Part shown: piece after piece, positions 1-64,000 of the stretch
Position numbering within the stretch: position 1 is the stretch's first letter
How the letters are laid out: each line of letters begins with the position of its first letter
Origin: Ignavibacteria bacterium
GTDB lineage: Bacteria; Bacteroidota; Ignavibacteria; SZUA-365
Direction of reading: 5' to 3'
Assembly (NCBI GenBank): GCA_016720835.1
Contig: JADKJW010000001.1
Span: 616,230-680,229, forward strand
DNA: 64,000 bases
Notes under the pieces: model-generated
Seen by the model: the letters and a program-made list of their open reading frames with translations, nothing else
Databases searched by the model: none
What the model was told of the DNA's origin: nothing
Program-made: the position numbers and the translations under genes

Positions 1-151
1 ACCACTTTGGACATCATGAAAACGACCGGGTGGGGCCGGCGTCCCCGCCGGCCGATTCCGATGAGAATACACCTGAACGAGTGTGACAGCAACGACGCAT
101 GTCGGACAAGCGGGGACGCTTGTCCCACCCGCCGTTCGGGAGCAGTCGCCC

Positions 152-823
152 CTACGACAGCGCGGCTTTCAACGTCGCGAGTTCCGCCTCCAGCGCGGTC
201 ACGCGCTGTTCGAGCGCGGCGATGGTCGCGCGCAGGTCGTCGAAGTCGGCGCGGATGGACGCGGTCTGCGGAGCGGCGGGGGCGGAGGCGACGATGAAGG
301 CCTCGGCCTCTTCCATGGCGGGCCAGTGGAAAAAGAGGTGGCGGTAGCGCACTTCCTTCTGGCCGCTGCGGCGCGGAGCCTCCTCGAGGACGCGCTTGCC
401 TTCGGCCATCATGCTCGCGATGGTTTCCTGGACGAATTCGAGAGAGGGGTAGGTGAATTGCCGCCCCGCGCGCGTCTTGACTTCGCCGACGGTCTGCGGT
501 CCGCGCAGCAGGATGATGCTGAGCGCGCAGGCCTGCGCGGGCGTCATGCCGAGACCGTTGTTGCCCACGCGGTGCATGTGTTTCACCACGCGGCCCGTGC
601 CGCTCACCACGGCGGCGAGACCCTTGTCGCGCAGCTTCTCGAGCGCGTAGTCCACCGTGTCCTCGTCGAACTCCACCACGGGTTCGCGGCTGCTCTTCTG
701 GTTGCAGGCATTCACGATGGCATTGATCGTCATCGGATAGTATTCCGGCGTGGCCTGGCTTTTCTCGATCAGGCAACCGAACACGCGGGCTTCTTCGAAG
801 GTGAGGGTGGGGAGAGGATCCAT
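152..823 (-). CDS. YceH/DUF480 family protein
   Basis: 223-aa ORF. Conserved DUF480 N-terminal LTxEEARVxGCLxEKxxTTPExYPxTxNA-like pattern and a coiled-coil C-terminus. Confidence 0.55.
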   Translation of the reverse strand: MDPLPTLTFEEARVFGCLIEKSQATPEYYPMTINAIVNACNQKSSREPVVEFDEDTVDYALEKLRDKGLAAVVSGTGRVVKHMHRVGNNGLGMTPAQACALSIILLRGPQTVGEVKTRAGRQFTYPSLEFVQETIASMMAEGKRVLEEAPRRSGQKEVRYRHLFFHWPAMEEAEAFIVASAPAAPQTASIRADFDDLRATIAALEQRVTALEAELATLKAALS

Positions 824-944
824 GGGGAAAGTATGAAGTATGAATTATGAATGATGAAAAATACAAAAAGGGAAGGTCGGGAGACGAGGGATTATTTCGT
901 TTTCTTCCTTCATAATTCATCCTTCATAATTCATCCTTCTCCTC

Positions 945-1946
945 CTACTTCCGCAGCAACCGCGCGGCCTCTTTCGCGAAGTATGTGAGAATCATGTCCG
1001 CGCCGGCGCGCTTGATGCCGATGAGGGATTCCATCATGACGCGGTCGTGATCGATCCAGCCGTTTTTGGCGGCGGCCTTGATCATGCTGAATTCGCCGCT
1101 CACCTGATAGGCGGCGGTGGGCATGCCGAATTCGTCCTTCACGCGGCGGATGATGTCGAGGTATGGACCGGCGGGCTTCACCATGACGATGTCGGCGCCC
1201 TCGTCGATGTCGAGTTCCACTTCGCGGATGGCCTCGTTGCTGTTGGCGGGATCCATCTGATGCGAGCGGCGGTCGCCGAACTTGGGCGTCGACTCGGCGG
1301 CGTCGCGGAACGGCCCGTAGTAGCCGGAGGAGTACTTCGCGGCGTAGGACATGATCGGGAGGTTCACGTAGCCGTGGTCGTCGAGGATCTCGCGGATCAC
1401 CGCGATGCGGCCGTCCATCATGTCCGACGGCGCGACCATGTCGGCCCCGGCATCGGCGTGCGAGAGCGCCTCGCGCGCGAGCAGCTCGAGCGTCTCGTCG
1501 TTCACGATTTCGTCGCCGCTGACGATGCCGCAGTGTCCGTGCGAGGTGTACTCGCACATGCACACGTCGGTGATGACGACGAGGTCCTTCACCGCCTTCT
1601 TGATGGCGCGCACGGCCTGCTGCACCATGCCGTTGGGGTCCCATGCCTCGCTGCCGACCTCGTCCTTGTGCGCGGGGATGCCGAAGAGAATGATCGCGGG
1701 AATGCCGAGCTTCGCGACTTCGCGGGCTTCCTTCACGGCTTCATCGACGGAGTTCTGATGAATGCCGGGCATCGATTTGATCTCCTTGTGCACGCCCTTG
1801 CCGGGGACGACGAACATCGGGTAGATGAAGTCGCTCGGCGTGAGCACCGTTTCGCGCACCATCGCGCGCAGCGGTTCGGTCATGCGCGTGCGGCGCGTGC
1901 GGCCGAAGGAGACGTAGGGGCTGTAGGTCATCTCGCCTTTTTCCAT
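945..1946 (-). CDS. hemB: porphobilinogen synthase (delta-aminolevulinate dehydratase)
   Basis: Strong similarity pattern to HemB: active-site region [12 protein letters not shown], Zn-Cys motif [14 protein letters not shown], and C-terminal [13 protein letters not shown]. The 5' part of the long ORF is non-coding extension. Start chosen at MEKGEMTY (cat at 1944-1946); MTYSPY at 1931 is an alternative. Confidence 0.9.
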
Positions 1947-2023
1947 GGGGGTCCTTTGCGACTGTGGTTCAACAGGAGTACAATACGGAAATGTAACGGA
2001 AAGCGGGAGCTCCGCGCAACGCC

Positions 2024-3406
2024 CTACCGCGCCGCCAGGAAGTCCGACACGGCGGCGGCGCTGCGGTCGGCGGACTTCACGCAATCCCCCACCGATATGC
2101 CGCCGCGGTAGTTCGCGCAGAAGAAGAGTCCGGGCAGCGCCTTCTCGGCCGCCTCGACGCGCGCCATGCAGGCGGGATGCCCGAGCGTGTACTGCGGAAT
2201 GGCCTTCTTCCAGCGCGTGACGGCGCTGAAGACGGGCACGGGCGGCGTGCCGAGCAGGGCCGTCTGCTCGCGCAGCACGAGCGCCGCGACGTCGTCATCG
2301 GACAGTTCGGCGTTGGCGGGCTGCCGCGCGCCGCCGACGAAGGAGGTCAGCAGCGCCGTGCCTGCTTCGGTGCGGTCGCGAAACAGCGTGCTCGTGAATA
2401 TCGTGCCCAGGATCTCGCGCTTCTCGACGGCCGGAATCAGGAAGCCGAAACCGTCGAGCGGGTGCATGCCCGGCTGCGGCCGGAACACCGTGATCGCCAC
2501 GGCCACCGGCGGGTACGGGATGGCGCGCAGGGGCTCGGAGAGATCCGGCGCGAGTTCGCGGACCAGTTCCGCGGCATCGTGCGCGGGCGTCGCGAGGACG
2601 AGCGCGTCGCAGGTGTAGAGGCGCGGACCGTCGGCCGTGGCCGCCTCGAGCGCGAAGCCGCCGTCCTCGCGCGTCGTGATGCGCGCGACGCGGATGCCGG
2701 TCTCGACGCGATGCAGCGCGTCCCGCAACGCGATGGTGAGGGTTTCCATGCCGTCCGTGAACGAGAACATCCGCGCGCTGGTCTTGGACTCCTCGCCCCG
2801 GCGCTTGCGCTCCTTCGCGCCGCGGATCTGCCCCATGATGAGCCCGCCGTATTTCTGTTCGATCTCGAAGAGTTTCGGGAAGGCCGCCCGCACGCTCAGC
2901 GTTTCGGGATCGCCCGCGTACACGCCCGCGACGAAGGGATTGATGGCATAGTCGAGGAATTCCCTGCCAAGGCGTCGGCGCACGAATTCCGCCACCGTCT
3001 CGTTCGATTTCGGATCGCTTGCTCCGATAAAGGGCTCGCGGAACAGGCGGAGCTTCGCGCGCGCGGAAAACAGCGGCGTGCGGAGGAAGGCCCCCGGCGA
3101 CATCGGCAGCGGCATGAGCGTGCCGCCGCGCAGGATGAAGCGTTTCGCGGACGAGTCGTCCGCGTACATCTTGCGGTCCTCGATGCCGAGATCGCGGATC
3201 AATTGCGTGAGCAGCGGCGTGGTTTCGAGCGTGCTGTTCGGCCCGGCCTCGATGAGGCGGCCGTCCTGCCTCCAGCTGCGTATCGACCCTCCGGCACGGT
3301 CCGCCTTCTCGAGCACGAGCACATCGATACCCTGTTTCTGAAGCGCGTACGCCGCGGTGAGGCCGGAAATTCCGGCGCCGAGGATGATGGTGTCAGCGTG
3401 GGTCAT
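2024..3406 (-). CDS. hemY: FAD-dependent protoporphyrinogen oxidase (HemY/PPOX family)
   Basis: N-terminal dinucleotide-binding GAGISGL motif, about 460 aa, PPOX-like architecture. Sits inside the heme cluster. Confidence 0.8.
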
Positions 3407-3459
3407 CGGTCAGGGGAAAGGATGAAGGATGAAGGATGAATTATGAATTTCAGAGAGGG

Positions 3460-3705
3460 GCGAAGCACGATGAAAAAGGGCATCGTCATCCTGAGCGAAG
3501 CGAAGGATCTGCCATGAATGGCGCGCACGCTGCTGTGAAGGGCAAAGCACGATGAAAAAGGGCATCGTCATCCTGAGCGAAGCGAAGGATCTGGCCGGTC
3601 GGGGCGTGCATTCAGAAATGCCGTGCGAGACGTGACTCTTGAAACAACGTGCGCTCCTTTCATCACAGATCCTTCGCTGCGCATCCGGATGACGAGGGTT
3701 CATGG
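3460..3705. repeat. intergenic repeat cluster: two direct copies and one inverted copy of a roughly 45-bp element (…catcgtcatcctgagcgaagcgaaggatctg…)
   Basis: Direct copies at about 3465-3510 and 3545-3590; an inverted copy at about 3665-3705. Related copies occur at 30336-30365 and 60330-60480. Confidence 0.8.
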
Positions 3706-4731
3706 TTTCGTTGATGCTGCACGAACGTTCTGTTCCAGTTCGAGCCGCCGTTCCACCCGCGCGATGATCTGCGCGGCCATCGACGAGATGTACAGCGGCG
3801 AATCGTTCAGTCCGGCGGTGACGCGGAAGCTCCCGATGCCGGCTTCTGCGGCCTCGCGGCGCAACTCGATGCTCAGCTCGTGCAGCGTTTCGATATGGTC
3901 GGCGGTGAAGGCCACGGGCACGACGAGGAGATCCGTGACGCCCTGCGCGGCAAGCGTCTTCACCATGTCGACGGTGTTCGGTTCGAGCCATTTGGCCGGT
4001 CCCACCTTGCTCTGAAAGCTGAGATGATACGGGCGGTCGTTGCCGCGCGCGCGCATCACCGCTTCGACGGTGTCGCGGATCTGCAGGGAATAGGGATCGC
4101 CCTGCTGCACGAGCTTGACGGGGGTTCCATGCGCGCTGAAGAGCAGCGTGACCCCGCCGCGCCGCTCCGCGGGAAAGGCGGCGAGTCCCTCGTCGATGCG
4201 CGCGCCGAGGGCGGCGACGTACCGCGCGTCGACGGGATAGGCCTTCACGCTCTGCACGCGGAAGCGGCGGCCGCCCTTCGCGCGATGCAGGTCGCGCCAG
4301 GTCTTCATGCAGGACCCGGTCGTCGTTTTCGAGTAGTGCGGATACAAAGGCATCAGAAAGACGCGAGAGACGCCCTCACGGTCCAGTTCCTCCATCGCCT
4401 CGGCGATGAAGGGATGCCAGTAGCTGAAGCCGACCACCACGCGCACGGCGAAGCGCCCGTCGAAATGCGCGGCGAGCGCGGACTCGAGCGCGCGGGCCTG
4501 CTGCGCGGAAATCTCCGCGAGGGGCGACTTCCCGCCGATCATGGCGTAGTTCTTCTTCACGATTTCCGCGCGGCGCTTCGCGATGAAACGCGCGAGCGGA
4601 CCGCGCGCGAATTCCATCGGCCCGAAGGAGATGATTTCCCTGTCAAGAAAGAGGTTCTGCAGAAACGGACGCACCGCATCGAGGGAGGTGGGACCGCCCA
4701 TGTTCAGGAGCACGACGCCGAGGGTTTCCAT
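3700..4731 (-). CDS. hemH: ferrochelatase
   Basis: 343-aa product beginning METLGVVLLNMGGP. Typical ferrochelatase N-terminus and length. The upstream part of the long ORF is spurious. Confidence 0.9.
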   Translation of the reverse strand: METLGVVLLNMGGPTSLDAVRPFLQNLFLDREIISFGPMEFARGPLARFIAKRRAEIVKKNYAMIGGKSPLAEISAQQARALESALAAHFDGRFAVRVVVGFSYWHPFIAEAMEELDREGVSRVFLMPLYPHYSKTTTGSCMKTWRDLHRAKGGRRFRVQSVKAYPVDARYVAALGARIDEGLAAFPAERRGGVTLLFSAHGTPVKLVQQGDPYSLQIRDTVEAVMRARGNDRPYHLSFQSKVGPAKWLEPNTVDMVKTLAAQGVTDLLVVPVAFTADHIETLHELSIELRREAAEAGIGSFRVTAGLNDSPLYISSMAAQIIARVERRLELEQNVRAASTKP

Positions 4732-4742
4732 GGCCGCGCTCC

Positions 4743-6128
4743 CTAAATGGTTTTCGAGAAGACCGGCTTCTCCAGCTGCGCGGGCAGGTAGGCGTCGAAG
4801 GCCATCGCCACGTTGCGTATCACGAGCATGCCCATGCCGGGCACGTCGATGCGGTCGGCGGACAGGCGCACGAGTCCGTCGTCGACGAGTTCCTGCAGGC
4901 GCGGGAAGGCGGCCGCGAAGTACGTGTCGAAGTCGATGCCGTACCGCGCCTCGATGGCGCGCTTGTCGAGCGCGAAATCGCACATCAGGCGCATGATCAC
5001 GTCGCGGCGCAGCAGGTCGTCGTCCGTGAGCAGCGTCCCGACATGCGTGGCGGCCTCGCCGCGGTCGAGCCGGGCCGCGTATTCGCCGATGGTCTTCACG
5101 CTCTGCGCGTACATGCGGTCGAACTGGCTGATGCTCGTGATGCCGAAGCCGTAGAGGTCGGCGCCCGCGTGCGTGGTGTAGCCCTGGAAGTTGCGGTACA
5201 GCGTTCCGTTGCGCTGCGCGACGGCCAGCTCGTTGCCGGGCTTCGCGAAGTGGTCCATGCCCACGTACACGTAGCCGGCGTCGTTGAGTTTTTCGATGGT
5301 GCGCACGAGGATGCGCAGCTTCTCCTCCGTGGACGGCAGGTCTTCGGGATGGATCAGCGACATGTGCTTTTTCATCCACGGCACATGCGCGTAATTGAAC
5401 ACGGCGATGCGGTCGGGATCGATGTCGATCACCGTGTCGAGCGTCTGCTCGAAGGTGGCGAGCGTCTGATGCGGCAGGCCGTAGATCAGATCGAGATTGA
5501 TGCTGGTGAGGCCGGCGTCGCGCGCCCAGTCGAGCACGCGGCGGGTCATGTCCTCGGGCTGGATGCGGTTCACGGCTTCCTGCACGGCGGGGTTGAAGTC
5601 CTGCACGCCCATCGAGATGCGGTTGAACCCCGCGTCCTTGAGCGCCGCGACGTGATCGCGCGTCATGTCGCGCGGATCGATCTCGACGCCCGCTTCGACG
5701 CCGGGATCGATATCGAACAGCTCGCGCGTCGCGCCGGCGAGTTCGCGGATCTCGTCCGGCGTGAGATACGTGGGCGTGCCGCCGCCCCAGGCGATCTGCG
5801 CGACCTGCCGTCCCTCGGCGATATGCGGCCGGAGCATGGCGAGTTCGCGCCGGAGCAGTCCGACGTAGTCGCGGATCTTCGCGCGGTCGCGCGTCACCAT
5901 CATGTTGCAGCCGCAGAAGTAGCAGAGCGTGTCGCAGAACGGGATGTGGAAGTACAGCGACAGCGGCGGCGCGTCCGGATTCGCGTTCGTGCGCTGCACT
6001 TCGCGCAGGAAGTCGCCGCTCCCGAAGGACGGCGAGAACACCGGCGCGGTCGGGTAACTCGTGTAGCGCGGTCCGGGCCGCGAGTACTTTTTCAGAAGCT
6101 CGGTATCGATCGCGTCAAACTGTCTCAT
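4743..6128 (-). CDS. hemN: oxygen-independent coproporphyrinogen III oxidase (radical SAM)
   Basis: 461 aa with YFHIPFCxxxCxFCGC radical-SAM motif and full HemN-length C-terminal domain. Confidence 0.9.
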   Translation of the reverse strand: MRQFDAIDTELLKKYSRPGPRYTSYPTAPVFSPSFGSGDFLREVQRTNANPDAPPLSLYFHIPFCDTLCYFCGCNMMVTRDRAKIRDYVGLLRRELAMLRPHIAEGRQVAQIAWGGGTPTYLTPDEIRELAGATRELFDIDPGVEAGVEIDPRDMTRDHVAALKDAGFNRISMGVQDFNPAVQEAVNRIQPEDMTRRVLDWARDAGLTSINLDLIYGLPHQTLATFEQTLDTVIDIDPDRIAVFNYAHVPWMKKHMSLIHPEDLPSTEEKLRILVRTIEKLNDAGYVYVGMDHFAKPGNELAVAQRNGTLYRNFQGYTTHAGADLYGFGITSISQFDRMYAQSVKTIGEYAARLDRGEAATHVGTLLTDDDLLRRDVIMRLMCDFALDKRAIEARYGIDFDTYFAAAFPRLQELVDDGLVRLSADRIDVPGMGMLVIRNVAMAFDAYLPAQLEKPVFSKTI

Positions 6129-6188
6129 CGCTGTCCTTTCGTGCTGCGCATGCGGTGCATCGGGTTGGGGCGGCAGTTCCGCCCGGGG

Positions 6189-7241
6189 TTATTTTTTCCG
6201 GAGTTCGGTGCTGATCTCTTTCACCGCGTCCACCATGGCCTTCGCGTGTTCCACGGGCACGTCGGGCAGGATGCCGTGCCCGAGGTTGAAGATGTGCCCG
6301 GGATGCGAGCCGAACTTCGTGAGGATGCTGCGGACCTGGGCGCGGATCGATTCGGGCGACGAGTAGAGCGCGACGGGATCGAGATTGCCCTGCAGGGATG
6401 CGCGGTGCCCCACGTTTTCGCGCGCCTCGCCGAGGTCCACGGTCCAGTCCAGCCCGACCACATCGCAGCCGCAGGCGGCCACTTCCTTGAGCGCGCCGGT
6501 GGCGCCCCGGGCGAACACGATGACGGGCACGTCCGAATTGGCTTTCACTTCGCGGATGATGCGCGTGATGTAGGGCAGCGAGAAGGTGAGGAAGGCGTCC
6601 TTGCTCATGATGCCGGCCCAGGTGTCGAAGATCTGCACGATGTCGGCGCCGTTGCGCGTCTGCTCGACGAGGTACTTGGACACCACGCCGGCGAGCTTGT
6701 CGAGCAGCGTATGGAGCAGGGCCGGTTCGTTGTACATCATCGTCTTCACGGCGGCGAAGTCCTTCGCGCCGCGGCCTTCGACGGCGTAGGCGGCGAGCGT
6801 CCAGGGCGCGCCCGCGAAGCCGATCAGCGGCACGCGACCGTCGAGCACGCGGGAGGTGAGTTTGAGCGCGTCGTACACGTAGCGCAGGCGTTCCACGGCG
6901 CCGTCCGTGACGAGGGCGTCGATATCGGCCTTGCTGCGCAGGGGTTTCGGGAAGCGCGGTCCGCCCTTCCCTTCCTCGACGACGAGTTCCATGCCCATGG
7001 CTTCGGGCACCACGAGGATATCGGAGAAGATGATGGCCGCGTCGACGCCGACGATGTCGACCGGTTGGATGGTGACTTCCGATGCGAGTTCGGGGGTTTT
7101 GCAGAGGGTGAGGAAGTCCGTCTTCTCGCGGACGGCGCGATACTCGGGGAGGTAGCGCCCCGCCTGGCGCATCATCCACACCGGGGTGCGGTCCACCTGT
7201 TGCCGTTTGGCTGCGCGGATGAGGAGGTCGTTTTGAAGCAT
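6189..7241 (-). CDS. hemE: uroporphyrinogen decarboxylase
   Basis: 350 aa. N-terminal RTPVWMMRQAGRYLPEY signature of UroD. Confidence 0.9.
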   Translation of the reverse strand: MLQNDLLIRAAKRQQVDRTPVWMMRQAGRYLPEYRAVREKTDFLTLCKTPELASEVTIQPVDIVGVDAAIIFSDILVVPEAMGMELVVEEGKGGPRFPKPLRSKADIDALVTDGAVERLRYVYDALKLTSRVLDGRVPLIGFAGAPWTLAAYAVEGRGAKDFAAVKTMMYNEPALLHTLLDKLAGVVSKYLVEQTRNGADIVQIFDTWAGIMSKDAFLTFSLPYITRIIREVKANSDVPVIVFARGATGALKEVAACGCDVVGLDWTVDLGEARENVGHRASLQGNLDPVALYSSPESIRAQVRSILTKFGSHPGHIFNLGHGILPDVPVEHAKAMVDAVKEISTELRKK

Positions 7242-7343
7242 GGGGGTCCTTGGTTCTGAGGCCCGCTGCGGCGTGGAGGTGTCAACCGCGGCGGATGCCG
7301 CGTGGCCGTCTCTCCGGAGCCGGGCAGATGATGTGCGGGGTCG

Positions 7344-8141
7344 TTAGCCGATATCCATGTGCATGTCGGGGTCCATTTCGATGCGCTGCGCGGAGCCGAA
7401 GCGCGCGACGATGGCGGCGGCCATGGATTCCGCCGTCTGTTCGTCGGCGATCGCGTCCACGCGGAGGCCGCTCGAAAACACCGCCGACGCGGTGGTCTGT
7501 CCGATGACGGCGATGAGGATGGTCGCCTGTTTGAAATCCGGAATCATGGCGGTGAAATTGCGCACCGCGGAGGGCGAGAAAAAGGCGATGCATTCGATGC
7601 CCCCTTCGATGAGCATCTGGTCGAGCGCCGCGAGGTCGCGCTTCGGAGGAGCGATGGCGCGATACACGGTGACGCGGTTCACCTTGCCGCCGCGCGCCTC
7701 CACCTGTGCCGCGAAGTCCTCGCGCATCAGGTCCGAACCGGGCTGCAGGAAAAAATGGTTGGAGACGTCGCCGAGCGCCGCGGCCAGATGTCCCGCGCTT
7801 GCGGAGACGGGCACGGTGGCGACGTCGAGGCCGAAGGCGCGCGCGGCTTCGGCGGTCCGCTCGCCGACGGCGTGGACGGCGGGCACGTCATCGAGGCCGC
7901 CGAGGCGTTCGCGGCAACGCTCGAGGAAGAAGCGCGCGGCGTTGGCGCTGGTCAGCACGACGCCGGAATAGACGCCGATGGCGTCGATCGCGTCGTCGGC
8001 GGCATCCCAGGACAGGGGCGGCACGATCTCGATCATCGGCATGTGCAGCACGCCGATGTCCGCCGCGTCGAGGATGCGCTCGAAGGCGTCGGACGCGCCC
8101 GGGGGACGCGTGAGCAGCACCGTGTGCGCGTGCGCGCTCAT
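7344..8141 (-). CDS. hemD: uroporphyrinogen-III synthase
   Basis: About 265-aa HemD-like product starting MSAHAHTVLLTRP. Its start ATG overlaps the hemC stop (ATGA). The long upstream ORF extension is non-coding. Confidence 0.75.
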   Translation of the reverse strand: MSAHAHTVLLTRPPGASDAFERILDAADIGVLHMPMIEIVPPLSWDAADDAIDAIGVYSGVVLTSANAARFFLERCRERLGGLDDVPAVHAVGERTAEAARAFGLDVATVPVSASAGHLAAALGDVSNHFFLQPGSDLMREDFAAQVEARGGKVNRVTVYRAIAPPKRDLAALDQMLIEGGIECIAFFSPSAVRNFTAMIPDFKQATILIAVIGQTTASAVFSSGLRVDAIADEQTAESMAAAIVARFGSAQRIEMDPDMHMDIG

Positions 8142-9082
8142 GCCCGCTTCGGCGCCGCGGCGCGGATGTCGTCGAGGATGGCCTTCGCGCCGTTGTCGTA
8201 GAGTTTTTTCGCGATGCGCCGTCCGAGCTGCGCGGCCTTCGCCGGCTCCGCGACCGACCCGCCCGCGTCGAGGCGGATGGTCCCGTCGATGCTGCCCACC
8301 GTCGCGTCGAGGAGCAGCCGTCCGTCCTTCACGCGGGCCCAGGCGCCGATCGGAATCTGGCATCCGCCCTCGAGCGTCCGCAGCAGCGCCCGCTCGGCCG
8401 TGGTGGCGGCGAAGGTGGCGTCGTGATGGAGGACGCGCACGGCGCGCAACGCGGCCTCGTCGCCCTCGCGGATCTCGATGCCCAGCGCCCCCTGGCCGAC
8501 GGCGGGAAGGATGAGTTCCGGAGGAATGATCTGCGCGATGCGGTCGGCCCACCCGAGGCGCTTGACGCCGGCGCAGGCGAGGAGCATGCCGTCCCATTTC
8601 GACGCGTCGAATTTCGCGAAGCGCGTGTTGAGGTTGCCGCGGATGTCGACGACACGCACGTCCGGCCGCAGGTGGAGCAGCTGGCTCGTGCGCCGCAGGC
8701 TGCCGGTGGCGATGAGCGCGCCCTCGGGCAGGTCGGCGATGGAGCGCCACTGCCGGGAGATCAGCACGTCGCGCACGTCCTCGCGCTTCGTCACCGCGCC
8801 GATGCGCAGGCCTTCGGGCGTTTCGGTCGGCAGGTCCTTGAGGCTGTGCACGGCGATGTCGACGCGGCCGTCGAGCAGGGCTTCCTCGATTTCCCTGGTG
8901 AAGAGGCCCTTGTCGCCGATGGCCGAGAGGGCCTGGTTGAGGATCCTGTCGCCGGTGGTCTTGATGACCAGCACCTCCACGCGGAGGGCGGGAAAGCGCT
9001 TTTCGAGGCGGTCCTTGACGTGATGCGCCTGCCAGAGGGCGAGGGCGCTGCCGCGCGTGCCGATGGTGAGGGTGCTGCTCAT
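8138..9082 (-). CDS. hemC: hydroxymethylbilane synthase (porphobilinogen deaminase)
   Basis: 314 aa. Motifs IGTRGSxLALxQ and the cofactor-Cys region GGCQIPIG. Confidence 0.9.
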   Translation of the reverse strand: MSSTLTIGTRGSALALWQAHHVKDRLEKRFPALRVEVLVIKTTGDRILNQALSAIGDKGLFTREIEEALLDGRVDIAVHSLKDLPTETPEGLRIGAVTKREDVRDVLISRQWRSIADLPEGALIATGSLRRTSQLLHLRPDVRVVDIRGNLNTRFAKFDASKWDGMLLACAGVKRLGWADRIAQIIPPELILPAVGQGALGIEIREGDEAALRAVRVLHHDATFAATTAERALLRTLEGGCQIPIGAWARVKDGRLLLDATVGSIDGTIRLDAGGSVAEPAKAAQLGRRIAKKLYDNGAKAILDDIRAAAPKRA

Positions 9083-10374
9083 GATGCCTGCCGATGGGTG
9101 TGGCCGCCGTCATCCGAGGAGTCGAGGTCGAAGAGCTCGCGCAGCACCTGCAGGCGCGTGGAAAGCACGGCGCTGTCGGTGACGGGTTCCTTGAGACTGA
9201 CCATGGTCGGATGCAGGAGTTTGTTGATGATGCGTTTGGTGAGGAGCTCCACGCGCTCAAAATCGGACTCGCCGATCTTGTTTTTGAACTTCTCGAGCTC
9301 GAGCGCGCGGATCTGCTCGAACTTTTCACGGAGCTGCTGGATGGTGGGCGTCGCTTCGAGCGCGTTGAACCAGAGGAAGAAGTTGACGACTTCCTCCGTG
9401 ATGATGATCTCCGCGCGCGGGATTTCGGAGCGGCGCTTCTCGACGTTCTGGTCCACGATGCTCTGCAGCGAATCCACGTCCTTGAGAAAGACGCCCGGCA
9501 GACGGTCGATGGCCGGATCGATGTCGCGCGGGACGGCGATGTCGATGAGGAGCATGGTGCGGTTCTGGCGGTGCCGCATGGCCTGCTGCACCATGTCGTA
9601 TTTCACCACCGTGTCGGGCGCGGCGGTGGCCGAGATCACGATATCCACCTCGTGCAGCATGGCCGGGAAGCTCTCGAAAGGGACGACGCGCGCGTGCAGC
9701 GCGCCCGCGAGCGCGACGGCCTTCTCGTGCGTGCGGTTGGTCAGCGTGATGTCCTCGACGCCCTTGCTGATGAGGTGCCGCGCGGCGAGTTCGCCGGTTT
9801 CGCCCGCGCCGATGAGCAGCACCTTCTTGCGGTGGAGATCGGAGAAGATGCGCCGCGCGAGTTCGACGGCCGCGAAACTGATGGACACCGCGCCGATGCC
9901 GATGGACGTCTCGGTGCGCACGCGTTTGCCCGTGCGGAAGGCGCCCATGTACAGGTGGTTGAGCACGTTGCCCGCGGCGCCGCGGTCCACCGCCACCTCG
10001 TAGGCGTCCTTCACCTGGCCGAGGATCTGCATGTCGCCGAGCACCTGCGAATCGATGGCCGAGGCGACGCGGTAGAGGTGCCGCACGGCCCCGCAGGTGA
10101 AGAGGCGGAAGAAGTGCCTGTCCTCGAGCTTCGCGGACGGCCGCAACCGTTTGAGCGCGTCGATGAGCTGCTGGCCGCCGATGTCCTCGTTGTCCGGAAT
10201 CGCGAACAGTTCGGTGCGGTTGCAGGTGGAGACGATGCTCGCTTCGCGCAACCCGTCACGCCGCAGCACGTCGAGCGCCGCGGCGATTTCATCCGCGCTG
10301 AGATGGAGCTGCTCGCGCAGCTCGACCGGTGCGGTTCTATGGTTGACGCCCACTGCGTACAGGATCATCGACAC
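9079..10374 (-). CDS. hemA: glutamyl-tRNA reductase
   Basis: 431 aa. Catalytic-Cys motif STCNRTE, Rossmann GAGETG, and a C-terminal dimerisation helix region. ATGA overlap with hemC. Confidence 0.9.
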   Translation of the reverse strand: MSMILYAVGVNHRTAPVELREQLHLSADEIAAALDVLRRDGLREASIVSTCNRTELFAIPDNEDIGGQQLIDALKRLRPSAKLEDRHFFRLFTCGAVRHLYRVASAIDSQVLGDMQILGQVKDAYEVAVDRGAAGNVLNHLYMGAFRTGKRVRTETSIGIGAVSISFAAVELARRIFSDLHRKKVLLIGAGETGELAARHLISKGVEDITLTNRTHEKAVALAGALHARVVPFESFPAMLHEVDIVISATAAPDTVVKYDMVQQAMRHRQNRTMLLIDIAVPRDIDPAIDRLPGVFLKDVDSLQSIVDQNVEKRRSEIPRAEIIITEEVVNFFLWFNALEATPTIQQLREKFEQIRALELEKFKNKIGESDFERVELLTKRIINKLLHPTMVSLKEPVTDSAVLSTRLQVLRELFDLDSSDDGGHTHRQAS

Positions 10375-10428
10375 GAGGTGCCCTTTCGACGGGGATGCGG
10401 TGCTATCGTCGCCCGCGACTGCGGCGCA

Positions 10429-11295
10429 TCAATAGAACTTGTGGAAATGACTGAAAAACGCGTTCACAACGGTCAGGGAAAAGATCGCCAGCACGAATCC
10501 GCCGATGGACAGGCGGATGACGCGGCGGCCGTCGAGTTTCAGCACGTACTTCGCGAACAGGACGGCCGCATAGACGCACCAGACCAGCGCGGTGGCGAGC
10601 AGCTTCGGATCGAGATAGGAAAAATTCGCGAAGGTCCGCGGCAACCAGAATACGCCGATCCCTATCGCGACGGTCAGAAAGGCGAATCCGATGATGCTGG
10701 CCGCCGTGTTCAAACGCTCGAGGGACTCGAGACTCGGCAGATGCTTGAAGAATTTCCCGAAATCGCTCCGTTTCAATTCGCCGAACAGGAGAAGGTACAG
10801 GAGACCGTACACGGCGGAGATCGCGATGCCGCCGAATCCGAAGATTGCCGCCGTCACATGAAGACCGATGCCCAGGTTCGACAGCACGGGATTCATCTCG
10901 CCGCCTGTCGTCACTTTCAGCATCACCGAGGAGACCAGCTCGAAGGCCCCCGCAAGCGTGACGAGAAAGAAGCCGGTGCCCTTCACAGAGGTTTTGAACT
11001 CAATAACCGTGTAGGTGGCGATCAGCGTGAACGCCACGAGCGACATCATCTCGAAGGGCGTCGTCACCATGCAGTGCCCTTCGCTCGCCGTATGCAGGCC
11101 GATGTAGGCGAAATGCGTCGCCGTGGTCGCCAGCAGCAGGCGCGATTTCCACTGCCGGGCCATCGCATCGTCGCGGAAAAATGCCATGCCGTACCCGATG
11201 GCGGTCACGACATAGAGGATCGGCAGAAACACTTCCGCGATGCTTTTCGCCAATTGTAGCAGGTTTGCGTCCATTCGGTGCGTTGTGTCAATCAA
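10429..11295 (-). CDS. CcsA-family cytochrome c assembly-like membrane protein (HemX-like, as in hemAXCDBL-type operons)
   Basis: 288-aa polytopic membrane protein immediately upstream of hemA. Trp/aromatic-rich helices typical of the CcsA/ResC/HemX family. Confidence 0.55.
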   Translation of the reverse strand: MIDTTHRMDANLLQLAKSIAEVFLPILYVVTAIGYGMAFFRDDAMARQWKSRLLLATTATHFAYIGLHTASEGHCMVTTPFEMMSLVAFTLIATYTVIEFKTSVKGTGFFLVTLAGAFELVSSVMLKVTTGGEMNPVLSNLGIGLHVTAAIFGFGGIAISAVYGLLYLLLFGELKRSDFGKFFKHLPSLESLERLNTAASIIGFAFLTVAIGIGVFWLPRTFANFSYLDPKLLATALVWCVYAAVLFAKYVLKLDGRRVIRLSIGGFVLAIFSLTVVNAFFSHFHKFY

Positions 11296-11440
11296 CGATC
11301 TGTGTAGTCCCGAATATCGGAATTTTCCCGCAGACTAAACAGTCACCCGATTCCCCCTGTCCCCCATTTCCCCTTTTCCCTCATCCTTCGATTCGCTATT
11401 TTTGCGGATCGGGATTTCGTCAAATTCACCGGAGAACATC

Positions 11441-11704
11441 ATGACAGAAGAGAAGACGCTGGATACACAGATCGAAGAAGTCATCAACAGCGAGATCCGG
11501 CCGTACATCGAGATGGACGGCGGGAAGATCCGTTTCGTGGAAATGAAGGACGGCATCGTGTACGTGGAACTGTCCGGCGCCTGCGGGAGTTGCCCGTCGT
11601 CCACCATGACGCTGAAGGGCGGCGTGGAGCGCATCCTGAAACGCCGTTTCGAAGGCATCGAAAGCGTGGAAATGGCTGGTCTGAACGCGGTTTCCCCGCG
11701 CTGA
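11441..11704 (+). CDS. NifU-like (Nfu) Fe-S cluster scaffold domain protein
   Basis: CxxC motif GACGSCPSS in a roughly 87-aa Nfu-type domain. Confidence 0.7.
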   Translation: MTEEKTLDTQIEEVINSEIRPYIEMDGGKIRFVEMKDGIVYVELSGACGSCPSSTMTLKGGVERILKRRFEGIESVEMAGLNAVSPR

Positions 11705-11765
11705 AGCCGCGCGTCAAAGCGATTCCGGGACCCGGCGCGTCCGGGTCTCGTTGCATGAGAACCAT

Positions 11766-12335
11766 ATGAAGACACTCCGCATCCTCGTCCTGGTCGCGGC
11801 CGTCTCCGCCTGCGCCGTCGCGCAGCACGCCCCTCCGCATGCCCTGTCGTTCGGCGTGCGGCCGGCGGACTTCGACGACGCGCAGGAGCCGGTGAACCGG
11901 CCGGCGAAACTCCTTGAGGATCTCGACGTGCAGTATCCGGACAGTGCGATCCGAAAACACCTCGAGGGCGTCTCCATCGTCGCGGCGTCGATCGATGAAC
12001 ACGGCGTCGTGATCTACGGCGAGATCCGGAAAAGCAGCGGCTGGCCCGCGCTCGACAGCGCCGCGCTCCGGGCCGTCGCAGGCGGAAATTTCAAGCCCGC
12101 CCTGCGCAAGGATCTCCCGGTGCGCTCCAAACTGACCATCCCCGTGGAATTCCGTCTGGCCGCCGGTGCCGTCGGCTGGGAAACGGAAAAGTCCGCGGAG
12201 GAACTGCGCGACGACGTGGACGCGCTCGAGAAGCACAAGGCCGTCCTCGAACGCGAGCGGAAAAAGAACGAGGACGAACTGCAACGGCTCCGCGCGATAC
12301 GCGACGGAACGGAAACAAAGAAAAAAGGATCGTAA
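11766..12335 (+). CDS. TonB C-terminal domain protein
   Basis: Signal/anchor N-terminus plus a TonB-C-like region (YPxxAxxxxxEGxVxV-type) and a charged C-terminal tail. Confidence 0.55.
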   Translation: MKTLRILVLVAAVSACAVAQHAPPHALSFGVRPADFDDAQEPVNRPAKLLEDLDVQYPDSAIRKHLEGVSIVAASIDEHGVVIYGEIRKSSGWPALDSAALRAVAGGNFKPALRKDLPVRSKLTIPVEFRLAAGAVGWETEKSAEELRDDVDALEKHKAVLERERKKNEDELQRLRAIRDGTETKKKGS

Positions 12336-12433
12336 TCTCTTCCTGAAGGTCCGCCCGTGCGCTGCGAAGGGTTCCCCGTATGACGGAGAACCCTTCGCGG
12401 TTTTCGGATCGGTCTGCCCCGGCGGGGCGCGGG

Positions 12434-13390
12434 TCAATTGATGCGCAGGAGCCTCGCGGAGGTTGCGGCGCCACCGAGCAGGCGGAGGAGATACTGTCCA
12501 CGCGCGAGTCCCGCGGTGGGAATGCGCACGGTCTGCGCGCCGGGCGACAGCACGGCGCTGCTCCACACGACGCGGCCGAGCATGTCGCTGAGCTGCAGTG
12601 AGGCGCGCGCGTCATGCGCCGCGTCGATGCTGGCGGCCAATGCGTCCGTCGCGGATGCGGGGTTCGGAAACACGTCCAGAATGCGCGGCGAAACGGCGGT
12701 GACGGGAGGCGTATCGCCGATGCCGACGGTGATGATGTGGAACCAGTCGAAGGTGGCCGGGATGCGGTGCTTGGTCGCCAGCGTGCCGTCGCCGTTCGCG
12801 GCCTGCAGCCCGACCTTGCCGACTTCGGCGGGAAAGCCGGTGATGCGCGTGGAGGCGATGGTCGTCCAGGTGATCCCGTCGGTGCTGTAGGATCCTTCGT
12901 AGAGCGTCCCGGTTTTCGCAAGACGGAGATAGATCGGATTGGCCCGGATACCGTCAAGGAACTGGAAGTCGGCGAGAGCGTTGAGTTCCCATTCGAGCCA
13001 CACGCCGTTGACGGCAAACGAGTCCTGCACCCACAGGCCGCGTGAGACGCGGACGTAGTTGTCGTCGTCGACCCAGTACATCAGTCCCGCGTTATGGAAC
13101 GCCGAGTCGGGCAGGAAGTCGAGTTTCGTTTCCATGCGGAAGCCCGGCGGCGAGGGCTGCAGGAGCATGTTCCTGACGTTGTTGAACGTCGGACCATTGA
13201 GCGCGCCGGGCTGCGTCGTGATCTGGTACTCCGCGCCCGTGAAACGCCAGTGCGCCCGGTCTTCGCGCGTGAGCGTCCAGCCGGGTTGCATCACCAGGCT
13301 GTTGAACTCGTCGTCGAAGCCCTGCGCCAGCGACGCGGCGAACGGGAGCAGGAACAGGATGACTGCGGTGAGGAATCGTGGTCGGTTCAT
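12434..13390 (-). CDS. secreted ConA-like lectin/glucanase-fold protein with T9SS C-terminal sorting domain
   Basis: Signal peptide from MNRPRFLTAVILFLL. C-terminal Por_Secre_tail-like end (…GQYLLRLL…RIN). The leader ORF extension upstream is unlikely to be coding. Confidence 0.55.
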   Translation of the reverse strand: MNRPRFLTAVILFLLPFAASLAQGFDDEFNSLVMQPGWTLTREDRAHWRFTGAEYQITTQPGALNGPTFNNVRNMLLQPSPPGFRMETKLDFLPDSAFHNAGLMYWVDDDNYVRVSRGLWVQDSFAVNGVWLEWELNALADFQFLDGIRANPIYLRLAKTGTLYEGSYSTDGITWTTIASTRITGFPAEVGKVGLQAANGDGTLATKHRIPATFDWFHIITVGIGDTPPVTAVSPRILDVFPNPASATDALAASIDAAHDARASLQLSDMLGRVVWSSAVLSPGAQTVRIPTAGLARGQYLLRLLGGAATSARLLRIN

Positions 13391-13666
13391 GGGTTCTGCC
13401 TTATCATGATGGCGTGTGTCGGGCGATGCGATGCGAGATGGAAGATGTCGATGCGCGATACGAGATGCGAGATGGAAGATGCGAGGGTTCTGCGTGCCGG
13501 ATGTCTGGATGCGACTGTGAAATGGATGCTTCGAAGCTATTTGATTTTTCGTCATCGATCAAGACATGAACCAGCCCACGGCACCTGCCGCGCGGTGAGG
13601 ACGGCGAAATTCCAGGTCGCGTCGTTTCATATTGATATTGCCGCGCGATTGCGGCAAATTCAGTGA

Positions 13667-15757
13667 ATGCGATTCACGCGCCTTCACCCTTCATCGATGA
13701 ATCATATGACGGATACCATACAGCGACGCCTGCGCGGCATTCCTGCGCGGCTGGCGGCAGTGATGTGCGCGGCGCTGCTGCTCGCGCCGCTGACGCGGAC
13801 ATCGGGCCAGGGCCTCAGTGTACGCATGTCGGAAGCGAATTTCAGCGGGCTGCCGCGCGTCACGCTCAAACTGTGCACGCAGGCGGGAGGATCGCTGATG
13901 CGCGGGCTGGACTCGAGCAACTTCCGCCTGTTCGAGAACGGCATTCCGCGCCCGCTCACCGTGCGCTGCCCCGATCCGCTCGGCGTCAATTCCGTCATGC
14001 TCGTGCTCGACAACAGCGGCTCGATGCTGCCGGTCATGCCGAAGCTCATCGAGGCCGCGAGCCTGCTGGTCGATAGTCTCGGCGCGACCGACGAGTGCGC
14101 GATCGTGTCCTTCGGCAACCAGGTGGTGCTGCGGCAGGACTTCACGACCGACAAGGCGCTGCTCAAGACCACGCTCGCCGGCCTGCTGGCGAACGGCGGC
14201 ACGAGGCTCTTCGACGCGGCGCTCGAGGGCGTGCAGCGGCTCGCCGGGCAGACCGGCAACCGGTCGGCGGTGATCATCACGGACGGCGAGGACAACCTGA
14301 GCACGAGCAGCGACGACGACGTCATCGCCGCGGCGCGGAACGCGAACGCGAAACTGTACACCATCGCCTTCAACATCAGCGACGCGAACCAGAACATCAT
14401 GCGGCGCATGGCGACGTCGACGGGCGGGTCGTTCTTCATCGTGGTGCGGCCGAGCGAGCTGAACGCCGTGTACCGCCAGATCGCGGCGGAAATCACCGAG
14501 AAGTGCTGTCTCGCCGAGTACCTCTCCGACCGCTGCGACGACTCGGTGCGCACGCTGCTGGTGACGGCGCGGGCCTTCGGCGACAGCGCGACGGACGTAC
14601 AAACCTTCGCGACACCCTCACGTCCGACCACCGCGCGCCTCGTCGTCAACGCGCCCGCGACATTGAAACCCTTCGAAAGCGGCATGGCGGCCGTGGACCT
14701 CGATCCCGCGCCCTCGCAGGCCCTCGAACTGACCCTCTCCTTCACGCTGGTCTACGACGACAACCTCGTGGAAGTCATTCCGCGCCTCCCCCTCACGCTC
14801 GGCACCGTCGCGCAGAACCAGGTGGTGGACATGACGAAGATCGGCCCCGGACGGCTGCGCCTGACCTTCGCGCGCATCAAGCCGGCGCTGGCCGTCACGC
14901 GCCTCGTGGCGTTTCCCGTGCAGGGCCTGCTCTCGGACAGCAGCCGGAAGGTGGAGATGTCGATCGCGGATATCGCGCTCGAGGGCTGTCCGATGGCCAT
15001 CACGGCCGTGCCCGACACGATAGAGCTGTGCCAGTGCGAACGGCCGCTTGCGGCGCTGCTCGACTCGCTTTCCATCTTCGCGGTGGGCGACGTGGTCGCC
15101 ATCCCGGTCCGCATTGCAGGCGGACTCGATCCGGCGGTGCGTCTGATCGCGGAGATCGATCTCCGCATTCCTCCGTCGCTCGACGTCCTCGGCGTGGACG
15201 AGGGAACTCTCCTCCCCGCTTCGGCCTTCCGCTGGAGGCGCATCGCGCCCGACATGCTGCGCATCGACATGCCCGAACCCGCCTTCCCTCTCGCCGCCGG
15301 CGGACTGCTCGCGACGGTGCGGCTCGGCACCGGCGACCGGAGAGAAACGGACCGCCTGCAGATCTCATTCATGCGCGCGGCGATGTGGCAGCGCTGCTGT
15401 CCGGACGACACGTCGCGGCCGGAATCCATCGTCATGATCGACGGGTACTGCGAGAAGTTGCTGCAACGGCGCGCGGACACTCCCACGCTCTCCGCCGCGC
15501 CGAATCCCGTCTCGCCCGGACGGACGCAGCGTGTTCCGCTGCGCGTTTCCGTGCCGGTCGGTCTCGCGAGCGCCCCCGCAACCATCGACCTCGTCTCACC
15601 CGGCGGCATGGCCGTCCGACGTCTCTTCGACGGGCCTCTCCCGTCCGGCGCCTTCACCGTGTTCTGCGATATCGCCGGCCTGCCCTCCGGGGCGTATCTC
15701 GTCTCGCTGCACGCTCCCGGAGCGGAGGCGGTGTTCCGGTTGATGGTGGTGGAATAG
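13667..15757 (+). CDS. von Willebrand factor A domain protein with T9SS C-terminal sorting domain
   Basis: VWA MIDAS pattern (VLDNSGSM … TRLFDA … IITDGEDN). C-terminal T9SS tail (…GAYLVSLHAPG…FRLMVVE). Start may be at 13706. Confidence 0.7.
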   Translation: MRFTRLHPSSMNHMTDTIQRRLRGIPARLAAVMCAALLLAPLTRTSGQGLSVRMSEANFSGLPRVTLKLCTQAGGSLMRGLDSSNFRLFENGIPRPLTVRCPDPLGVNSVMLVLDNSGSMLPVMPKLIEAASLLVDSLGATDECAIVSFGNQVVLRQDFTTDKALLKTTLAGLLANGGTRLFDAALEGVQRLAGQTGNRSAVIITDGEDNLSTSSDDDVIAAARNANAKLYTIAFNISDANQNIMRRMATSTGGSFFIVVRPSELNAVYRQIAAEITEKCCLAEYLSDRCDDSVRTLLVTARAFGDSATDVQTFATPSRPTTARLVVNAPATLKPFESGMAAVDLDPAPSQALELTLSFTLVYDDNLVEVIPRLPLTLGTVAQNQVVDMTKIGPGRLRLTFARIKPALAVTRLVAFPVQGLLSDSSRKVEMSIADIALEGCPMAITAVPDTIELCQCERPLAALLDSLSIFAVGDVVAIPVRIAGGLDPAVRLIAEIDLRIPPSLDVLGVDEGTLLPASAFRWRRIAPDMLRIDMPEPAFPLAAGGLLATVRLGTGDRRETDRLQISFMRAAMWQRCCPDDTSRPESIVMIDGYCEKLLQRRADTPTLSAAPNPVSPGRTQRVPLRVSVPVGLASAPATIDLVSPGGMAVRRLFDGPLPSGAFTVFCDIAGLPSGAYLVSLHAPGAEAVFRLMVVE

Positions 15758-15814
15758 CGGGGAAAGGGGAAGGGTGCAGGGGGAAGGGTGCAGGGTCGGG
15801 ACGATTGGTGCTGT

Positions 15815-16030
15815 CCCGGAATCGACCGGCGGGGACGCCGGTTTCTGAGTAGGGAGTGGGGAGTAGGGAGTAGGGAGAAAGAAACCTGTTGAGTGCAGTT
15901 CCTCGTTGTATTTTCCCCACTCACTCCTGCCTGTTTTCCGAAATCGACCGGCGGGACGCCGGTCCCACCCCGACATGAGAATTCACAGTACTCCCCACTC
16001 ATTACTCCCTACTCCCCACTCACTCCTTCC
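15815..16030. repeat. complex intergenic repeat region (gggagtagggag family, direct and inverted copies)
   Basis: tagggagtggggagtagggagtagggag at about 15849-15880, with an inverted copy at about 15990-16030. There is also a direct duplication of …cgaaatcgaccggcgggacgccggt…. Confidence 0.7.
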
Positions 16031-17697
16031 TACGCCGGTCGCCGCGAGCCCGCGATGAAGAAGCGCCGCACGATGAAGGCCGGATCGACGAGGCTGGCGT
16101 TGCCCGCGGGATTGCCGCCGGTGACGTGGAAATCGCTGAACGTGGCGGCCTGATTCACCCAGATCGGTCCGGTGAGATTGAAGGAGACCGGAGCGCCGAC
16201 GGGGAGCAGCGCGTCCTCGATGTCATCCATCATCGCGCTGTCCGTCGTGTACGCAGCGAAGGTGATCGCACCGACGGTGGCAGCGGATCGCGCGGCGAGG
16301 CGGATGCTCTCGGCGCTGTCCGCGGTGCGTATCAGAAACACGATCGGACCGAACATCTCCTTCAGATACGTGTCGGGCCTGTCCGCGGGCACTTCGATGA
16401 GCGCCGGCGCGTGGCTGCGCGCCCCGGCGAAGCCCGCCTGCGCCACGGGGATCGATGCGAGCGCGACGGGGAAGCCGAGCCGCTGCGCCGCGTCGAGCCG
16501 CTCGAGGGTGGCCGGATTCTGCAGGGCGCCGAGCGTCCCCGGACCGGCCTTCTCGTTCGACACCAGCGCGGACACCTTTTCGCCGAAGCGCCGCACGACG
16601 TCCGCATATGGGACGAGCGCATCCTTTTCTCTGACACCTGCCGCGGGAATGTAGAAGTTCTGCGGGGTGGTGCACATCTGTCCGCTGTAGAGGCAGACGC
16701 TGAAGGCGAGGTTTTCGAGCACCGGGTCCAGCTCGTCCACGCTGTCGAGCAGCACGGAGTTGACGCCCGCCTTTTCCGTGAACACGATCTTGCCGGGAAG
16801 GCGCTCGAGTTCTTCGCCGAAGGCGGATCCGCCGGTGTAGTCGACGAGCCGCACGCCGGGATGGGCGGCGAGCGTCAACGCGAGCGGCGCCTCGCCGTCG
16901 ACGGCGAGCTGGACGACGTCGGGATCCGCGCCGCAGTCCGCCAGCGCGGCGCGCAGGTCCGCCACGACGATGGCGACGGGCAGCACGGACTTCGGGTGCG
17001 GTTTGACGATGACCGTATTGCCGGTGACGAGGTTCGCGAAGATGGCGGGAACGCTGTTCCAGACAGGGAAGGTGGAGCAGCCGACGACGACTCCCGTGCC
17101 GCGACCGCACGCGCGAAAGTTCTTGCGCAGTTTCACGGACACGCGTCCCATCGGTTTCTCCCAGTCGGCGGATTCCGGGAAGCGCGTCTGCTCCTGCAGT
17201 CCGAGGGCCACCGCCTCGAGCGCGCGATCGTACGCATGCGGGCCCGAGGCCTGGAAGGACATGATGAAGCCCTGGCCCGTCGTGTGCATCGTCGCGAATG
17301 CGATCGCGAAGAAGTTTTTCGCGGAGCGTTCGAGCGCCTCGACCAGCAGGCCCGCGCGCTCGCGGGGATGCAGGTTCCGCCAGGGCGGGAAGGCGGCGTT
17401 CGCGCGCGCGACAAGCGTGTCCGCATCGAACAGCGGATACGTGACGTTCAACGGAAACCCGTACGGCGATTCCTCCGCGCCTCCCCATCGGGCCGCGCCC
17501 TCCTGCTTCAACGCATCGAAGCGCGCGCCGAGGAGCGCCTTGAACGCGGCCTCGCCGTCGGCCTGCGCCGTCTCGCCGTAGATTTTGCCGCTGGGCGGCT
17601 CGGGCCAGTGGGCGAGGAATGCGCGGCTCTGGATGGCATCGAGGGCGGCGTCCAGCGTCGCGCGATGACGGTCATGCAATTCGTGGAAAGGGGACAT
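16030..17697 (-). CDS. aldehyde dehydrogenase superfamily protein (PaaN-like long ALDH)
   Basis: About 555 aa with an ALDH-like architecture (glycine-rich NAD-binding region, catalytic-Cys context …SGQMCT…). Start taken at MSPFHELHDRH (cat at 17695-17697). Confidence 0.55.
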   Translation of the reverse strand: MSPFHELHDRHRATLDAALDAIQSRAFLAHWPEPPSGKIYGETAQADGEAAFKALLGARFDALKQEGAARWGGAEESPYGFPLNVTYPLFDADTLVARANAAFPPWRNLHPRERAGLLVEALERSAKNFFAIAFATMHTTGQGFIMSFQASGPHAYDRALEAVALGLQEQTRFPESADWEKPMGRVSVKLRKNFRACGRGTGVVVGCSTFPVWNSVPAIFANLVTGNTVIVKPHPKSVLPVAIVVADLRAALADCGADPDVVQLAVDGEAPLALTLAAHPGVRLVDYTGGSAFGEELERLPGKIVFTEKAGVNSVLLDSVDELDPVLENLAFSVCLYSGQMCTTPQNFYIPAAGVREKDALVPYADVVRRFGEKVSALVSNEKAGPGTLGALQNPATLERLDAAQRLGFPVALASIPVAQAGFAGARSHAPALIEVPADRPDTYLKEMFGPIVFLIRTADSAESIRLAARSAATVGAITFAAYTTDSAMMDDIEDALLPVGAPVSFNLTGPIWVNQAATFSDFHVTGGNPAGNASLVDPAFIVRRFFIAGSRRPA

Positions 17698-17845
17698 CGG
17701 GTTTCCTGGTGAGGCGGCGCCGCGACGCGGGGCGGTGGATGGAAGAATCACTCCTGTCAAGAATACGGAAAACATCGGAAGCATGCCGGAGGTTCCGGTC
17801 TGGGATTTGGAAGCGAAAGCTCTATATTTCCCGTTCTGTTTTCCA

Positions 17846-19243
17846 ATGGAGCCCCCCATGCCCGCCACGCCGACGCCCTCCTCGAAAGAAACGTTTCCCT
17901 CCACGTTCTGGACCGCGAACGTCACCGAGCTGTTCGAGCGCGGCGCATACTATGCCATGGCGAGCTTCGTCGTGCTGTACCTCGGCCAGCTCGGGCTCGG
18001 GAAGTACTGGCCCAGCAACCTCAACGGCATCCTCTGGACGCTCGTCTATTTCCTGCCGATCCTGAGCGGGACGATCGCGGACCTCGTCGGCTTCAAACGT
18101 TCCCTGCTCGTGGCATTCGTGCTTCTGGCTGTCGGATATTTCCTGATGGGATATCCGGTCTGGTTCGGCGGACAGATCCTGAGCGAAACGGTGGGCGAGG
18201 ACGTCACGGCGGGCACGGCGGTGGTGCTGCCGGTGATGCTCGCGATCATCCTGATCGGCATGGGCGGATCGGTGATCAAACCGTGCATTTCCGGCACCGT
18301 GCAGAAAACCGCGGGCACGCGCGCCACGCTCGCCTTCGCCATTTTCTACATGGTCATCAACGTGGGATCGCTGTTCGGGCGCGGGGTGAGCTACTACGTC
18401 CGCACGCACTGGGACCTGAGCTACATCTTCGCGGTCTCCATGGGCTGCGCCGTCGTGGCGTTCTTCTCCGTGCTCTTCCTGTACCGCGACCCCGACACGC
18501 TGCCGGGCGTCGCGCCGTCCACGAAACCGCGGAGAAGCATCGGCCGCATCCTGCTCGACATGGTGCTCGTGATGAAGAACGTGCGCTTCGCGCTGTTCCT
18601 GATCGTGTCGAGCGGCTTCTTCTTCATCTACTCGCAGGTGTACAACGTGCTGCCGCTGTACCTGAAAAAGGTGGTCGAGACGAATCCCGCGGTGGACATC
18701 TACACCATGGCGAATCCGTTCGTGATTGTGTTCTTCCAGCTCCTCGTCACGAAGCTGTTCGGCAAGATGAAGCCGATACGCTCCATCATCGTCGGCATCG
18801 TGATCATCGGCATCTCCATGCTGATCAATCTGTATCCGATCTTCAGCTCGGGCGGCGTGCGCCTGACCATGTTCGATCTCCTGCCGCTCGGCTCGCTGTT
18901 CATCGTGCTGACCGTGGCGCTCATCGCCTTCGGCGAACTGTTCACGTCCGCCCGCACCTACGAGTACATCGGCGCCCTCGCCCCGAAGGGCCAGGAAGGC
19001 CTGTTCCTCGGCTACGCGAACCTGCCGATGGCCATCGGCTCGCTCATCGGCGGACCCGCGGGCGCCTTCATCTTCAACGAGATCATGTGCCACAACGCGG
19101 TGAAGCTCGAAAGCGGCCTGCTGGATCTCGATCCGACGTGGAACGCCGCCGGCTGGCTGATTCTCATGGCCATCGGACTGATTTCGGCGCTCAGCATGTG
19201 GTTGTACAATCGCTGGCTGCGCTCGCTCGACGCGAAGGTGTAG
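17846..19243 (+). CDS. POT/PTR2 family proton-dependent oligopeptide transporter
   Basis: 12-14 TM MFS protein. PTR2 signature-like ERGAYYAMASFVVLYL and FYMVINVGSL. Start uncertain (17735, 17846 or 17858). Confidence 0.75.
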   Translation: MEPPMPATPTPSSKETFPSTFWTANVTELFERGAYYAMASFVVLYLGQLGLGKYWPSNLNGILWTLVYFLPILSGTIADLVGFKRSLLVAFVLLAVGYFLMGYPVWFGGQILSETVGEDVTAGTAVVLPVMLAIILIGMGGSVIKPCISGTVQKTAGTRATLAFAIFYMVINVGSLFGRGVSYYVRTHWDLSYIFAVSMGCAVVAFFSVLFLYRDPDTLPGVAPSTKPRRSIGRILLDMVLVMKNVRFALFLIVSSGFFFIYSQVYNVLPLYLKKVVETNPAVDIYTMANPFVIVFFQLLVTKLFGKMKPIRSIIVGIVIIGISMLINLYPIFSSGGVRLTMFDLLPLGSLFIVLTVALIAFGELFTSARTYEYIGALAPKGQEGLFLGYANLPMAIGSLIGGPAGAFIFNEIMCHNAVKLESGLLDLDPTWNAAGWLILMAIGLISALSMWLYNRWLRSLDAKV

Positions 19244-19335
19244 ACGCGATTCGACGGATTCGAGCACCCGCTCCGGCGATACAGGGCGGGTGCTCCCGTT
19301 TCACGCGGGTGTGAGCGGCACGCGGAGCACGCCGG

Positions 19336-20814
19336 TCAGGCGTCCGCGCCGAGCGCTTTGAACAGGGCGACCGCCCGTTCCTTCTGCGCCGCATGCACGA
19401 CGACCGGGTGCGGGTAGTCCTCGCCGATCCGGCATCCCGCCGCGGCCTGCTCGGACGGGGAGGCCTCGTGCGGCCAGTGGATGCGGGCGTCGGAAAAACC
19501 GCGCAGTTCCGGACAGTGCGTCCGGATGGTCGCGCCGAGGGGATCGAATTTGCGCGACTGAAGAATCGGATTGAACACTCTGAAATATGGCTGCGCATCG
19601 CAGCCGGTGGAGGCGCACCACTGCCAGCCGCCGTTGTTCGCGGCGAGATCGAAGTCGAGCAGCCCCCGCGCGAAGTGCGCCTCGCCGAGGCGCCAGTCGA
19701 GCAGCAGGTCCTTCACGAGAAACATCGCCGCGACCATGCGCAGCCGGTTGTGCATCCATCCCGTGGCGGCGAAGTGCCGCATCGCCGCGTCGACGAGCGG
19801 GTAACCCGTCCGGCCTTCGCGCCAGGCGTCGAAGTGACGGAGGTCGCCCGGCCACACGATGCGGTCGCATGCGGGCTTGAACGCGCCCGTGGCAACATGC
19901 GGGAATTGATCGAGGATCATCTGGTAGAACTCGCGCCAGATCAGCTCCGACATCCAGACGGTCGCTCCGGCGCTTGCCTTCCCTTCGGAAGCCATGTCCG
20001 CGTGACGTTTCGCCGCTTCCCGCACGAGCGCGCGTATCGAGATCGTCCCGAAGCGCAGGTGGGCCGACAGGCCGGACGTGCCCTCGACGGAAGGCGTATC
20101 GCGGTCCTCGTCGTACAGGTCCACGCGTTTCAGGAATTCCTTCAGGCGATACGTCGCTGCCGCCTCGCCGGGATGAAGCCAGAGCGGCGATGCGCGGAAG
20201 CCGATGGCGTCCAGCGTCCACGGCGTCGCGAACCGCCGACTGACGGAGGCGGGGGCAAGCGCGCGGAGATCGGGCGTGCGCGCGGCGGCAGGATCGTTCG
20301 CGGTGAGACGCTCCTGCATGAACCGCGCGAGCCATGCGCGCTTGTAGGGGGTGAACACCCGGTACGGCGTCTCCGCCGCGGTGAGGATATCCCGCCCTTC
20401 AAAGATCACCTGATCCTTGTCGAAGAACGCGCGGATGCCCGTCGCCTCGAGACTGCGCCGCACCGCGTCGTCGCGGCGTTTTGCGGCGGGCTCGTAGTCG
20501 CGATTCGCGAACACCGCCTCCGCGCCGACGTCCCGCGCGAAACGCGGAATCTCGACCGCCGGATCGCCGTGCAGGACCACGAGCTGCGATCCGCGCGCGC
20601 GGCACGCGTCGTCAAGCTCCGCGAGCGAGCGTGCGATGAACGTGACGCGGCGGTCGTCGCGATCCTCCAGCGCGTCGAGGATGGTCCGGTCGAACACAAA
20701 CACGGGGACGACCTGCGAGGATGACGCGCAGGCGCGCGCAAGCGCGGCATGGTCGGACAGGCGCAGGTCGCGGCGGAACCAGGCGATGGAGCGCCCGAAC
20801 AGCGCGGGCGTCAT
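19336..20814 (-). CDS. phr: deoxyribodipyrimidine photolyase / cryptochrome family
   Basis: N-terminal photolyase alpha/beta domain. C-terminal FAD-binding motifs (TGxPxVDAxMRxLxxTGWMHNRxRM…WxxxGxxxF…). Start at MTPALFGR (cat at 20812-20814). Confidence 0.85.
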   Translation of the reverse strand: MTPALFGRSIAWFRRDLRLSDHAALARACASSSQVVPVFVFDRTILDALEDRDDRRVTFIARSLAELDDACRARGSQLVVLHGDPAVEIPRFARDVGAEAVFANRDYEPAAKRRDDAVRRSLEATGIRAFFDKDQVIFEGRDILTAAETPYRVFTPYKRAWLARFMQERLTANDPAAARTPDLRALAPASVSRRFATPWTLDAIGFRASPLWLHPGEAAATYRLKEFLKRVDLYDEDRDTPSVEGTSGLSAHLRFGTISIRALVREAAKRHADMASEGKASAGATVWMSELIWREFYQMILDQFPHVATGAFKPACDRIVWPGDLRHFDAWREGRTGYPLVDAAMRHFAATGWMHNRLRMVAAMFLVKDLLLDWRLGEAHFARGLLDFDLAANNGGWQWCASTGCDAQPYFRVFNPILQSRKFDPLGATIRTHCPELRGFSDARIHWPHEASPSEQAAAGCRIGEDYPHPVVVHAAQKERAVALFKALGADA

Positions 20815-20836
20815 ACGGCTCCCGCGGCGCTTCCTG

Positions 20837-21364
20837 TCATTTCTTCCCCGGGGGTGCGGGATGCTTCTTCGGCGCGGTCTCCGGAATATCGTCCGGAAAG
20901 AGATCCCGCAGGAGATCCGACGGCAGCTCCTCGCGCGACATGAGACGGCAGGTGCTTGTCGGCACGCCCTTGCACCGGCATCCGACGATGCGACCGTCCT
21001 TCGCGGTACGCAGCGCGCACGAGGGGCAGTCCTCCGAAATGCACTGGAAGTTCCGGGCCATCGGGGCGAGCGTGAGACCCTCGTCGTCACGCTCCAGTTC
21101 AATGGCCAGCGCGCACTGGCGTCCGCCGCTCCGACCCGTGCCGTGCAGGTAGTACCAGTTGCCCGACTTCAGGATGGTGACGGCGCCGAGGACGGTGCCG
21201 CCGCTCACGGCCTTCTCGACGGCGCTCTTCAGCTTCGCGGCGGAGTACAGGAGCTTCGGCGCGCCCTGTTCCCAGCGCGCAATCTGCATGCGCTGCGGCT
21301 GCGCATGCAGCGCCGAGGCGATGACGAACACGAGCGCGCACACGGACGCTGTTCTCTGGCGCAT
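20837..21364 (-). CDS. hypothetical secreted Cys-rich protein
   Basis: Signal peptide MRQRTASVCALVFVIASALHA. No recognisable family. Confidence 0.4.
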   Translation of the reverse strand: MRQRTASVCALVFVIASALHAQPQRMQIARWEQGAPKLLYSAAKLKSAVEKAVSGGTVLGAVTILKSGNWYYLHGTGRSGGRQCALAIELERDDEGLTLAPMARNFQCISEDCPSCALRTAKDGRIVGCRCKGVPTSTCRLMSREELPSDLLRDLFPDDIPETAPKKHPAPPGKK

Positions 21365-21597
21365 GACGATCCTCCGGTGATGCATCGGACAACGATGGAA
21401 GGAGACGGGAACGGCGCGCATGCCGCCGCGACGGCGAAGCGACTTCGGGTGCGGCGGCGCACGCAATGTGGAAAATACAACGCCGGACGCGAACTCGCGA
21501 AACCCGTCGGCATCGCGGCACACGGCGCTTGCCTTTATGCCGGTCGCGGGCGCACATTGCAGGTCACCCATTCACGATTGGCACAAAGGTTCCGGCC

Positions 21598-22305
21598 ATG
21601 GCAAAACACGTCAATCCCTTTCTCGAGGACGACATGCCTCCCTTCGCGGGATTTCCCGAGGACGCGCTGAAATTTTTCCGCGCGCTGAAGAAGAACAACA
21701 CGCGCGAGTGGTTCGCCGGGAACAAACCGCGTTTCGACGCCAACGTCCGCGAACCGATGGAGTCACTGCTCGCCGCCCTCGCGGCGCGGCTGCGTTCGAG
21801 CGTCCCCGATCTGGCCATCGAACCGAAAAAGGCGATCTACCGCATCTATCGCGACACGCGTTTCAGCAAGGACAAGACGCCGTACAAGACCTGGTGCGCG
21901 GCCTCCTTCTCGCTGGCCGGTCGCGACCGGAAAACGGCGCCGGGCTACTATTTCCACTTCAACGACACGGAACTCGGCATCGGGGGCGGACTCTACGCGC
22001 CGCTTCCCGAGCAGCTGAAGGCGCTGCGCGCCGCGATCGACCGGGATCCGAAACCGCTGCTCGCCACCGTCGCGGAGAAAAAGTTCAAGAAGCTCTTCGG
22101 CGGTCTCGAGGGCGACGTGCTCGCGCGCGTCCCGCAAGGCTACGACAAGGATCACCCCAGCGCCGAACTGCTCAGGATGAAACAGTACCTGTGCTGGGTC
22201 ACCATGGATCCGAAGCGCATCCTCGGGGAAGACCTTCTCGACGTCCTCGCCGAGCACGTGATCGCGATGACGCCGCTGGTCCGCTGGCTGACGGAACACT
22301 GCTGA
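21598..22305 (+). CDS. DUF2461 (TIGR02453) family protein
   Basis: Conserved YRIYRDTRFSKDKTPYK and GGGLYxP motifs of DUF2461. Confidence 0.6.
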   Translation: MAKHVNPFLEDDMPPFAGFPEDALKFFRALKKNNTREWFAGNKPRFDANVREPMESLLAALAARLRSSVPDLAIEPKKAIYRIYRDTRFSKDKTPYKTWCAASFSLAGRDRKTAPGYYFHFNDTELGIGGGLYAPLPEQLKALRAAIDRDPKPLLATVAEKKFKKLFGGLEGDVLARVPQGYDKDHPSAELLRMKQYLCWVTMDPKRILGEDLLDVLAEHVIAMTPLVRWLTEHC

Positions 22306-22326
22306 CCCGGCGCCGCGGGCCGGTGC

Positions 22327-22779
22327 TCAGACGAGCGTGGACTCCGGGTCCAGGCGCAACTGCGCGATGAGGGGCAGGAGTTCCGCCTGCACATGCAGTT
22401 TGTTGATGAACCCTTTCGCCCCGGCCGCCTGCGCCGCGGAGCGGTACTCGGGCGAATCGTACATGGTCATGATCACGCATGCCACACCGGGATGCTGCTT
22501 CCGTATTTCCATGGTGGCCGTCACCCCGTCCATGAGAGGAAGGGCGATGTCCATGAGCACGAGATCGGGGAGGCGCGTGTTCATCGCCGCGAGAGCCTCC
22601 TCGGCGGAGCCGCTTTCGCGGATGGTCCAGGACGGGAATTCCAGCAGGAGCCAGTCCCGCAACGCCCGGCGCAACGGAGCATGATCCTCGACGATCAGGA
22701 GGGATTTTTGCGTGTCGGCGTTCATGACGTTGCTTCGCATCGTGCCGTCACCGGCAGTCTGTCTGAGAAGTGCATCCAT
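22327..22779 (-). CDS. response regulator receiver protein (CheY-like, single domain)
   Basis: Receiver motifs LLIVEDH…DLVLMDIALPxMDG…K. Start could be at 22725. Confidence 0.75.
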   Translation of the reverse strand: MDALLRQTAGDGTMRSNVMNADTQKSLLIVEDHAPLRRALRDWLLLEFPSWTIRESGSAEEALAAMNTRLPDLVLMDIALPLMDGVTATMEIRKQHPGVACVIMTMYDSPEYRSAAQAAGAKGFINKLHVQAELLPLIAQLRLDPESTLV

Positions 22780-22782
22780 GGA

Positions 22783-23172
22783 TCATGCGCCCGCGGGAAC
22801 GGCGACCCCGACCTGGAGATGACGGCTGATCATGGCCTTCAGCTCGGAGACCCGGAGCGGCTTCGGGAGATAGTCGGTGCACCCCGCGTTGATGCATTTC
22901 ATGCGATCCGTCGGAAACGCATGGGCGGTCACCGCAATGATGGGGATGTGGCGGTATTCCTCGCGATCGAGGATTTTTCGCGCCAGGACGAGACCGTTCT
23001 CGTTGTTGCGCAGCGAGAGATCCATCAGGACGAGGTCGACAGCGCGATCCTCGAGGGCGCTCCAAGCCTCCGTGCTGTTGGTGGCGCAACGCACGGCGTA
23101 TTCTTTCTTGAGGATGGAGAGCATCATGCTCTGGGTTTCCAGGTCATCTTCCACGAGCAGGAGAGTGTTCAT
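22783..23172 (-). CDS. response regulator receiver protein (CheY-like, single domain)
   Basis: LLLVEDD…DLVLMDLSL…IPIIAVTA…YLPKP receiver signature. Confidence 0.75.
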   Translation of the reverse strand: MNTLLLVEDDLETQSMMLSILKKEYAVRCATNSTEAWSALEDRAVDLVLMDLSLRNNENGLVLARKILDREEYRHIPIIAVTAHAFPTDRMKCINAGCTDYLPKPLRVSELKAMISRHLQVGVAVPAGA

Positions 23173-24491
23173 TGTACCGGTATTCCTTCTGGTATCGCTT
23201 TGGCGGGTCGAAGCGTATTGGGACGGGAGGGTTCATCCACCACCTCGCTGAAACGCACGGTGACGCTGGTGCCGACGCCTTTCCGACTGGTGACGTCAAT
23301 GGTTGCTCCATTGATGTCGATGTACTTTTTTGTCAACGCCATGCCCAGGCCGAGGCTGTTGAAGCGGCGCGTGGTGCCGATGTCTTCCTGGGAAAACGTG
23401 GCGAACAGGCGCGGCAGGTACTCTTCCGAGATGCCGATGCCCGTGTCCGTGATCGTGATGCATGCCGCGCCGTAGGTCCGGTACACCCGCACGGTCACTC
23501 CGCCTTCGCTGGTGAACTTGATCGCGTTGTCGAGGAGATTCGCAAGCGCGTCGTTGAACGTCACCGGATCGACATGAATCATCGCGCTGCCGCATTCGTT
23601 GATGAAATCGATCTCCAGGCGCTTTTCGATGGCGAGGAGCCGCATCTCCATGAACAGGTGGTACGCTTCCGCGACGAGGTCGAGGTCGCGCTTCTCGAAC
23701 GAGTACTCGCCCACCTCCATCGAGGAGATCGTGAGGATGTTCTCGACCGTGCGCATCAGCCGCTTCGCGGCGCGCGTGATGCTCTGGAAGTACAGTCCTT
23801 CCCCCTGCGAAATGCGGGCGCCCAGTTCCATCTCGATGAGGTCGGTGTACCCGAGAATGACATTCAGCGGCGTGCGGATCTCGTGCGACATGTTCGAAAT
23901 GAACGCGTCCTTCAAGCGGTCCGAGCGCTCGGCGCGTTCCTTCGCCGCGATGAGTTCCATCTCGGCTCTCTTGCGCTCCGTGATGTCCTGCTTGATGGCG
24001 ACAAAGTGGAGGATTTCACCCGACTCCGCGCGAATCGGAGAAATGGTGGCCGACTCCCAGAAGAACTCCCCGTCCTTCCGGCGGTTGTGGAATTCGCCTC
24101 TCCAGTTCTCCCCGGAAGAGATCATCTCCCACAACTGTTTGTACTGCTCGGGCGATGTATACCCCGATTTCAGGAAACGCGGAGTCCGGCCGCGGACTTC
24201 ATCGAAGGTGTAGCCGCTCGACTTCTCAAATCCCGGATTGACATACTCGATGCGGCCCGCGGGGTCCGTGACCACGATCGAGATGGGACTCTGGTCCACC
24301 GCGATGGAGAACAGCCACAGCTGTTCCTTGAGCAGCGATTGCGACCGCTGGGCCGGATCGGCCAGACCGAACGGAGGTTGTGATTTCACCGGGCCGGAAG
24401 CCCGCGCGGGGATCGTACCGGGAAGTATCATGCGAGGGAGTGTCCTGAAGCAATGCGATGGAATACACACGCACGCCCCTGACACGGGCAA
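23169..24491 (-). CDS. PAS-domain sensor histidine kinase
   Basis: PAS region; HisKA H-box MSHEIRTPLN; HATPase_c N/G boxes. 4-nt overlap with the downstream receiver gene. Confidence 0.8.
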   Translation of the reverse strand: MPVSGACVCIPSHCFRTLPRMILPGTIPARASGPVKSQPPFGLADPAQRSQSLLKEQLWLFSIAVDQSPISIVVTDPAGRIEYVNPGFEKSSGYTFDEVRGRTPRFLKSGYTSPEQYKQLWEMISSGENWRGEFHNRRKDGEFFWESATISPIRAESGEILHFVAIKQDITERKRAEMELIAAKERAERSDRLKDAFISNMSHEIRTPLNVILGYTDLIEMELGARISQGEGLYFQSITRAAKRLMRTVENILTISSMEVGEYSFEKRDLDLVAEAYHLFMEMRLLAIEKRLEIDFINECGSAMIHVDPVTFNDALANLLDNAIKFTSEGGVTVRVYRTYGAACITITDTGIGISEEYLPRLFATFSQEDIGTTRRFNSLGLGMALTKKYIDINGATIDVTSRKGVGTSVTVRFSEVVDEPSRPNTLRPAKAIPEGIPVQ

Positions 24492-24741
24492 CCCGGCAAC
24501 ATCGCGACCTTCAATCTGGCAATCTGTTTCATGGTGATCCTGTTCATTCGTCGCTCTTCAACCGACTCGCATCAGCTCTTTGCCGGGTTCCGTGTCAGCA
24601 AGCGTGCATACAACAATACGAAACCCGTCCGGGCTCCGCTGTCAGGGAGTCTGGATTGTTTTTGTGGGGGATACTCGACTCCGCGACGCGGCATTCCCCT
24701 GCGGGGACCGGGCGGGCGGCATTCCCCGGGCGTGCCCGTGC

Positions 24742-25395
24742 CTATTCGAGGCTGGTCAATCCGTGCTGAATGGCGAATTTGATGAGCGATGAGAGATCCT
24801 TGACCCCGAGTTTCTGCATCAGCCGACTACGGTACGTGTCGACCGATTTGGGAGAAAGGAACAGCGTCCCGGCGATTTCGGAGCTCGAGCGACCCTCCAC
24901 GACGAGCTGCAGCACTTCGCGCTCGCGCAGGCTCAGGCGCGCGAGCGGGCTGGGCGAGAGAGAATCGTCCTTCCGCAGCACGTAATCATCGATGATCAAG
25001 TCCGATATTTTCTCGCTGATATACCGCTTGCCGCCATGCACGGCGATGACAGCCTTGACGACTTCTTTTCCGGCGGATTCCTTGATCACGTACCCGCGAG
25101 CCCCCGCCTGCAGGGCGCGGTAGATATGCTCCGACGTCGAATGCATGGAAAGGATGATGACGCGGACGTTCGGCAGCGCCTCCCGCAGTTCGCAGGTGGC
25201 GTCGATCCCGTTGAGTTCGGGCATCGAAATGTCCATCACGACGATATCCGGCAGCAGCTCGCGCGCGAGGGCCACCGCGGTCCGTCCATCGCTTGCGGTG
25301 CCGACGACGGAGATGTCGCCCTGCGATTCGAGCAATACCCGCAAGCCGTCGAGGACGACGGCATGATCGTCAGCCAGAATGACGCGGATTGGCAT
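24742..25395 (-). CDS. NarL/FixJ-family response regulator (receiver + LuxR HTH)
   Basis: Receiver VILADDH…DIVVMDISMPELNG. C-terminal LuxR-type HTH (LSLREREVLQLVVEGRSSSEIA). Start at MPIRVILADDH. Confidence 0.85.
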   Translation of the reverse strand: MPIRVILADDHAVVLDGLRVLLESQGDISVVGTASDGRTAVALARELLPDIVVMDISMPELNGIDATCELREALPNVRVIILSMHSTSEHIYRALQAGARGYVIKESAGKEVVKAVIAVHGGKRYISEKISDLIIDDYVLRKDDSLSPSPLARLSLREREVLQLVVEGRSSSEIAGTLFLSPKSVDTYRSRLMQKLGVKDLSSLIKFAIQHGLTSLE

Positions 25396-25497
25396 GGGGA
25401 TGCGGATTGGGGGAACAATGAGGAAATGCAGTTGAAGAATGTAACGAATCCCGCCCACACGGGGAACCATCGCAATGCGAACTGTCCGGAGAGTGCA

Positions 25498-28400
25498 TCA
25501 GCGGGTGAACTCGATGGTGACTTTCGTGCCGCCGGGCTGGCGGGACTCGATGGTAAAGGTCCCTCCGATGGCTTCCGCGCGTTCCTTCATCATCATGAGG
25601 CCCCAGCCGAGTCTCTCCGAGCGTTTCTCCATCGACAACGCATCGAAGCCCTTCCCGTCGTCGGTGATGGTGAGCGCGCAGCGCCCCGGATCCGACTCGA
25701 AATCGACATGCACGCGCCGCGCGTCGGCATGTTTGACGACGTTGTGCAGAGCCTCCTGCGTAATGCGGAACAGCACCGTCTCGACGGTTTGCGAGAATCG
25801 CGGGACGGCCTCGGTTCCGCTGACGATGATTTCGACGCCGAAACGTTTCTGCAAGGTGCCCGCGAACCAGCGCACGGCGGTGAGCACGCCGTAGTCGTCG
25901 AGCATCGCGGGGCGGAGCGCGGCCATGATGGTGCGGGTGCGTTCGACGGTGGATTCCACCAGCGCGAGCGAATCTTCGAGGCGCAGACCCACGAGCGCGC
26001 GCTCGTCCGGTTTGAGCTGCGAGAGGACGAGATTGAGGTTGATGATGATGGCGGTCAGGTTCTGGCCGACATCGTCATGCAGTTCTTCGGCGATGCGTTT
26101 GCGCTCGATCTCCTCGACCTCCGACAACCGCTTGGCCATGAGGCGGAGCTGGTCCGACGTCAGCCGCGCGGCTTCTTCGGCGTTCTTGCGTTCCGTGATA
26201 TCGAGCGCGATGCCGCCGAGCAGCGATGCGCCGTCGCTCTGCGGGATCGGGAATTTGTAGACCAGGAACGTGCGCTGCTGCCGCGTTTCGGTGCGCAGTT
26301 CCTCGACGATCGCAGGCTCGCCGCTGTGCAACACGACATGGTCATGGGCGGAGAGCGTGTCGGAAAGCTCCGACGGGAGGAGCGCGGCGTGCGCGCGCGC
26401 ACCGGACTCGCCGTCCGCCGCCGGGGAATCGAGCGCGAGCATGCTGTTCGCGAACACCTTCCTTCCGCCCGCGTCCTTGATGAAGGCATAGGCGGGGAGA
26501 TTGGCCATGAACAGGGAAAACCGCCGTTCGCTTTCGATGAGCGCGTGTTCCGAGCGGACGCGCTCGGTCACGTCGGCCGCCATCGCCATCAACCCGATGA
26601 ACGCGCCGGCGGCATTGCGCAGCGGCGTGAAATGCCACTCGCAGAGAATCGTCGCGCCGCTCTTCGTCGCGCTTTCGATGACTCGGTGCGTGGTGTCCTC
26701 GTTGAGGACCAGCTCCCTGATGAACTCCTCCATGGCTGCGCGCGATTCTTCGGAGATGAGCCGGTGGAACAGCGAGTGCCCGACGACCTCTTCCTTCTGA
26801 TACCCGAAGATCTGTTCCGCGCGGGGGTTGGCATCGAGGATGCGCGTCTCCCGGTCCAGCAGCATGAACGCGAGCGGAAGGCGGTCGAACTGGAGCTGCA
26901 GGCGCCGGATGAGCGCGTCCCGTTCCGCCTGCATCGCCCGCAGACCCTCCTCGGTCCGTTCCCGTTCGGTGATGTCCTCGTACAGCGACACGACCCCGTC
27001 GATTTCGCCCGACGCGTCATGGACCGGCGCGGAGGTGACGGAGATCAGCGCGCGCGCGCCGCTCGCCGTCGCGACAAGAAAACGCGCATCGCGCACCATG
27101 GCCTCGCCTCGAAGGATGCGATGCATCGGCAGCTGCGCATCATCCACCGGGCGACCATCGGAATGAAGCAGCCGTTCCGTGCTGCCGTCGTTGTCCCCTG
27201 CCCCGTGTTGCCCGCGGGGAAGATTCAGGATGGACTCCGCCCGCGCGTTGACGTACCGGTAGCGGCCGGCCGTGTCGCGCATGGTAATGCCGAAGGGGCT
27301 CGTCTCCATGACGCGAATCAGCAGGTCATGCTCCCGGCGCAGTTTCTCGGCGGCTTCCGCGCGCTGCCGCTCCGCGTCGTGGAACGCGATCGCGTGCGAG
27401 ACGTTCACCGCGAGCTGGGTCAGCAGGGTGATCTCGTCCTCGTTGAAGAAGTCCTGCTGCGTGGAATAGTACGTCATCGAGCCGATCGCGCGCCCGCCGC
27501 GGAACAGGGGGAAGGCCGCGGCGGAGCGTGCTCCGAGCGCCTGGATGTTCGCGCGCCACGGCGCCATGCGCGGATCGTTGAAGGTGTCGTTGCACACATC
27601 GACGCGCTGCTCGCGGACGGCCGTCCCGGTCGGTCCCCGGCCTTCCGCATCGTCGAGCGCGGAGACGGCAAGCCCCTCCTTGGAAACAGGCAGGACGCCG
27701 CTGACGGCTGCGGATCGGATGCGCGCGCCGCTGTCGTCGACAAAGCCGATCCAGACGGAGGCGAAGGCCCCGTCCTCGACGCCGATGCGGCACGCTTCGC
27801 TGTAGAGCTCGTCGAGATCGCGGCTGCGCACGATGAGCTGGTTGATGTTGCTGAGCATCGAGAGCGTGCGGTTCAGCGCGGCGATATGCTCCTCGGCCTG
27901 CCGTCGCTCGCTGTTGTCGCGGATATAGTGCGCGATCTGCTGTTGCGCGACGAACGCACGCACCACCGCGGCGATCCCGATGCTGATCGCGAGGACCAGC
28001 AGGAACAGATACTCCGCATCGCGGCGCAAGCGCGCGAACAGTTCGGACTGGTCGGTTTTTGCGACCAGGTACCAGGGCGTGCCGGGCACCGCATGCAGCG
28101 ATGCGTACACGGAAATGCCCCGGTAGTCGATCCCGGTGACCACGCCCGTCATCCCGCGCACCGCTTTCGATGCAGGCAGATCCTCGTCGTCTGCCGGGAA
28201 GCGCAGGCGCAGCGCCGCGTCAGGCCTGAAGCGCAGGCGATTCAGGAACAGCACGCTGTCCGCCTCCCGTCGGACGAGCAGGCACTCCGCGGATTGCGTG
28301 GGTATGGGCCACGACTCCAGAATGCCGAACAGTTCATGCGCCGGGTCGATGGTCAGGACATAGGTGCCGACCAGCGCCGAATCTCCTCCGCGCCGGAACA

Positions 28401-28917
28401 CCGGAATGACGATGTCCATGCGGAGTTTCCCCGAAGGACGACGGGCGAGATCGGCAACGACGAGGCATCGGCAGTGCGCCGCGCTGTCGATGTGCCGCGA
28501 GGACACCGTCGCCATACCGCGGACGGAATCGGGAACCGCAACGATGGTGCGGCCGCCGGGATCGAGCAGCCGCATGGAAACGTAGTGGTTGTTGCGGAAC
28601 ATCGACTGCATCCACGCAAGCGGCCGCTGCCGTCCGGGCTGCGTCCGAGCTATTCGGATCTGCTCATCTGTTTCCTCCGCGATGTGGGTGCTGTTGAACA
28701 CGAAGCGCGCATCGCTGAGCCGCTCGGCGTACCAGGCCGACACCTGCTGCACTTTGAGCTTCCCGATGGAGCCGATCTGGTTGCTGCTCTGCCGCACCGT
28801 CTCCTGTTCCTCCACCCAATAGTACAGGAAACCGACGGCGCTCAGCACGATGACGGCGAGCGCGATCGATGCCAGGTGAAGGCGGGTGAGACGGATGCCT
28901 GATTGCGTCTTCCTCAT
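25498..28917 (-). CDS. multi-PAS/GAF sensor histidine kinase (HisKA_3/NarX-type kinase core)
   Basis: N-terminal TM segment followed by several PAS/GAF-like modules. C-terminal HisKA_3 H-box ELHDDVGQNLT and HATPase_c. Cognate to the adjacent NarL-type regulator. Confidence 0.8.
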   Translation of the reverse strand: MRKTQSGIRLTRLHLASIALAVIVLSAVGFLYYWVEEQETVRQSSNQIGSIGKLKVQQVSAWYAERLSDARFVFNSTHIAEETDEQIRIARTQPGRQRPLAWMQSMFRNNHYVSMRLLDPGGRTIVAVPDSVRGMATVSSRHIDSAAHCRCLVVADLARRPSGKLRMDIVIPVFRRGGDSALVGTYVLTIDPAHELFGILESWPIPTQSAECLLVRREADSVLFLNRLRFRPDAALRLRFPADDEDLPASKAVRGMTGVVTGIDYRGISVYASLHAVPGTPWYLVAKTDQSELFARLRRDAEYLFLLVLAISIGIAAVVRAFVAQQQIAHYIRDNSERRQAEEHIAALNRTLSMLSNINQLIVRSRDLDELYSEACRIGVEDGAFASVWIGFVDDSGARIRSAAVSGVLPVSKEGLAVSALDDAEGRGPTGTAVREQRVDVCNDTFNDPRMAPWRANIQALGARSAAAFPLFRGGRAIGSMTYYSTQQDFFNEDEITLLTQLAVNVSHAIAFHDAERQRAEAAEKLRREHDLLIRVMETSPFGITMRDTAGRYRYVNARAESILNLPRGQHGAGDNDGSTERLLHSDGRPVDDAQLPMHRILRGEAMVRDARFLVATASGARALISVTSAPVHDASGEIDGVVSLYEDITERERTEEGLRAMQAERDALIRRLQLQFDRLPLAFMLLDRETRILDANPRAEQIFGYQKEEVVGHSLFHRLISEESRAAMEEFIRELVLNEDTTHRVIESATKSGATILCEWHFTPLRNAAGAFIGLMAMAADVTERVRSEHALIESERRFSLFMANLPAYAFIKDAGGRKVFANSMLALDSPAADGESGARAHAALLPSELSDTLSAHDHVVLHSGEPAIVEELRTETRQQRTFLVYKFPIPQSDGASLLGGIALDITERKNAEEAARLTSDQLRLMAKRLSEVEEIERKRIAEELHDDVGQNLTAIIINLNLVLSQLKPDERALVGLRLEDSLALVESTVERTRTIMAALRPAMLDDYGVLTAVRWFAGTLQKRFGVEIIVSGTEAVPRFSQTVETVLFRITQEALHNVVKHADARRVHVDFESDPGRCALTITDDGKGFDALSMEKRSERLGWGLMMMKERAEAIGGTFTIESRQPGGTKVTIEFTR

Positions 28918-29055
28918 CGGAGGCTCTTGTTGCGGTTGGATGACTGCCGGAACGAAGTTCGAAAATATTTCCGCCGAATGCGAACCGTCGGCAAGAATTG
29001 CACAGTCCACGGGAAATCCGGTTGCCGCGCGCGTGAGGCCGTGCTACATTCGATC

Positions 29056-30141
29056 ATGCATGACGAGATCCACCATACCATCTACTGGCACGCGCTCGAC
29101 GACGGCCGCGTGCAGTGCGATCTCTGCCCGCGTCTCTGCAAACTCCGCGAAGGGCAGCACGGCCCGTGCTTCGTCCGCATGAATGAGGGGAACAGCATCG
29201 TGCTCACCACGTACGGCCGTTCCAGCGGATTCTGCGTGGATCCCATCGAGAAGAAGCCGCTGAACCACTTCCTGCCCGGCACCCCCGTGCTCTCCTTCGG
29301 CACGGCCGGCTGCAATCTCTCCTGCCGCTTCTGCCAGAACTGGGACATCAGCCACTCGCGCGAGAACGACCGGTTGACGGAATCCGCGTCGCCCGAGGCC
29401 ATCGCCCTCGCTGCGCGGCGGATGGAATGCGCGAGCGTGGCCTTCACGTACAACGAACCGGTCATCTTCATGGAATACGCGGTGGACGTGGCGCTCGCCT
29501 GCCATGCCTCGGGCATCCGCACGGTGGCCGTCACCGCCGGCGCCATCAATCCGAAACCGCGCGCGGAGTTCTTCCGGCACATCGATGCGGCCAATGTTGA
29601 TCTCAAGGCCTTTTCCGAGGGCTTCTACCGCAGCGTCTGCGGCGCGCAGCTCGGCGCGGTGAAGGACACGCTGCGGTATCTGAAACACGAAACCTCCGTC
29701 TGGTTCGAAATCACAACGCTGCTGATTCCGGGCATGAATGATTCCGAGCAGGAAATCGAAGACATGACGCAGTGGATCGCGAGCGCGCTCGGACCGGACG
29801 TGCCGCTGCATTTCACCGCCTTCCATCCGGATGGGCACATGCGCGACATCGCGCGCACTCCGGCCGCGGTGCTGCGCCGCGCGCGCGACACCGCGCTGCG
29901 CAACGGACTGCGCTACGTCTACACCGGCAACATCCGCGATCTCGATGGAGCGACCACGCGCTGTCACGCCTGCGGCACAACGCTCATCGTGCGCGACGGC
30001 TACGACATCACATCATACGCTATCACCGCGCAGGGAGCCTGCAGGAAATGTGCGATGCCTGTCGCCGGGGTGTTTGCTTCAGCGCCAGGCACGTGGGGAT
30101 CGCGCCGGCAGACGGTTCGGATTGCAGGGGAAGAAAGGTGA
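29056..30141 (+). CDS. AmmeMemoRadiSam system radical SAM enzyme-like protein (PflA-like activase family)
   Basis: CxxxCxxC radical-SAM motif CNLSCRFCQNW. Family-typical N-terminus HTIYWHxLDDGRVQCDLCPRxCKLxEGQxGxCxVR. C-terminal Cys pair. Confidence 0.7.
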   Translation: MHDEIHHTIYWHALDDGRVQCDLCPRLCKLREGQHGPCFVRMNEGNSIVLTTYGRSSGFCVDPIEKKPLNHFLPGTPVLSFGTAGCNLSCRFCQNWDISHSRENDRLTESASPEAIALAARRMECASVAFTYNEPVIFMEYAVDVALACHASGIRTVAVTAGAINPKPRAEFFRHIDAANVDLKAFSEGFYRSVCGAQLGAVKDTLRYLKHETSVWFEITTLLIPGMNDSEQEIEDMTQWIASALGPDVPLHFTAFHPDGHMRDIARTPAAVLRRARDTALRNGLRYVYTGNIRDLDGATTRCHACGTTLIVRDGYDITSYAITAQGACRKCAMPVAGVFASAPGTWGSRRQTVRIAGEER

Positions 30142-30395
30142 AGGGAGAAGGAGAAGGTGAAGGTGCTCGCCCGCCGAAGCTCGCCATAGGCGAGCGCAGG
30201 TGGGAAGGGTGAATCGTGAGTGGTGAATCGTGATTAGCAAGATTATGACCGGGTGGGGACAAGCGTCTCGCTTGTCCGATTCACAGGAGTGGCGCCTGCC
30301 ATCATTCGTGGAAGATCTACCCGTTATTTCGGCCCGTCATGCTGAGCGAAGCGAAGCATCTGTCCATCCAGAGTCCAAGAATTCCCGAGGATGAA

Positions 30396-30492
30396 CGACT
30401 TCTGAGTTCTGCATTCTGAGTTCTGGATTCTGAGTTCTGGATTCTGAGTTCTGGATTCTGAGTTCTGGATTCTGAGTTCTGGATTCTGGATT
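30396..30492. repeat. tandem heptamer repeat (tctgagt/tctggat alternating, about 14 units)
   Basis: Directly visible as ttctgagttctggattctgagttctggat… between the radical SAM gene and the next ORF. Confidence 0.85.
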
Positions 30493-30509
30493 CTGAATTC
30501 CTGTTCTCC

Positions 30510-30989
30510 TCAATCCGCGAACTGCCTCAGTGTTTTTCGAAAGCGCTCGAAGACGGGTTTGAACTTGCGATACTCGTTGTTGTCGCGGCATTTCATCCCG
30601 GTGATGGTCTTCGTGCCGTGCTCTTCGTTCTCGACGTAGACGCGCATGTAGGAACGGTCTTTCGCGAGAATGGTCACGAGGCGGCCGACCGCGCCGTCGA
30701 GACTTTTCTGTTCCTTCACCGTGACGGTTTCGCGCGCGGTATCGGGACGGATGTCGCGCGCTTCGCCGCTCCACTGCGGAGAAAAGACGTAGAATTCCAC
30801 GTTCCCGTCGCGCGAGCGGAAAAACGCACTCTCCGCGCCCTTGCCCGTCTTGCTCGCCTGCGAGGCGCGAGCCTTGAATTCGGGCGGGTAGTCGATGGCG
30901 AACCACGCGCCGGTGAAGGTCTTCCAGGCCTTCTGCCCGGAAGCGGGGATGACGAGGAGGAGGGCGGCAATGATCAGCAAGCGGCGCAT
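30510..30989 (-). CDS. hypothetical secreted protein
   Basis: Signal peptide MRRLLIIAALLLVIPASG. No family recognised. Confidence 0.4.
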   Translation of the reverse strand: MRRLLIIAALLLVIPASGQKAWKTFTGAWFAIDYPPEFKARASQASKTGKGAESAFFRSRDGNVEFYVFSPQWSGEARDIRPDTARETVTVKEQKSLDGAVGRLVTILAKDRSYMRVYVENEEHGTKTITGMKCRDNNEYRKFKPVFERFRKTLRQFAD

Positions 30990-31307
30990 GGAGGGCACTC
31001 CGATTGTTTCACGAATGTAACGAGGCGGCCTTGTCCGCCGCAATGCGGCCGCGGAGCGCCTTCGCCGATATTTTTGTCTTTACCCCCGCGAATGGTAAGT
31101 TTGTTGGACCGGATGAAAGGAGTGCAGGTCTTCTCCATGCGCCGGTGAAGCAACGTGGGCATCTTCCTTCACCCTTCACCCTTCCCACCTGCGCTCGTCG
31201 GTGGCGAGCTTCGGCGGGCAAGCACCTTCACCCTTCACTCTTCTCCCTTCCCTTCCAACTCTCAGCGAATCAGACTCTTTTCCCAGATACCATCGGAGGT
31301 TTTTTCC

Positions 31308-32693
31308 ATGTCACTCAGTTGGCTCATCCTTCTCATCGCCGTCGTGGCGATCGCGGCGCTCGTCTTCTGGATGATGAAACAGTACCGCAAAGTGGGGTCG
31401 AATGAAGTGCTCGTCGTGTCGGGTCGCAAAAGCGTGATCATGACGCCGGACGGCAGCAAGCAGGAGATCGGGTACCGCTTCCGCATCGGCGGCAGCTCCT
31501 TCGTCAATCCCTTCACGGAGCAGGCCAGCGCCATGCCCATCGAAGTGGTGAGCCTCACCATCCGCACCCCGGAGGTGCTGTCGAAGGACGGCATCCCCAT
31601 CGTCGCGGAATCGTCGGCGCAGGTGAAGATCGACGCGAACGAATACTCGATCTTCCTCGCGACGCAGAACTTCCTCACGGGAGGATCCGACGCCGTGCGC
31701 GAAGTGGCGCAGACCGTGCTCGAAGGCAAGGTGCGCGAGACCGTCGGCAGCATGACGGTGACCGAACTCTACCAGAACCGCGCCGAGTTCGGCGAGCGCG
31801 TGTACAACGCCGTGGTGCGCGACCTCGCGAGCATGGGCCTCGTGATGCTCTCCTTCGCGCTCAAGGACATCAGCGACACGCAGGGCTACCTCGACGCCCT
31901 CTCGAAGCCGATGGTGGCCGCCGCCAAGCGCGATGCCATCATCAAGCAGGCCGAGTACGATCGCGACGCCGCCATCTACGCCTCGCAGGCCAAGAAGGAA
32001 GCCGACATCGCGAAACTCACCGCCGACGCCGAAGTGGCGGGCCGCAACTGGCGGAACGAGGAACTGAAGGCCAATTCGCAGATCAACGTCAGCAAGGTGC
32101 GCGCGCAGGCCGACGTGCAGTACGAACTCGAGCGCTTCCGCCTCGCCCAGGAAGTGAAGCAGGAAGAGTACAAGGTCAAGATCATCGAGACGCAGGAACA
32201 GGCCAAGGTGCAGGTCGAAGAGATCAAGCGCAAGGAAAAGGAACTCGAAGCCACCATCATCAAGCCGGCCGAGGCGCGCAGGCTGCAGATCCAGTCCGAA
32301 GCCGAAGCCGACAGCTTCCGCGTCGTCAAGGAAGCCGAGGCGCGCTCCACCGCCCGCGCGAAGGAAAACGCCAGCGACTCCGACCGCATCCGCCTGCTCG
32401 GCGCCTCCGAAGCCGACGCCATGAAGGAAAAGGCCAAGGCCTACGAGCAGTACAACCAGGCCGCGATGTACCAGATGATCGTCGACATCCTCCCCGAACT
32501 CACGAAGAACATCGCCGAACCGCTCTCGCGCATCGACAAGATCACCCTCATCGGCGGCTCGGACGGCAAGCTCGGCACCAGCCAGATCACCGGCCAGATC
32601 GCCGACGTGCTCGCCCAGGTGCCCGAAGTCGTGAAGTCCCTCACCGGCGTCGACATCGCGAAATACCTGCGCGACAAGATGGGCAGCGAGTGA
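31308..32693 (+). CDS. flotillin / SPFH (band 7) domain protein
   Basis: N-terminal TM helix, SPFH domain, and a long Ala/Glu/Lys-rich coiled-coil flotillin region. Start at MSLSWLIL. Confidence 0.8.
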   Translation: MSLSWLILLIAVVAIAALVFWMMKQYRKVGSNEVLVVSGRKSVIMTPDGSKQEIGYRFRIGGSSFVNPFTEQASAMPIEVVSLTIRTPEVLSKDGIPIVAESSAQVKIDANEYSIFLATQNFLTGGSDAVREVAQTVLEGKVRETVGSMTVTELYQNRAEFGERVYNAVVRDLASMGLVMLSFALKDISDTQGYLDALSKPMVAAAKRDAIIKQAEYDRDAAIYASQAKKEADIAKLTADAEVAGRNWRNEELKANSQINVSKVRAQADVQYELERFRLAQEVKQEEYKVKIIETQEQAKVQVEEIKRKEKELEATIIKPAEARRLQIQSEAEADSFRVVKEAEARSTARAKENASDSDRIRLLGASEADAMKEKAKAYEQYNQAAMYQMIVDILPELTKNIAEPLSRIDKITLIGGSDGKLGTSQITGQIADVLAQVPEVVKSLTGVDIAKYLRDKMGSE

Positions 32694-32878
32694 GGGGATC
32701 GTGAATCGTGAATGGTGAATCGTGATCTACAACCGACATCATCACCACTCACGACGACACATCACCTCGTTCGATTCGCAATCACCCTGACCGTTCGCGT
32801 TTTTCGACTCACGACTCACGACTCACGATTCACCATTCCCGGACCGCCTTTCGCGGCGACAACAGGAGACCATCGAAC

Positions 32879-35215
32879 GTGACAGCAGATAGAATCAACC
32901 TCATCGGCACCTCCCCGACGCTGAAGGTGGACGCGAAGGCCAAGGCGATGCGCGAGGACGGCATCGACGTGGTCAACCTCAGCGTCGGCGAACCGGACTT
33001 CCCGACGCCGAAGCACATCAGCGATGCCGGACGCAAGGCCATCGACGACAACTTCACGAAGTACACCGCCTCCGAAGGCATCCTCCCGCTGCGCCAGGCC
33101 ATCGCCCGGCAGCTCGTGGAGGAGCATCAGCTCACGTACGACGCGTCCGAGATCATCGTCTCCAACGGCGCCAAGCACTCGCTCTACAACGTGATGATGG
33201 CGCTCGTGAACAGCGGCGACGAAGTGATCGTCCCTGCGCCGTACTGGGTCTCGTACCCCGAGATGGTGAAGCTCGCCGACGGCCGCCCGATCTTCGTGCA
33301 GACGAAGGAGGAGAACGGCTTCCGCCTTACGCCCGAACAGCTCCGCGAAGTGATCGGCGCGCGCACGCGGGCCGTGATCCTCAACAATCCGTCGAATCCC
33401 ACCGGCGGCGGCTACACGCGCGAGGAACTCGAAGCCCTCGCCGAAGTGATCGTCGAGGAGGACATCTACTGCATCGCCGACGAGATCTACGGCAAGCTGA
33501 TGTACGACTCGCGCAAGTTCACGCGCTTCGCCGCACTCGGCGCCGAGGTGAAGAAACGCACCATCACCATCGACGGCGTGTCGAAGGCCTACGCCATGAC
33601 CGGCTGGCGCATCGGCTGGGCGGCCGGACCGAAGGACGTCATCGCCGCGATGTCGAAGGTGCAGAGCCACGCGACGTCCAACCCCAGCTCCATCTCGCAG
33701 CGCGCCGCGCTCGAGGCGTACAAGGGGCCGCAGTACGAAGTCGCGAAGATGGCCTCGGAGTTCGAGAAGCGCCGCAACTTCGTCGTGTACAAACTGCAGG
33801 CCATGCCGGGCGTGTCCTGCCCCATGCCGCGCGGCGCCTTCTACGCCTTCCCGAACGTGTCGTCCTACTACGAGAAGGAATTCGACGGCGTGCCGATACG
33901 CAACAGCTACGGCATGGCCTACTACCTGCTGAAGCACGCGCACGTGGCCATCATCGCGGGCGAGGCCTTCGGGTCCGACGACTTCATCCGCATCAGCTAC
34001 GCCACCGGCATGCAGAATCTCGAGAAGGGCATGCAGCGCATCGCGGACGCCCTCGCCAAGCTGAAACCCGCGCCAAAACGCAAGCTCATCCGCCTCGCCA
34101 ATACCGAAACCGTGGTCAAACACGCCGCGCCCGTCGACGCCGAGGTCACGCCCGAACGGCGCGACGCCCTGGTGGCCGAGGCCGAGGCGCATCTGCACTA
34201 CAGCGCCTACCACGAGTGGAACGCCAACATCAACGGCATGATCGTGCAGCTCCGCACGAACATCGGACACCTGTACGACTTCTGGATGGAGAACTGGTAC
34301 CCCGCGCAGCTCGAGTCCGATATCGAACCGCACGGCATCATCTACGCGGTGGACGGCGTCACCGGACGCGAGCCGCACGCGTTCTACAACAGCGACACCA
34401 AGACGGGCGTGCTCTTCAACAGCGACCATTACGGCTCGCTGCGCTCCCTCGCCCTCGGCCTCACCACCGACGTGGCCGACCGCCTCTTCGACGTGCACGG
34501 CGTGCGCTGCATGTCGCTCGACATCAACGGGTCGGGCGCGCTCTTCATCGGCCCCTCGGGCACGAAGAAGACCGACCTGTTCTGGCGCCTCCTCGAGGAG
34601 GAACCCGCCGCGTCGCTGCACTCCACCGACTACGTGTTCCTCCGCCACGGCGGCGGCATCGCGGCGGCCGACAATCCCGAGCGCAAGCTCTACATCCCCA
34701 CCAACGCCGTCAGCGTGCACGAACCGCTCGCGCGCCTCTTCGACAAGTGCAAGTGCGAGAACGTGACGATGAAGGTGGAGGAGTGCCGCAACGAGACGCA
34801 CAAGATCACGGACTCCTGTCCCCTCAACAGCGGCGCGCCGTACAGCTACGACTGCGCGAAGAAGAGCCACGCGATGCTCGATCCCTACTGGATCGGCGGC
34901 ATGGCGCGGCACGTGAAGCGCATCGACGTGCGCCACGTCTTCATCATGCGCAACGACCCCGTCACCACCGCCGCGCAGCGCCTCGACGCCGAGGACGCCA
35001 TGCACGTGATCGAGAACGGCTATCCCGCCGGACTGCAGGGCGGCAAGCAGGAGGCCTTCTACAACGGGCACCTGCTCCTGAAATCTTCCGAACGCACAGA
35101 GCGCCAGAAACGCTCCTTCGCCAAACTCTTCGCGGCCGCCGAAGTCTGGCAGCTCAATGCCGGCACGGCGACGGTGACGGACATGGTGAAGAAGGTGCTG
35201 GAAGTGGTTCGGTGA
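32879..35215 (+). CDS. fusion protein: class-I aspartate/aromatic aminotransferase (N-terminal about 400 aa) plus a divergent PEP-carboxykinase-like P-loop domain (C-terminal about 380 aa)
   Basis: N-terminus has LSVGEPDFPTP, NPSNPTGG and the PLP-Lys motif SKAYAMTGWRIGW. The C-terminal region aligns by eye to the ATP-PEPCK core (…HGVRCMSLDINGSGALFIGPSGTKKT… vs [26 protein letters not shown]; …ENVTMK vs ENVTVR). Confidence 0.65.
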   Translation: MTADRINLIGTSPTLKVDAKAKAMREDGIDVVNLSVGEPDFPTPKHISDAGRKAIDDNFTKYTASEGILPLRQAIARQLVEEHQLTYDASEIIVSNGAKHSLYNVMMALVNSGDEVIVPAPYWVSYPEMVKLADGRPIFVQTKEENGFRLTPEQLREVIGARTRAVILNNPSNPTGGGYTREELEALAEVIVEEDIYCIADEIYGKLMYDSRKFTRFAALGAEVKKRTITIDGVSKAYAMTGWRIGWAAGPKDVIAAMSKVQSHATSNPSSISQRAALEAYKGPQYEVAKMASEFEKRRNFVVYKLQAMPGVSCPMPRGAFYAFPNVSSYYEKEFDGVPIRNSYGMAYYLLKHAHVAIIAGEAFGSDDFIRISYATGMQNLEKGMQRIADALAKLKPAPKRKLIRLANTETVVKHAAPVDAEVTPERRDALVAEAEAHLHYSAYHEWNANINGMIVQLRTNIGHLYDFWMENWYPAQLESDIEPHGIIYAVDGVTGREPHAFYNSDTKTGVLFNSDHYGSLRSLALGLTTDVADRLFDVHGVRCMSLDINGSGALFIGPSGTKKTDLFWRLLEEEPAASLHSTDYVFLRHGGGIAAADNPERKLYIPTNAVSVHEPLARLFDKCKCENVTMKVEECRNETHKITDSCPLNSGAPYSYDCAKKSHAMLDPYWIGGMARHVKRIDVRHVFIMRNDPVTTAAQRLDAEDAMHVIENGYPAGLQGGKQEAFYNGHLLLKSSERTERQKRSFAKLFAAAEVWQLNAGTATVTDMVKKVLEVVR

Positions 35216-35300
35216 TTCGTGAATCGTGAATGGTGAATCGTGAATCGTGGAAGGTGAATCGTGAATCGTGGAAGGTGGAAGGTGACAGGTGGAAGGTGAA
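35216..35300. repeat. simple repeats (gtgaatcgtgaat / ggtggaaggtga units)
   Basis: Directly visible low-complexity tandem units immediately after the fusion gene. Confidence 0.8.
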
Positions 35301-35323
35301 ATACGGATGCCGCAGGCGCCGTC

Positions 35324-35602
35324 ATGAAGGAAACCATCAGTAAAACAGACTCTTCAATCCGAAATTCGAAATTCATTGATGCTCGCCGAAATGCGCCCTC
35401 AGTTTGGGGGGGATTTGTAGGCTGGGCGAGATCGCAAGGTGCGATACGCATGAAAATGATCGCCCTTCGGAATCTCGCCATCCACGAGTACTTTGGGGTC
35501 GACCCGGAAATTCTCTGGACAATCATTACTCGCGATCTTCCTCAGACGAAGGAGAAAATCAAGCAGCTGATCGACACTGACCTGTCGCCGTTGGACAGCT
35601 GA
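35324..35602 (+). pseudogene. HepT-like (DUF86) toxin remnant, N-terminally truncated, no adjacent MntA partner
   Basis: 92-aa ORF containing the DUF86 Rx4HxY motif (RNLAIHEYFGVD…W…DLP). It lacks about 50 N-terminal residues of typical HepT. Simple repeats lie immediately upstream. Confidence 0.5.
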
Positions 35603-35713
35603 GTCATACACAGCGTCGCGAGGTGAGAATCCGCGACCAAATTCAGCACCTCTTGCTTCTTTCAATCCGAAATCGACAATCCGAAATTCGAAATCAATAA
35701 TCCGTAACTCCCC

Positions 35714-37564
35714 ATGGCTAAAGACAACTTCGACGTCCCCTACTACGACACATTCACCGCCGAGCTGCAGGACGCGCTCAAGGGTCCGAACATCAAGGAA
35801 GTGGACCTGAAGTGGCTGCGGCCGCGCGCGGAGAGTTTCGCGCAGCAGACGAAGCACGGCTCGCACGTGTGGCATTCCATCCAGAGCTCGCGCCTGGCCG
35901 CGAAGACGGTGTACCTCGGCACGGAGAAGATCCGCCTGCCCATCACCTCGCCCGATCAGGACAAGCTGATCAAGGGCGCGCCGGACGAGCTCAAGAAGGT
36001 GCTGAACTGGATGAAGACGCTGCCCTTCGTGAAGCTCACGCGGCAGATGGGCGACAACGCCGAGTTCAACCCCACCTGCACCATCTACACCTGCGTGAAG
36101 GACCCGAAGAACGTGCGCCTGCCTTACATGTGGGGCAACCTGCTCTTCGATCCGGCGAAGCGTCCGGGACCGAACATCACGATGATCCACATCCCCGAGG
36201 AGCACACCACCCGGCAGCAGATCCTCACCATGCCGGAGTACAACCTCAACATCTGCCTCGGCTCCGACTACCTCGGCGAGGAGAAGAAGGGCTTCCTGCG
36301 CCAGGCCATGTGGCTTGCGGACGAAAAGGGCATGCTCGGACTGCACGCGGGCACCAAGGTGGTGATCGCGCGCGACGCCCGCACCAACGAACTCAAGAAG
36401 TACGGCGTCATCCTCTTCGGCATGACCGCCACGGGCAAGTCCACCTGGAGCTGCCACCAGCTCATGATGGACAACAAGCGCGGCGAGATGACCTACGTGT
36501 CGCAGGACGACATCTGCTTCCTGAAGGACGACGGCTCGGCCTACGGCAGCGAGGCGAACTACTACGTGAAGACCGACGTGGTGAAGGACCAGCAGGAGGC
36601 CATGTGGCACGCGCTGGTGGACAAGAGCGCGCTGCTCGAGAACGTGATGGTGACGGCCGACGGCACCATCGAGTGGCTGGACGAGAGCATGTGCGGCAAC
36701 GGCCGCGCCGTGGTGCGCAAGGACAAGCTCGCCGTGGAGCGCGACGGCAAGCTGCTGCCGATCATGGCCAAGACCATCAACCTGCCCTCGCTCGACGAGA
36801 TGGACGGGCTGATCTTCGCCTTCATCACGCGCCGCAACACCATCATGCCCTTCTCGCAGCAGCTCACGCCCGAGCAGGGCGCGCTCGCGTACCTGTTCGG
36901 CGAGTCCACGCTCAGCTTCGCCGCCAATCCGCTCAAGGCGGGCGAGTCCGTGCGCATCGTCGGCACCGACGACTTCATCGTGGGCAGCCGCGCGCGCAAG
37001 GTGAACCGCTTCTACGACATCGCGATGAAGCTCAACGCGAAGTACCCGGGCAAGGTGCGCTTCATGATCTACAACACGGGCGGCATGGGCGAGATCATCG
37101 AGACGCACGAAGAGAACGGCAAGACCGTGAAGAAGATGGTGCGCAAGACCGACCGCGTGCCGCTGGACCTGATGGCCGCAATCCAGCGCGGCGACCTGCG
37201 CGGCACCAACAAGTACGAGAAGGGCGTGCTCGGCACCATGTCCATCCAGGAGGCCGACGGCCGCACCATGCCCGAGTGGGACGTGCATCACCTCTACTCG
37301 CAGGAGCAGATCGACGCCTACGTGAAGGAAATCATCGCCGGCCGCCGCGCCTTCCTCGAGGAAGTGTCGCGCGAGGGCCTGCGCCCCGAGATCATCGCCG
37401 CCGCAGAGCGCGGCTTCCGTTCCATGGGCGAGCGCCGCTTCACCCCCGCCACCGTGCCCGTGGGCATGTCCTTCGCGCCCTCCGCTCCCGATCCGCGCAT
37501 CATCGTGAAAAACGACGAGCCGGTGGCACGGCCGAAGAAGCCGGGGGTGTGGCGCTGGCGCTGA
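35714..37564 (+). CDS. pckA: phosphoenolpyruvate carboxykinase (ATP)-like
   Basis: EEKKGF…GLHAGT…ILFGMTATGKST…QDDICFLKDDGS…NYY aligns to the E. coli PckA GEMKKG…MHCSAN…[11 protein letters not shown]…GDDEHGWDDDG…CYAK block. Kinase-2-like FMIYNTGGMGE matches LVNTGWNG. At 616 aa it is longer than canonical PckA (540 aa). Confidence 0.7.
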   Translation: MAKDNFDVPYYDTFTAELQDALKGPNIKEVDLKWLRPRAESFAQQTKHGSHVWHSIQSSRLAAKTVYLGTEKIRLPITSPDQDKLIKGAPDELKKVLNWMKTLPFVKLTRQMGDNAEFNPTCTIYTCVKDPKNVRLPYMWGNLLFDPAKRPGPNITMIHIPEEHTTRQQILTMPEYNLNICLGSDYLGEEKKGFLRQAMWLADEKGMLGLHAGTKVVIARDARTNELKKYGVILFGMTATGKSTWSCHQLMMDNKRGEMTYVSQDDICFLKDDGSAYGSEANYYVKTDVVKDQQEAMWHALVDKSALLENVMVTADGTIEWLDESMCGNGRAVVRKDKLAVERDGKLLPIMAKTINLPSLDEMDGLIFAFITRRNTIMPFSQQLTPEQGALAYLFGESTLSFAANPLKAGESVRIVGTDDFIVGSRARKVNRFYDIAMKLNAKYPGKVRFMIYNTGGMGEIIETHEENGKTVKKMVRKTDRVPLDLMAAIQRGDLRGTNKYEKGVLGTMSIQEADGRTMPEWDVHHLYSQEQIDAYVKEIIAGRRAFLEEVSREGLRPEIIAAAERGFRSMGERRFTPATVPVGMSFAPSAPDPRIIVKNDEPVARPKKPGVWRWR

Positions 37565-37643
37565 ACGTGGATTCGTTGGTATACTGAAGGCGCGAGAATC
37601 ACCCTTCGCGCCTTCTCTATTTCCACCATCGAGTACTGATGCC

Positions 37644-38180
37644 ATGACCACCTGCATCGCTCTCCTCCGCGGCATCAATGTCGGAGGAAAACATTCCCTG
37701 CCGATGAAGACGCTCGCCGCCATACTCGAAGACCTCGGCGCGAAGAGCGTCAGGACATACATTCAGAGCGGCAACGCGGTGTTTCACTTCGCGGAGAAGA
37801 ACACGTCGAAGCTTGCCAAGCTCCTGGCGGAAGAAATCCACAAGCGGCAGGGCTTCGAGCCCGCGGTGCTCATCCTGACGCGCGAGGCGCTCGTGAAGGC
37901 GATGGCCGCGAATCCCTTCCCCGAAGCGGAGGCCGATGCGACCGGCCTGCACCTGGGTTTTCTCGCCTCCGTGCCGAAGTCCCCGAACCTGGAGAAGCTC
38001 GAGAGTCTGCGCGGCGCGAGCGAGCGCTTTCAACTTCTCGGCAGCGTGTTCTATCTCCACGCACCCGACGGCGTGGGCAGATCCAAGCTCGCCGCGGCGT
38101 CCGAGAAGCTCCTCGGCGTGCCGATGACGGACCGGAACTGGAGAACGGTGTACGCGCTGCGGGATATGGCAGTGGAATGA
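37644..38180 (+). CDS. DUF1697 family protein
   Basis: N-terminal ALLRGINVGGK signature of DUF1697. Confidence 0.6.
   Translation: MTTCIALLRGINVGGKHSLPMKTLAAILEDLGAKSVRTYIQSGNAVFHFAEKNTSKLAKLLAEEIHKRQGFEPAVLILTREALVKAMAANPFPEAEADATGLHLGFLASVPKSPNLEKLESLRGASERFQLLGSVFYLHAPDGVGRSKLAAASEKLLGVPMTDRNWRTVYALRDMAVE
38064..38170. repeat. direct repeat copy A (3' end of the DUF1697 gene)
   Basis: About 90% identical to 38908-39013. The two copies flank the DUF4160/DUF2442 cassette. Confidence 0.8.
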
Positions 38181-38381
38181 TGGCGCATCCTGATCGATTC
38201 CGCAGCCCGCGACGATGCATCGATGGGCAGGGTCGTCGCGTCTCAGGTGTTCCACGTTCCGATCGGAAAATCCATGAATGGAGATCAGTGATGTTCTTCC
38301 TTGCATTCCGCTCGTGGCGGTGATAGTTTCGATGCAGAGCGCTGACCAGAAGACCACCATTGTAGAACCCGGGAACTGCGC

Positions 38382-38648
38382 ATGCCCACCATCTCCATGT
38401 TTTTTGGCATCATTATCCGGATGTACTATTCGCCAGGCGAACATCCCCCTGCGCATTTCCATGCCTACTACGGTGAATTCAAGGCGACCGTTGATATCGC
38501 CACGTGTGAGATCCTGCAGGGAGACCTTCCGGGCAGGCAAACCAAGCTCGTGCTGGCTTGGGCGGAGTTGCACAAGGAAGAATTGATGGCAGACTGGTCG
38601 CTGATGGGTCGAGGCGAGGAACCGTTTAAAATCCAGCCGTTGCAGTAG
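38382..38648 (+). CDS. DUF4160 domain protein
   Basis: N-terminal ISMFFGIIIRMYxxxxEHxPxHFHAxYGE signature. Confidence 0.6.
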   Translation: MPTISMFFGIIIRMYYSPGEHPPAHFHAYYGEFKATVDIATCEILQGDLPGRQTKLVLAWAELHKEELMADWSLMGRGEEPFKIQPLQ

Positions 38649-38659
38649 GAGACAGTGAG

Positions 38660-38905
38660 ATGCCCCCTGCAGTGACGAGTGTCGTGGCAAGAGACGATTT
38701 CACACTTCATGTGGTTTTCGAAAACGGCGAGAGTGGTGTCCTCGACATGAAGCCGTATCTGGATTTCGGCGTGTTCCGCAGCATCGGTACCCTTGCGGCA
38801 TTCAAATCCGTGCGTGTGGCCTTCGATACCGTCGAATGGGGTAATGGTATCGATCTGGATCCGGAATTTGTGCACACCGCCTGTGTACTGCATCCCAAAC
38901 ACTGA
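38660..38905 (+). CDS. DUF2442 domain protein
   Basis: 81 aa, typical DUF2442 size/pattern (…LxVxFxNGExxxxDxxPYL…). Consistently paired with DUF4160. Confidence 0.55.
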   Translation: MPPAVTSVVARDDFTLHVVFENGESGVLDMKPYLDFGVFRSIGTLAAFKSVRVAFDTVEWGNGIDLDPEFVHTACVLHPKH

Positions 38906-38907
38906 AG

Positions 38908-39013
38908 CCGCCGGACGGCGTGGGCAGGTCCAGGCTCGCCGCGGCATCGGAGAAGCTGCCCGGCGTGCCTATGACGGACCGGAACTGGAGAACGGTGTGC
39001 GCGCTCAGGGACA
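38908..39013. repeat. direct repeat copy B (duplicated DUF1697 3' end)
   Basis: Pairs with 38064-38170. Retains an in-frame …DRNWRTVCALRDM… reading. Confidence 0.8.
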
Positions 39014-39081
39014 TGACCGACAGCCGATGACAATCTTTCCCCATCTGCGTCATCTGCGTCATCTGCGGATACATCTGCGGA

Positions 39082-39546
39082 ATGAAGACCAACGCCATCC
39101 GCATCCTTGAATCGCTGCGCATCGCGCACGAAGCCATCGAGTACGAAGTCTCGGAAGACGAGATCGACGCGATGTCCGTCGCGCGCAAGATCGGCGCGGA
39201 TCCCGACTGCGTGTTCAAGACCCTCGTGGCGCGCGGGGACAGGACGGGCGTTTGCGTGTTCGTGATTCCGGGTCCCGCCGAGCTGCACCTGAAGAAGGCC
39301 GCGGCGGCGAGCGGCAACAAGGCCGTGGAGATGATACACCTGAAGGAGCTGCTCCCGCTCACCGGCTACATCCGCGGCGGCTGCTCTCCTGTCGGCATGA
39401 AGAAGCAGTACCCCACCTTCATCGACGAGACCGCGCAGCTCTTCGACGCGATACACGTCTCGGCCGGCGTGCGCGGCATGCAGGTGCGGCTGTCGCCGGG
39501 GGAACTTCTCGGGGCGGTCGGTGGGGTATATGCGGAATTGATTTGA
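39082..39546 (+). CDS. ybaK: Cys-tRNA(Pro)/Cys-tRNA(Cys) deacylase YbaK
   Basis: 154 aa. YbaK/EbsC pattern (…VFKTLVxxGDxxGxxVxVIPG…LxLKKAA…SG…). Confidence 0.7.
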   Translation: MKTNAIRILESLRIAHEAIEYEVSEDEIDAMSVARKIGADPDCVFKTLVARGDRTGVCVFVIPGPAELHLKKAAAASGNKAVEMIHLKELLPLTGYIRGGCSPVGMKKQYPTFIDETAQLFDAIHVSAGVRGMQVRLSPGELLGAVGGVYAELI

Positions 39547-39805
39547 AAGCGGAGACTGGGGACTCGGGACTGGGGACTGGGGAGAAAAAGGAGTGATGGA
39601 GTGGTGGAGTGGATTCTTCACCCGCTCATGGAATTTTCCACGGCGCTCGCAGGCTGAACGGCCAGATCCATCCCTTCGGCTTCGCTCAGGGCAAGCTTCT
39701 GCGCATCAGGATGACCGGCCCTTTTCCATTGTGCTCTGCCTTTCACCTCTCACCCTTCACCCTGCACCATTCACCCTTCTTCCTTCATAATTCATCCTTC
39801 AACAT

Positions 39806-40237
39806 TCACCCTTCCACAGAGAGCAGCTCGATCTCGAAGGTCAGCGCCTTGCCGGCGAGGGGGTGATTCGCGTCGAGGGTGACGTGTGTCGGGGAGAGTT
39901 CGGTGACGCGGACGGGGACGCTGCTGCCGTCGTCCTGGTGTATGGTGAGTTCCATGCCGATCTCGGGCACGATCTCGGGCGGAATGTCGCTGCGTTTCGC
40001 GCGGAGCACGTACTGCTCGCTGTACTCGCCGTAGGCCTGTGCTGCGGGGATGGTGACGGTGACCGTCCCGCCGACCTCGAGGCCCATGACGGCCGCATCA
40101 AAGCCTGGGATGACCTCGCCCTTGCCGAGCGTGAACGCGAACGGCGCGCCGCCGCGCGAGGAATCGAAGACGGAGCCGTCATCGAGCGAGCCGGTGTAAT
40201 GCACGCTGACGCGATGTCCTTTGGATGCTGCTGCCAC
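39806..40237 (-). CDS. FKBP-type peptidyl-prolyl cis-trans isomerase
   Basis: VSVHYTGSLDDGSVFDSS…GxxEVIPGFDAAVxGLEVG pattern of the FKBP fold. Confidence 0.7.
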   Translation of the reverse strand: MAAASKGHRVSVHYTGSLDDGSVFDSSRGGAPFAFTLGKGEVIPGFDAAVMGLEVGGTVTVTIPAAQAYGEYSEQYVLRAKRSDIPPEIVPEIGMELTIHQDDGSSVPVRVTELSPTHVTLDANHPLAGKALTFEIELLSVEG

Positions 40238-40342
40238 GAATCACCACATGTTGCTGAAAAAGAACGCAACCTACGGCGGGAAGTAAAAAAATACAAGAGG
40301 AAGAGTGTCCACGAAATACTCGAAACACACGAAACAGGGGTT

Positions 40343-40744
40343 TTATTTATTGCGGGGACGGGACGGGTCGATGACGAAGCGTTCGTATTCGAGGCCGGGG
40401 TAATGTCCAAAGTTGAGCAGGAGCCCCAGGCGACACCGCGACGCATGGAGAGCATTGAGTACCTGCGCGCGGTGATCCGACGCCAGTTTGGACAGCGCTT
40501 TCAACTCCACCAGGATCGTGTCGTAGCACAGGAAATCCGTGCGATACCCGACTTCGAGCACGTGATCGTGATACCTGATTTCGAGCCGCACTTCCCGTTC
40601 GAAGGGTATGCCCCGTTCGGTGAATTCGATCGCGAGGCATTGCTGATACACCGCCTCGTAGAACCCGCAGCCCATCTCGGCATACACCGCGAACGCCGCG
40701 CCCATGATCGCGTAGCTCTCTTCCTTGAAAACAATCTCGCCCAT
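40343..40744 (-). CDS. GxxExxY family protein (PD-(D/E)XK-like)
   Basis: Contains the MGCGFYEAVYQ motif and YRTDFLCYDTILVELKA core typical of the family. Confidence 0.65.
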   Translation of the reverse strand: MGEIVFKEESYAIMGAAFAVYAEMGCGFYEAVYQQCLAIEFTERGIPFEREVRLEIRYHDHVLEVGYRTDFLCYDTILVELKALSKLASDHRAQVLNALHASRCRLGLLLNFGHYPGLEYERFVIDPSRPRNK

Positions 40745-40912
40745 CTACGCCCTCCACTCTCCTTCTTCCTAATAAAAATCCATGTTTCGTGTGTTTCGAG
40801 TCTTTCGTGGACATCTTTTTTAACTCCGGAGCCGGGAAAATGTTCCCGCGTTTGTCGCAAGCAGGGGCGCGGTGTATTTTCGGGCTCGCAGGTTTCATCA
40901 CATTTCACGGAC

Positions 40913-42364
40913 ATGCATCTCCTTCCCGGCAGAGAACGCATTCTCTCTCGACTGGCGGCTTCGCGGAAGCGCGCCGCTTTCTGGATAGACGTCGTCAGCA
41001 TCGTGCGGCCCAACGGCCTGCTGCTGCTCGCCGCCGTGGGCGCGTCGCTGTGGCTGCTCGGCAGGGACACGCGCGCGGTGACCTCGTTCTTCGACCGCTC
41101 CACCTTTTTCTCGCTCATCGCCATGCTGCTCGGCGCCATCGCGCTGTTCTACGTGGCAGCGGTCGTGGTGCCGTACCTGTGGTTTCTGCTGACCTACTAC
41201 ATCCTGCGCCGTAACCGCAACCAGATCCTGTTCAAGTTCCCGCGCGAGACCTGCGTGCTCGGCGAGACCTTCGACGTCGACGCGATCCTCCAGCGCAAGA
41301 TGCGCCTGCTCTTCGGCGCCATCACCTTCCGCCTCGTGTTCTGGAACTACGACACCACGGACTGGTACTTCCTGCTCCGCAGCCAGACGCGCAAGGGGCA
41401 GCTCTTCAATTCGACGGACCGCGGCGCCATCGCCAGCTTCTCCATGCAGTTCAGACACCTGGGGAGATTTCGGACTCGCTACTCCGTTGTAAAGTTCGAA
41501 GATCCGCTGGGACTGTTCTCGCTGCCCATCGTGGAGAAGGAGTATCACCCCACGGACAAGGACAAGAACTTCACGATCTACAGTCTCCCTGTCGCGCCGC
41601 GCGACGGCGTCTCGCCCTGGTACCGCAAGCGCATGACGGTGCCGGGCGCTTCGGACCAGAAATTCCGCGTCGCGGAGGATTACTTCGACCACAAGCGCTA
41701 CGAGCCGACGGACGATTCGCGGCGCATCCTCTGGCAGGTGTACGCGCGCACCGGCGAGTTGCTCGTGCGCATCCCCGAGCGCGATCCGGTGATCGATGCG
41801 GACCTCGACCTGTACGCGATCTTTTACAACTCCTGGCTCACGGGCGATTCCGAGCGCTTCCGCCGGTCCTATGACGCCTATGTGACCGCCATCGGCCGCT
41901 TCATCGAAACCCTGCGACGGCAGCGCGCGCTCAACATCCGCCTGATCACCGACTGCGCGCCCGATCCGCCGTACGAGGACGATCCCATGCTGGCGCACGA
42001 CGAGAACCTGCGCCGCGCGCTCGTGAGCACCCTGTGGCACCGCGAGAAGACGCCCGCGCAGTTTCTCGGCGACGCCGCCGCGCAGCGCGCGCACGACCGC
42101 GAGCGCATCCTCGTCGTGCACCCGCAGCTGCGCGTCGAGGACATCCCCGCCGAGCATCTTGGCATGTTCTCCGGCGCCTGGCTGCTCGGCACCGATGCCG
42201 TGGCGGAGACCCCGCCGCCGATGCGCGCGGCCGATCTGCTCTACACGCCCGAGCGCGGCATCGTGCGGGCGTGGACCGGCGCGATGCTCTCGCGCCCCTT
42301 CGACAGACAATTGCGCGTCAACCGCATGCGTCTGGCGCGCATGTTCCGGGAAACAGAGGACTAG
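40913..42364 (+). CDS. DUF58 domain protein (MoxR-associated)
   Basis: N-terminal TM helices plus DUF58 motif HKRYEPTDDSRRILWQVYARTGELLVR. Start at MHLLPGRE (40913), in frame with the long ORF whose upstream part is spurious. Confidence 0.75.
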   Translation: MHLLPGRERILSRLAASRKRAAFWIDVVSIVRPNGLLLLAAVGASLWLLGRDTRAVTSFFDRSTFFSLIAMLLGAIALFYVAAVVVPYLWFLLTYYILRRNRNQILFKFPRETCVLGETFDVDAILQRKMRLLFGAITFRLVFWNYDTTDWYFLLRSQTRKGQLFNSTDRGAIASFSMQFRHLGRFRTRYSVVKFEDPLGLFSLPIVEKEYHPTDKDKNFTIYSLPVAPRDGVSPWYRKRMTVPGASDQKFRVAEDYFDHKRYEPTDDSRRILWQVYARTGELLVRIPERDPVIDADLDLYAIFYNSWLTGDSERFRRSYDAYVTAIGRFIETLRRQRALNIRLITDCAPDPPYEDDPMLAHDENLRRALVSTLWHREKTPAQFLGDAAAQRAHDRERILVVHPQLRVEDIPAEHLGMFSGAWLLGTDAVAETPPPMRAADLLYTPERGIVRAWTGAMLSRPFDRQLRVNRMRLARMFRETED

Positions 42365-42382
42365 GCGGGGACGCCGTCGAGC

Positions 42383-44995
42383 ATGGCCATCGTCGAACGC
42401 AATATCGACCAGCCGCGCGACACCGCGACGCGCTTCCGCGCTTACATCCCCGGGCGCGTGCTGCCGCACGCGGCAATGATGAGCTACCTGATGTATTTCC
42501 TCAGCGCCTCGATCTCGACCGTGCGCAGCGCCCTGTGGCTCTTCATCGTCGCGTACCTGCTCTTCCTGCTCGCGCACACGCTCGCGGCCGCGCGGCGCAT
42601 CCGTTTTCCCGTCGTCGCGGGCGCCACGCTGCTGTTCGCGCTGCTGCTTGGCGTGCTCGCGCCACTCGCCGCGCCGCACAGCGAGGCGGGGTCCTACACC
42701 GCATCCGTGCTCGCGTTCTTCCTCGTCGCGCTGCTCTGTTTTTCCTGCGTGAACAACTACTGGTTCGTGGCGTGGCGCGGCTGGTACGTGGTGGAGCTGC
42801 TGCTCGTCAACGGCATGTGGACCGCGCTGGCCGCGACGTCGTTCGACGTGTCCACCGCGGCGATGATCGGCCTGACGCTGCCGGTGCTGGTGTATTCGCT
42901 GTACGTGCTGCTCTACGATTACACGTTCGGGCGGCGCTTGCCGTCCGACGGCAAGCGCAAGCTCACGCTGCGCTGGGTGGCCGCGCTGCTGGTGCTGCTG
43001 CTCGTCGCGCTGCTCGGCTCCATCGTCGGCACGGGCGGCGCGGCGCCCGAGAGTTCGGCGTCGTACAGCCTGCTCTCGAAGAAGAACGACCGCTTCGAGG
43101 TGCAGGACCGCGCGAAGCTCGAGGACGAATTCCGCATTCCGCTCGATTCGAAGGAACTCGTCTTCGTCGCAAACATCAGTCCGACCCGCATCAACGGCGC
43201 GAACATCGGAGCGTCGTATCTGAAATTTCACTCGCTGTACTCGTACGATCCCGCCGGCATGGAATTCAACGGCGTGAGCGACGAGTTCGAGGCGCCCGGC
43301 TTCCGTGTACGGGTCGTGCCGCTGGAAGGGACGGCGCAGGAGCCCGTGCACGTGACCGTGGACGCCGACGGCCGCGCCATGCTGCCGCCGTATGCGCTGC
43401 GTTTCGACGGACGCTCGTCGATCTACAACGTCAAGCTGTCCACCGCGCAGAGCTTCGGGCACAACCTCACCTACCGCTTCATCTCCTATCCCGCCACGGA
43501 CAGCATTTCCGTCGCGGGCCAGACGCATCCGTTGCTCGGCGTGCACCGTCTCTTCACGAAGGTCTCGTATCTCAGCGTCATCCCCATCGGCACCGCGGGG
43601 CAGTTCTTCCAGTTCGATCTGAACAAGGCCGTGATGGACCGCGTGTCCGAGTTCCCGGATGTCGAGTCCGCACCGCGGCAGTTCACGCAGCGGTATCTGA
43701 ACACGACCGGTCTCGATCAGGACATCGTCGACACCATGCGCGCGCTGCTGCGCGGCCGCAGTTCCGCGCGCGACCGCATCATGGCGGTCATCGCCTTCTT
43801 CACGCAGAAGGGCGAGGATGGGCGCAACGTCTTCAGCTATTCGCTGAAGCCCGGGAAATCGCCCGATCCGCGGGAATCGCTGCTGCACTACTTCCTGCTG
43901 AAGAACCGCCGCGGCTACTGCACGTACTACGCGACGGCCGCGACGCTGTTCTTCCGCGTCGCGGGCATTCCTTCGCGTGTGGCGGTCGGTTTCACGCCCG
44001 GCGAGGAGTCCGAGCAGAATCCCGGCTGGTTCTCCGTGTACTCGAATCAGGCGCATGCGTGGACCGAAATCTACCTGGGGCCGACGCTGGGCTGGATCGA
44101 CGTGGACCTGACGCCCGCTGGCGACGGTCCCCCTTCGCCGCCGCCACCGCCGCCCACGCCGCCGACGCCGCCCGTGCCGATGGACGCGCAGTTCTCACTG
44201 TCCGGCACGGTGGTCGCGATCGGGGACTCCCTCTCGCTGCGCCGCGCGCGACTGCAACTGACGAGCGAGGAGCAGGATTCCGTGCTGCGCGTGCTTCCCG
44301 AGGACGCGACCGTGCGGTTGCGTTTCGATGCATCGATCGAGAAGGACGGCATGCCATCGAAGGAGCGCAAGGCGGCGTCGGAACTCATCACCGCGCTGAA
44401 GTCCGGCGACAGCGTCGTGGCCACCGGGCGGCGCAGCGTCAATCCCGGCGCGGAGACCGGCGCGCTCGAGTCATTCACATTCCACAAGATCGCGCGCGTG
44501 AACCGCGCGCAGGCCGACAGCGCGCGCAAGACCCCGGCCGCGTCCGGACGCCGCGCGTGGTGGAGCACACCGCTCCCGTGGGCCGCGGCGGGCATCGCGC
44601 TGTTGCTCCTCGTGTTCGCCTTTCCGTCCCTGCATCTGCGCGTGCTTGCGGCGCGCGCGCGCGGTGCGACGAATGGCGGCACGCGCCTCACCGCCGCGCG
44701 CGAGTGGCTGCTGCTCGCGCTCCACATGCGGCGGCTCTCGCCCGAGCGCGAGACCGACCTCGAGTTCGCGCGGCGCGCGGGGTCCGTTCTCGGGACGCCG
44801 GTTGCGCCGCTCGTCGAGCAGTATCTGCAGTTCCGTTACTCCGGAGTCGCGCCCGGTGATTGCCGCGACCTCTGCATCGATACCGTGAGAAACGTGCGCG
44901 CCTCAATCCGACGCTCCGGAAGCGCCCGCGCCTTCGCCCTCCGTCTGAATCTGTGGGAGTATATCCGCTTCATCAACCGGAGGAAGACCGCATGA
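42383..44995 (+). CDS. transglutaminase-like membrane protein (TgpA-like)
   Basis: Multi-TM N-terminus. Transglutaminase core GYCTYYATAATLFFRVAGIPSRVAVGF…AHAWTEIYL. Pro-rich linker and C-terminal TM. Confidence 0.8.
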   Translation: MAIVERNIDQPRDTATRFRAYIPGRVLPHAAMMSYLMYFLSASISTVRSALWLFIVAYLLFLLAHTLAAARRIRFPVVAGATLLFALLLGVLAPLAAPHSEAGSYTASVLAFFLVALLCFSCVNNYWFVAWRGWYVVELLLVNGMWTALAATSFDVSTAAMIGLTLPVLVYSLYVLLYDYTFGRRLPSDGKRKLTLRWVAALLVLLLVALLGSIVGTGGAAPESSASYSLLSKKNDRFEVQDRAKLEDEFRIPLDSKELVFVANISPTRINGANIGASYLKFHSLYSYDPAGMEFNGVSDEFEAPGFRVRVVPLEGTAQEPVHVTVDADGRAMLPPYALRFDGRSSIYNVKLSTAQSFGHNLTYRFISYPATDSISVAGQTHPLLGVHRLFTKVSYLSVIPIGTAGQFFQFDLNKAVMDRVSEFPDVESAPRQFTQRYLNTTGLDQDIVDTMRALLRGRSSARDRIMAVIAFFTQKGEDGRNVFSYSLKPGKSPDPRESLLHYFLLKNRRGYCTYYATAATLFFRVAGIPSRVAVGFTPGEESEQNPGWFSVYSNQAHAWTEIYLGPTLGWIDVDLTPAGDGPPSPPPPPPTPPTPPVPMDAQFSLSGTVVAIGDSLSLRRARLQLTSEEQDSVLRVLPEDATVRLRFDASIEKDGMPSKERKAASELITALKSGDSVVATGRRSVNPGAETGALESFTFHKIARVNRAQADSARKTPAASGRRAWWSTPLPWAAAGIALLLLVFAFPSLHLRVLAARARGATNGGTRLTAAREWLLLALHMRRLSPERETDLEFARRAGSVLGTPVAPLVEQYLQFRYSGVAPGDCRDLCIDTVRNVRASIRRSGSARAFALRLNLWEYIRFINRRKTA

Positions 44996-46008
44996 GCCGG
45001 CCCGGTCGTTCTTCCGCCGTTCCCATCGGTCTCGCGACGCTGCTCGCGGCCGCCCTGTGCGCCCTCGCGCCGACAGTCCTGCGCGCGCAGGAGGAGTCCG
45101 ACCAGCTCGCCATGCGCCGCTGTCAGCGCATGCTGAAGGAGAAGCCCTTCGCGCAGATCGAGGATTCGCTCGTGCGCATCGCCGTGAACGAGATCATCCC
45201 GCGCAACCGCTGGCGCGCGCAGGATCTGTACCTCCTCGGCGTGACGATCGGCGAGAAGGCCCCCGACTGCTTCCTCGGCCCCTTCCTGCGCGGCCTGTAC
45301 TTTTCCGCCGTCTCCTCGGACCGGCGCGGACACGAGCGCGCGCGCCTCGAACTGGCCGAGGCGTGGACCGCCTGGCCCCGCGCACGCTATGCCGCCGAGC
45401 GCGGCAGTCTCGACGCGATGATCGCCCGCATGGTGCGCGACGGCGTTCCCTTCGCGGAGCAATTGTACCGCTACAACCTCACGCATTCCTACCTGCAGCT
45501 CAACTACCAGCTCTCGCAGGAGCATCTCGAACTCAACGAGGCGCGCGAGGCGTACGGCACGATACGCGCGCTGATGGAGGAGGATTTCGCGTTCGATTTC
45601 TACAGCCTGAACAAGCTGTCGTGGATGTACTACAAGTACCGCTACTTCGCGCCCGGGCCCGACACCCCGTTTCTGAAGCCGACCTTCACCGGCAACATCG
45701 ACGCCGCGCTCTCGAGCGCCTTCGCAGCGCAGCGCAAGATCGCGGCCTACCTCGCCGCCAAGCCGTCGCACACGCGCTACTGGCAGGACGAGAGCAGCAT
45801 CGGCTGGTACGCGGACGCGACCACGAACCTCATTTCCATCGCGTACGGCGTGCGCTGGCAGACCGATTCCGCCATCGTGTACTACGAGAAAATGCCCGAG
45901 TACATGAAGCTCCGGAACAACGGACAGATCATCTATCTCTCGGGCTTGAACTACCGCGCCGCGGAGTACCAGTTCGAGATGGTCGGCATGGCGGAGGGCA
46001 GCCGCTGA
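44992..46008 (+). CDS. hypothetical secreted protein
   Basis: ATGA overlap with the transglutaminase stop. Signal peptide MSRPGRSSAVPIGLATLLAAALCALA. Confidence 0.5.
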   Translation: MSRPGRSSAVPIGLATLLAAALCALAPTVLRAQEESDQLAMRRCQRMLKEKPFAQIEDSLVRIAVNEIIPRNRWRAQDLYLLGVTIGEKAPDCFLGPFLRGLYFSAVSSDRRGHERARLELAEAWTAWPRARYAAERGSLDAMIARMVRDGVPFAEQLYRYNLTHSYLQLNYQLSQEHLELNEAREAYGTIRALMEEDFAFDFYSLNKLSWMYYKYRYFAPGPDTPFLKPTFTGNIDAALSSAFAAQRKIAAYLAAKPSHTRYWQDESSIGWYADATTNLISIAYGVRWQTDSAIVYYEKMPEYMKLRNNGQIIYLSGLNYRAAEYQFEMVGMAEGSR

Positions 46009-46067
46009 GCGTCCTTTCCGAGCCCGGCGCCATCGAGCCGTACAAGACCCTCCTCATCTGCAAGGGC

Positions 46068-47192
46068 GTGCCCGAGCAGGCCTACGCGTTCCTCGACAAC
46101 TTCACGAAGAAGTACCGCGAGCAGCGCGGCATCGGACTCATCAGCACCGGCACCGCGAGCTACTGGAACGGACATCTCGACGAAGCCGCGCACGCCCTTG
46201 CGCTCGCCGCGGATTATCCGGAAGTGTTCGGCTACACGTCCTTCACGCGCACGCACTACGATGCCATGCTGCGCTCGCAGCAGGGCGCGGTGTACGAGGC
46301 GATGGCGCATCGCATGGACTTCGAACCGGCGCTCGCCGACGGCTTCTTCGAGCGACTCTGGGAGCGGATCGTGCGCTTCGTCCGCAAGCTCGTCTACACG
46401 TTCATGAGTTTCCTCTCGCGGCACTGGGCCACGGACAAGTACCTGCAGTTCGAGGACCGCCGCGAATTCCTCAAACCGTGGTACACGGAGAATCCGCTGG
46501 ACTACTACCAGTTCTGGACCATCCTCCGCCGCCTCGATCCGGAGTGGCACCTCGCGCGGCTTCGCGAGGCGCGCGCGAGCGACGTGCGTCCGCGCGCCGG
46601 CCGCTACTACGCGCTCTACGAGGCTGGCTTTCTGCATGCGCAAGGCAACGATGCGGCCGCGCACCGCATTCTCGCCGGCACCGGCCGTCCCCTCTGGGAG
46701 ACCGTCGACACCGCGTACGAGAAGCTTCTCGGCGCCATGGCCATCGATCTCGACATCGCCGTCACCGATGATCTCGGCATGGAGGAACAGCGCCGCCTCA
46801 CGGTGGAACTGTACCGGCGCTACCCGCAGACCGTGTTGCTCTGGGGCCACCGGCTCCCGCTCGCATTCCGGAGCGGAGACGTCAATCTCGGCCTCGTCCC
46901 GCCCGACAAACGCAAGGACATCGAGGACATGCTCGACACCTTCCGTGACTTCGATTTCGATTTCAGCGAAACCGATCAAAGTATTCCCGCACTTCGCCTC
47001 GGCATTGAAGCGCGTGGCGACACGCTGCTCTACTCGTATCAGGTCACGCTCAACGGCGCGCCGATCGCGAGCGGACAGATCTCTTCGATGCGCAAGCACG
47101 ACGGCGCCATCATGCGTCTCACCCCCGGCGACATTGCGAAGGAACTCGCCTACGGCGTCTTCCGCATCACCCCGCGCAACACCGCCTTGTGA
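46068..47192 (+). CDS. hypothetical protein (start uncertain; no in-frame ATG near the 5' end)
   Basis: Continuous frame-0 coding-like segment from about 46005 to 47192, upstream of moxR. The first plausible start is GTG at 46068. Confidence 0.35.
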   Translation: MPEQAYAFLDNFTKKYREQRGIGLISTGTASYWNGHLDEAAHALALAADYPEVFGYTSFTRTHYDAMLRSQQGAVYEAMAHRMDFEPALADGFFERLWERIVRFVRKLVYTFMSFLSRHWATDKYLQFEDRREFLKPWYTENPLDYYQFWTILRRLDPEWHLARLREARASDVRPRAGRYYALYEAGFLHAQGNDAAAHRILAGTGRPLWETVDTAYEKLLGAMAIDLDIAVTDDLGMEEQRRLTVELYRRYPQTVLLWGHRLPLAFRSGDVNLGLVPPDKRKDIEDMLDTFRDFDFDFSETDQSIPALRLGIEARGDTLLYSYQVTLNGAPIASGQISSMRKHDGAIMRLTPGDIAKELAYGVFRITPRNTAL

Positions 47193-47240
47193 GTGCATTC
47201 CAACCCGTCTTCATCCTTCATACTTCATACTTCATCCTTC

Positions 47241-48233
47241 ATGGCAACAATACCCGCAGACCAACTCGAACAGCGCATCGCCGATGCGGCGCCGCGCATC
47301 CGGCATTTGCTGGAAAACATTTCCATCATCATTCGCGGACAGAAGCCGAACATCGAGCTGATCCTCACCGCGCTGTTTGCCGGCGGGCATGTGCTGATCG
47401 AGGACTATCCCGGCAGCGGGAAAACCACGCTCGCGAAGACGCTGAGCGCCTCCATCGGCGGGGGCGACAGCGGCGCGATGTTCAAGCGCATTCAGTTCAC
47501 GCCGGATCTGCTGCCGATGGACATCGTCGGCTTCAACTTCTTCGACTCCGGCGCGAACCGCTTCGTGTTCAAGCGCGGACCCGTGTTTTGCAACTTCCTG
47601 CTCGCGGACGAAATCAACCGCGCGTCTCCCAAGGTGCAGTCCGCCCTGCTCGAGTGCATGGCCGAGAAGCAGGTGACCGTGGACGACAAGACCCACCCGC
47701 TCGAGAATCTCTTTTTCATCATCGCCACGCAGAATCCCATCGATTCCGAGGGCACGTACCCGCTGCCCTGGGCGCAGCTCGACCGCTTCTACTTCAAGAT
47801 CCCGCTCGGCTACGTGGACTATGAAACGGACCTCGACATCCTCAGCAACATCGACACCATTCTCGATGTGCAGGGACAGGTGAAGCCCGTCATCACGGCG
47901 TCGGAGGTGGTCGCGTTGCAGGAACTCGCCTTCCAGATTCACTGCGATCCGACGATCATCCGCGCGGTGACCAACCTCATTCACCGCACGCGCGAGACGC
48001 GAAAAGAAATCACCGTCGGCGCCTCCACGCGCGCGGGCATCTACCTGTTGAAGCTCATGAAGGCGCATGCGCTGCTCTCGGGACGCGGCTACGTCACCGA
48101 GGACGATTTCAAGATCGTCGCCTACTGGGGTCTGCACCACCGTCTCGTGTATGCCAACCGCAAGGCCGGCGAGGAGGTGTTGCAAACCCTCATCGACGCC
48201 GAGGTGGAGAAATTGCGCAACCGGGCCGCGTAG
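47241..48233 (+). CDS. MoxR-family AAA+ ATPase
   Basis: Walker A GSGKTTLAK and Walker B LLADEINRASPKVQSALLE; typical MoxR length. Confidence 0.85.
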   Translation: MATIPADQLEQRIADAAPRIRHLLENISIIIRGQKPNIELILTALFAGGHVLIEDYPGSGKTTLAKTLSASIGGGDSGAMFKRIQFTPDLLPMDIVGFNFFDSGANRFVFKRGPVFCNFLLADEINRASPKVQSALLECMAEKQVTVDDKTHPLENLFFIIATQNPIDSEGTYPLPWAQLDRFYFKIPLGYVDYETDLDILSNIDTILDVQGQVKPVITASEVVALQELAFQIHCDPTIIRAVTNLIHRTRETRKEITVGASTRAGIYLLKLMKAHALLSGRGYVTEDDFKIVAYWGLHHRLVYANRKAGEEVLQTLIDAEVEKLRNRAA

Positions 48234-48481
48234 CTGGCAGGGAATCCTGGACGCAATGGCCAGAACGCGGGATCGAAATGCTGGAGCAATGGAGTGTTGG
48301 AGTAGGAAAATGCAAGACCGGGTGGGACAGGCGTCCCGCCTGTCATTCTGTTTCCCGGCATTCCATACTGTCCTGAGACTGAAGATTCAACCCGACGGTC
48401 ATTCCGGGAACATTTTCGCGCCCCGCGAGTACAATGAAGCGGATACTCGCACGAAACCCTGATACCGCACGGAGGAGACAC

Positions 48482-49726
48482 ATGGGCATCACCATCAACA
48501 TGCAAGGCCGCCTGCGCGACCCGCGCCACGTGGACGAGCTCGCCGAAGAGGTCGCCGAATATGCGGAGGCCCTCGGCTGGAAACATGCCGTCGTTGCCGC
48601 CGCGCCGCTGAAGGGAATCACCATCACCCCGCACGAGGACTGCGAGTCCCTGATGCTGCTGTTCGACGGCGAAGGGGTCCTGCGCAATCCCGTCCTGCTC
48701 GGCACCGAGTACGACGCGCACGTCTTCGTCAAGACGCAGTTCGCTCCGTCGGAAGCGCACATCGCGCTCTGCGCCCTCCTGCGCTATCTGAAAGACAAGT
48801 ATTTCCAGATCCTGGAGGTGAACGATGAAGGCGGCTACTGGGAATCCAGCGACCGGGAGCTGCTTGAGTCCCGGATTCAGTTTCTCGCGGACAAGATGAA
48901 GCAGGTCACCGCCGCATTGTTACGGGAACCTGCGCCGACCGGCACCGCGAGTCCCGAAGATATCGCGGACAGCGTCGCGCGGGTCGCCGCACAGGTGTTC
49001 GATGATGGCGAAGTGCACACCACGGAGATGCTCGACCGCATCACCGGTCCGATGCCTCCCTTCGATCCCGACGAGCGCGCATCGTGGGACCTGCAGCGCT
49101 GGATCGACTTCTGGCAGGCCTGGGACGAGCACCGGAATCCCTCCCTGGCGGTGATGCGGACCCTGCCCGAGAGCGTGGTGTCCATCGAAAAAGCCCTCGC
49201 GGAGGAACGGCGCGTGCACGAGCAGTGGGAGGGCGACGGTTTCGCCCTGATGGCCTGCGCCGACGCGCAAATGGCGGCCATGCAGGAGGACGAAGGGCGG
49301 GAGGAAACGGATGCAGCCGACACCGGCGACTGGGATGGCGATGACGAGGGAGATGTCTGGCAGATGGAGGATTCGGAGGATGATCAGGCGCAACTGGACT
49401 TCGAACTGGCGCTCGACGAGCAGGATCCCGAGGCCTGGACGCTGTTGCTCGAATGGTATCAACGCTTCAGGAAAGCTGCCGATGCGCAGCCGGAGCATCC
49501 GGTGTCGACGTACGTGCGCTCCATCGTACCGGTGGCCTTGGTCGGCATCCGGATGGCATATGGCTGGCGGGACCGGGACGACATGTTCCTCGCCGTCCCG
49601 TCACGGCTGAGCGTCTGCGAACAGCGCTTCAGGCATATCGCGCGCGTGCTGCGCCTGTTGCGGGGAAATCCCTTCGAAGCGTTCGCCGCGGAGGCGGAAG
49701 GCCTGGCCGAGCGCTTTGGTGGCTGA
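48482..49726 (+). CDS. hypothetical acidic protein
   Basis: Coding-like ORF with a strongly acidic central stretch (DEGREETDAADTGDWDGDDEGD). No family recognised. Confidence 0.45.
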   Translation: MGITINMQGRLRDPRHVDELAEEVAEYAEALGWKHAVVAAAPLKGITITPHEDCESLMLLFDGEGVLRNPVLLGTEYDAHVFVKTQFAPSEAHIALCALLRYLKDKYFQILEVNDEGGYWESSDRELLESRIQFLADKMKQVTAALLREPAPTGTASPEDIADSVARVAAQVFDDGEVHTTEMLDRITGPMPPFDPDERASWDLQRWIDFWQAWDEHRNPSLAVMRTLPESVVSIEKALAEERRVHEQWEGDGFALMACADAQMAAMQEDEGREETDAADTGDWDGDDEGDVWQMEDSEDDQAQLDFELALDEQDPEAWTLLLEWYQRFRKAADAQPEHPVSTYVRSIVPVALVGIRMAYGWRDRDDMFLAVPSRLSVCEQRFRHIARVLRLLRGNPFEAFAAEAEGLAERFGG

Positions 49727-49911
49727 CACGCACAGGAGAATTTCGGATTGCGAATTTTCAATTTCGGATTGAATCATCTGCTATTTGCACGGTGAATCAA
49801 TCCTGTCTGTTGCGACAATGCCGCCTCACCATCGCTCGGTGTGACAAGAGTCGAAGGGGTGCTTGTCTTCAATCCGAAATTGGAAATCCAAAATCCGAAA
49901 GTGTCGAAGGC

Positions 49912-50754
49912 TTACCACACGGCGACTTTCCGCACGATGCTCTCTTTGCCCGTGTACGCAGTGGAGAAGTACAGTCCGCGAGGAAGATCTCTGAGGCTCA
50001 CGGATGCGCCCGGCGCTTCCACGACGAGCGAACGGACTCTCCGGCCCATCGCATCATGCACCATGACCGTCGCCGAGGCGACGCCGTTGCCGAGCTGAAT
50101 GCGCAGTACATCCGCGTATGCGTGCAGCGCAATGCTGCCGGGTGATGGCGTTCGATCGATCCCCGTCGTGGTGGAGCCTGCCCTGATGGGTTCGTTCGGC
50201 ATGGTATTGATGGCGTAGTCGCGCAGGGTGAAGGCGTTCGCCTGCGGTGAGACGTCGAGGCCGATCCACCCGTACACCCAGTTGTTCCTCACGCGCTTGC
50301 GCACGCCGAGGTAGAAGCCGGTCAGTTTGGTGATCCAATGCCCCTGGCCCGAGAGGCCGTAGCCGGCAAGCGTGCTCGGCAGTCCGTGACCGAACGTGGT
50401 ATCCCAGAAATTCGTCCAGAGGATGCCGGAGCCTTCGCCGATCAGATCACCGGTCCTGAATGCGAGCGGGAAGAAGTTCGACGCCTTGTCCACACTGCCG
50501 TCACCCGCGATCTGGTCGGAGCCTTCGGTTCCGGCGATGTTCACCTTGTCGTAGGTTTCGCCGAAATTGTCCGCGCCCATCGTGAAGTCCGTCGTGCCGT
50601 CCCGGTTCAGATCCAACCGGATGCTGTATCCGGAATTCACCGGCGGCATGATGGTGGTGTCGGGGACGATATCGGTATATATGATTTGCGCGAAAGCTTC
50701 ATTGCCGGTAGCAAGCGCGCAGAGTAGCAGCAGAAATACGGGAACACTTTTCAT
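49912..50754 (-). CDS. secreted protein with T9SS C-terminal sorting domain
   Basis: Signal peptide MKSVPVFLLLLCALATG; C-terminal Por_Secre_tail-like end. Confidence 0.55.
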   Translation of the reverse strand: MKSVPVFLLLLCALATGNEAFAQIIYTDIVPDTTIMPPVNSGYSIRLDLNRDGTTDFTMGADNFGETYDKVNIAGTEGSDQIAGDGSVDKASNFFPLAFRTGDLIGEGSGILWTNFWDTTFGHGLPSTLAGYGLSGQGHWITKLTGFYLGVRKRVRNNWVYGWIGLDVSPQANAFTLRDYAINTMPNEPIRAGSTTTGIDRTPSPGSIALHAYADVLRIQLGNGVASATVMVHDAMGRRVRSLVVEAPGASVSLRDLPRGLYFSTAYTGKESIVRKVAVW

Positions 50755-50909
50755 GTGCACTCCGAGCGTGATGTGAAAGTGACGTGTCTCCTTGAAGACA
50801 CGCGATTCACCCAACGGTTACGCCGCATGTCATCCCATCCCCGCGTCACCCCATCCCCGCGTCTCCGCGTCGTCCCTTTCCCCTTCACCCTTCACCCTTT
50901 CCCCCACCA

Positions 50910-53609
50910 TCACGGCCCGGTAACCAGTTCCTGCATGATCCGCATCGGCAAGGTCATGCGCCGCTTCTTCAGCGTCTCGCCGTACTGGCGCATCGCCTCC
51001 TCGCCGTCCGCGGGAGTGGAATAGGAGCCCGTGCGGATGCTGTAGGCCTTGCCCGTGCCGTCGGCGTCGAGCGTCTCCTGTATCCAGAGCGGACAACCCA
51101 GCACGGTGGAGAGCGTGTCGACGAGCACCTGCGCGTTCTTCAGATACCCGTACGTGCCGAAGCTGATGCTCACGAATCTGCAGGTGGGCGCCGACCTGGG
51201 CGCATAGGCATCGAGCATCGACGCCGCGGCTTTCGCGGTGTTGCGCAGCAGCTTCTCCGTCTCCTGCGCCGCGCCCGCATCGGCCATGCAGCCACTGCGC
51301 AACGCGTACACGGTCTTGCCCTTCTCATCCGATTCGACGTAGAGAGTAAGGCTGTCCGCGCGCTGCTGCTCCTCGGGCAGGAAGCGCCGCAGGATGTCGA
51401 GCACGAACGCGGCCTGCGCGCTGTCGCGGAACACATGTTCGGCGCGGAAGCAGTCGCAGGCCTTCGGCTTTGCGTCGGGCTGCACGACTTCCTTCTGCAG
51501 GAAGTCCGTCTCGAAGGGCCGCCCCGCCGTGGCGGGATCGCCGATGACGGGGGTGACGAAGATCTCGATGCGCCGACCCTCGGGATTGTTGCACGGGAGG
51601 TTGCGCTGCGTGACGCGTTTCCTGCAATCGCTCTCGTTCGTCGCCATCGTCGTCTTCATTGTTCCGCGCCAGGCCGTCGGATCGTGAATGCCGAGCCCGT
51701 CGTAATCGAACACGATGCGCCCGCGCTCCTTGAAGTCGCGGTAGGCCTCGGAGCGCGCGCTCATGTCGCGGTCGATGGTCTTCATCGTGAAGTAGGAGCG
51801 CAGCATCGAGAGGATCACGTTGCCGTTCTGCCCGCGATCCTTCAGTGGCACGGCCTTGCCGCCATCCGCGGAGGGGAGCTGTGAGACCTGCATGCTCGTG
51901 CCGGACGCGATGCGCACGTTCTTCAACGCCACGGCTTCATCGGTGTAACTGCCGTCCTTCAGGCCGCAAGGATCGGTGTAGCCGACGAGCGTGATGAGCA
52001 GCGTGATGTCCTTCTCGGCGCACTTGTCCACCTTGCGCACCACGTTGTCGATTTTCTGGTAGATACTCTTTTCGAAGAAATCGTCGATGGTCTTCGACGC
52101 GCAGGCGTAGTCGTAGTCGCCCGGATCGATGAACTTCGCGCGGGCGAGCGCGCCGGCGGACCAGCTCTTGTTGAAGGCCGCATAGTTCGCGCTGGTGTTC
52201 GGCCACCAGTAACCGGTCACGAAGTACGGAATCCCGCTCGCATCGCTGATCAGGATGGTCTCCACCGCGCGGGGATTGCAGTCGCAGTTGACGGGCACGA
52301 TCTGCAGCGTGTCGCCGAGCTTCGCGATGGTGTCCACGGGACGGCAGTCGATGGTCACGCACTCCTCTCCCCTGTTGAGACGCGTGAAGCTGACGCGGTC
52401 GCCCACGTCCACCTGGATTTTCTGCCCCGACGCCATCGGTCTGCCGATGCCGTTCACCGTGACGAGCAGGTCCTGCGGATCCATCGCGCGGCCTTCCACG
52501 GCGATGTTCTTCACGGCCACGTTGCCCTTCTCGAAGCAGTACACTTTCGGCTGCATCCAGATTTTCGGCACAGGGAGTTTGCAGGCGTACACGTCGAAGC
52601 CGCCGTAGCCGCCGCCGCGGTTCGACGACCAGAACAGCACGTTGCCCAGTTCGGTGCGAGCGATACACGGGAACAGTTCCTCGCTCGCGGTGTTCACGTC
52701 GTAGCCCGCTTGCCGCGTCAGTGCGTTGAGATTCACGGGCGAAGGCGACGCGCCGCGCAGCAGGTCAGGGAGCGAGCCCGCGAGGTAGAGGTCGAAGCCG
52801 TTCTTCGATGGCGCGTTCTTCTCGAAGTCCCAGCGCGAGGCGAAGTACACCGCGCCCGACGCGTCGATGGCGGGCGACATGTCGTCGGACTTCGAGGCCA
52901 GCGACTTCACGATGGAGGGCGGCTGCCACTGCCCGCCCGCGCGCACGGAGTACCAGATGTTGACGCTCGTGTCGGCGGCATCGTAGGGATTCGGCCTGTC
53001 GGACACGAACAGCAGCGTGTCGCCGCCCGGCGAGAGCGCGGGCTGCGAGGTCCACGCGTCGGGCGCGTTGACGTTCTCCACGATGGCGGGCGACGCGAAG
53101 CGGCCGGCGAGATCCTTCTTCAATTTCCAGAGAAACAGATTGTAGCCCGATGCGCCCGCCATCAGCGCGCCCGAGGGATCGCGCGGCTGCTCGGCGGCGA
53201 TGATCATCTCGTCCCCGCGAATGGCTACGGCACCCTTGGTCCACGCGTCGAAGCCGGGATTGACCGACGCGATGCGCTCGGCGGCGCCCCAACCCCGGTG
53301 CGGGCGCGTGGCGTCGAGCTTCGCCTGATGCCGCGCGATGAAGATCTCGTTCGGCAGCGAGGTCAGCTTCTTCCCTTCGATGCTCCGCGAGGATGTCAGC
53401 CACAGCGCCGTCTCGTCGGGCGCGAACTCGACGAAGGCCGCGAACTCGTCGGCCGCCGAATTGACGCGCCCGTCCAGCAGCCCGCCGCCTGGACAGCACT
53501 TGCAGTCGATCACCTCGTCCGTCAGGTCTTTCGTGCCGCCGCAACCCGCGAAAAACAGCAGCGTCAGCGCGGCGGGCAGCATCGTGAACAGGAGCTTCGG
53601 GCTTCTCAT
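50910..53609 (-). CDS. large lipoprotein with TolB-like PD40 beta-propeller repeats
   Basis: Lipobox LLFFAGCGG. Repeated PALSPGGDTLLFVSDR / SPAIDASGAVYFASRW / LFWSSNRGGGYGGFDVY PD40-like units. Many paired Cys. Confidence 0.6.
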   Translation of the reverse strand: MRSPKLLFTMLPAALTLLFFAGCGGTKDLTDEVIDCKCCPGGGLLDGRVNSAADEFAAFVEFAPDETALWLTSSRSIEGKKLTSLPNEIFIARHQAKLDATRPHRGWGAAERIASVNPGFDAWTKGAVAIRGDEMIIAAEQPRDPSGALMAGASGYNLFLWKLKKDLAGRFASPAIVENVNAPDAWTSQPALSPGGDTLLFVSDRPNPYDAADTSVNIWYSVRAGGQWQPPSIVKSLASKSDDMSPAIDASGAVYFASRWDFEKNAPSKNGFDLYLAGSLPDLLRGASPSPVNLNALTRQAGYDVNTASEELFPCIARTELGNVLFWSSNRGGGYGGFDVYACKLPVPKIWMQPKVYCFEKGNVAVKNIAVEGRAMDPQDLLVTVNGIGRPMASGQKIQVDVGDRVSFTRLNRGEECVTIDCRPVDTIAKLGDTLQIVPVNCDCNPRAVETILISDASGIPYFVTGYWWPNTSANYAAFNKSWSAGALARAKFIDPGDYDYACASKTIDDFFEKSIYQKIDNVVRKVDKCAEKDITLLITLVGYTDPCGLKDGSYTDEAVALKNVRIASGTSMQVSQLPSADGGKAVPLKDRGQNGNVILSMLRSYFTMKTIDRDMSARSEAYRDFKERGRIVFDYDGLGIHDPTAWRGTMKTTMATNESDCRKRVTQRNLPCNNPEGRRIEIFVTPVIGDPATAGRPFETDFLQKEVVQPDAKPKACDCFRAEHVFRDSAQAAFVLDILRRFLPEEQQRADSLTLYVESDEKGKTVYALRSGCMADAGAAQETEKLLRNTAKAAASMLDAYAPRSAPTCRFVSISFGTYGYLKNAQVLVDTLSTVLGCPLWIQETLDADGTGKAYSIRTGSYSTPADGEEAMRQYGETLKKRRMTLPMRIMQELVTGP

Positions 53610-53669
53610 CGTCGTCCTCCGGAAGGAATCGTGTCGGGTGCCGTCGGGATGGAATGCGTCGCAGATCGA

Positions 53670-55934
53670 TCAGTACAGGACGACCGGATAGATCAGCTCG
53701 TACTCGATGCCGGTCTGATCATTGAAGCTGTTGGGCTCGTTGCCGAGGAAGATCTTCCGCACATAGAGCAGCGCCACGCCGCAGGGAATCACGTGACTCG
53801 TGGATCCGCTTGTCCACTGCCCCTGCGTGGAAATGATGTACACGTCGCCGGGCCGCGGGAGCACGGGCGTGGGGCCGGGAGGGAAGGTCCACGGCAGCGA
53901 GGCCTGCAGGAAGTATGCGCCGTTGGCGTTCAGCGTGTTCTGCACGTCGCCGACAATGCGTTTGACGTTCGCGAAATCCTTCTCGAGGTAGTTCCGCGTG
54001 AAGAGCAGCAGCTGCGTGAAGCTCGTGCCCGGCGTGCGGAACAGCATCGGATCCTGCGGCGGCGTGCGCGCGTACGAGGTGTCCGCCACCTCCACGAAGA
54101 AGTCGTGCAGATTCGGCGGATACGGGAAGGCCTTGGTCTGCGGATCGATCATGTTGAAGAGGCGGCCGATGTCGAGCGTGCCGTCGAACTGCGAACAGCA
54201 ATCGATGTGACAGACCTTGCGCACGGGAGGGTCGGGCAGCTTGGGCGTGTTCTGTCCGTACGCGTACAGCGTGATGACGTTGCTGATGCGGATGAAGGTG
54301 CCGACGACGGCGCGCACGGTGATGAGCTGCTGGCAGTCGCCGCAACTGCTGTTCGAAAGGCGGATGCTCACGGAGAAGATGCTGTCGCTGATCGACCCCG
54401 TCCGCGCGCGCAGGCCGCTCGCGAAGATCTGCTCGAACTCGCTCACGGTCGGCGCGGTGAAGCGCAGGGTCACGGTGGTGCGCGTGTTCCGGCCGAGCGT
54501 CACGTTCGCGCCGGGCGTCACGTCGAAGAAGCGGCTGTTGACGCGCTGCGGATCGCTGTCGATGAGCGTGATCTGCACGTTGGCCGGAGCGGGACAGCAG
54601 GCTGTGTCGGGCAGCAGCAGGGTGATCTCCTGATACACCGTGGTCTTCGTGCCGCCGCAGCCCTCGTTGGGCGAGAAGGGCACGGGGGAGTTGCCCGAGG
54701 AGAAATCGACGGCGATGGGTTTCGTCGCGGTGAACTGCTGCACGACGGGCTTCACCACCAGCGGACACATGGTGCGGCACGCGAAGCCCTGCAACCGCAC
54801 GGTGATGCGGCAGGGCGTGTCGTCCGCGAGGCGGATGAAGACGAGGAAGGTGTCCACCGCATTGCCCGCGCGCCAGGGCCGGAAACGCGCGGTGATGGAG
54901 AGGTCGCGGCCCGCGTCCACGACGGTGCCGGGGGCGGGAGCGATCACGTCCCAGAAGCGGTCGCGGTCGCGTGAGACTATGCTGTCCACGCGTATCGCGC
55001 GGCAGTCCGCGGGATTCTGGTACACGAGGATGTTCGCGTAGTCGCGCACCGTGCCCACCTCCACGGTGTTGGCGTCGGGCTCTATCGACAGCACGGAATC
55101 CCGCGGGCAGTTGCACTGGAATTCGATCACTGTCGCGAGCAGGCGCACGGTGTAGCGCACGGGCGTGCCGTCGGAACAGGTGAGCTGGAAATCGAGCGGC
55201 AGCTCGAAGTCGCCCGGATTCGCAGTCGAAACAGTGAAGACCACGGTGAGCGCTTCACCCTTCTTCAATACGACGGGCGAGCCCGTCACCACCCGGTCGT
55301 TCACGCGCACCTGCGCGATGCCGAAGGGCGCCCGCGGCGCGGGGATGGCGATGCTGAGGGTCTGATTCGGATCGGCGCAGTCCAGCACGAACAGCGTGCG
55401 CGTCAGCGTATATTCCGATATGCCTGTCGGTTTATTGCGCAGAAGGTCTGTACTGCCGCTTTCGTCGAGGAAGCGGTAGGTAACGAAAATATCGCGCGGA
55501 CAGCACACCAACAACGTGCCGACGAAGGACAGCGTGAACTTCGCGTCCGCGCAGAACAGGAACACGGGCGGATCGGAGTACTGCCGCTCGCTGCGGTACA
55601 CGCCGGCGATGCGGATGTTCACGCCCGCCGCGGGAAACACTGCGCGGTACTCGACGACGCCCTGGTCGTTCGTGCGCAATTGCGCGAGCACTTCCTCGCC
55701 GTTGGCGTTCACCTGCGTGATCGTGATTTCGGCATCCACGGCCGGACCGGTGCTGACGCCGGTAATGGGATCGATGACGCGCGCGACGACGGTGAGCACG
55801 CGCTCCTTCGCGCCCTTCGCGGGCACCACTTCGTCCTTGCAGCCCGCCGCCAGCAAGGCGACAAGTACGACGAGGGCGAGCGTCGCGGAGAATCGGATGC
55901 GGGGGTATGGTATATTCCTGCGGTCGGTGTTCAT
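53670..55934 (-). CDS. large Cys-rich lipoprotein, unknown function
   Basis: Lipobox LLAAGCKDE, 754 aa. 35-bp gap to the downstream gene and 60-bp gap to the upstream gene in the operon. Confidence 0.5.
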   Translation of the reverse strand: MNTDRRNIPYPRIRFSATLALVVLVALLAAGCKDEVVPAKGAKERVLTVVARVIDPITGVSTGPAVDAEITITQVNANGEEVLAQLRTNDQGVVEYRAVFPAAGVNIRIAGVYRSERQYSDPPVFLFCADAKFTLSFVGTLLVCCPRDIFVTYRFLDESGSTDLLRNKPTGISEYTLTRTLFVLDCADPNQTLSIAIPAPRAPFGIAQVRVNDRVVTGSPVVLKKGEALTVVFTVSTANPGDFELPLDFQLTCSDGTPVRYTVRLLATVIEFQCNCPRDSVLSIEPDANTVEVGTVRDYANILVYQNPADCRAIRVDSIVSRDRDRFWDVIAPAPGTVVDAGRDLSITARFRPWRAGNAVDTFLVFIRLADDTPCRITVRLQGFACRTMCPLVVKPVVQQFTATKPIAVDFSSGNSPVPFSPNEGCGGTKTTVYQEITLLLPDTACCPAPANVQITLIDSDPQRVNSRFFDVTPGANVTLGRNTRTTVTLRFTAPTVSEFEQIFASGLRARTGSISDSIFSVSIRLSNSSCGDCQQLITVRAVVGTFIRISNVITLYAYGQNTPKLPDPPVRKVCHIDCCSQFDGTLDIGRLFNMIDPQTKAFPYPPNLHDFFVEVADTSYARTPPQDPMLFRTPGTSFTQLLLFTRNYLEKDFANVKRIVGDVQNTLNANGAYFLQASLPWTFPPGPTPVLPRPGDVYIISTQGQWTSGSTSHVIPCGVALLYVRKIFLGNEPNSFNDQTGIEYELIYPVVLY

Positions 55935-55969
55935 GGCGGTCTCCTTCGGACGTCGGTGCGGGATGCGGG

Positions 55970-57025
55970 TCAGAACGTCACGCCCAGCCGCAGGCCGAGC
56001 ACGTTGGAAATGCGGACGGGATTGCGATCCCCCTCCGGCACGTCGGGGCAGCAGGTGATTTCGGGGAGCGGCAGCCAGGTGCGGCGCACGAAGAAATCCA
56101 CGCCGAGGTCGGTCTCATTCGACAATGGAATTTCGTAGCCGATGCCCAGGCCGATAAAGACGCGCTTGTCTTTTTCGATGGGCGCGTTCGTCGTGCCATC
56201 GAACGTGATGCCGACGTCGCCGAACACGTACCACGCGTTGCAGCCGCAGCCGTAGGGGTCGGGGTGGTTGTTGAACGTCAGCCGCGGATGGAAGGACAGC
56301 GGGATGAACACCGAGCCGTCCACCGGCCACACGCCCGTGAGCAGGCCGAGGTGCAGGTTGTCCGTCTTCACGCGGCGCGGACCCGTCTCGCCGAAGGAGA
56401 GCACCGGCCACAGCGCGGCGAGCTCCGCGCCCGCGGTGATTTTCGTGCCGCCGCGTCCAGTGGAGAAGGTCTCAGGTTCGTAGAGCACGCCGCCTTGCGC
56501 GTCGGGGTAGAACACCGGACTCTGTTCGCCGCGCCAGGCGCCCATGGCGCGCAGTTCCAGCTTGCCGATGCCGAGCGCGCCGTCGCGCGCGGACGCGCAG
56601 CTCACGCAGGTGCATTCGGGGCGGACGGGTTCGGGAGGAGTCTTGGTGTCCGACACCCGCGTGATGCGCTGCACCTGGTCCTCGGGAATGATGTAGGTGC
56701 GCGCGCCCTTGCAGTCGCCGCCCGGCGCGCAGGGGACGTCCACGCGCAGGATGGGTACGCCTTCGCCGCAGGCCAGCGACGGCGCGTAGCTCGTCACCAG
56801 CGACGACACCTCTCCTCCGCCGCACTGGTCCGCCACCGGCGTCTTCAATTCCACGCTGTACAGGTAGGCATCCGTGGGCGGGCAGTCGCCCTGCTCGCAA
56901 TACGCGCAGCGCGACGACGAGCAGGCGCCCAGCATCGCCGCCATCGCCAGCAACGCCAGCGCGAGCGGCAGCGCCCGCGGCACGCAAGCGGGGACACGGA
57001 AGCACGGAGTCATCGGTACGTTCAT
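55970..57025 (-). CDS. Cys-rich outer-membrane-like protein, unknown function
   Basis: Signal peptide/lipobox LLAMAAMLGACSS. C-terminal …LGLRLGVTF with terminal Phe typical of OM beta-barrel proteins. Confidence 0.45.
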   Translation of the reverse strand: MNVPMTPCFRVPACVPRALPLALALLAMAAMLGACSSSRCAYCEQGDCPPTDAYLYSVELKTPVADQCGGGEVSSLVTSYAPSLACGEGVPILRVDVPCAPGGDCKGARTYIIPEDQVQRITRVSDTKTPPEPVRPECTCVSCASARDGALGIGKLELRAMGAWRGEQSPVFYPDAQGGVLYEPETFSTGRGGTKITAGAELAALWPVLSFGETGPRRVKTDNLHLGLLTGVWPVDGSVFIPLSFHPRLTFNNHPDPYGCGCNAWYVFGDVGITFDGTTNAPIEKDKRVFIGLGIGYEIPLSNETDLGVDFFVRRTWLPLPEITCCPDVPEGDRNPVRISNVLGLRLGVTF

Positions 57026-57158
57026 GGGGCACCTGTGGTCAGTGCGGATGGAAAGAGTGTTTCGTGTGGGTGCAAAGTACGGACAGAGCGGGGGAAAGGA
57101 AAACGAGGAGGGAGTGGGGAGTAGGGAGTAATGAGAAATTCTGATCGCTTGCATCGGG

Positions 57159-57232
57159 TGGGACTCCACCTGCGCTTTGCTTCGCGAAGCTTCGGTGGGC
57201 AGGCAAGCGTCCCGCTTGTCGATTCCGAACCT
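57159..57232. repeat. 75-bp repeat element, copy 1 (inverted partner at 63049-63121)
   Basis: Near-identical reverse complement of 63049-63121. Contains the hairpin gggcaggcaagcgtcccgcttgtc. Confidence 0.85.
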
Positions 57233-57339
57233 GGCTTCCTGCACCAGTCTAATGAAATGTTGGAGTGTTGGAGTGTTGGAGTGAATGCCGATGATGCAGG
57301 AAAAAGCCCCGAAGGGGCGGCATTCCCCAACCCAGGGCC

Positions 57340-57500
57340 CGCGGCCGGGGGGGGGGGACGGCCCAAACCGGGGGGCCGGGGCGGGGGGGGGGGAAGAAAA
57401 AAGGGGGGAGGGAGGGGGGGGGGGGGGGGGGGGAGGGGGGGGGGAGGGGGGGGGGGGGGGGGGGGGGGGGGGAGGGGGGGGGGGGGGGGGGGGGGGGGCG
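57340..57500. repeat. about 160-bp near-homopolymeric poly-G tract flanked by inverted 20-mers
   Basis: Directly visible. Flanked by ggcattccccaacccagggc (57323-57342) and its reverse complement (57518-57537). Confidence 0.9.
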
Positions 57501-57638
57501 TGGGGCCCCAGGGCTCACGCCCTGGGTTGGGGAATGCCGTCCGCCTCCGGCGGACTCACCCACGTTGCGCGTTGTGCCGCCGCCCCAGGGCTCACGCCCT
57601 GGGTTGGGGAACAGTGGAGAGTCAAGGCTGGCAAGGTC

Positions 57639-58424
57639 CTATCTTTTAATCGAAAAGAGTCTCGTCTCCGTCATTCCGTTCGCGCTGAAGGAGACGACGT
57701 ACGACCCGTTCCGGAGCTGCGCGATCATGACAGGTATCACGTGCGTGCCACGCGGGAACAGCGCGCCGTCGCACGGACGCGCGAGTTCCTCTCCGAGAAG
57801 CGAGTAGAGCGCGAGCTGCACAGGCGCTTCTTCAGGGATTGAGAACTCGACGAACACCGTGCCTGATGCCGGATTCGGATACGCGGCACGCAACGCCGGA
57901 GACTCGGGTGTATCGATCAACCACACTTCCACGACAGGCGAGTAGTCGGAAGCACCGTCATTGTCCACCTGGCGCAGTCGATAGCGGAGTATCTCGCCGC
58001 GCGACAATTCCCCGATGGACCGATCGACGAACGCGTAGTAATTTTCCCTCATGCCCGGGGCGTTTGCTGGAACGAAACCGCGTACCTGCCAGGCGCCGTC
58101 GGGCAGCGCGAACTGAATTTCATAGCCGGCGCAATTGCGCTCGCCTGCCGATCTCCATTGAAGCGTGACGGCGCCGCCCTCGCATGTCGCACTCAAGGAG
58201 AGCAGCTCCACGGGAATGACCACCGCCCGGCAGATGTTGTTGATGTTCGGGTAGGTGAGCGTTCCGTAGCCGGGATTGTTGGCGAAGATGGTGTCGGCGC
58301 AGAACGTCGCGCCCACGGGAATATCGATCTGCGCTCCGATGGGGATGGAGACGGTGCCGAGCTGACCGAACAGCGGGACCGTGATCAACAGCATCAGGAG
58401 AAATGAACGATGGAGGTGTTTCAT
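57639..58424 (-). CDS. secreted protein with T9SS C-terminal sorting domain
   Basis: Signal peptide. C-terminal AYPNPASGTVFVEF…LYSLLGEEL…GSYVVS…TRLFSIKR (Por_Secre_tail pattern). Confidence 0.6.
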   Translation of the reverse strand: MKHLHRSFLLMLLITVPLFGQLGTVSIPIGAQIDIPVGATFCADTIFANNPGYGTLTYPNINNICRAVVIPVELLSLSATCEGGAVTLQWRSAGERNCAGYEIQFALPDGAWQVRGFVPANAPGMRENYYAFVDRSIGELSRGEILRYRLRQVDNDGASDYSPVVEVWLIDTPESPALRAAYPNPASGTVFVEFSIPEEAPVQLALYSLLGEELARPCDGALFPRGTHVIPVMIAQLRNGSYVVSFSANGMTETRLFSIKR

Positions 58425-58439
58425 GGCCGCGCTCCGCCG

Positions 58440-59663
58440 CTACTTCGACCGCAGCAGCGCGGCGTGCGTCTCGTCGCCCTGCGGCATATTTCGCAGAAGG
58501 AGCGTCCTGAGCGCCGCGAGTTCGGCCTTGAGTCCGCGCAGTTCCGACAGATGCGCCGCGAGCGCATGGTTCGCTTCCTGCAGGGCGTCGATGCGCGTGT
58601 TCTGCGCGGTTAGCAGCTCGCGCTGCTCCGCGGCCTGCCGCCGGAGGACGACGATTTCATCGGTCTTCGCCGCGAGCGCGCCCGTCCGCAGTTCCAGCGC
58701 CTTGACGGCGGCCATGTTCACGCCGTCGATGCTGATGCTGTTGATGCCGAGGCTGTCCATGCCGCCGAGATGGAAGGCCTGCCAGAAGTCCTGCGCCATC
58801 GGACCGATATAGCGGACGCCGGCATCGGATTCCCTGTAGCTCCACTCCGTCACCGGCAGGGCGCGGATGCACGACAGCAGCCATTCCCCGTCGACATCCG
58901 TGACATGCTCCTTCCTGTTTCGATCCGACACACTCGTCCACCCGCTGGCACCGCCGCTCATGTACACTCCCTGCGTGAGCCCGCCGTTTGTGTACAGGCG
59001 GTATCCGCTACTGAAGCGCATGGACATCTGATTGTTCGAGCTCGCCGTCATCACCGTGCTCGTGCTCTGGTCGCCGATCACGCAGGCGCCCGCGGCGCCG
59101 TTCGTTGACACATACGAACCGATCGCGATCCCGTACTGACTGTTGGCGGTTGCGTGCGCCCCAATCGCGACTGAAGGGGTCCCGCTGGCCACCGAGTGCA
59201 GCCCCAGAGCCAGGGAGTAGCCCCCTGTGGCACTTGCATCGTACCCGAGGGCCGTGGAAGCATAGCCGCTGGCGGTGGTGTTGCGGCCGGTGGCCGTGGA
59301 GAAATCACCAATGTTCGCATCGTCCCATTCAGACGCGGTGACATTTCCCGCCCGGAAGGCGCCTTTTCTCGGGTAAAAGAACATTCGCGTTCCGGCTCCG
59401 GAAGTTGTGAGGGATGCTCCGGAATTAAAGGAGCCTCTGGCCATGAAGCCCCCGTCATTTTCGAGGGTCAGTTTGAATTCGCCTGGGGTTGCCGTCCCGA
59501 CAGCGACCCTGCCGTCACCGCGGACCGTCAGCAGGGCGCTGCCCGCATTGTTTTTCACGGTGAATCCTTGGGAAACCGTGTTGCCGGACATTTTCGATTC
59601 GACGTCCTGCGCGGAGGCGACTCCGGCAGCGAGGAGCAATGCAATACTCAATGTGCGGATCAT
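58440..59663 (-). CDS. tail-fibre-like protein with peptidase S74 (intramolecular chaperone) domain and C-terminal coiled coil
   Basis: Signal peptide MIRTLSIALLLAAGVASA. Ser/Gly/Thr-rich beta-helix-like repeats. SDRNRKEHVTDVDGEWLLSCIRALPVTEW…YIGPMAQDF…SISIDGV matches the S74 chaperone signature (SDxRxKxxI…). Confidence 0.6.
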   Translation of the reverse strand: MIRTLSIALLLAAGVASAQDVESKMSGNTVSQGFTVKNNAGSALLTVRGDGRVAVGTATPGEFKLTLENDGGFMARGSFNSGASLTTSGAGTRMFFYPRKGAFRAGNVTASEWDDANIGDFSTATGRNTTASGYASTALGYDASATGGYSLALGLHSVASGTPSVAIGAHATANSQYGIAIGSYVSTNGAAGACVIGDQSTSTVMTASSNNQMSMRFSSGYRLYTNGGLTQGVYMSGGASGWTSVSDRNRKEHVTDVDGEWLLSCIRALPVTEWSYRESDAGVRYIGPMAQDFWQAFHLGGMDSLGINSISIDGVNMAAVKALELRTGALAAKTDEIVVLRRQAAEQRELLTAQNTRIDALQEANHALAAHLSELRGLKAELAALRTLLLRNMPQGDETHAALLRSK

Positions 59664-60285
59664 GAGGAATCCCTCCTGGATGGTTCGTGAGCAGTGAGTG
59701 AACAACTCGGGAACAGGAGTGACCGGCGCGACTGATGCAGAACCGGCCTGTCGATCTCTCTATGCGCTTCCGGCTGGATGAGACGAGGATTCGAAGACCG
59801 CGCGGGAGTCGGGCTTTCGCCGAACGATACCATGGATGTATTGTGCCATTCTACCATTCTGGAGAGCGATTCGCAACAGAATAATGCGACGGCATCATCG
59901 CGGAGTCGCGACAAATACAATCTCCATCGAGGCAATAGATATTTCGATCATGCCAATAAAAAATCCGATAGAGGCATTTCGTACCTCGAACAAACAGCCG
60001 GCATGCCGATCTCGACACAGAAAAATTCGATCGTGGCGTTTTGAAAACCGAGCGGGACATTGAAAAAACCAATCACATCTCTACGGTACTGGAGTTTGTC
60101 TCTGAATCTTCCGGATGAAACGTGTATCTTATTGGTATGAGCAGCGAGCATGATCGGCACGGTGAACATATGTGTGAAGCCCGCGAAGTTGGAACCCAGA
60201 AAAGCAAGAACACGATTTGATTTCCCTCTCCCTCTGGGAGAGGGTGGCCGAAGGCCGGGAGAGGGGTGTGATGCGTATGCGGACG

Positions 60286-60480
60286 ACCGCTCGAGTGGAT
60301 CTTGCAGGACAACGAGGCTGTGAGGATCATGGATTCGCCCCAATGCCGCTCGTAAACCGAAGGTCCAGATCCTTCACTTCGTTCAGGATGACAGGGCTCT
60401 GAAGATCACGATTCGCCCGATGCCGCTCGTACACTGAATGGCCAGATCCTTCACTTCGTTCAGGATGACAGGGCAGTAAA
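60286..60480. repeat. two tandem copies of an about 85-bp element (…gccgctcgta…cagatccttcacttcgttcaggatgacaggg…)
   Basis: Directly visible. Shares a core with the 3460-3705 repeat family in reverse orientation. Confidence 0.8.
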
Positions 60481-60512
60481 GATCACACTCAAATATTCAG
60501 CAGAGAACAACA

Positions 60513-60737
60513 ATGACCGAGAAACAATACACCATCAGCGGAATGTCCTGCAACCACTGCGTCATGAGCCTGAAGAAGGAACTCGCGAAGGTGGCCGGGC
60601 TCGAAATCAGGGACGTGCAGGTCGGTTCGGCGCTCGTGGCGTACGACCCTGCCGCCGTGCAGGAAGGCGCCATTCTCGCGGCCGTCGAGGAGGCAGGCTA
60701 CGCGGTCGTGAACAGCGACGCGGTCGCCGCCGGCTGA
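60513..60737 (+). CDS. copZ: heavy-metal-associated copper chaperone (CopZ-like)
   Basis: GMSCNHC metal-binding motif, 74 aa. Confidence 0.8.
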   Translation: MTEKQYTISGMSCNHCVMSLKKELAKVAGLEIRDVQVGSALVAYDPAAVQEGAILAAVEEAGYAVVNSDAVAAG

Positions 60738-60773
60738 GCCGGACCGTGCGCTCGCACCGTCTCCCGTAACGCC

Positions 60774-63032
60774 ATGTCCGAATCAGCCGCATCGCCTCCG
60801 AGGGGCGCCGCGCAGGTGCTCAGTCTCCCCGTGGAGGGGATGACCTGCGCCAGCTGCGTGCTCCGCGTTGAAAAGACGCTGAAGAAAACCGACGGCGTGC
60901 TGCAGGCCAGCGTCAATCTCGCGACCAACCGCGCCCTCATCGAAATCGATCCCACCGTCGCCTCACTCGAGCAGCTGCGCGAGGCGGTGGCCGACGCCGG
61001 CTACGCGCTCGTGCTGCCCGCGCGCGCGGACGAAAGCGCCGACGACGTGAGCGCCGCGCAGGAAGCCCGCGAACAGGCGGCCTCCGCGACGCTGCGGCGC
61101 GAGTTCATCTTCGCCGCGGCCGTCACCGCGCCGGTCATGGCGCTCAGCATGCTGATGATGCTCGACGCCTTCCGCGCGGCCTGGCCGATGGCGATGGACG
61201 AAACCAACCGCCTGCTGCTCGTGCTCACCGCACCGGTGCTCTTCATCTCCGGCAAACGATTCTTCGTCGGTTTCTGGAAGGGCCTCGCGCATCTGACGGC
61301 GGACATGAACACGCTGGTCGCGGTCGGCACCGGCGCCGCCTTCATCTACAGCACCGTCGCCACGCTCTTCCCCTCCGCGCTCGGACTGCATGCGGCGCAC
61401 GCGGACGTGTACTTCGACACTTCGGCCACCATCATCACGCTCATCCTCATGGGCCGACTGCTCGAGTCGCGCGCCAAAAGCCGCGCCTCGGGCGCGATAC
61501 GCGCGCTCGCACAGCTGCAACCGCCCACCGCGCGCGTGCTCCGCTTCGGAAATGAAATGGACATCCCCGCGCGCGAGGTGGTGACGGGCGACCTCGTCAT
61601 CATCCGTCCCGGCGAGCGCATCCCGGTGGACGGCCTCGTGACGAAAGGCGAAACCTCCGTCGATGAATCGCTGGTGACGGGCGAGAGCCTGCCGGTCGAA
61701 AAGCGCGAGGGCGACCGCGTCATCGGCGGCACGATCAACGCGCACGGCAGCCTGGAACTGCGCGCCACGGCGGTGGGCAAGGACACCGTGCTGGCGCAGA
61801 TCGTCCGCCTCGTCGAGCAGGCGCAGGGCTCCAAGGCCCCGGTGCAGAAGCTCGCCGACAGGATCGCCTCCGTCTTCGTGCCCGTCGTGATCGGCATCGC
61901 GCTGCTGACCTTTGCGGTCTGTTTCTTCTTTACGGACATCGGCGCCACGGCGTCGATGATCCGCATGATCGCCGTGCTCATCATCGCCTGCCCCTGCGCG
62001 CTGGGCCTCGCAACGCCCGCCGCCATCATGGTGGGCGTCGGCGTCGGCGCGGAAAAGGGCATCCTCATCCGCAATGCCGAAGCCCTCGAGCGCGCGCACC
62101 GCATCACGGTGGTGGTGCTCGACAAGACCGGCACGCTGACCGAGGGCACGCCTTCGGTGACCGACGTCATTGCGATGGACGGCACGGACCCCGACCGTCT
62201 CGTCGCACTCGCGGCCGCGGCGGAACGCGGTTCCGAACATCCCCTTGCACGCGCCGTGCTCGCCGAGGCAAAACGACGAGGCGTCGACGTGCCCGCGGCG
62301 GACTCCTTCCGCGCCCTGCCCGGACTCGGCGTCATCGCGACGGCGGGAGACGACAGCATCGTCGCCGGAAACACGACCATCCTGTCCGAATTTGCCATTC
62401 ATGCCGCTCTCCCTTCCGAAGCGGACGCGCTCTCGGCCGACGGCAAGACGCTCATCCACATCGCGCTCAACGGCGCGTACGCGGGCAGCATCGCCATTGC
62501 GGACCGCCTCCGTCCCAGCTCCGCCGCGGCCGTGGAAGCCCTGCGCGCGCTCGGCTGCGAGGTGGTGATGCTGAGCGGCGACAACGAGGCCACGGCCAAC
62601 GCCATTGCGCGCAGCGCCGGTATCACGCGCGTCTACGCGCAGGTGCTGCCGGAGCAGAAAGCCGAGCGGGTCAGGGAGCTGCAGGCCGACGGCAGCGTCG
62701 TGGCCATGGTGGGCGACGGTGTGAACGACGCGCCCGCGCTGGCGCAGGCCGACGTGGGCATCGCGATGGCGAGCGGCACCGACGTCGCGATGGAGAGCGC
62801 CGACATCACGCTGATGCGCAGCGATCCGGCGGGCATCGCGCAGGCGCTGCGTCTCTCGGCGCGCACCATCGCCAAGATCCGCCAGAACCTGTTCTGGGCC
62901 TTCTTCTACAACGTGATCGGGATCCCCCTCGCCGCCCTCGGTCTCCTCAATCCCATGATCGCCGCGGCAGCCATGGCCTTCAGCTCGGTGAGCGTGGTGA
63001 CGAATGCGCTGTTGTTGAAGCGGTTCAAGTAG
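60774..63032 (+). CDS. copA: copper-translocating P1B-type ATPase
   Basis: N-terminal HMA GMTCASC; CPC transduction motif; DKTGTLT phosphorylation site; GDGVNDAP hinge. Confidence 0.9.
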
Positions 63033-63048
63033 CCTCGGGGTTTGTTCA

Positions 63049-63121
63049 CATCGGAATCGACAAGCGGGACGCTTGCCTGCCCACCGAAGCTTCGCGAAGC
63101 AAAGCGCAGGCGGAGTCCCAC
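63049..63121. repeat. 75-bp repeat element, copy 2 (inverted relative to 57159-57232)
   Basis: See copy 1. An additional partial direct repeat lies at 63125-63175. Confidence 0.85.
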
Positions 63122-63280
63122 CCTGGCGGGGTTTGTTCACATCGGAATCGGACAAGCACGGAGGCTTGTCCCTACCCCGGATTTTTACTCCCAACTCCCT
63201 ACTCCCCACCCTCTTCTGCCTTGCGAGTGGCCATCGCAGTCGCGAACTTGCGCAATCGCACACGCACATCCGGGGTGGCC

Positions 63281-64000
63281 ATGGGACGGATTGGATACAC
63301 ACTCGCGCTGCTGCTGCTGCTTGCCGGAGCAACAACCGCACAGACTTCATGGATGGCTCATACTCCTGATGCGCTGAAACAGCAGCCACTGACCGGCGTG
63401 GCATGTCCGGATTCCATGTCCATCGTCGTCGCCACGTCCTACGGAGTCATCCTTCGCAGCGCGGACCGCGGTGCCACCTGGGCGAACGCTCCGATCGCCG
63501 GTTTGACAGGCAAGGCCTTCCTCGCAATCTCCTTCGCCGATGCGCGCCACGGCATGGCGGCGGGAGCACTCGGCAACACCGCGCGGAGCAGCGACGGCGG
63601 GGCGACGTGGACCGCTACACCCATGAGCAGAACCGGGGCCACGATGTGGTTCCGCGCCGTTGCGAATCCCGTGCCGTCCATCGCGGTCGTTGCGGGCGAT
63701 TCGGGCATCATCATGACGACGCGCGACGCCGGTGACACCTGGACGCGCGCTTCGAGTCCGGTCACGGCGCGGCTGTACGGCATCTCCTTTCCGGACACCA
63801 CTGTCGGATATTGTTGCGGCGCGGGCGGGACCATCCTGAAGTCGACGGACCTCGGCCGGAGCTGGGTGGCGCAGGCGTCGAGCACCGCGCGCGACCTGCG
63901 CGCGATCCACTTCACGGACCGCGCGCACGGCTATGCCGTCGCGGACTGGCTCGTCGTGAAAACCACCGACGGCGGCACGACGTGGACGCCTGAAACCGGG
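63281..64000 (+). CDS. BNR/Asp-box repeat protein (Ycf48-like / sialidase-fold), 3'-partial
   Basis: Own translation in frame 2 from ATG 63281 shows no stop through the window end, so the ORF track missed it. Signal peptide plus five SxDxGxTW Asp-box repeats (SADRGATW, SSDGGATW, TRDAGDTW, STDLGRSW, TTDGGTTW). Confidence 0.65.
   Translation, partial: MGRIGYTLALLLLLAGATTAQTSWMAHTPDALKQQPLTGVACPDSMSIVVATSYGVILRSADRGATWANAPIAGLTGKAFLAISFADARHGMAAGALGNTARSSDGGATWTATPMSRTGATMWFRAVANPVPSIAVVAGDSGIIMTTRDAGDTWTRASSPVTARLYGISFPDTTVGYCCGAGGTILKSTDLGRSWVAQASSTARDLRAIHFTDRAHGYAVADWLVVKTTDGGTTWTPETG

Follow-up and report, generated by a model that had tools for sequence, protein, structure and literature searches.

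A three-gene cassette encoding an aminotransferase fusion

The 64,000-nt window (the whole stretch of DNA analysed, from an Ignavibacteria bacterium) carries on its forward strand a cassette of three genes. They encode a flotillin, a fusion of an aspartate aminotransferase (AspAT) to a phosphoenolpyruvate carboxykinase (PEPCK)-fold module, and a divergent PEPCK of the family here called PEPCK-610. Features are listed below in window coordinates.

31155..32693, + strand: flotillin (SPFH/Band_7 plus Flot C-terminal region; PF01145 1.9e-25, PF15975 3.6e-05), cassette gene 1
32879..35215, + strand: fusion ORF (AspAT, linker, PEPCK-fold module), a single ORF of 778 aa
32879..34066, + strand: predicted class-Ib aspartate aminotransferase domain, residues 1-396 (PF00155, 1J32 and NCBIfam matches)
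33584-33586, + strand: predicted PLP-binding lysine K236, within GVSKAYAMTGW
34079..35212, + strand: PEPCK-fold module, residues 401-778, equivalent to PEPCK-610 residues ~63-77 to ~483, with the catalytic set partly substituted
34550..34573, + strand: Walker-A/kinase-1a P-loop, G558-P-S-G-T-K-K564-T565 (77 fusions aligned)
34754..34855, + strand: Cys-rich insert (C626, C636, H641, C647, S656, C659) preceding the PEPCK R333 position, a putative site for Zn or another metal
35212..35300, + strand: heptamer tandem repeats GTGAATC and GTGGAAG, beginning at the fusion stop codon
35324..35602, + strand: remnant of a HepT-like RNase toxin gene (PF01934 1.2e-11, profile positions 82-119 of 120 only)
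35714..37564, + strand: divergent ATP-type PEPCK of the PEPCK-610 family, 616 aa (PF01293 3.1e-22), the conserved downstream partner
37586..37615, + strand: terminator-like hairpin at the cassette end (11-bp stem with 7 GC pairs, then a T-rich tail)

The order flotillin, fusion, 610-aa PEPCK holds wherever the contig is long enough, with one exception, and among related loci with enough upstream sequence, nearly all have a flotillin homolog (~50-84% identical) as the gene just before the fusion. Across 84 loci from Ignavibacteria/Bacteroidota, Calditrichota, Aminicenantes/Acidobacteriota, Holophagales, Caldisericaceae and Fischerbacteria, the AspAT and module sequences almost always adjoin PEPCK-610 (median gap 29 nt), so that the pairing of fusion and PEPCK gene is conserved across phyla. 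At one locus on a long contig, L002, the genes for AspAT and module are present and no PEPCK follows downstream.

The original prediction placed the fusion directly upstream of pckA. In the window this does not hold: 499 nt separate the two genes, and this spacer contains the heptamer repeats and the HepT remnant. The remnant is an insertion between the fusion and PEPCK genes and not part of the system, and it explains the unusual spacer. The terminator-like hairpin begins 22 nt past the PEPCK stop, and no comparable site occurs on the + strand between the three cassette genes.

The fusion is a real and widely conserved protein

The fusion ORF starts with GTG and contains no internal stops, as expected of the uninterrupted protein first described. 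The two halves lie in different frames in three of 82 related loci (L001, L002 and L046), which could point to an assembly or sequencing artefact joining two separate genes, a possibility that the original prediction had itself raised. In all three, however, part of the AspAT-coding sequence falls outside the module's open frame, and the other 79 independent assemblies encode both halves in a single open frame (773-791 aa). Among them is the finished genome of a cultured organism, Caldithrix abyssi DSM 13497, in which the fusion is Calab_3642 (WP_006930795.1, 782 aa). An artefact is already effectively refuted, and we give it next to no weight.

The module is encoded in 481 GTDB species genomes; the fusion is annotated only as "aminotransferase" (e.g., Calab_3642), and our literature search for an AspAT-PEPCK-fold fusion found no paper describing one. 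The suggestion that the architecture is non-standard, which a widespread annotated family would have refuted, needs amendment: the family is widespread, and only its description is missing. The fusion is a real, widely conserved, undescribed bacterial protein. An AF2 monomer model of the full-length protein (pLDDT 87.1, pTM 0.53, linker residues 401-404 below 50) predicts no fixed packing or architecture between AspAT and module, given the pTM and the disordered linker.

The N-terminal half resembles class-Ib aspartate aminotransferases

Residues 30-388 match PF00155 (1.8e-73), and the best solved relative is the Phormidium AspAT 1J32 (E 6e-110, residues 3-390), with K236 in GVSKAYAMTGWR aligned to AK of 1J32. 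This bears out the reading of a complete class-I AspAT with its PLP-lysine in SKAYAMTGW. An alignment of 77 fusions shows conservation of NPSNPTG, DEIY, SKAYAMTGWR, IRISY and NGAKHS; the roles of the PLP and carboxylate residues are known from Thermus and Phormidium AspAT, and the class-Ib lysine serves the distal carboxylate. The full-length match and these residues place the half, at the level of sequence, among class I/II aminotransferases of AspAT subgroup Ib. Because it scores below the NCBIfam equivalog cut-offs for aspartate transaminase (NF004769, 436.7 bits over residues 2-396 against 617; NF041091, 407 against 550 bits), its exact substrate specificity is only putative.

The C-terminal module has a PEPCK fold

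By sequence the module is remote from known PEPCKs. It has no match to PF01293 at E <= 1, matches NF006821 over the P-loop only (E 0.022), and recovers no PEPCK chain in a profile search of PDB sequences. Its three-dimensional fold is nevertheless that of PEPCK, with the N-domain sheet and the P-loop nucleotide domain, and the structural match extends over 341 residues with PEPCK against ~135 with HprK/P, beyond a generic P-loop or HprK core. The proposed PEPCK-like identity thus stands as a fold, but not as a PF01293 family match. The motifs originally quoted are present, FIGPSGTKKT at residues 556-565 and ENVTMK at 627-632. The P-loop aligns with G236..K242-S243 of PEPCK-610 (E. coli G248..K254-T255); in the fusion alignment G558, G561 and K564 are conserved in 77/77, and residue 565 is Thr in 69 and Ser in 7.

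HprK/P and PDRP, bifunctional proteins with a P-loop, regulate enzymes of central carbon metabolism, and the conserved P-loop and tight linkage to a metabolic enzyme gene would suit a protein kinase/phosphorylase of this kind that switches the neighbouring PEPCK or the fused AspAT by Ser/Thr phosphorylation. Matches to Hpr_kinase_C (PF07475) occur in 12 of 52 family members (best 2.7e-6), yet all lie below the gathering score of 33.3, relatives scored individually reach at most ~26 bits, and the window module has none. With the far stronger PEPCK match and the PEPCK-fused relatives that have no Walker-A lysine (see below), we regard such a regulator as improbable.

Pairwise identity averages 0.61 over the module and 0.68 over the AspAT half. 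No other stretch of the protein is as well conserved as the module's N-terminal part (residues 443-560), where identity is 0.74 and 37 of 118 columns are invariant. The module's identity and its 61 invariant columns (about 60 invariant residues, mostly polar) indicate strong purifying selection and thus a functional rather than a decaying domain. R143, R189, D198, R202 and K203 never vary; the adenine-loop region that follows N360 lacks conservation across fusions. In the Cys-rich insert (module numbering), C226 is conserved in 75/77, C236 in 76/77 and C247 in 76/77, whereas position 241 is Cys in 58 and His in 18, 256 is Cys in 59 and Ser in 18, and 259 is Ala in 55 and Cys in 19. From these counts, the window's clade has exchanged Cys for His at 241 and moved a Cys from 256 to 259. 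Most archaeal standalone relatives do not have the insert.

Catalytic residues are kept in the neighbouring PEPCK and substituted in the module

The downstream 616-aa protein, 100% identical to MBL0174150.1 from an Ignavibacteria MAG, exceeds the PF01293 cut-off (79.3 against 26.5 bits) over residues 162-397 only. It falls below every NCBIfam cut-off (best NF006821, 268.6 bits over residues 16-553 against 369; TIGR00224, 35.5 against 590) and scores ~30 bits against solved PEPCKs. Its Y186, K191, K192, H211, K242, S243, D265, D266, K286 and R331 correspond to E. coli Y207, K212, K213, H232, K254, T255, D268, D269, K288 and R333 and, except S243, are invariant in 23 family members; R60 is a candidate, outside the alignment, for R65. 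The term "bona fide" pckA was an overstatement with regard to these scores, but the protein appears, from its sequence, to be a divergent true PEPCK with intact catalytic residues.

The module departs from this set. We compared free-standing archaeal relatives (n=70) with AspAT-fused bacterial proteins (n=76) in E. coli PckA numbering, mapping residues by profile-profile alignments and motif matches rather than by coordinate superposition. H232 is His in 70/70 standalone and Arg in 76/76 fused proteins (77/77 in the fusion alignment). K212 is Lys in 70 standalone and Arg in 75 fused; D268 is Asp in 70 standalone and in no fused protein, where Asn (54) or Thr is found; K288 is Arg in 69 standalone and Pro in 61 fused; R333 is Arg in 70 standalone but His, Tyr, Ala or Phe when fused; and Y207 is Tyr in 70 standalone but Asn, His or Tyr when fused. 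K213 is Ser in both groups, and the fused module has no N-terminal segment that would bear R65. From the set of R65, Y207, K212/K213, H232, K254/T255, D268/D269, K288 and R333, the fused clade keeps only K254 (76/76), T255 (Thr or Ser) and D269 (75/76; 76/77 in the fusion alignment), which are retained in the standalone group as well. The substitution of several catalytic positions, suspected by eye, is thereby confirmed.

This pattern bears on whether the module could serve as another PEPCK in full working order, with which the fusion alone would turn aspartate into PEP. The fold, P-loop, D269 equivalent and ENV motif would fit, but the substitutions above affect the catalytic positions H232, D268, K288, R333, K213 and Y207, and the module has no R65 segment. 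Structure titles indicate that several of these positions mattered enough in E. coli for mutants to be crystallised as probes of the mechanism, and a second PEPCK would be redundant with the complete one nearly always next door. A catalytic role as a second PEPCK is thus very unlikely.

The module derives from an old family of trimmed PEPCK paralogs

The module belongs to a family of ~375-aa mini-PEPCK proteins that are free-standing in archaea. BLASTP of the module against the neighbouring pckA gives no match, and hhalign yields 16-20% identity. The fused module descends from this old family of trimmed PEPCK paralogs; the pseudo-enzyme part of the earlier suggestion best fits the residue pattern, while a recent duplication of the neighbour does not fit. 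Three contigs of archaea with Asgard-like neighbours encode a direct fusion of module and PEPCK-610 (899 aa), and relatives of this fusion include a Jordarchaeaceae protein. In this PEPCK-fused clade the P-loop is degenerate (Walker-A Lys in only 2/5) and the N-terminal motifs are kept. An archaeal MAG encodes a standalone module divergently adjacent to an AspAT ortholog. The distant relative P0322 carries an intein right after its Walker A motif, which suggests a critical function for the P-loop across the family at large.

A proposed adaptor between AspAT and PEPCK

We tentatively propose, at somewhat less than even odds, that the module is a nucleotide- or phosphate-binding pseudo-PEPCK adaptor coupling AspAT to the neighbouring PEPCK. 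The N-terminal half would work as a class-Ib AspAT (Asp + 2-oxoglutarate ⇄ oxaloacetate + Glu). The module of the fused lineage would have kept a phosphate-binding P-loop (Walker-A Lys and Thr, Asp269 equivalent) and lost the PEPCK residues for Mn2+ and oxaloacetate/PEP binding and for phosphoryl-transfer stabilisation, which argues that it is not a second PEPCK. It may dock the dimeric AspAT onto the catalytically intact neighbour, so that labile oxaloacetate could be handed from one reaction to the other, linking transamination with the making or use of PEP (Asp ⇄ OAA ⇄ PEP); adenylate status may gate this transfer. What we observe is the fold, the fusion, the synteny and which residues were lost or kept; docking to PEPCK, channelling and regulation are what we infer from them. 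Consistent with an adaptor, the module is fused to AspAT in bacteria and to PEPCK-610 in archaea, it occurs standalone beside an AspAT ortholog, and the neighbouring PEPCK-610 keeps the full catalytic set.

The P0322 intein, the absence of a downstream PEPCK at L002 and the AF2 pTM are observations that sit less easily with an adaptor. The invariant Walker-A Lys, the Asp269 equivalent, an ERK motif and the ~60 invariant residues fit an enzyme with a new substrate as well. Such a neofunctionalised module, a less probable reading that we nonetheless take seriously, would still work through its P-loop, either as a phosphotransferase or as a phosphorylase, with ATP, PPi or Pi. In place of the oxaloacetate enolate, its acceptor would be some other metabolite connected with the AspAT reaction, with His232->Arg and a new invariant polar cluster (EWNANING..QLRTN..H..DFW.ENWYP) forming the substrate site. 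The near-complete conservation of the P-loop and Asp269 equivalent, the five invariant residues from R143 to K203 and the intein position all favour an enzyme, and the highly conserved N-terminal part is more active-site-like than a generic interface. Weighing against it, five ancestral phosphoryl-transfer and substrate residues were lost together in the fused clade, the adenine-loop region is unconserved, and gene context yields no candidate substrate. The sister PEPCK-fused clade, moreover, tolerates loss of the Walker-A Lys with its N-terminal motifs kept, so the conserved function of these motifs needs no ATP chemistry.

Comparison with known systems

Class-Ib aspartate/prephenate aminotransferases (Phormidium 1J32, Thermus 1BJW, Arabidopsis PAT 5WMH and Rhizobium 6F77) align end to end with the N-terminal 396 residues (E 6e-110 to 1e-88) and share the PLP-Lys, NPxNPTG, DEIY, GWR, the carboxylate Arg and the class-Ib Lys (NGAKHS). 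No described member has a C-terminal PEPCK-fold domain, and the AspAT half, below the equivalog cut-offs, has a putative Asp-versus-prephenate specificity. ATP-dependent PckA (PF01293; E. coli 1AQ2, T. cruzi 1II2) shares with the module the kinase-1a P-loop, the Asp269 equivalent and the E..Y..T, ENV and NTG motifs. Relative to PckA, the module is without ~75 N-terminal (R65 segment) and ~130 C-terminal residues of the PEPCK-610 sequence, carries H232->R, K212->R, K213->S, D268->N, K288->P and R333->H, has no PF01293 match, bears the Cys-rich insert before the R333 position and is joined to an aminotransferase; the true, though divergent, member of that family is the downstream 616-aa gene, with the full catalytic set. 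The HPr kinase/phosphorylase C-terminal domain (PF07475) and ScmC-like HprK homologs (PF27840) align over ~135 residues, short of the ~170-aa extent of the HprK/P domain, with all matches below the gathering score, and lack the PEPCK N-domain elements of the module. Close systems are prozyme pairs, in which an enzyme works with a dead paralog (as for AdoMetDC in trypanosomatids), and PEPCK-fold subunits that have no catalytic role, such as NDUEG2 of Euglena complex I, with a heteromer putative here. The present arrangement differs from prozyme pairs in that the presumed dead paralog is fused to the upstream pathway enzyme itself.

Architecture and distribution of the fusion

The features considered here lie on the forward strand of the window:

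31155-32693 (+): flotillin gene
32879-35215 (+): fusion of an aspartate aminotransferase (AspAT) with a C-terminal module (residues 401-778)
35324-35602 (+): 92-aa ORF, C-terminal remnant of a HepT-like RNase toxin (PF01934, E = 1.2e-11, profile positions 82-119 of 120)
35714-37564 (+): 616-aa homolog of ATP-type phosphoenolpyruvate carboxykinase (PEPCK)

The fusion ORF runs through 778 codons in a single frame without interruption. An exact-sequence look-up of its protein gave no match with either start residue. Residues 1-396 form an AspAT of the Ib type, a class-I aminotransferase, with a PF00155 match of E = 1.8e-73 in a Pfam scan and scores of 407-437 bits against the NCBIfam aspartate transaminase models, under their equivalog cut-offs. 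Its best solved relative is Phormidium AspAT 1J32, which aligns end to end (E = 6e-110), followed by rhizobial AspATs, Arabidopsis prephenate aminotransferase, and Thermus AspAT. The PLP lysine K236 (GVSKAYAMTGWR) and the NPSNPTG, DEIY, IRISY, and NGAKHS motifs are kept in 77 orthologous fusions. The motifs from which the original prediction recognized a PEPCK-like second half are present at residues 556-565 (FIGPSGTKKT) and 627-632 (ENVTMK). An AF2 monomer model of the full-length protein (pLDDT 87, pTM 0.53, linker disordered) gave no confident inter-domain geometry and no sign of a rigid two-domain machine.

The module is encoded by 481 genomes in a scan of GTDB species representatives. AspAT and module share one open frame of 773-791 aa in 79 of 82 loci examined, among them the one in the finished genome of Caldithrix abyssi DSM 13497, a cultured organism (782-aa ortholog WP_006930795.1 = H1XNK2 = Calab_3642); in each of the other three, the module's frame does not take in all of the AspAT-coding sequence. 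The fusion is thus real rather than error-made, and the probability that it is an artefact is negligible. Judged from record titles, some of which appear mislabelled for MAGs, it occurs in Ignavibacteria and other Bacteroidota, Calditrichota, Aminicenantes and other Acidobacteriota, Holophagales, and Caldisericaceae, and Candidatus Fischerbacteria also carries it. The expectation that the architecture is non-standard therefore needs qualification: it is widespread, but Calab_3642 is annotated as “aminotransferase class I and II” (K00812) and nothing more, and our literature search found no paper describing the fusion architecture or this system.

L002 (ENA ERZ25039462, 804 kb; 6724-9065) is the only long contig on which AspAT and module are called as separate genes (405 and 354 aa) and no PEPCK follows; a SIS-domain gene comes after the module instead. 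This could reflect a true split accompanied by PEPCK gene loss, or a frameshift from long-read sequencing.

The module has a PEPCK fold

Pfam and NCBIfam scans returned no significant match for residues 401-778, and a family HMM profile searched against PDB sequences retrieved AspAT tails and marginal HprK matches only, with no PEPCK. BLASTP between the module and the neighbouring PEPCK was likewise negative (E = 2.5), and a recent tandem duplication of that gene is therefore rejected as the module's origin. An AF2 model built from an alignment of 51 homologs is confident (pLDDT 93.5, pTM 0.91), and ATP-PEPCKs fill the first 35 places among its Foldseek matches (E = 2e-17, probability 1.00, TM-score up to 0.75 by query length), in line with the fold originally suspected. 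Profile-profile comparison with the divergent family of ~610-aa PEPCK_ATP proteins to which the neighbouring gene belongs (PEPCK-610) gave a probability of 92-93% (E = 3-5e-7) for the window-based module alignment. With an archaeal standalone query these values were 95.2% and 2.7e-8 over 323 columns, module residues 21-373 corresponding to PEPCK residues 77-483. From the Foldseek and profile-profile matches, the module is a PEPCK paralog shortened at both ends. That it is instead an HprK-like regulatory kinase is improbable. ScmC (PF27840), an HprK-like protein of the SynChlorMet cassette, matches module relatives only faintly and was set aside.

Catalytic residues are lost in the fused clades

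Catalytic positions were mapped by HMMER and profile-profile alignment in 70 archaeal standalone proteins, the free-standing relatives of the module, and 76 AspAT-fused bacterial proteins.

Residues at PEPCK catalytic positions of the module family (E. coli numbering; number of proteins in brackets)
Position; archaeal standalone; AspAT-fused bacterial
Y207; Y (70); N (35), H (22), Y (12)
K212; K (70); R (75)
K213; S (70); S (72)
H232; H (70); R (76)
K254; K (70); K (76)
T255; S (70); T (68), S (7)
D268; D (70); N (54), no Asp
D269; D (70); D (75)
K288; R (69); P (61)
R333; R (70); H (35), Y (15), A (13), F (8)

The substitutions suspected in the original prediction are borne out among the fused proteins: H232 is replaced by Arg in 76/76, K212 by Arg in 75/76, and no Asp occurs at D268. 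The fused clades, specifically, have lost residues for metal, substrate, and transition state that the archaeal standalone relatives and the neighbouring PEPCK keep. The AspAT-fused modules retain a phosphate-binding core (Walker-A Lys and Thr and the Asp269 equivalent), and the R65 segment is absent across the entire module family. Five archaeal proteins in which the module is fused to PEPCK share the derived Arg at the K212 and H232 positions and have a degraded P-loop, with Lys in 2/5. That the module is a second true PEPCK is accordingly very improbable, its fold and phosphate-binding core being what it shares with one. Despite these losses, it is as strongly constrained as the AspAT half, with mean pairwise identities of 0.61 for the module, 0.74 for residues 443-560, and 0.68 for the AspAT half.

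Two features of the window-based global hhalign alignment were discarded. It placed H140 opposite PEPCK H211, but the archaeal standalone alignment makes position 143 the His232 equivalent; its C-terminal end is also wrong, as N360 is part of an NTG motif in the archaeal standalone alignment.

In the fused bacterial module, a Cys-rich insert also precedes the R333 position. Since its substitutions (C241 with H, and C256/A259 with S256/C259) resemble compensating ligand swaps, they suggest a putative structural metal site.

The neighbouring PEPCK and a conserved cassette

The 616-aa protein is 100% identical to MBL0174150.1, “PEPCK (ATP) [Ignavibacteria bacterium]”, and falls in a separate PEPCK_ATP clade of ~610-aa proteins from the same phyla as the fusion. 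By HMMER alignment, its Y186, K191, K192, H211, and K242 correspond to E. coli Y207, K212, K213, H232, and K254, and its S243, D265, D266, K286, and R331 to T255, D268, D269, K288, and R333; all but S243 are invariant in 23 family members. The original description of this gene as a bona fide pckA thus holds for the catalytic residues and less well for overall similarity, which reaches only ~30 bits against solved PEPCKs and is under every NCBIfam cut-off. Judging from its residues, the protein is most likely an active PEPCK.

The C-terminal tail of PEPCK-610 (window 37510-37564; family alignment A2) is strongly conserved, basic, and aromatic (..RPxxPGxWRWR-COOH), with R606, P607, and R614 invariant and W613 and R616 conserved in at least 90%. 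Such a tail is not found in canonical PckA, and it may act as a peptide for docking or membrane binding.

Nearly all loci whose flanking DNA is long enough show the order flotillin (Band_7 and Flot domains), fusion, and 610-aa PEPCK homolog. The flotillin match ends a median of 57 nt before the AspAT match, and the fusion stop lies a median of 29 nt (range -5 to 251) from the PEPCK start. Beyond these three genes, no neighbour is conserved between phyla, and the PEPCK gene is absent from just one long contig, L002. C. abyssi DSM 13497 carries the cassette as Calab_3641 and Calab_3642 with a flotillin gene upstream. In the window, the PEPCK gene is flanked by a promoter-like site just 5’ and a strong terminator-like hairpin just 3’.

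Flotillin is a membrane-scaffold gene inside a central-carbon cassette; it lies directly 5’ of the fusion in each phylum examined (L001-L084), the other flanking genes varying.

The window is an outlier in its spacing. The PEPCK gene, originally described as immediately following the fusion, is separated from it by 499 nt containing heptamer repeats and the HepT remnant, for which no MntA antitoxin was seen; the gap exceeds the median elsewhere because the remnant was inserted between the two genes. A riboswitch or leader was rejected since the spacer is a lineage-specific insertion, and an Rfam scan of 30000-38500 returned just a sub-threshold mir-769 match on a heptamer repeat, which we treat as chance.

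Across 829-63206, the window contains 24 period-7 tandem arrays (for example, 30400-30500, 32698-32725, 32805-32833, 35212-35300, and 39742-39814) and further arrays with periods of 14, 21, and 28. Each heptamer array has its own unit (TTCTGAA x14, GTGAATC x8, TTCACCC x10, and others), and near the fusion locus they lie in intergenic spacers. Their resemblance to the STRR heptamer repeats of cyanobacteria is unexpected for an Ignavibacteria MAG. Downstream, two adjoining small genes (38382-38905, +) encode DUF4160 (7.7e-24) and DUF2442 (4.6e-12) in a toxin-antitoxin-like layout, close to a DUF1697 gene (37644-38180) and a gene for a YbaK-type tRNA-editing domain (39082-39546).

Archaeal relatives link the module to both enzymes

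Only 177 clusters related to the module were found among 1.84 billion cluster representatives, including free-standing proteins of 350-410 aa and forms of 450-570 aa. The 70 archaeal standalone proteins came from a further search; they belong to Bathyarchaeia, Methanosarcinales, and others. One distant relative, P0322 (754 aa), contains an intein (PF14890, 1.5e-16) that is apparently spliced right after the Walker A motif GTGKS.

Three independent genomic links tie the module to AspAT and to PEPCK-610. With AspAT, it is fused in bacteria and divergently adjacent in an archaeal MAG (L094, 183-2461), where the AspAT ortholog is 44% identical to the window AspAT half; in another archaeal MAG (L091, 3223-7164), an ortholog of 37% identity lies 1.6 kb from the standalone module gene. 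Both standalone modules have a nearly complete PEPCK catalytic set. With PEPCK-610, the module is adjacent in bacteria and fused in archaea. The 899-aa protein P0251 joins a module homolog directly to a 610-type PEPCK (38% identity to the window PEPCK, E = 5e-132); its ORF occurs on three contigs (L085-L087) with archaeal, Asgard-like neighbours, and its relatives include a protein from a Jordarchaeaceae MAG. In its module, Walker A is destroyed (GSSENDIAT) and the Cys insert is absent.

Proposed function and significance

We tentatively favour a reading of the module as a nucleotide- or phosphate-binding pseudo-PEPCK that would tether or regulate an AspAT-PEPCK assembly for flux between aspartate, oxaloacetate (OAA), and PEP. 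A neofunctionalised phosphotransferase is somewhat unlikely; in its favour are the numerous polar residues and the Walker-A Lys, all invariant. A broader and more speculative proposal, to which we give a low probability, takes the entire ~375-aa family as unrecognised mini-PEPCKs. Archaeal free-standing members (Bathyarchaeia, Methanosarcinales, and others), with a near-whole catalytic set, may be a new class of minimal OAA/PEP-converting enzymes working with AspAT, and the family would have turned catalytically dead and prozyme-like in FCB-group and Acidobacteriota bacteria. There, the AspAT-fused module would assemble with the 610-aa PEPCK, perhaps together with the co-encoded flotillin at the membrane, as a subunit of an aspartate-to-PEP metabolon controlled by nucleotide binding.

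Overall, the system has good support and a broad phylogenetic spread, and a cultured organism is available in which to test it; its mechanism is still only proposed. As C. abyssi DSM 13497 carries the cassette, the question can be taken directly to the bench. The ~780-aa protein is annotated plainly as “aminotransferase”, and its module is therefore missed by metabolic reconstructions. We found no description of the mini-PEPCK family, for which the Pfam copy searched holds no model, or of the AspAT fusion, the clade-specific catalytic loss, or the flotillin-fusion-PEPCK cassette.

Finally, both halves of the fusion belong to known superfamilies, and the relationship between PEPCK and HprK is textbook knowledge. 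The balance of gluconeogenesis, anaplerosis, and amino-acid catabolism is controlled at the PEP-pyruvate-oxaloacetate node, whose enzymes are regarded as well catalogued. Here, a fixed cassette common to several little-studied, environmentally abundant phyla (Ignavibacteria and related Bacteroidota, Calditrichota, Aminicenantes and other Acidobacteriota, and Fischerbacteria) links the enzyme that makes OAA from aspartate in two ways: covalently, to a PEPCK paralog that has degenerated, and genetically, to flotillin and a divergent PEPCK. Should the module be catalytic, it would represent a new activity on the PEPCK scaffold; if it is an adaptor or regulator, the cassette would encode a natural metabolon of enzyme and pseudo-enzyme for a labile intermediate.

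Follow-up and report, generated by a model that had tools for sequence, protein, structure and literature searches.

A DhiTA-type toxin-antitoxin cassette between diverged copies of a DUF1697 gene end in an Ignavibacteria bacterium

Introduction

In the genome of an Ignavibacteria bacterium, a cassette with a DUF4160/DUF2442 gene pair has been inserted within about 0-10 nt past the stop codon of a DUF1697 gene, leaving both neighbouring genes intact. Judged by its protein domains and gene order, the pair is a type II toxin-antitoxin cassette of the DhiTA family, about 0.73 kb in size, and it is bracketed by two diverged copies of the DUF1697 gene end, A and B. Because the copies differ mainly at synonymous positions, and their silent divergence is at least that between the two lineages in which the locus was found, they look like two alleles joined by recombination, and not like a target-site duplication in which one copy is decaying. 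The origin that we favour, with an even chance of being correct, is a single-crossover (Campbell-type) insertion-duplication from a diverged allele, and not transposition.

Toxin-antitoxin pairs are among the most mobile of prokaryotic genes, and their arrival outside plasmids, prophages and integrons is rarely visible. Here, the filled and the empty site are both at hand. A duplicated and allelically diverged gene end, with no recombinase beside it, points to homologous recombination as a route by which such cassettes travel between related strains.

The repeat and the interval that it brackets

The sequence examined, referred to here as the window, is a stretch of 64 kb. A repeat search identified copies A and B as an ungapped direct repeat of 105 nt with 89% identity (cores in Table 1), and a MAFFT alignment agrees; the two starts are 847 nt apart. 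The initial annotation had described a repeat of the DUF1697 3' end at about 90% identity, with a second copy still in frame as a DUF1697 C-terminus, around a lower-GC interval of about 740 bp that carries the DUF4160-DUF2442 pair, and the alignment bears this out. The bracketed DNA measures 742 nt between the cores, and copy B translates in frame as PDGVGRSRLAAASEKLPGVPMTDRNWRTVCALRDMTDSR*, where the asterisk is its own stop codon. The blastn E-value of the A/B pair is 2e-36, and chance similarity is therefore excluded. This is the sole repeat pair of its kind to bracket genes within the window, and neither further DUF1697 fragments nor other copies of the cassette were found elsewhere in it.

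Homology between A and B is slightly longer than the core and runs through both stop codons (Table 1). The last four to five codons are strongly diverged, and A is shorter by one codon. Copy A corresponds to the last 35 codons of the DUF1697 open reading frame plus its tail (about 39 codons with the tail). Copy B, which starts 3 nt past the stop codon of DUF2442, runs on without a break into the native intergenic region. The longest block identical in both copies is 28 nt (38124-38151).

Table 1. Features of the filled site, in window coordinates.
Feature	Position	Strand	Remarks
DUF1697 gene, intact, 178 aa	37644..38180	+	Pfam PF08002, E = 1.9e-40, full model covered
Repeat copy A	38062..38180 (core 38064-38168)	+	Functional DUF1697 3' end; tail AVE, stop 38178-38180
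Insert leader, 201 nt, GC 0.567, no ORF	38181..38381	+	No detectable homologue
DUF4160 gene, 88 aa, DhiT-like toxin	38382..38648	+	Pfam PF13711, E = 7.7e-24, above gathering score
DUF2442 gene, 81 aa, DhiA-like antitoxin	38660..38905	+	Pfam PF10387, E = 4.6e-12
Repeat copy B	38909..39030 (core 38911-39015)	+	Displaced DUF1697 3' end; own in-frame stop 39028-39030
Native DUF1697-ybaK intergenic region (heptamer repeats) and ybaK	39031..39546	+	Downstream target-site border; colinear with L082 and L163-L166
ybaK (tRNA_edit)	39082-39546	+	Pfam PF04073, E = 8.9e-23; downstream of copy B

The DUF1697 protein is 100% identical to MBL0174151.1 in NCBI, from an Ignavibacteria metagenome-assembled genome, and 87% identical to protein P0002 of the lineage with the empty site; exact-protein look-ups with ybaK and PEPCK returned no match. 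The surroundings of the insert are of a housekeeping character within about 8 kb, and include PEPCK, DUF1697, ybaK, FKBP, PDDEXK_3 and an aminotransferase, among others.

The toxin-antitoxin pair

The two cassette genes are co-oriented and are separated by a spacer of 11 nt. The DUF4160 protein has every residue that is invariant in its family, and among 80 related loci, the DUF2442 gene directly follows the DUF4160 gene in 78, the other two being cut by contig ends. The DhiTA pair of Dickeya dadantii 3937 shares both Pfam domains and their order with this one, likewise in small co-oriented genes a few nucleotides apart. The label "TA-like" of the initial annotation can thus be made specific, since DUF4160/DUF2442 is the DhiTA family of type II toxin-antitoxin systems (PMC8198452), which is described as a toxin-antitoxin pair in further work as well (PMC12724237, PMC12065111). 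In Dickeya, the toxin stops growth unless neutralised by the antitoxin (PMC8198452), while a pair of the family on a Thermus plasmid has an effect on persistence (PMC12724237). For the pair in the window, toxicity is predicted. The published Dickeya pair is described without flanking target duplications.

The cassette is compositionally foreign, because its GC content and third-position GC content (GC3) are below those of its surroundings. The insert (38181-38908) has a GC content of 0.548, compared with 0.639 and 0.632 in the flanks, and the two cassette genes have a GC3 of 0.69 and 0.59, compared with 0.83-0.96 in host genes.

Homology to other DhiTA cassettes starts only from the ATG at 38382, and the leader upstream of it had no blastn match elsewhere in the window or among loci L001-L170, L081 excepted. 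The promoter of the cassette presumably lies within this leader; a sigma-70 scan is uninformative for this phylum. Readings of the leader as a structured RNA, an intron or a retron were rejected, since an Rfam search (E <= 1) returned nothing relevant and the fold of the leader DNA was not significant (z = 0.05).

The filled and the empty site

Comparison with related genomes had been proposed in the initial annotation as a way to find the site without the cassette, with DUF1697 directly before ybaK. Such a site was found in five contigs of a sister lineage (L082 and L163-L166), with about 87% protein identity to the window, where ybaK follows DUF1697 after 40 nt, with one copy of the repeat and no cassette. 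In the alignment, positions 6-646 of L082 match window positions 37530-38170 (89.4%), and positions 538-1750 match 38909-40084 (85%). Insertion of the cassette is the derived state, because all five contigs have the same synteny (PEPCK-DUF1697-ybaK-FKBP-PDDEXK_3) with a single repeat and no cassette.

Five assemblies (L081 and L167-L170), built from other samples and sequencing runs, have the filled arrangement. L081 spans the gene, copy A, the cassette and copy B, while L167 spans the cassette, copy B and ybaK, and one of the five is a Logan contig assembled at k=31 that spans both copies. Four of the five differ from the window by one to four substitutions. The fifth, L169, is 97% identical, and has a 3-nt deletion and a mosaic patch inside the cassette (38636-38719), which indicates that the cassette does recombine.

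Since the source is a metagenome-assembled genome, and at least two samples (ERZ965218 and ERZ27280359) contain both lineages, the filled site could in principle be a chimera assembled from a strain with the cassette and a strain without it. This is very improbable. The junctions are reproduced in the five other assemblies, which come from different runs and assemblers, and the site is therefore not an assembly artefact. Moreover, A and B share no more than 28 identical bases in a row, too few to confuse assembly graphs of k=31-141, and copy B is only 86% identical to the co-occurring L082 lineage, hence not its allele.

Divergence of the two copies

The core copies differ by nine synonymous and three non-synonymous changes (dS 0.445, dN 0.039, dN/dS 0.09), so that the statistics of substitution rest on 12 differences. 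Between the window and L082, dS is 0.315 in the body of DUF1697 and 0.209 in ybaK. If B had been free of selection since a duplication in situ, 59% of the changes would be expected to be non-synonymous; three of the 12 were seen (P = 0.017; 0.02 by simulation). Pooling with the analogous repeat at L139, an unrelated locus, gives P = 0.0015 against neutral decay.

Polarising the changes with L082 gives three to copy A (two synonymous and C>Y) and six to copy B (four synonymous, plus K>R, and L>P within EKLLGVP, a motif that is conserved otherwise). The four synonymous and two non-synonymous changes of B give only a weak rejection of neutrality (P = 0.04). Each copy has the other as its nearest relative, with about 9-10 states common to both against L082, the next lineage. 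An attempt to assign A or B to the donor failed, as each is closest to the other and the polarised changes interleave along the repeat. Neither copy is assignable to donor or resident, because only two lineages are present in the databases, where no donor allele was found.

Origin of the insertion

A transposon or insertion sequence was rejected as the vehicle. The insert contains no transposase or recombinase and no open reading frame beyond the two toxin-antitoxin genes, and it lacks terminal inverted repeats, the longest inverted match between its ends being 7 nt. A transposon that makes a short target duplication, identical at first, was also rejected, since the repeat here is 105-130 nt long, 89% identical and biased towards synonymous differences.

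In the insertion-duplication that we favour, DNA from a related strain, in which the cassette already lay next to a copy of this gene end, would have entered the cell. One homologous crossover, probably in or near the 28-nt identical block, would then integrate the cassette and duplicate the gene end, so that A completes DUF1697 and B is left as a relic beside ybaK; no staggered cut by a transposase or integrase would be involved. Addiction to the toxin-antitoxin pair may select against loss of the cassette by recombination between the repeats. Such recombination would release a circle made of the cassette and one repeat, able to re-enter the locus in naive relatives; a circular form was not observed.

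Campbell-type insertion-duplication, in which a circle with an internal homologous fragment integrates by a single crossover, as suicide plasmids do, is familiar chiefly from plasmids and as a laboratory tool, and the resulting copies may differ if donor and recipient differ. The window resembles it, in that one contiguous target segment, present once in the empty site of relatives, occurs as a direct duplication on either side of the insert. We know of no description of a natural toxin-antitoxin cassette of 0.7 kb that uses this route. Several points weigh against it. Firstly, a stretch of 105-130 nt that is 89% identical would be an inefficient substrate for homologous recombination. Secondly, the cassette must already have been joined to a DUF1697 end by some earlier event. 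Thirdly, the mutual closeness of A and B also fits an old duplication in situ.

A duplication in situ is the alternative that we regard as possible, though less probable. A long target duplication of about 105-130 bp would have arisen at the locus, for example by a widely staggered break with fill-in or by replication template switching of the MMBIR type, after which B decayed while A stayed under selection. One event would then explain everything. A and B are nearest relatives, the L>P change in B damages a conserved motif, and the amount of per-site change along the B branch (6-9/105) fits the synonymous change along the A branch. Repeats of similar length are found at other loci of the family. 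However, the synonymous bias argues against this origin, as does the dS of 0.445 between A and B, which is not below the lineage values of 0.21-0.32. The duplication would therefore need to date back almost to the split of the lineages, and yet the cassette is still compositionally foreign. To our knowledge, no bacterial enzyme makes target duplications of about 100 bp.

An improbable origin is the remnant of a site-specific integrative element that entered at the DUF1697 3' end and brought a replacement gene end, with its integrase and other parts since deleted and the addictive pair left behind. This model predicts what is seen at the site, that is, a direct repeat at a 3' end, a restored reading frame and diverged, mostly synonymous copies, and the repeat motif LGVPMTDRNW, whose nucleotide sequence is highly conserved between phyla, would be a good attachment site. 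Against it, no recombinase gene or fragment was found in the bracketed 742 nt or in their surroundings within about 8 kb, none of 80 DUF1697 loci from other genomes has a displaced 3' end within 5 kb downstream, the leader has no homologue, and the same footprint occurs elsewhere at different targets. DUF1697 3' ends were thus rejected as a recurrent target; a single one of the 80 loci (L079) has an extra fragment, which lies upstream of the gene and represents a different architecture.

The nearest parallel for such an element is in icd, for which phage 21 and e14 supply a substitute 3' end. As there, the insert in the window sits at the 3' end of a protein gene that is kept intact by a diverged copy, with the displaced native end downstream. 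In contrast to phage 21 and e14, which are 15-40 kb long and encode their own integrase, the insert is 0.73 kb long and has no recombinase. The integration of prophages 21 and e14 in icd is cited in PMC12803456.

Related cassettes at other loci

The initial annotation had read the arrangement as a mobile or recombined cassette that duplicated its target. Its mobility is upheld by cassettes of the same kind in unrelated flanks, whereas duplication of the target in situ fits poorly with differences that are mainly synonymous and at the level of lineage divergence. Two homologous cassettes were found at unrelated metagenome loci. At L150, the flanking repeat of about 103-115 nt (91% identity) reaches from the 3' end of a gene for a class II aminoacyl-tRNA synthetase across the intergenic region into the start of a MiaB-like gene. 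At L139, the repeat of 86 nt (91%) is the first 29 codons of hicB. A further repeat-flanked unit, L180 (context look-ups P0151 and P0188), is not a clean new case. Tight flanking repeats occur at 10 of 45 DhiTA loci, compared with 6/147 and 1/320 in controls.

In the window, L150, L139 and L180, the repeats are 86-130 nt long and the right one starts 0-45 nt past the DUF2442 stop codon. This regular distance may point to a defined end of the cassette, for which simple homologous recombination gives no explanation. It is tempting to suppose that DhiTA cassettes are minimal mobile units that insert with target duplications of about 85-130 bp by an undescribed mechanism, with the window, L150, L139 and perhaps L180 as independent instances, although we consider this rather unlikely. 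Either the DUF4160 protein or the cassette end at the DUF2442 stop codon might be involved, and the neighbouring genes would be kept intact. A structural model of DUF4160 revealed no HUH or recombinase-like relative. If the long duplications prove to be made de novo, an undescribed mechanism of insertion would be indicated.

Integron gene cassettes are known to carry toxin-antitoxin modules in sedentary chromosomal integrons (PMC13108822, PMC4889954). The cassette in the window is similarly small, bounded by direct repeats and, as proposed above, promoter-bearing; unlike theirs, its repeats are host coding sequence and attC core sites are absent. A regular-expression search of both strands of 37901-39300 found no RYYYAAC or GTTRRRY core, an Rfam search of the insert had no match, and there is neither a repeat array at the locus nor an integrase nearby. 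What lies past DUF2442 is coding sequence of DUF1697, a single copy of which is present at the empty site. An integron cassette with attC-type flanking repeats was therefore rejected for the window, where it is scarcely credible, and this origin stands only for other members of the family.

Among those members, the L147 cassette lies between attC-like sites: an R'' element, GCTTAAC, comes right after the DUF2442 stop codon, and an R' element, GTTAAGC, follows about 60 nt later. The last bases of the upstream attC-like copy at L147 are GTTAGAC, and homology to the L097 cassette starts at precisely this point; the order of cassettes is shuffled between the two loci. Members bounded by attC-like sites link integron-borne with "free" chromosomal copies of the cassette. 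Several other loci are repeat-delimited arrays. Repeats on either side of the cassette at such other places are attC-like or REP-like.

Layout of the Insert

In the window, the DUF4160 and DUF2442 genes lie between two direct copies of the 3' end of a DUF1697 gene. The initial annotation had described a direct repeat of about 90% identity, and a repeat search with alignment gives 105 nt at 89% identity, ungapped (blastn, E = 2e-36), with weak homology reaching past both stop codons (approximately 38062-38180 versus 38909-39030). Three nucleotides separate the DUF2442 stop codon from copy B, which, as had also been proposed, remains open as an alternative DUF1697 C-terminus. The low-GC interval said to carry the gene pair is likewise real: the GC content of the insert is 0.548 versus approximately 0.64 in the flanks, and GC3 is 0.59-0.69 in the cassette genes versus 0.83-0.96 in host genes.

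Features of the insertion site and other repeats in the window
Feature	Position	Remarks
DUF1697 gene	37644-38180	Intact; copy A is its 3' end
Copy A	38064-38168	
Leader		201 nt, between copy A and DUF4160
DUF4160 gene	38382-38648	Between the copies
DUF2442 gene	38660-38905	Between the copies
Copy B	38911-39015	In frame up to its own stop codon, 39028-39030
Intergenic tandem repeats	30386-30511, 30193-30242, 32685-32727, 35197-35294, 39040-39080, 39554-39581, 39739-39815	

A Discrete Toxin-Antitoxin Cassette

Judged by sequence, the pair is a new member of DhiTA, a known family of type II toxin-antitoxin systems; DUF4160 is the predicted toxin and DUF2442 the predicted antitoxin. DhiTA has been proven functional in Dickeya dadantii (PMC8198452), a DUF4160/DUF2442 pair raises the persistence of a Thermus plasmid (PMC12724237), and the Menshen antiphage system has DUF4160 among its effector domains (PMC12065111). 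DUF2442 lies directly 3' of DUF4160 in 78 of 80 metagenome loci with DUF4160 homologues (59-83% identity); the other two end at contig edges.

Between many pairs of loci, similarity (82-94% identity) is limited to 510-700 nt that start 20-90 nt before the DUF4160 ATG and end about 20 nt beyond the DUF2442 stop codon, and the surrounding sequences are otherwise unrelated. This marks the gene pair as a discrete cassette, and the idea of a small mobile or recombined unit holds. Homology of the window cassette to the others is confined to the stretch from the ATG at 38382 to about 38871, and no homologue of the leader was found among loci L001-L080 and L082-L170 or in the rest of the window. In L169, another assembly carrying the insert, 20 substitutions and a 3-nt deletion are clustered at the DUF4160/DUF2442 junction (approximately 570-660, window 38636-38719) while the rest is nearly identical. 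This patch implies recombination with another cassette allele, so the cassette does exchange sequence in this way.

Empty and Filled Sites

An Ignavibacteria MAG encodes an identical DUF1697 protein (MBL0174151.1), and the sole other close relatives form a cluster at 87% protein identity (P0002, P0121-P0123). In all five contigs of this sister lineage (L082, L163-L166), the end of PEPCK is followed by DUF1697, a 40-nt spacer, and ybaK; the cassette is absent and the repeat is single-copy. Four of the five continue into FKBP, and the longest also reaches the PDDEXK_3 gene. In L082, positions 6-646 match window 37530-38170 at 89.4%, and the overlapping positions 538-1750 match window 38909-40084 at 85%. 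By this alignment the sister-lineage arrangement is the empty site that was to be sought in relatives, which makes the cassette a derived insertion in the window lineage.

A chimeric assembly could be suspected, given that the source is a MAG and that cassette-bearing and empty lineages occur together in at least two samples. The filled arrangement, however, was also found in five assemblies (L081, L167-L170) made from other samples and sequencing runs. Four of them differ from the window by 1-4 substitutions; the fifth (L169) is 97% identical and has the 3-nt deletion and the mosaic patch. A k=31 contig among the five covers the gene, copy A, the cassette, and copy B, and another runs from the cassette through copy B into ybaK. 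Such independent junctions exclude an assembly artefact, and a chimera is hardly credible.

In two samples (L168 and L169), copy A carries a C>A change at 38122 that would turn the conserved DUF1697 motif GVPMTDRNW into GVQM, and a synonymous change at 38133; DUF1697 may be under relaxed constraint in these strains. Beyond the sister lineage, the best DUF1697 homologues (approximately 70-73% identity) are spread over many phyla (Acidimicrobiia, Gamma- and Betaproteobacteria, Acidobacteriota, Methanothrix). Neither ybaK nor PEPCK is present in any of 80 loci with a DUF1697 homologue, and DUF1697 itself seems to move horizontally. An Acidobacteriota MAG (L079, 2166-2270) has a decayed DUF1697 C-terminal fragment with 80% nucleotide identity to the 3' end of the intact gene in the same MAG. 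The fragment sits 2.7 kb upstream of that gene and adjoins a DNA methylase, an architecture unlike that of the window.

Divergence between the Two Copies

Over a 35-codon core, copies A and B differ at 12 sites, nine synonymous and three non-synonymous (K/R, L/P, Y/C), giving dS = 0.445 and dN = 0.039 (Nei-Gojobori). Between the window and L082, dS is 0.315 in the DUF1697 body and 0.209 in ybaK; silent divergence between the copies is thus at least as great as that between the lineages. If copy B had gone untranslated, as a relic, ever since a duplication in situ, approximately 59% of differences should be non-synonymous, versus the 3 of 12 observed (binomial P = 0.017; simulation, 0.02). Most of the divergence has, on this codon pattern, been filtered by protein-level selection.

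When changes are polarised with L082, approximately 9-10 sites are shared by A and B and differ from L082, six are private to B (four synonymous, two non-synonymous), three are private to A (two synonymous, one non-synonymous), and three third-position sites are ambiguous. The B branch alone departs from neutrality at P = 0.04, and one of its changes, L>P within the conserved EKLLGVP motif, is a sign of decay. The two copies are each other's closest relatives, with the L082 lineage next for both. The numbers are small and suggestive of two alleles from closely related lineages, joined recently, with slight decay in B. A long target duplication made in situ, with B decaying afterwards, would account for the sister relationship of the copies in a single event; it matches the codon-position pattern poorly and requires an unknown mechanism, and we regard it as a real, minor possibility. 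The claim that the cassette duplicated its target stands for the duplication, whose origin in situ looks less likely given nine synonymous differences in 12.

Similar Footprints at Other DhiTA Loci

Tight flanking direct repeats are present at 10 of 45 testable DhiTA loci, versus 6/147 random 520-nt units in the same loci and 1/320 in unrelated loci. They fall into three classes: attC-like repeats or arrays, REP-like hairpins, and true target duplications.

In the first class, R'' (GCTTAAC) of L147 directly follows the DUF2442 stop codon, with R' (GTTAAGC) some 60 nt further on; the upstream copy ends in GTTAGAC, precisely where homology to the L097 cassette begins, and L097 has a MazEF cassette on the opposite side. 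Such an arrangement is that of an integron gene cassette, and L125/126, L128, L130, L142, and L162 are also repeat-delimited arrays. Such family members between attC-like sites invite the same reading for the window insert, where no attC core site was found in 37901-39300, and it is extremely improbable there. In two soda-lake contigs, a 982-nt block with group II intron D1-D4 matches (RF02005; L125 4620-4824, L128 2927-3136) lies downstream of the DhiTA cassette in one and upstream in the other, which suggests shuffled cassette arrays with an intron. In L121, a 747-nt insertion relative to L122 (127-873 versus 1566-1570), just upstream of the cassette and with a 5-nt junction overlap, looks like a small transposon-type insertion. 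The REP-like hairpins (L161, L137) adjoin an IS200-like Y1 transposase.

The third class, target duplications comparable to that in the window, includes L150, L139, and perhaps L180. In L150, the repeated segment (approximately 103-115 nt, 91%) takes in the final 13 codons of a gene for a class II aminoacyl-tRNA synthetase, the adjoining intergenic stretch, and the beginning of a MiaB-like gene; the DUF2442 stop codon falls within it. In L139, the repeat consists of the opening 29 codons of a hicB on the minus strand (86 nt, 91%), with approximately 5.5 synonymous and 3.5 non-synonymous differences (Nei-Gojobori path averaging); pooled with the window, the synonymous bias has P = 0.0015 against a model with one copy neutral. 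Both neighbouring genes are kept intact by the duplication in the window, L150, and L139. L180 has a 107-nt, 77% direct repeat (1620-1717 and 2989-3095) around a 1.27-kb unit of PRiA4_ORF3, a 29-aa ORF, and DhiTA; its first 36 nt fold into a perfect 9-bp hairpin (GCCGGTTTA...TAAACCGGC), which accompanies the unit in Chlorobium limicola (L174).

Mechanism of Insertion

The insert contains no further ORF, Rfam family, or significant fold. Terminal inverted repeats are absent, with 7 nt as the longest inverted match of one end to the other, and the neighbours over about 8 kb are ordinary genes. One gene of the PDDEXK_3 (GxxExxY-type) nuclease family, on the minus strand at 40343-40744, falls in a low-GC patch (0.51-0.58); it is conserved at the corresponding position in the sister lineage (L163) and is therefore not a recent arrival. 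A decayed integrative element of the phage 21 or e14-icd type would predict the window footprint, but any trace of a recombinase is absent and related cassettes occupy other targets, which leaves this origin distinctly unlikely.

Because a contiguous target segment is directly duplicated, the copies are allele-like, and no recombinase is encoded, the insertion may well have arisen by a single homologous crossover (Campbell-type insertion-duplication), to which, as the likeliest origin, we give about an even chance. A molecule bearing the cassette and one copy of the target segment would have recombined once with the chromosome, plausibly within the longest identical block of A and B (28 nt, 38124-38151). 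Recombination between the repeats would release such a circle and restore the gene, and toxin-antitoxin addiction would counter-select this loss. The founding event that placed the cassette beside DUF1697 falls outside this model, as does the regular position of the right-hand repeat, whose distance from the DUF2442 stop codon is 0-45 nt in all cases. A dedicated insertion mechanism making duplications of about 100 bp is doubtful. The initial observation and its general interpretation are thus upheld, except that an apparently recombinational, allelic duplication takes the place of a transpositional one. A recombinase-free footprint with a duplicated gene end at three unrelated loci represents a modest new variant of insertion-duplication or integrative footprints.

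Other Repeats in the Window

A tract of about 180 nt at 57334-57512, nearly all G with scattered A, was reported as a repeat family; it could be a poly-G artefact of sequencing or assembly, or else an unusual insert of low complexity. In many intergenic regions there are short tandem repeats whose units are 7 or 14 nt long, such as TTCTGAGTTCTGGA, GTGAATC, CATCTGCG, GACTGGG, and CCTTCAC. L082 has similar repeats at homologous positions, in copy numbers that differ from those of the window.
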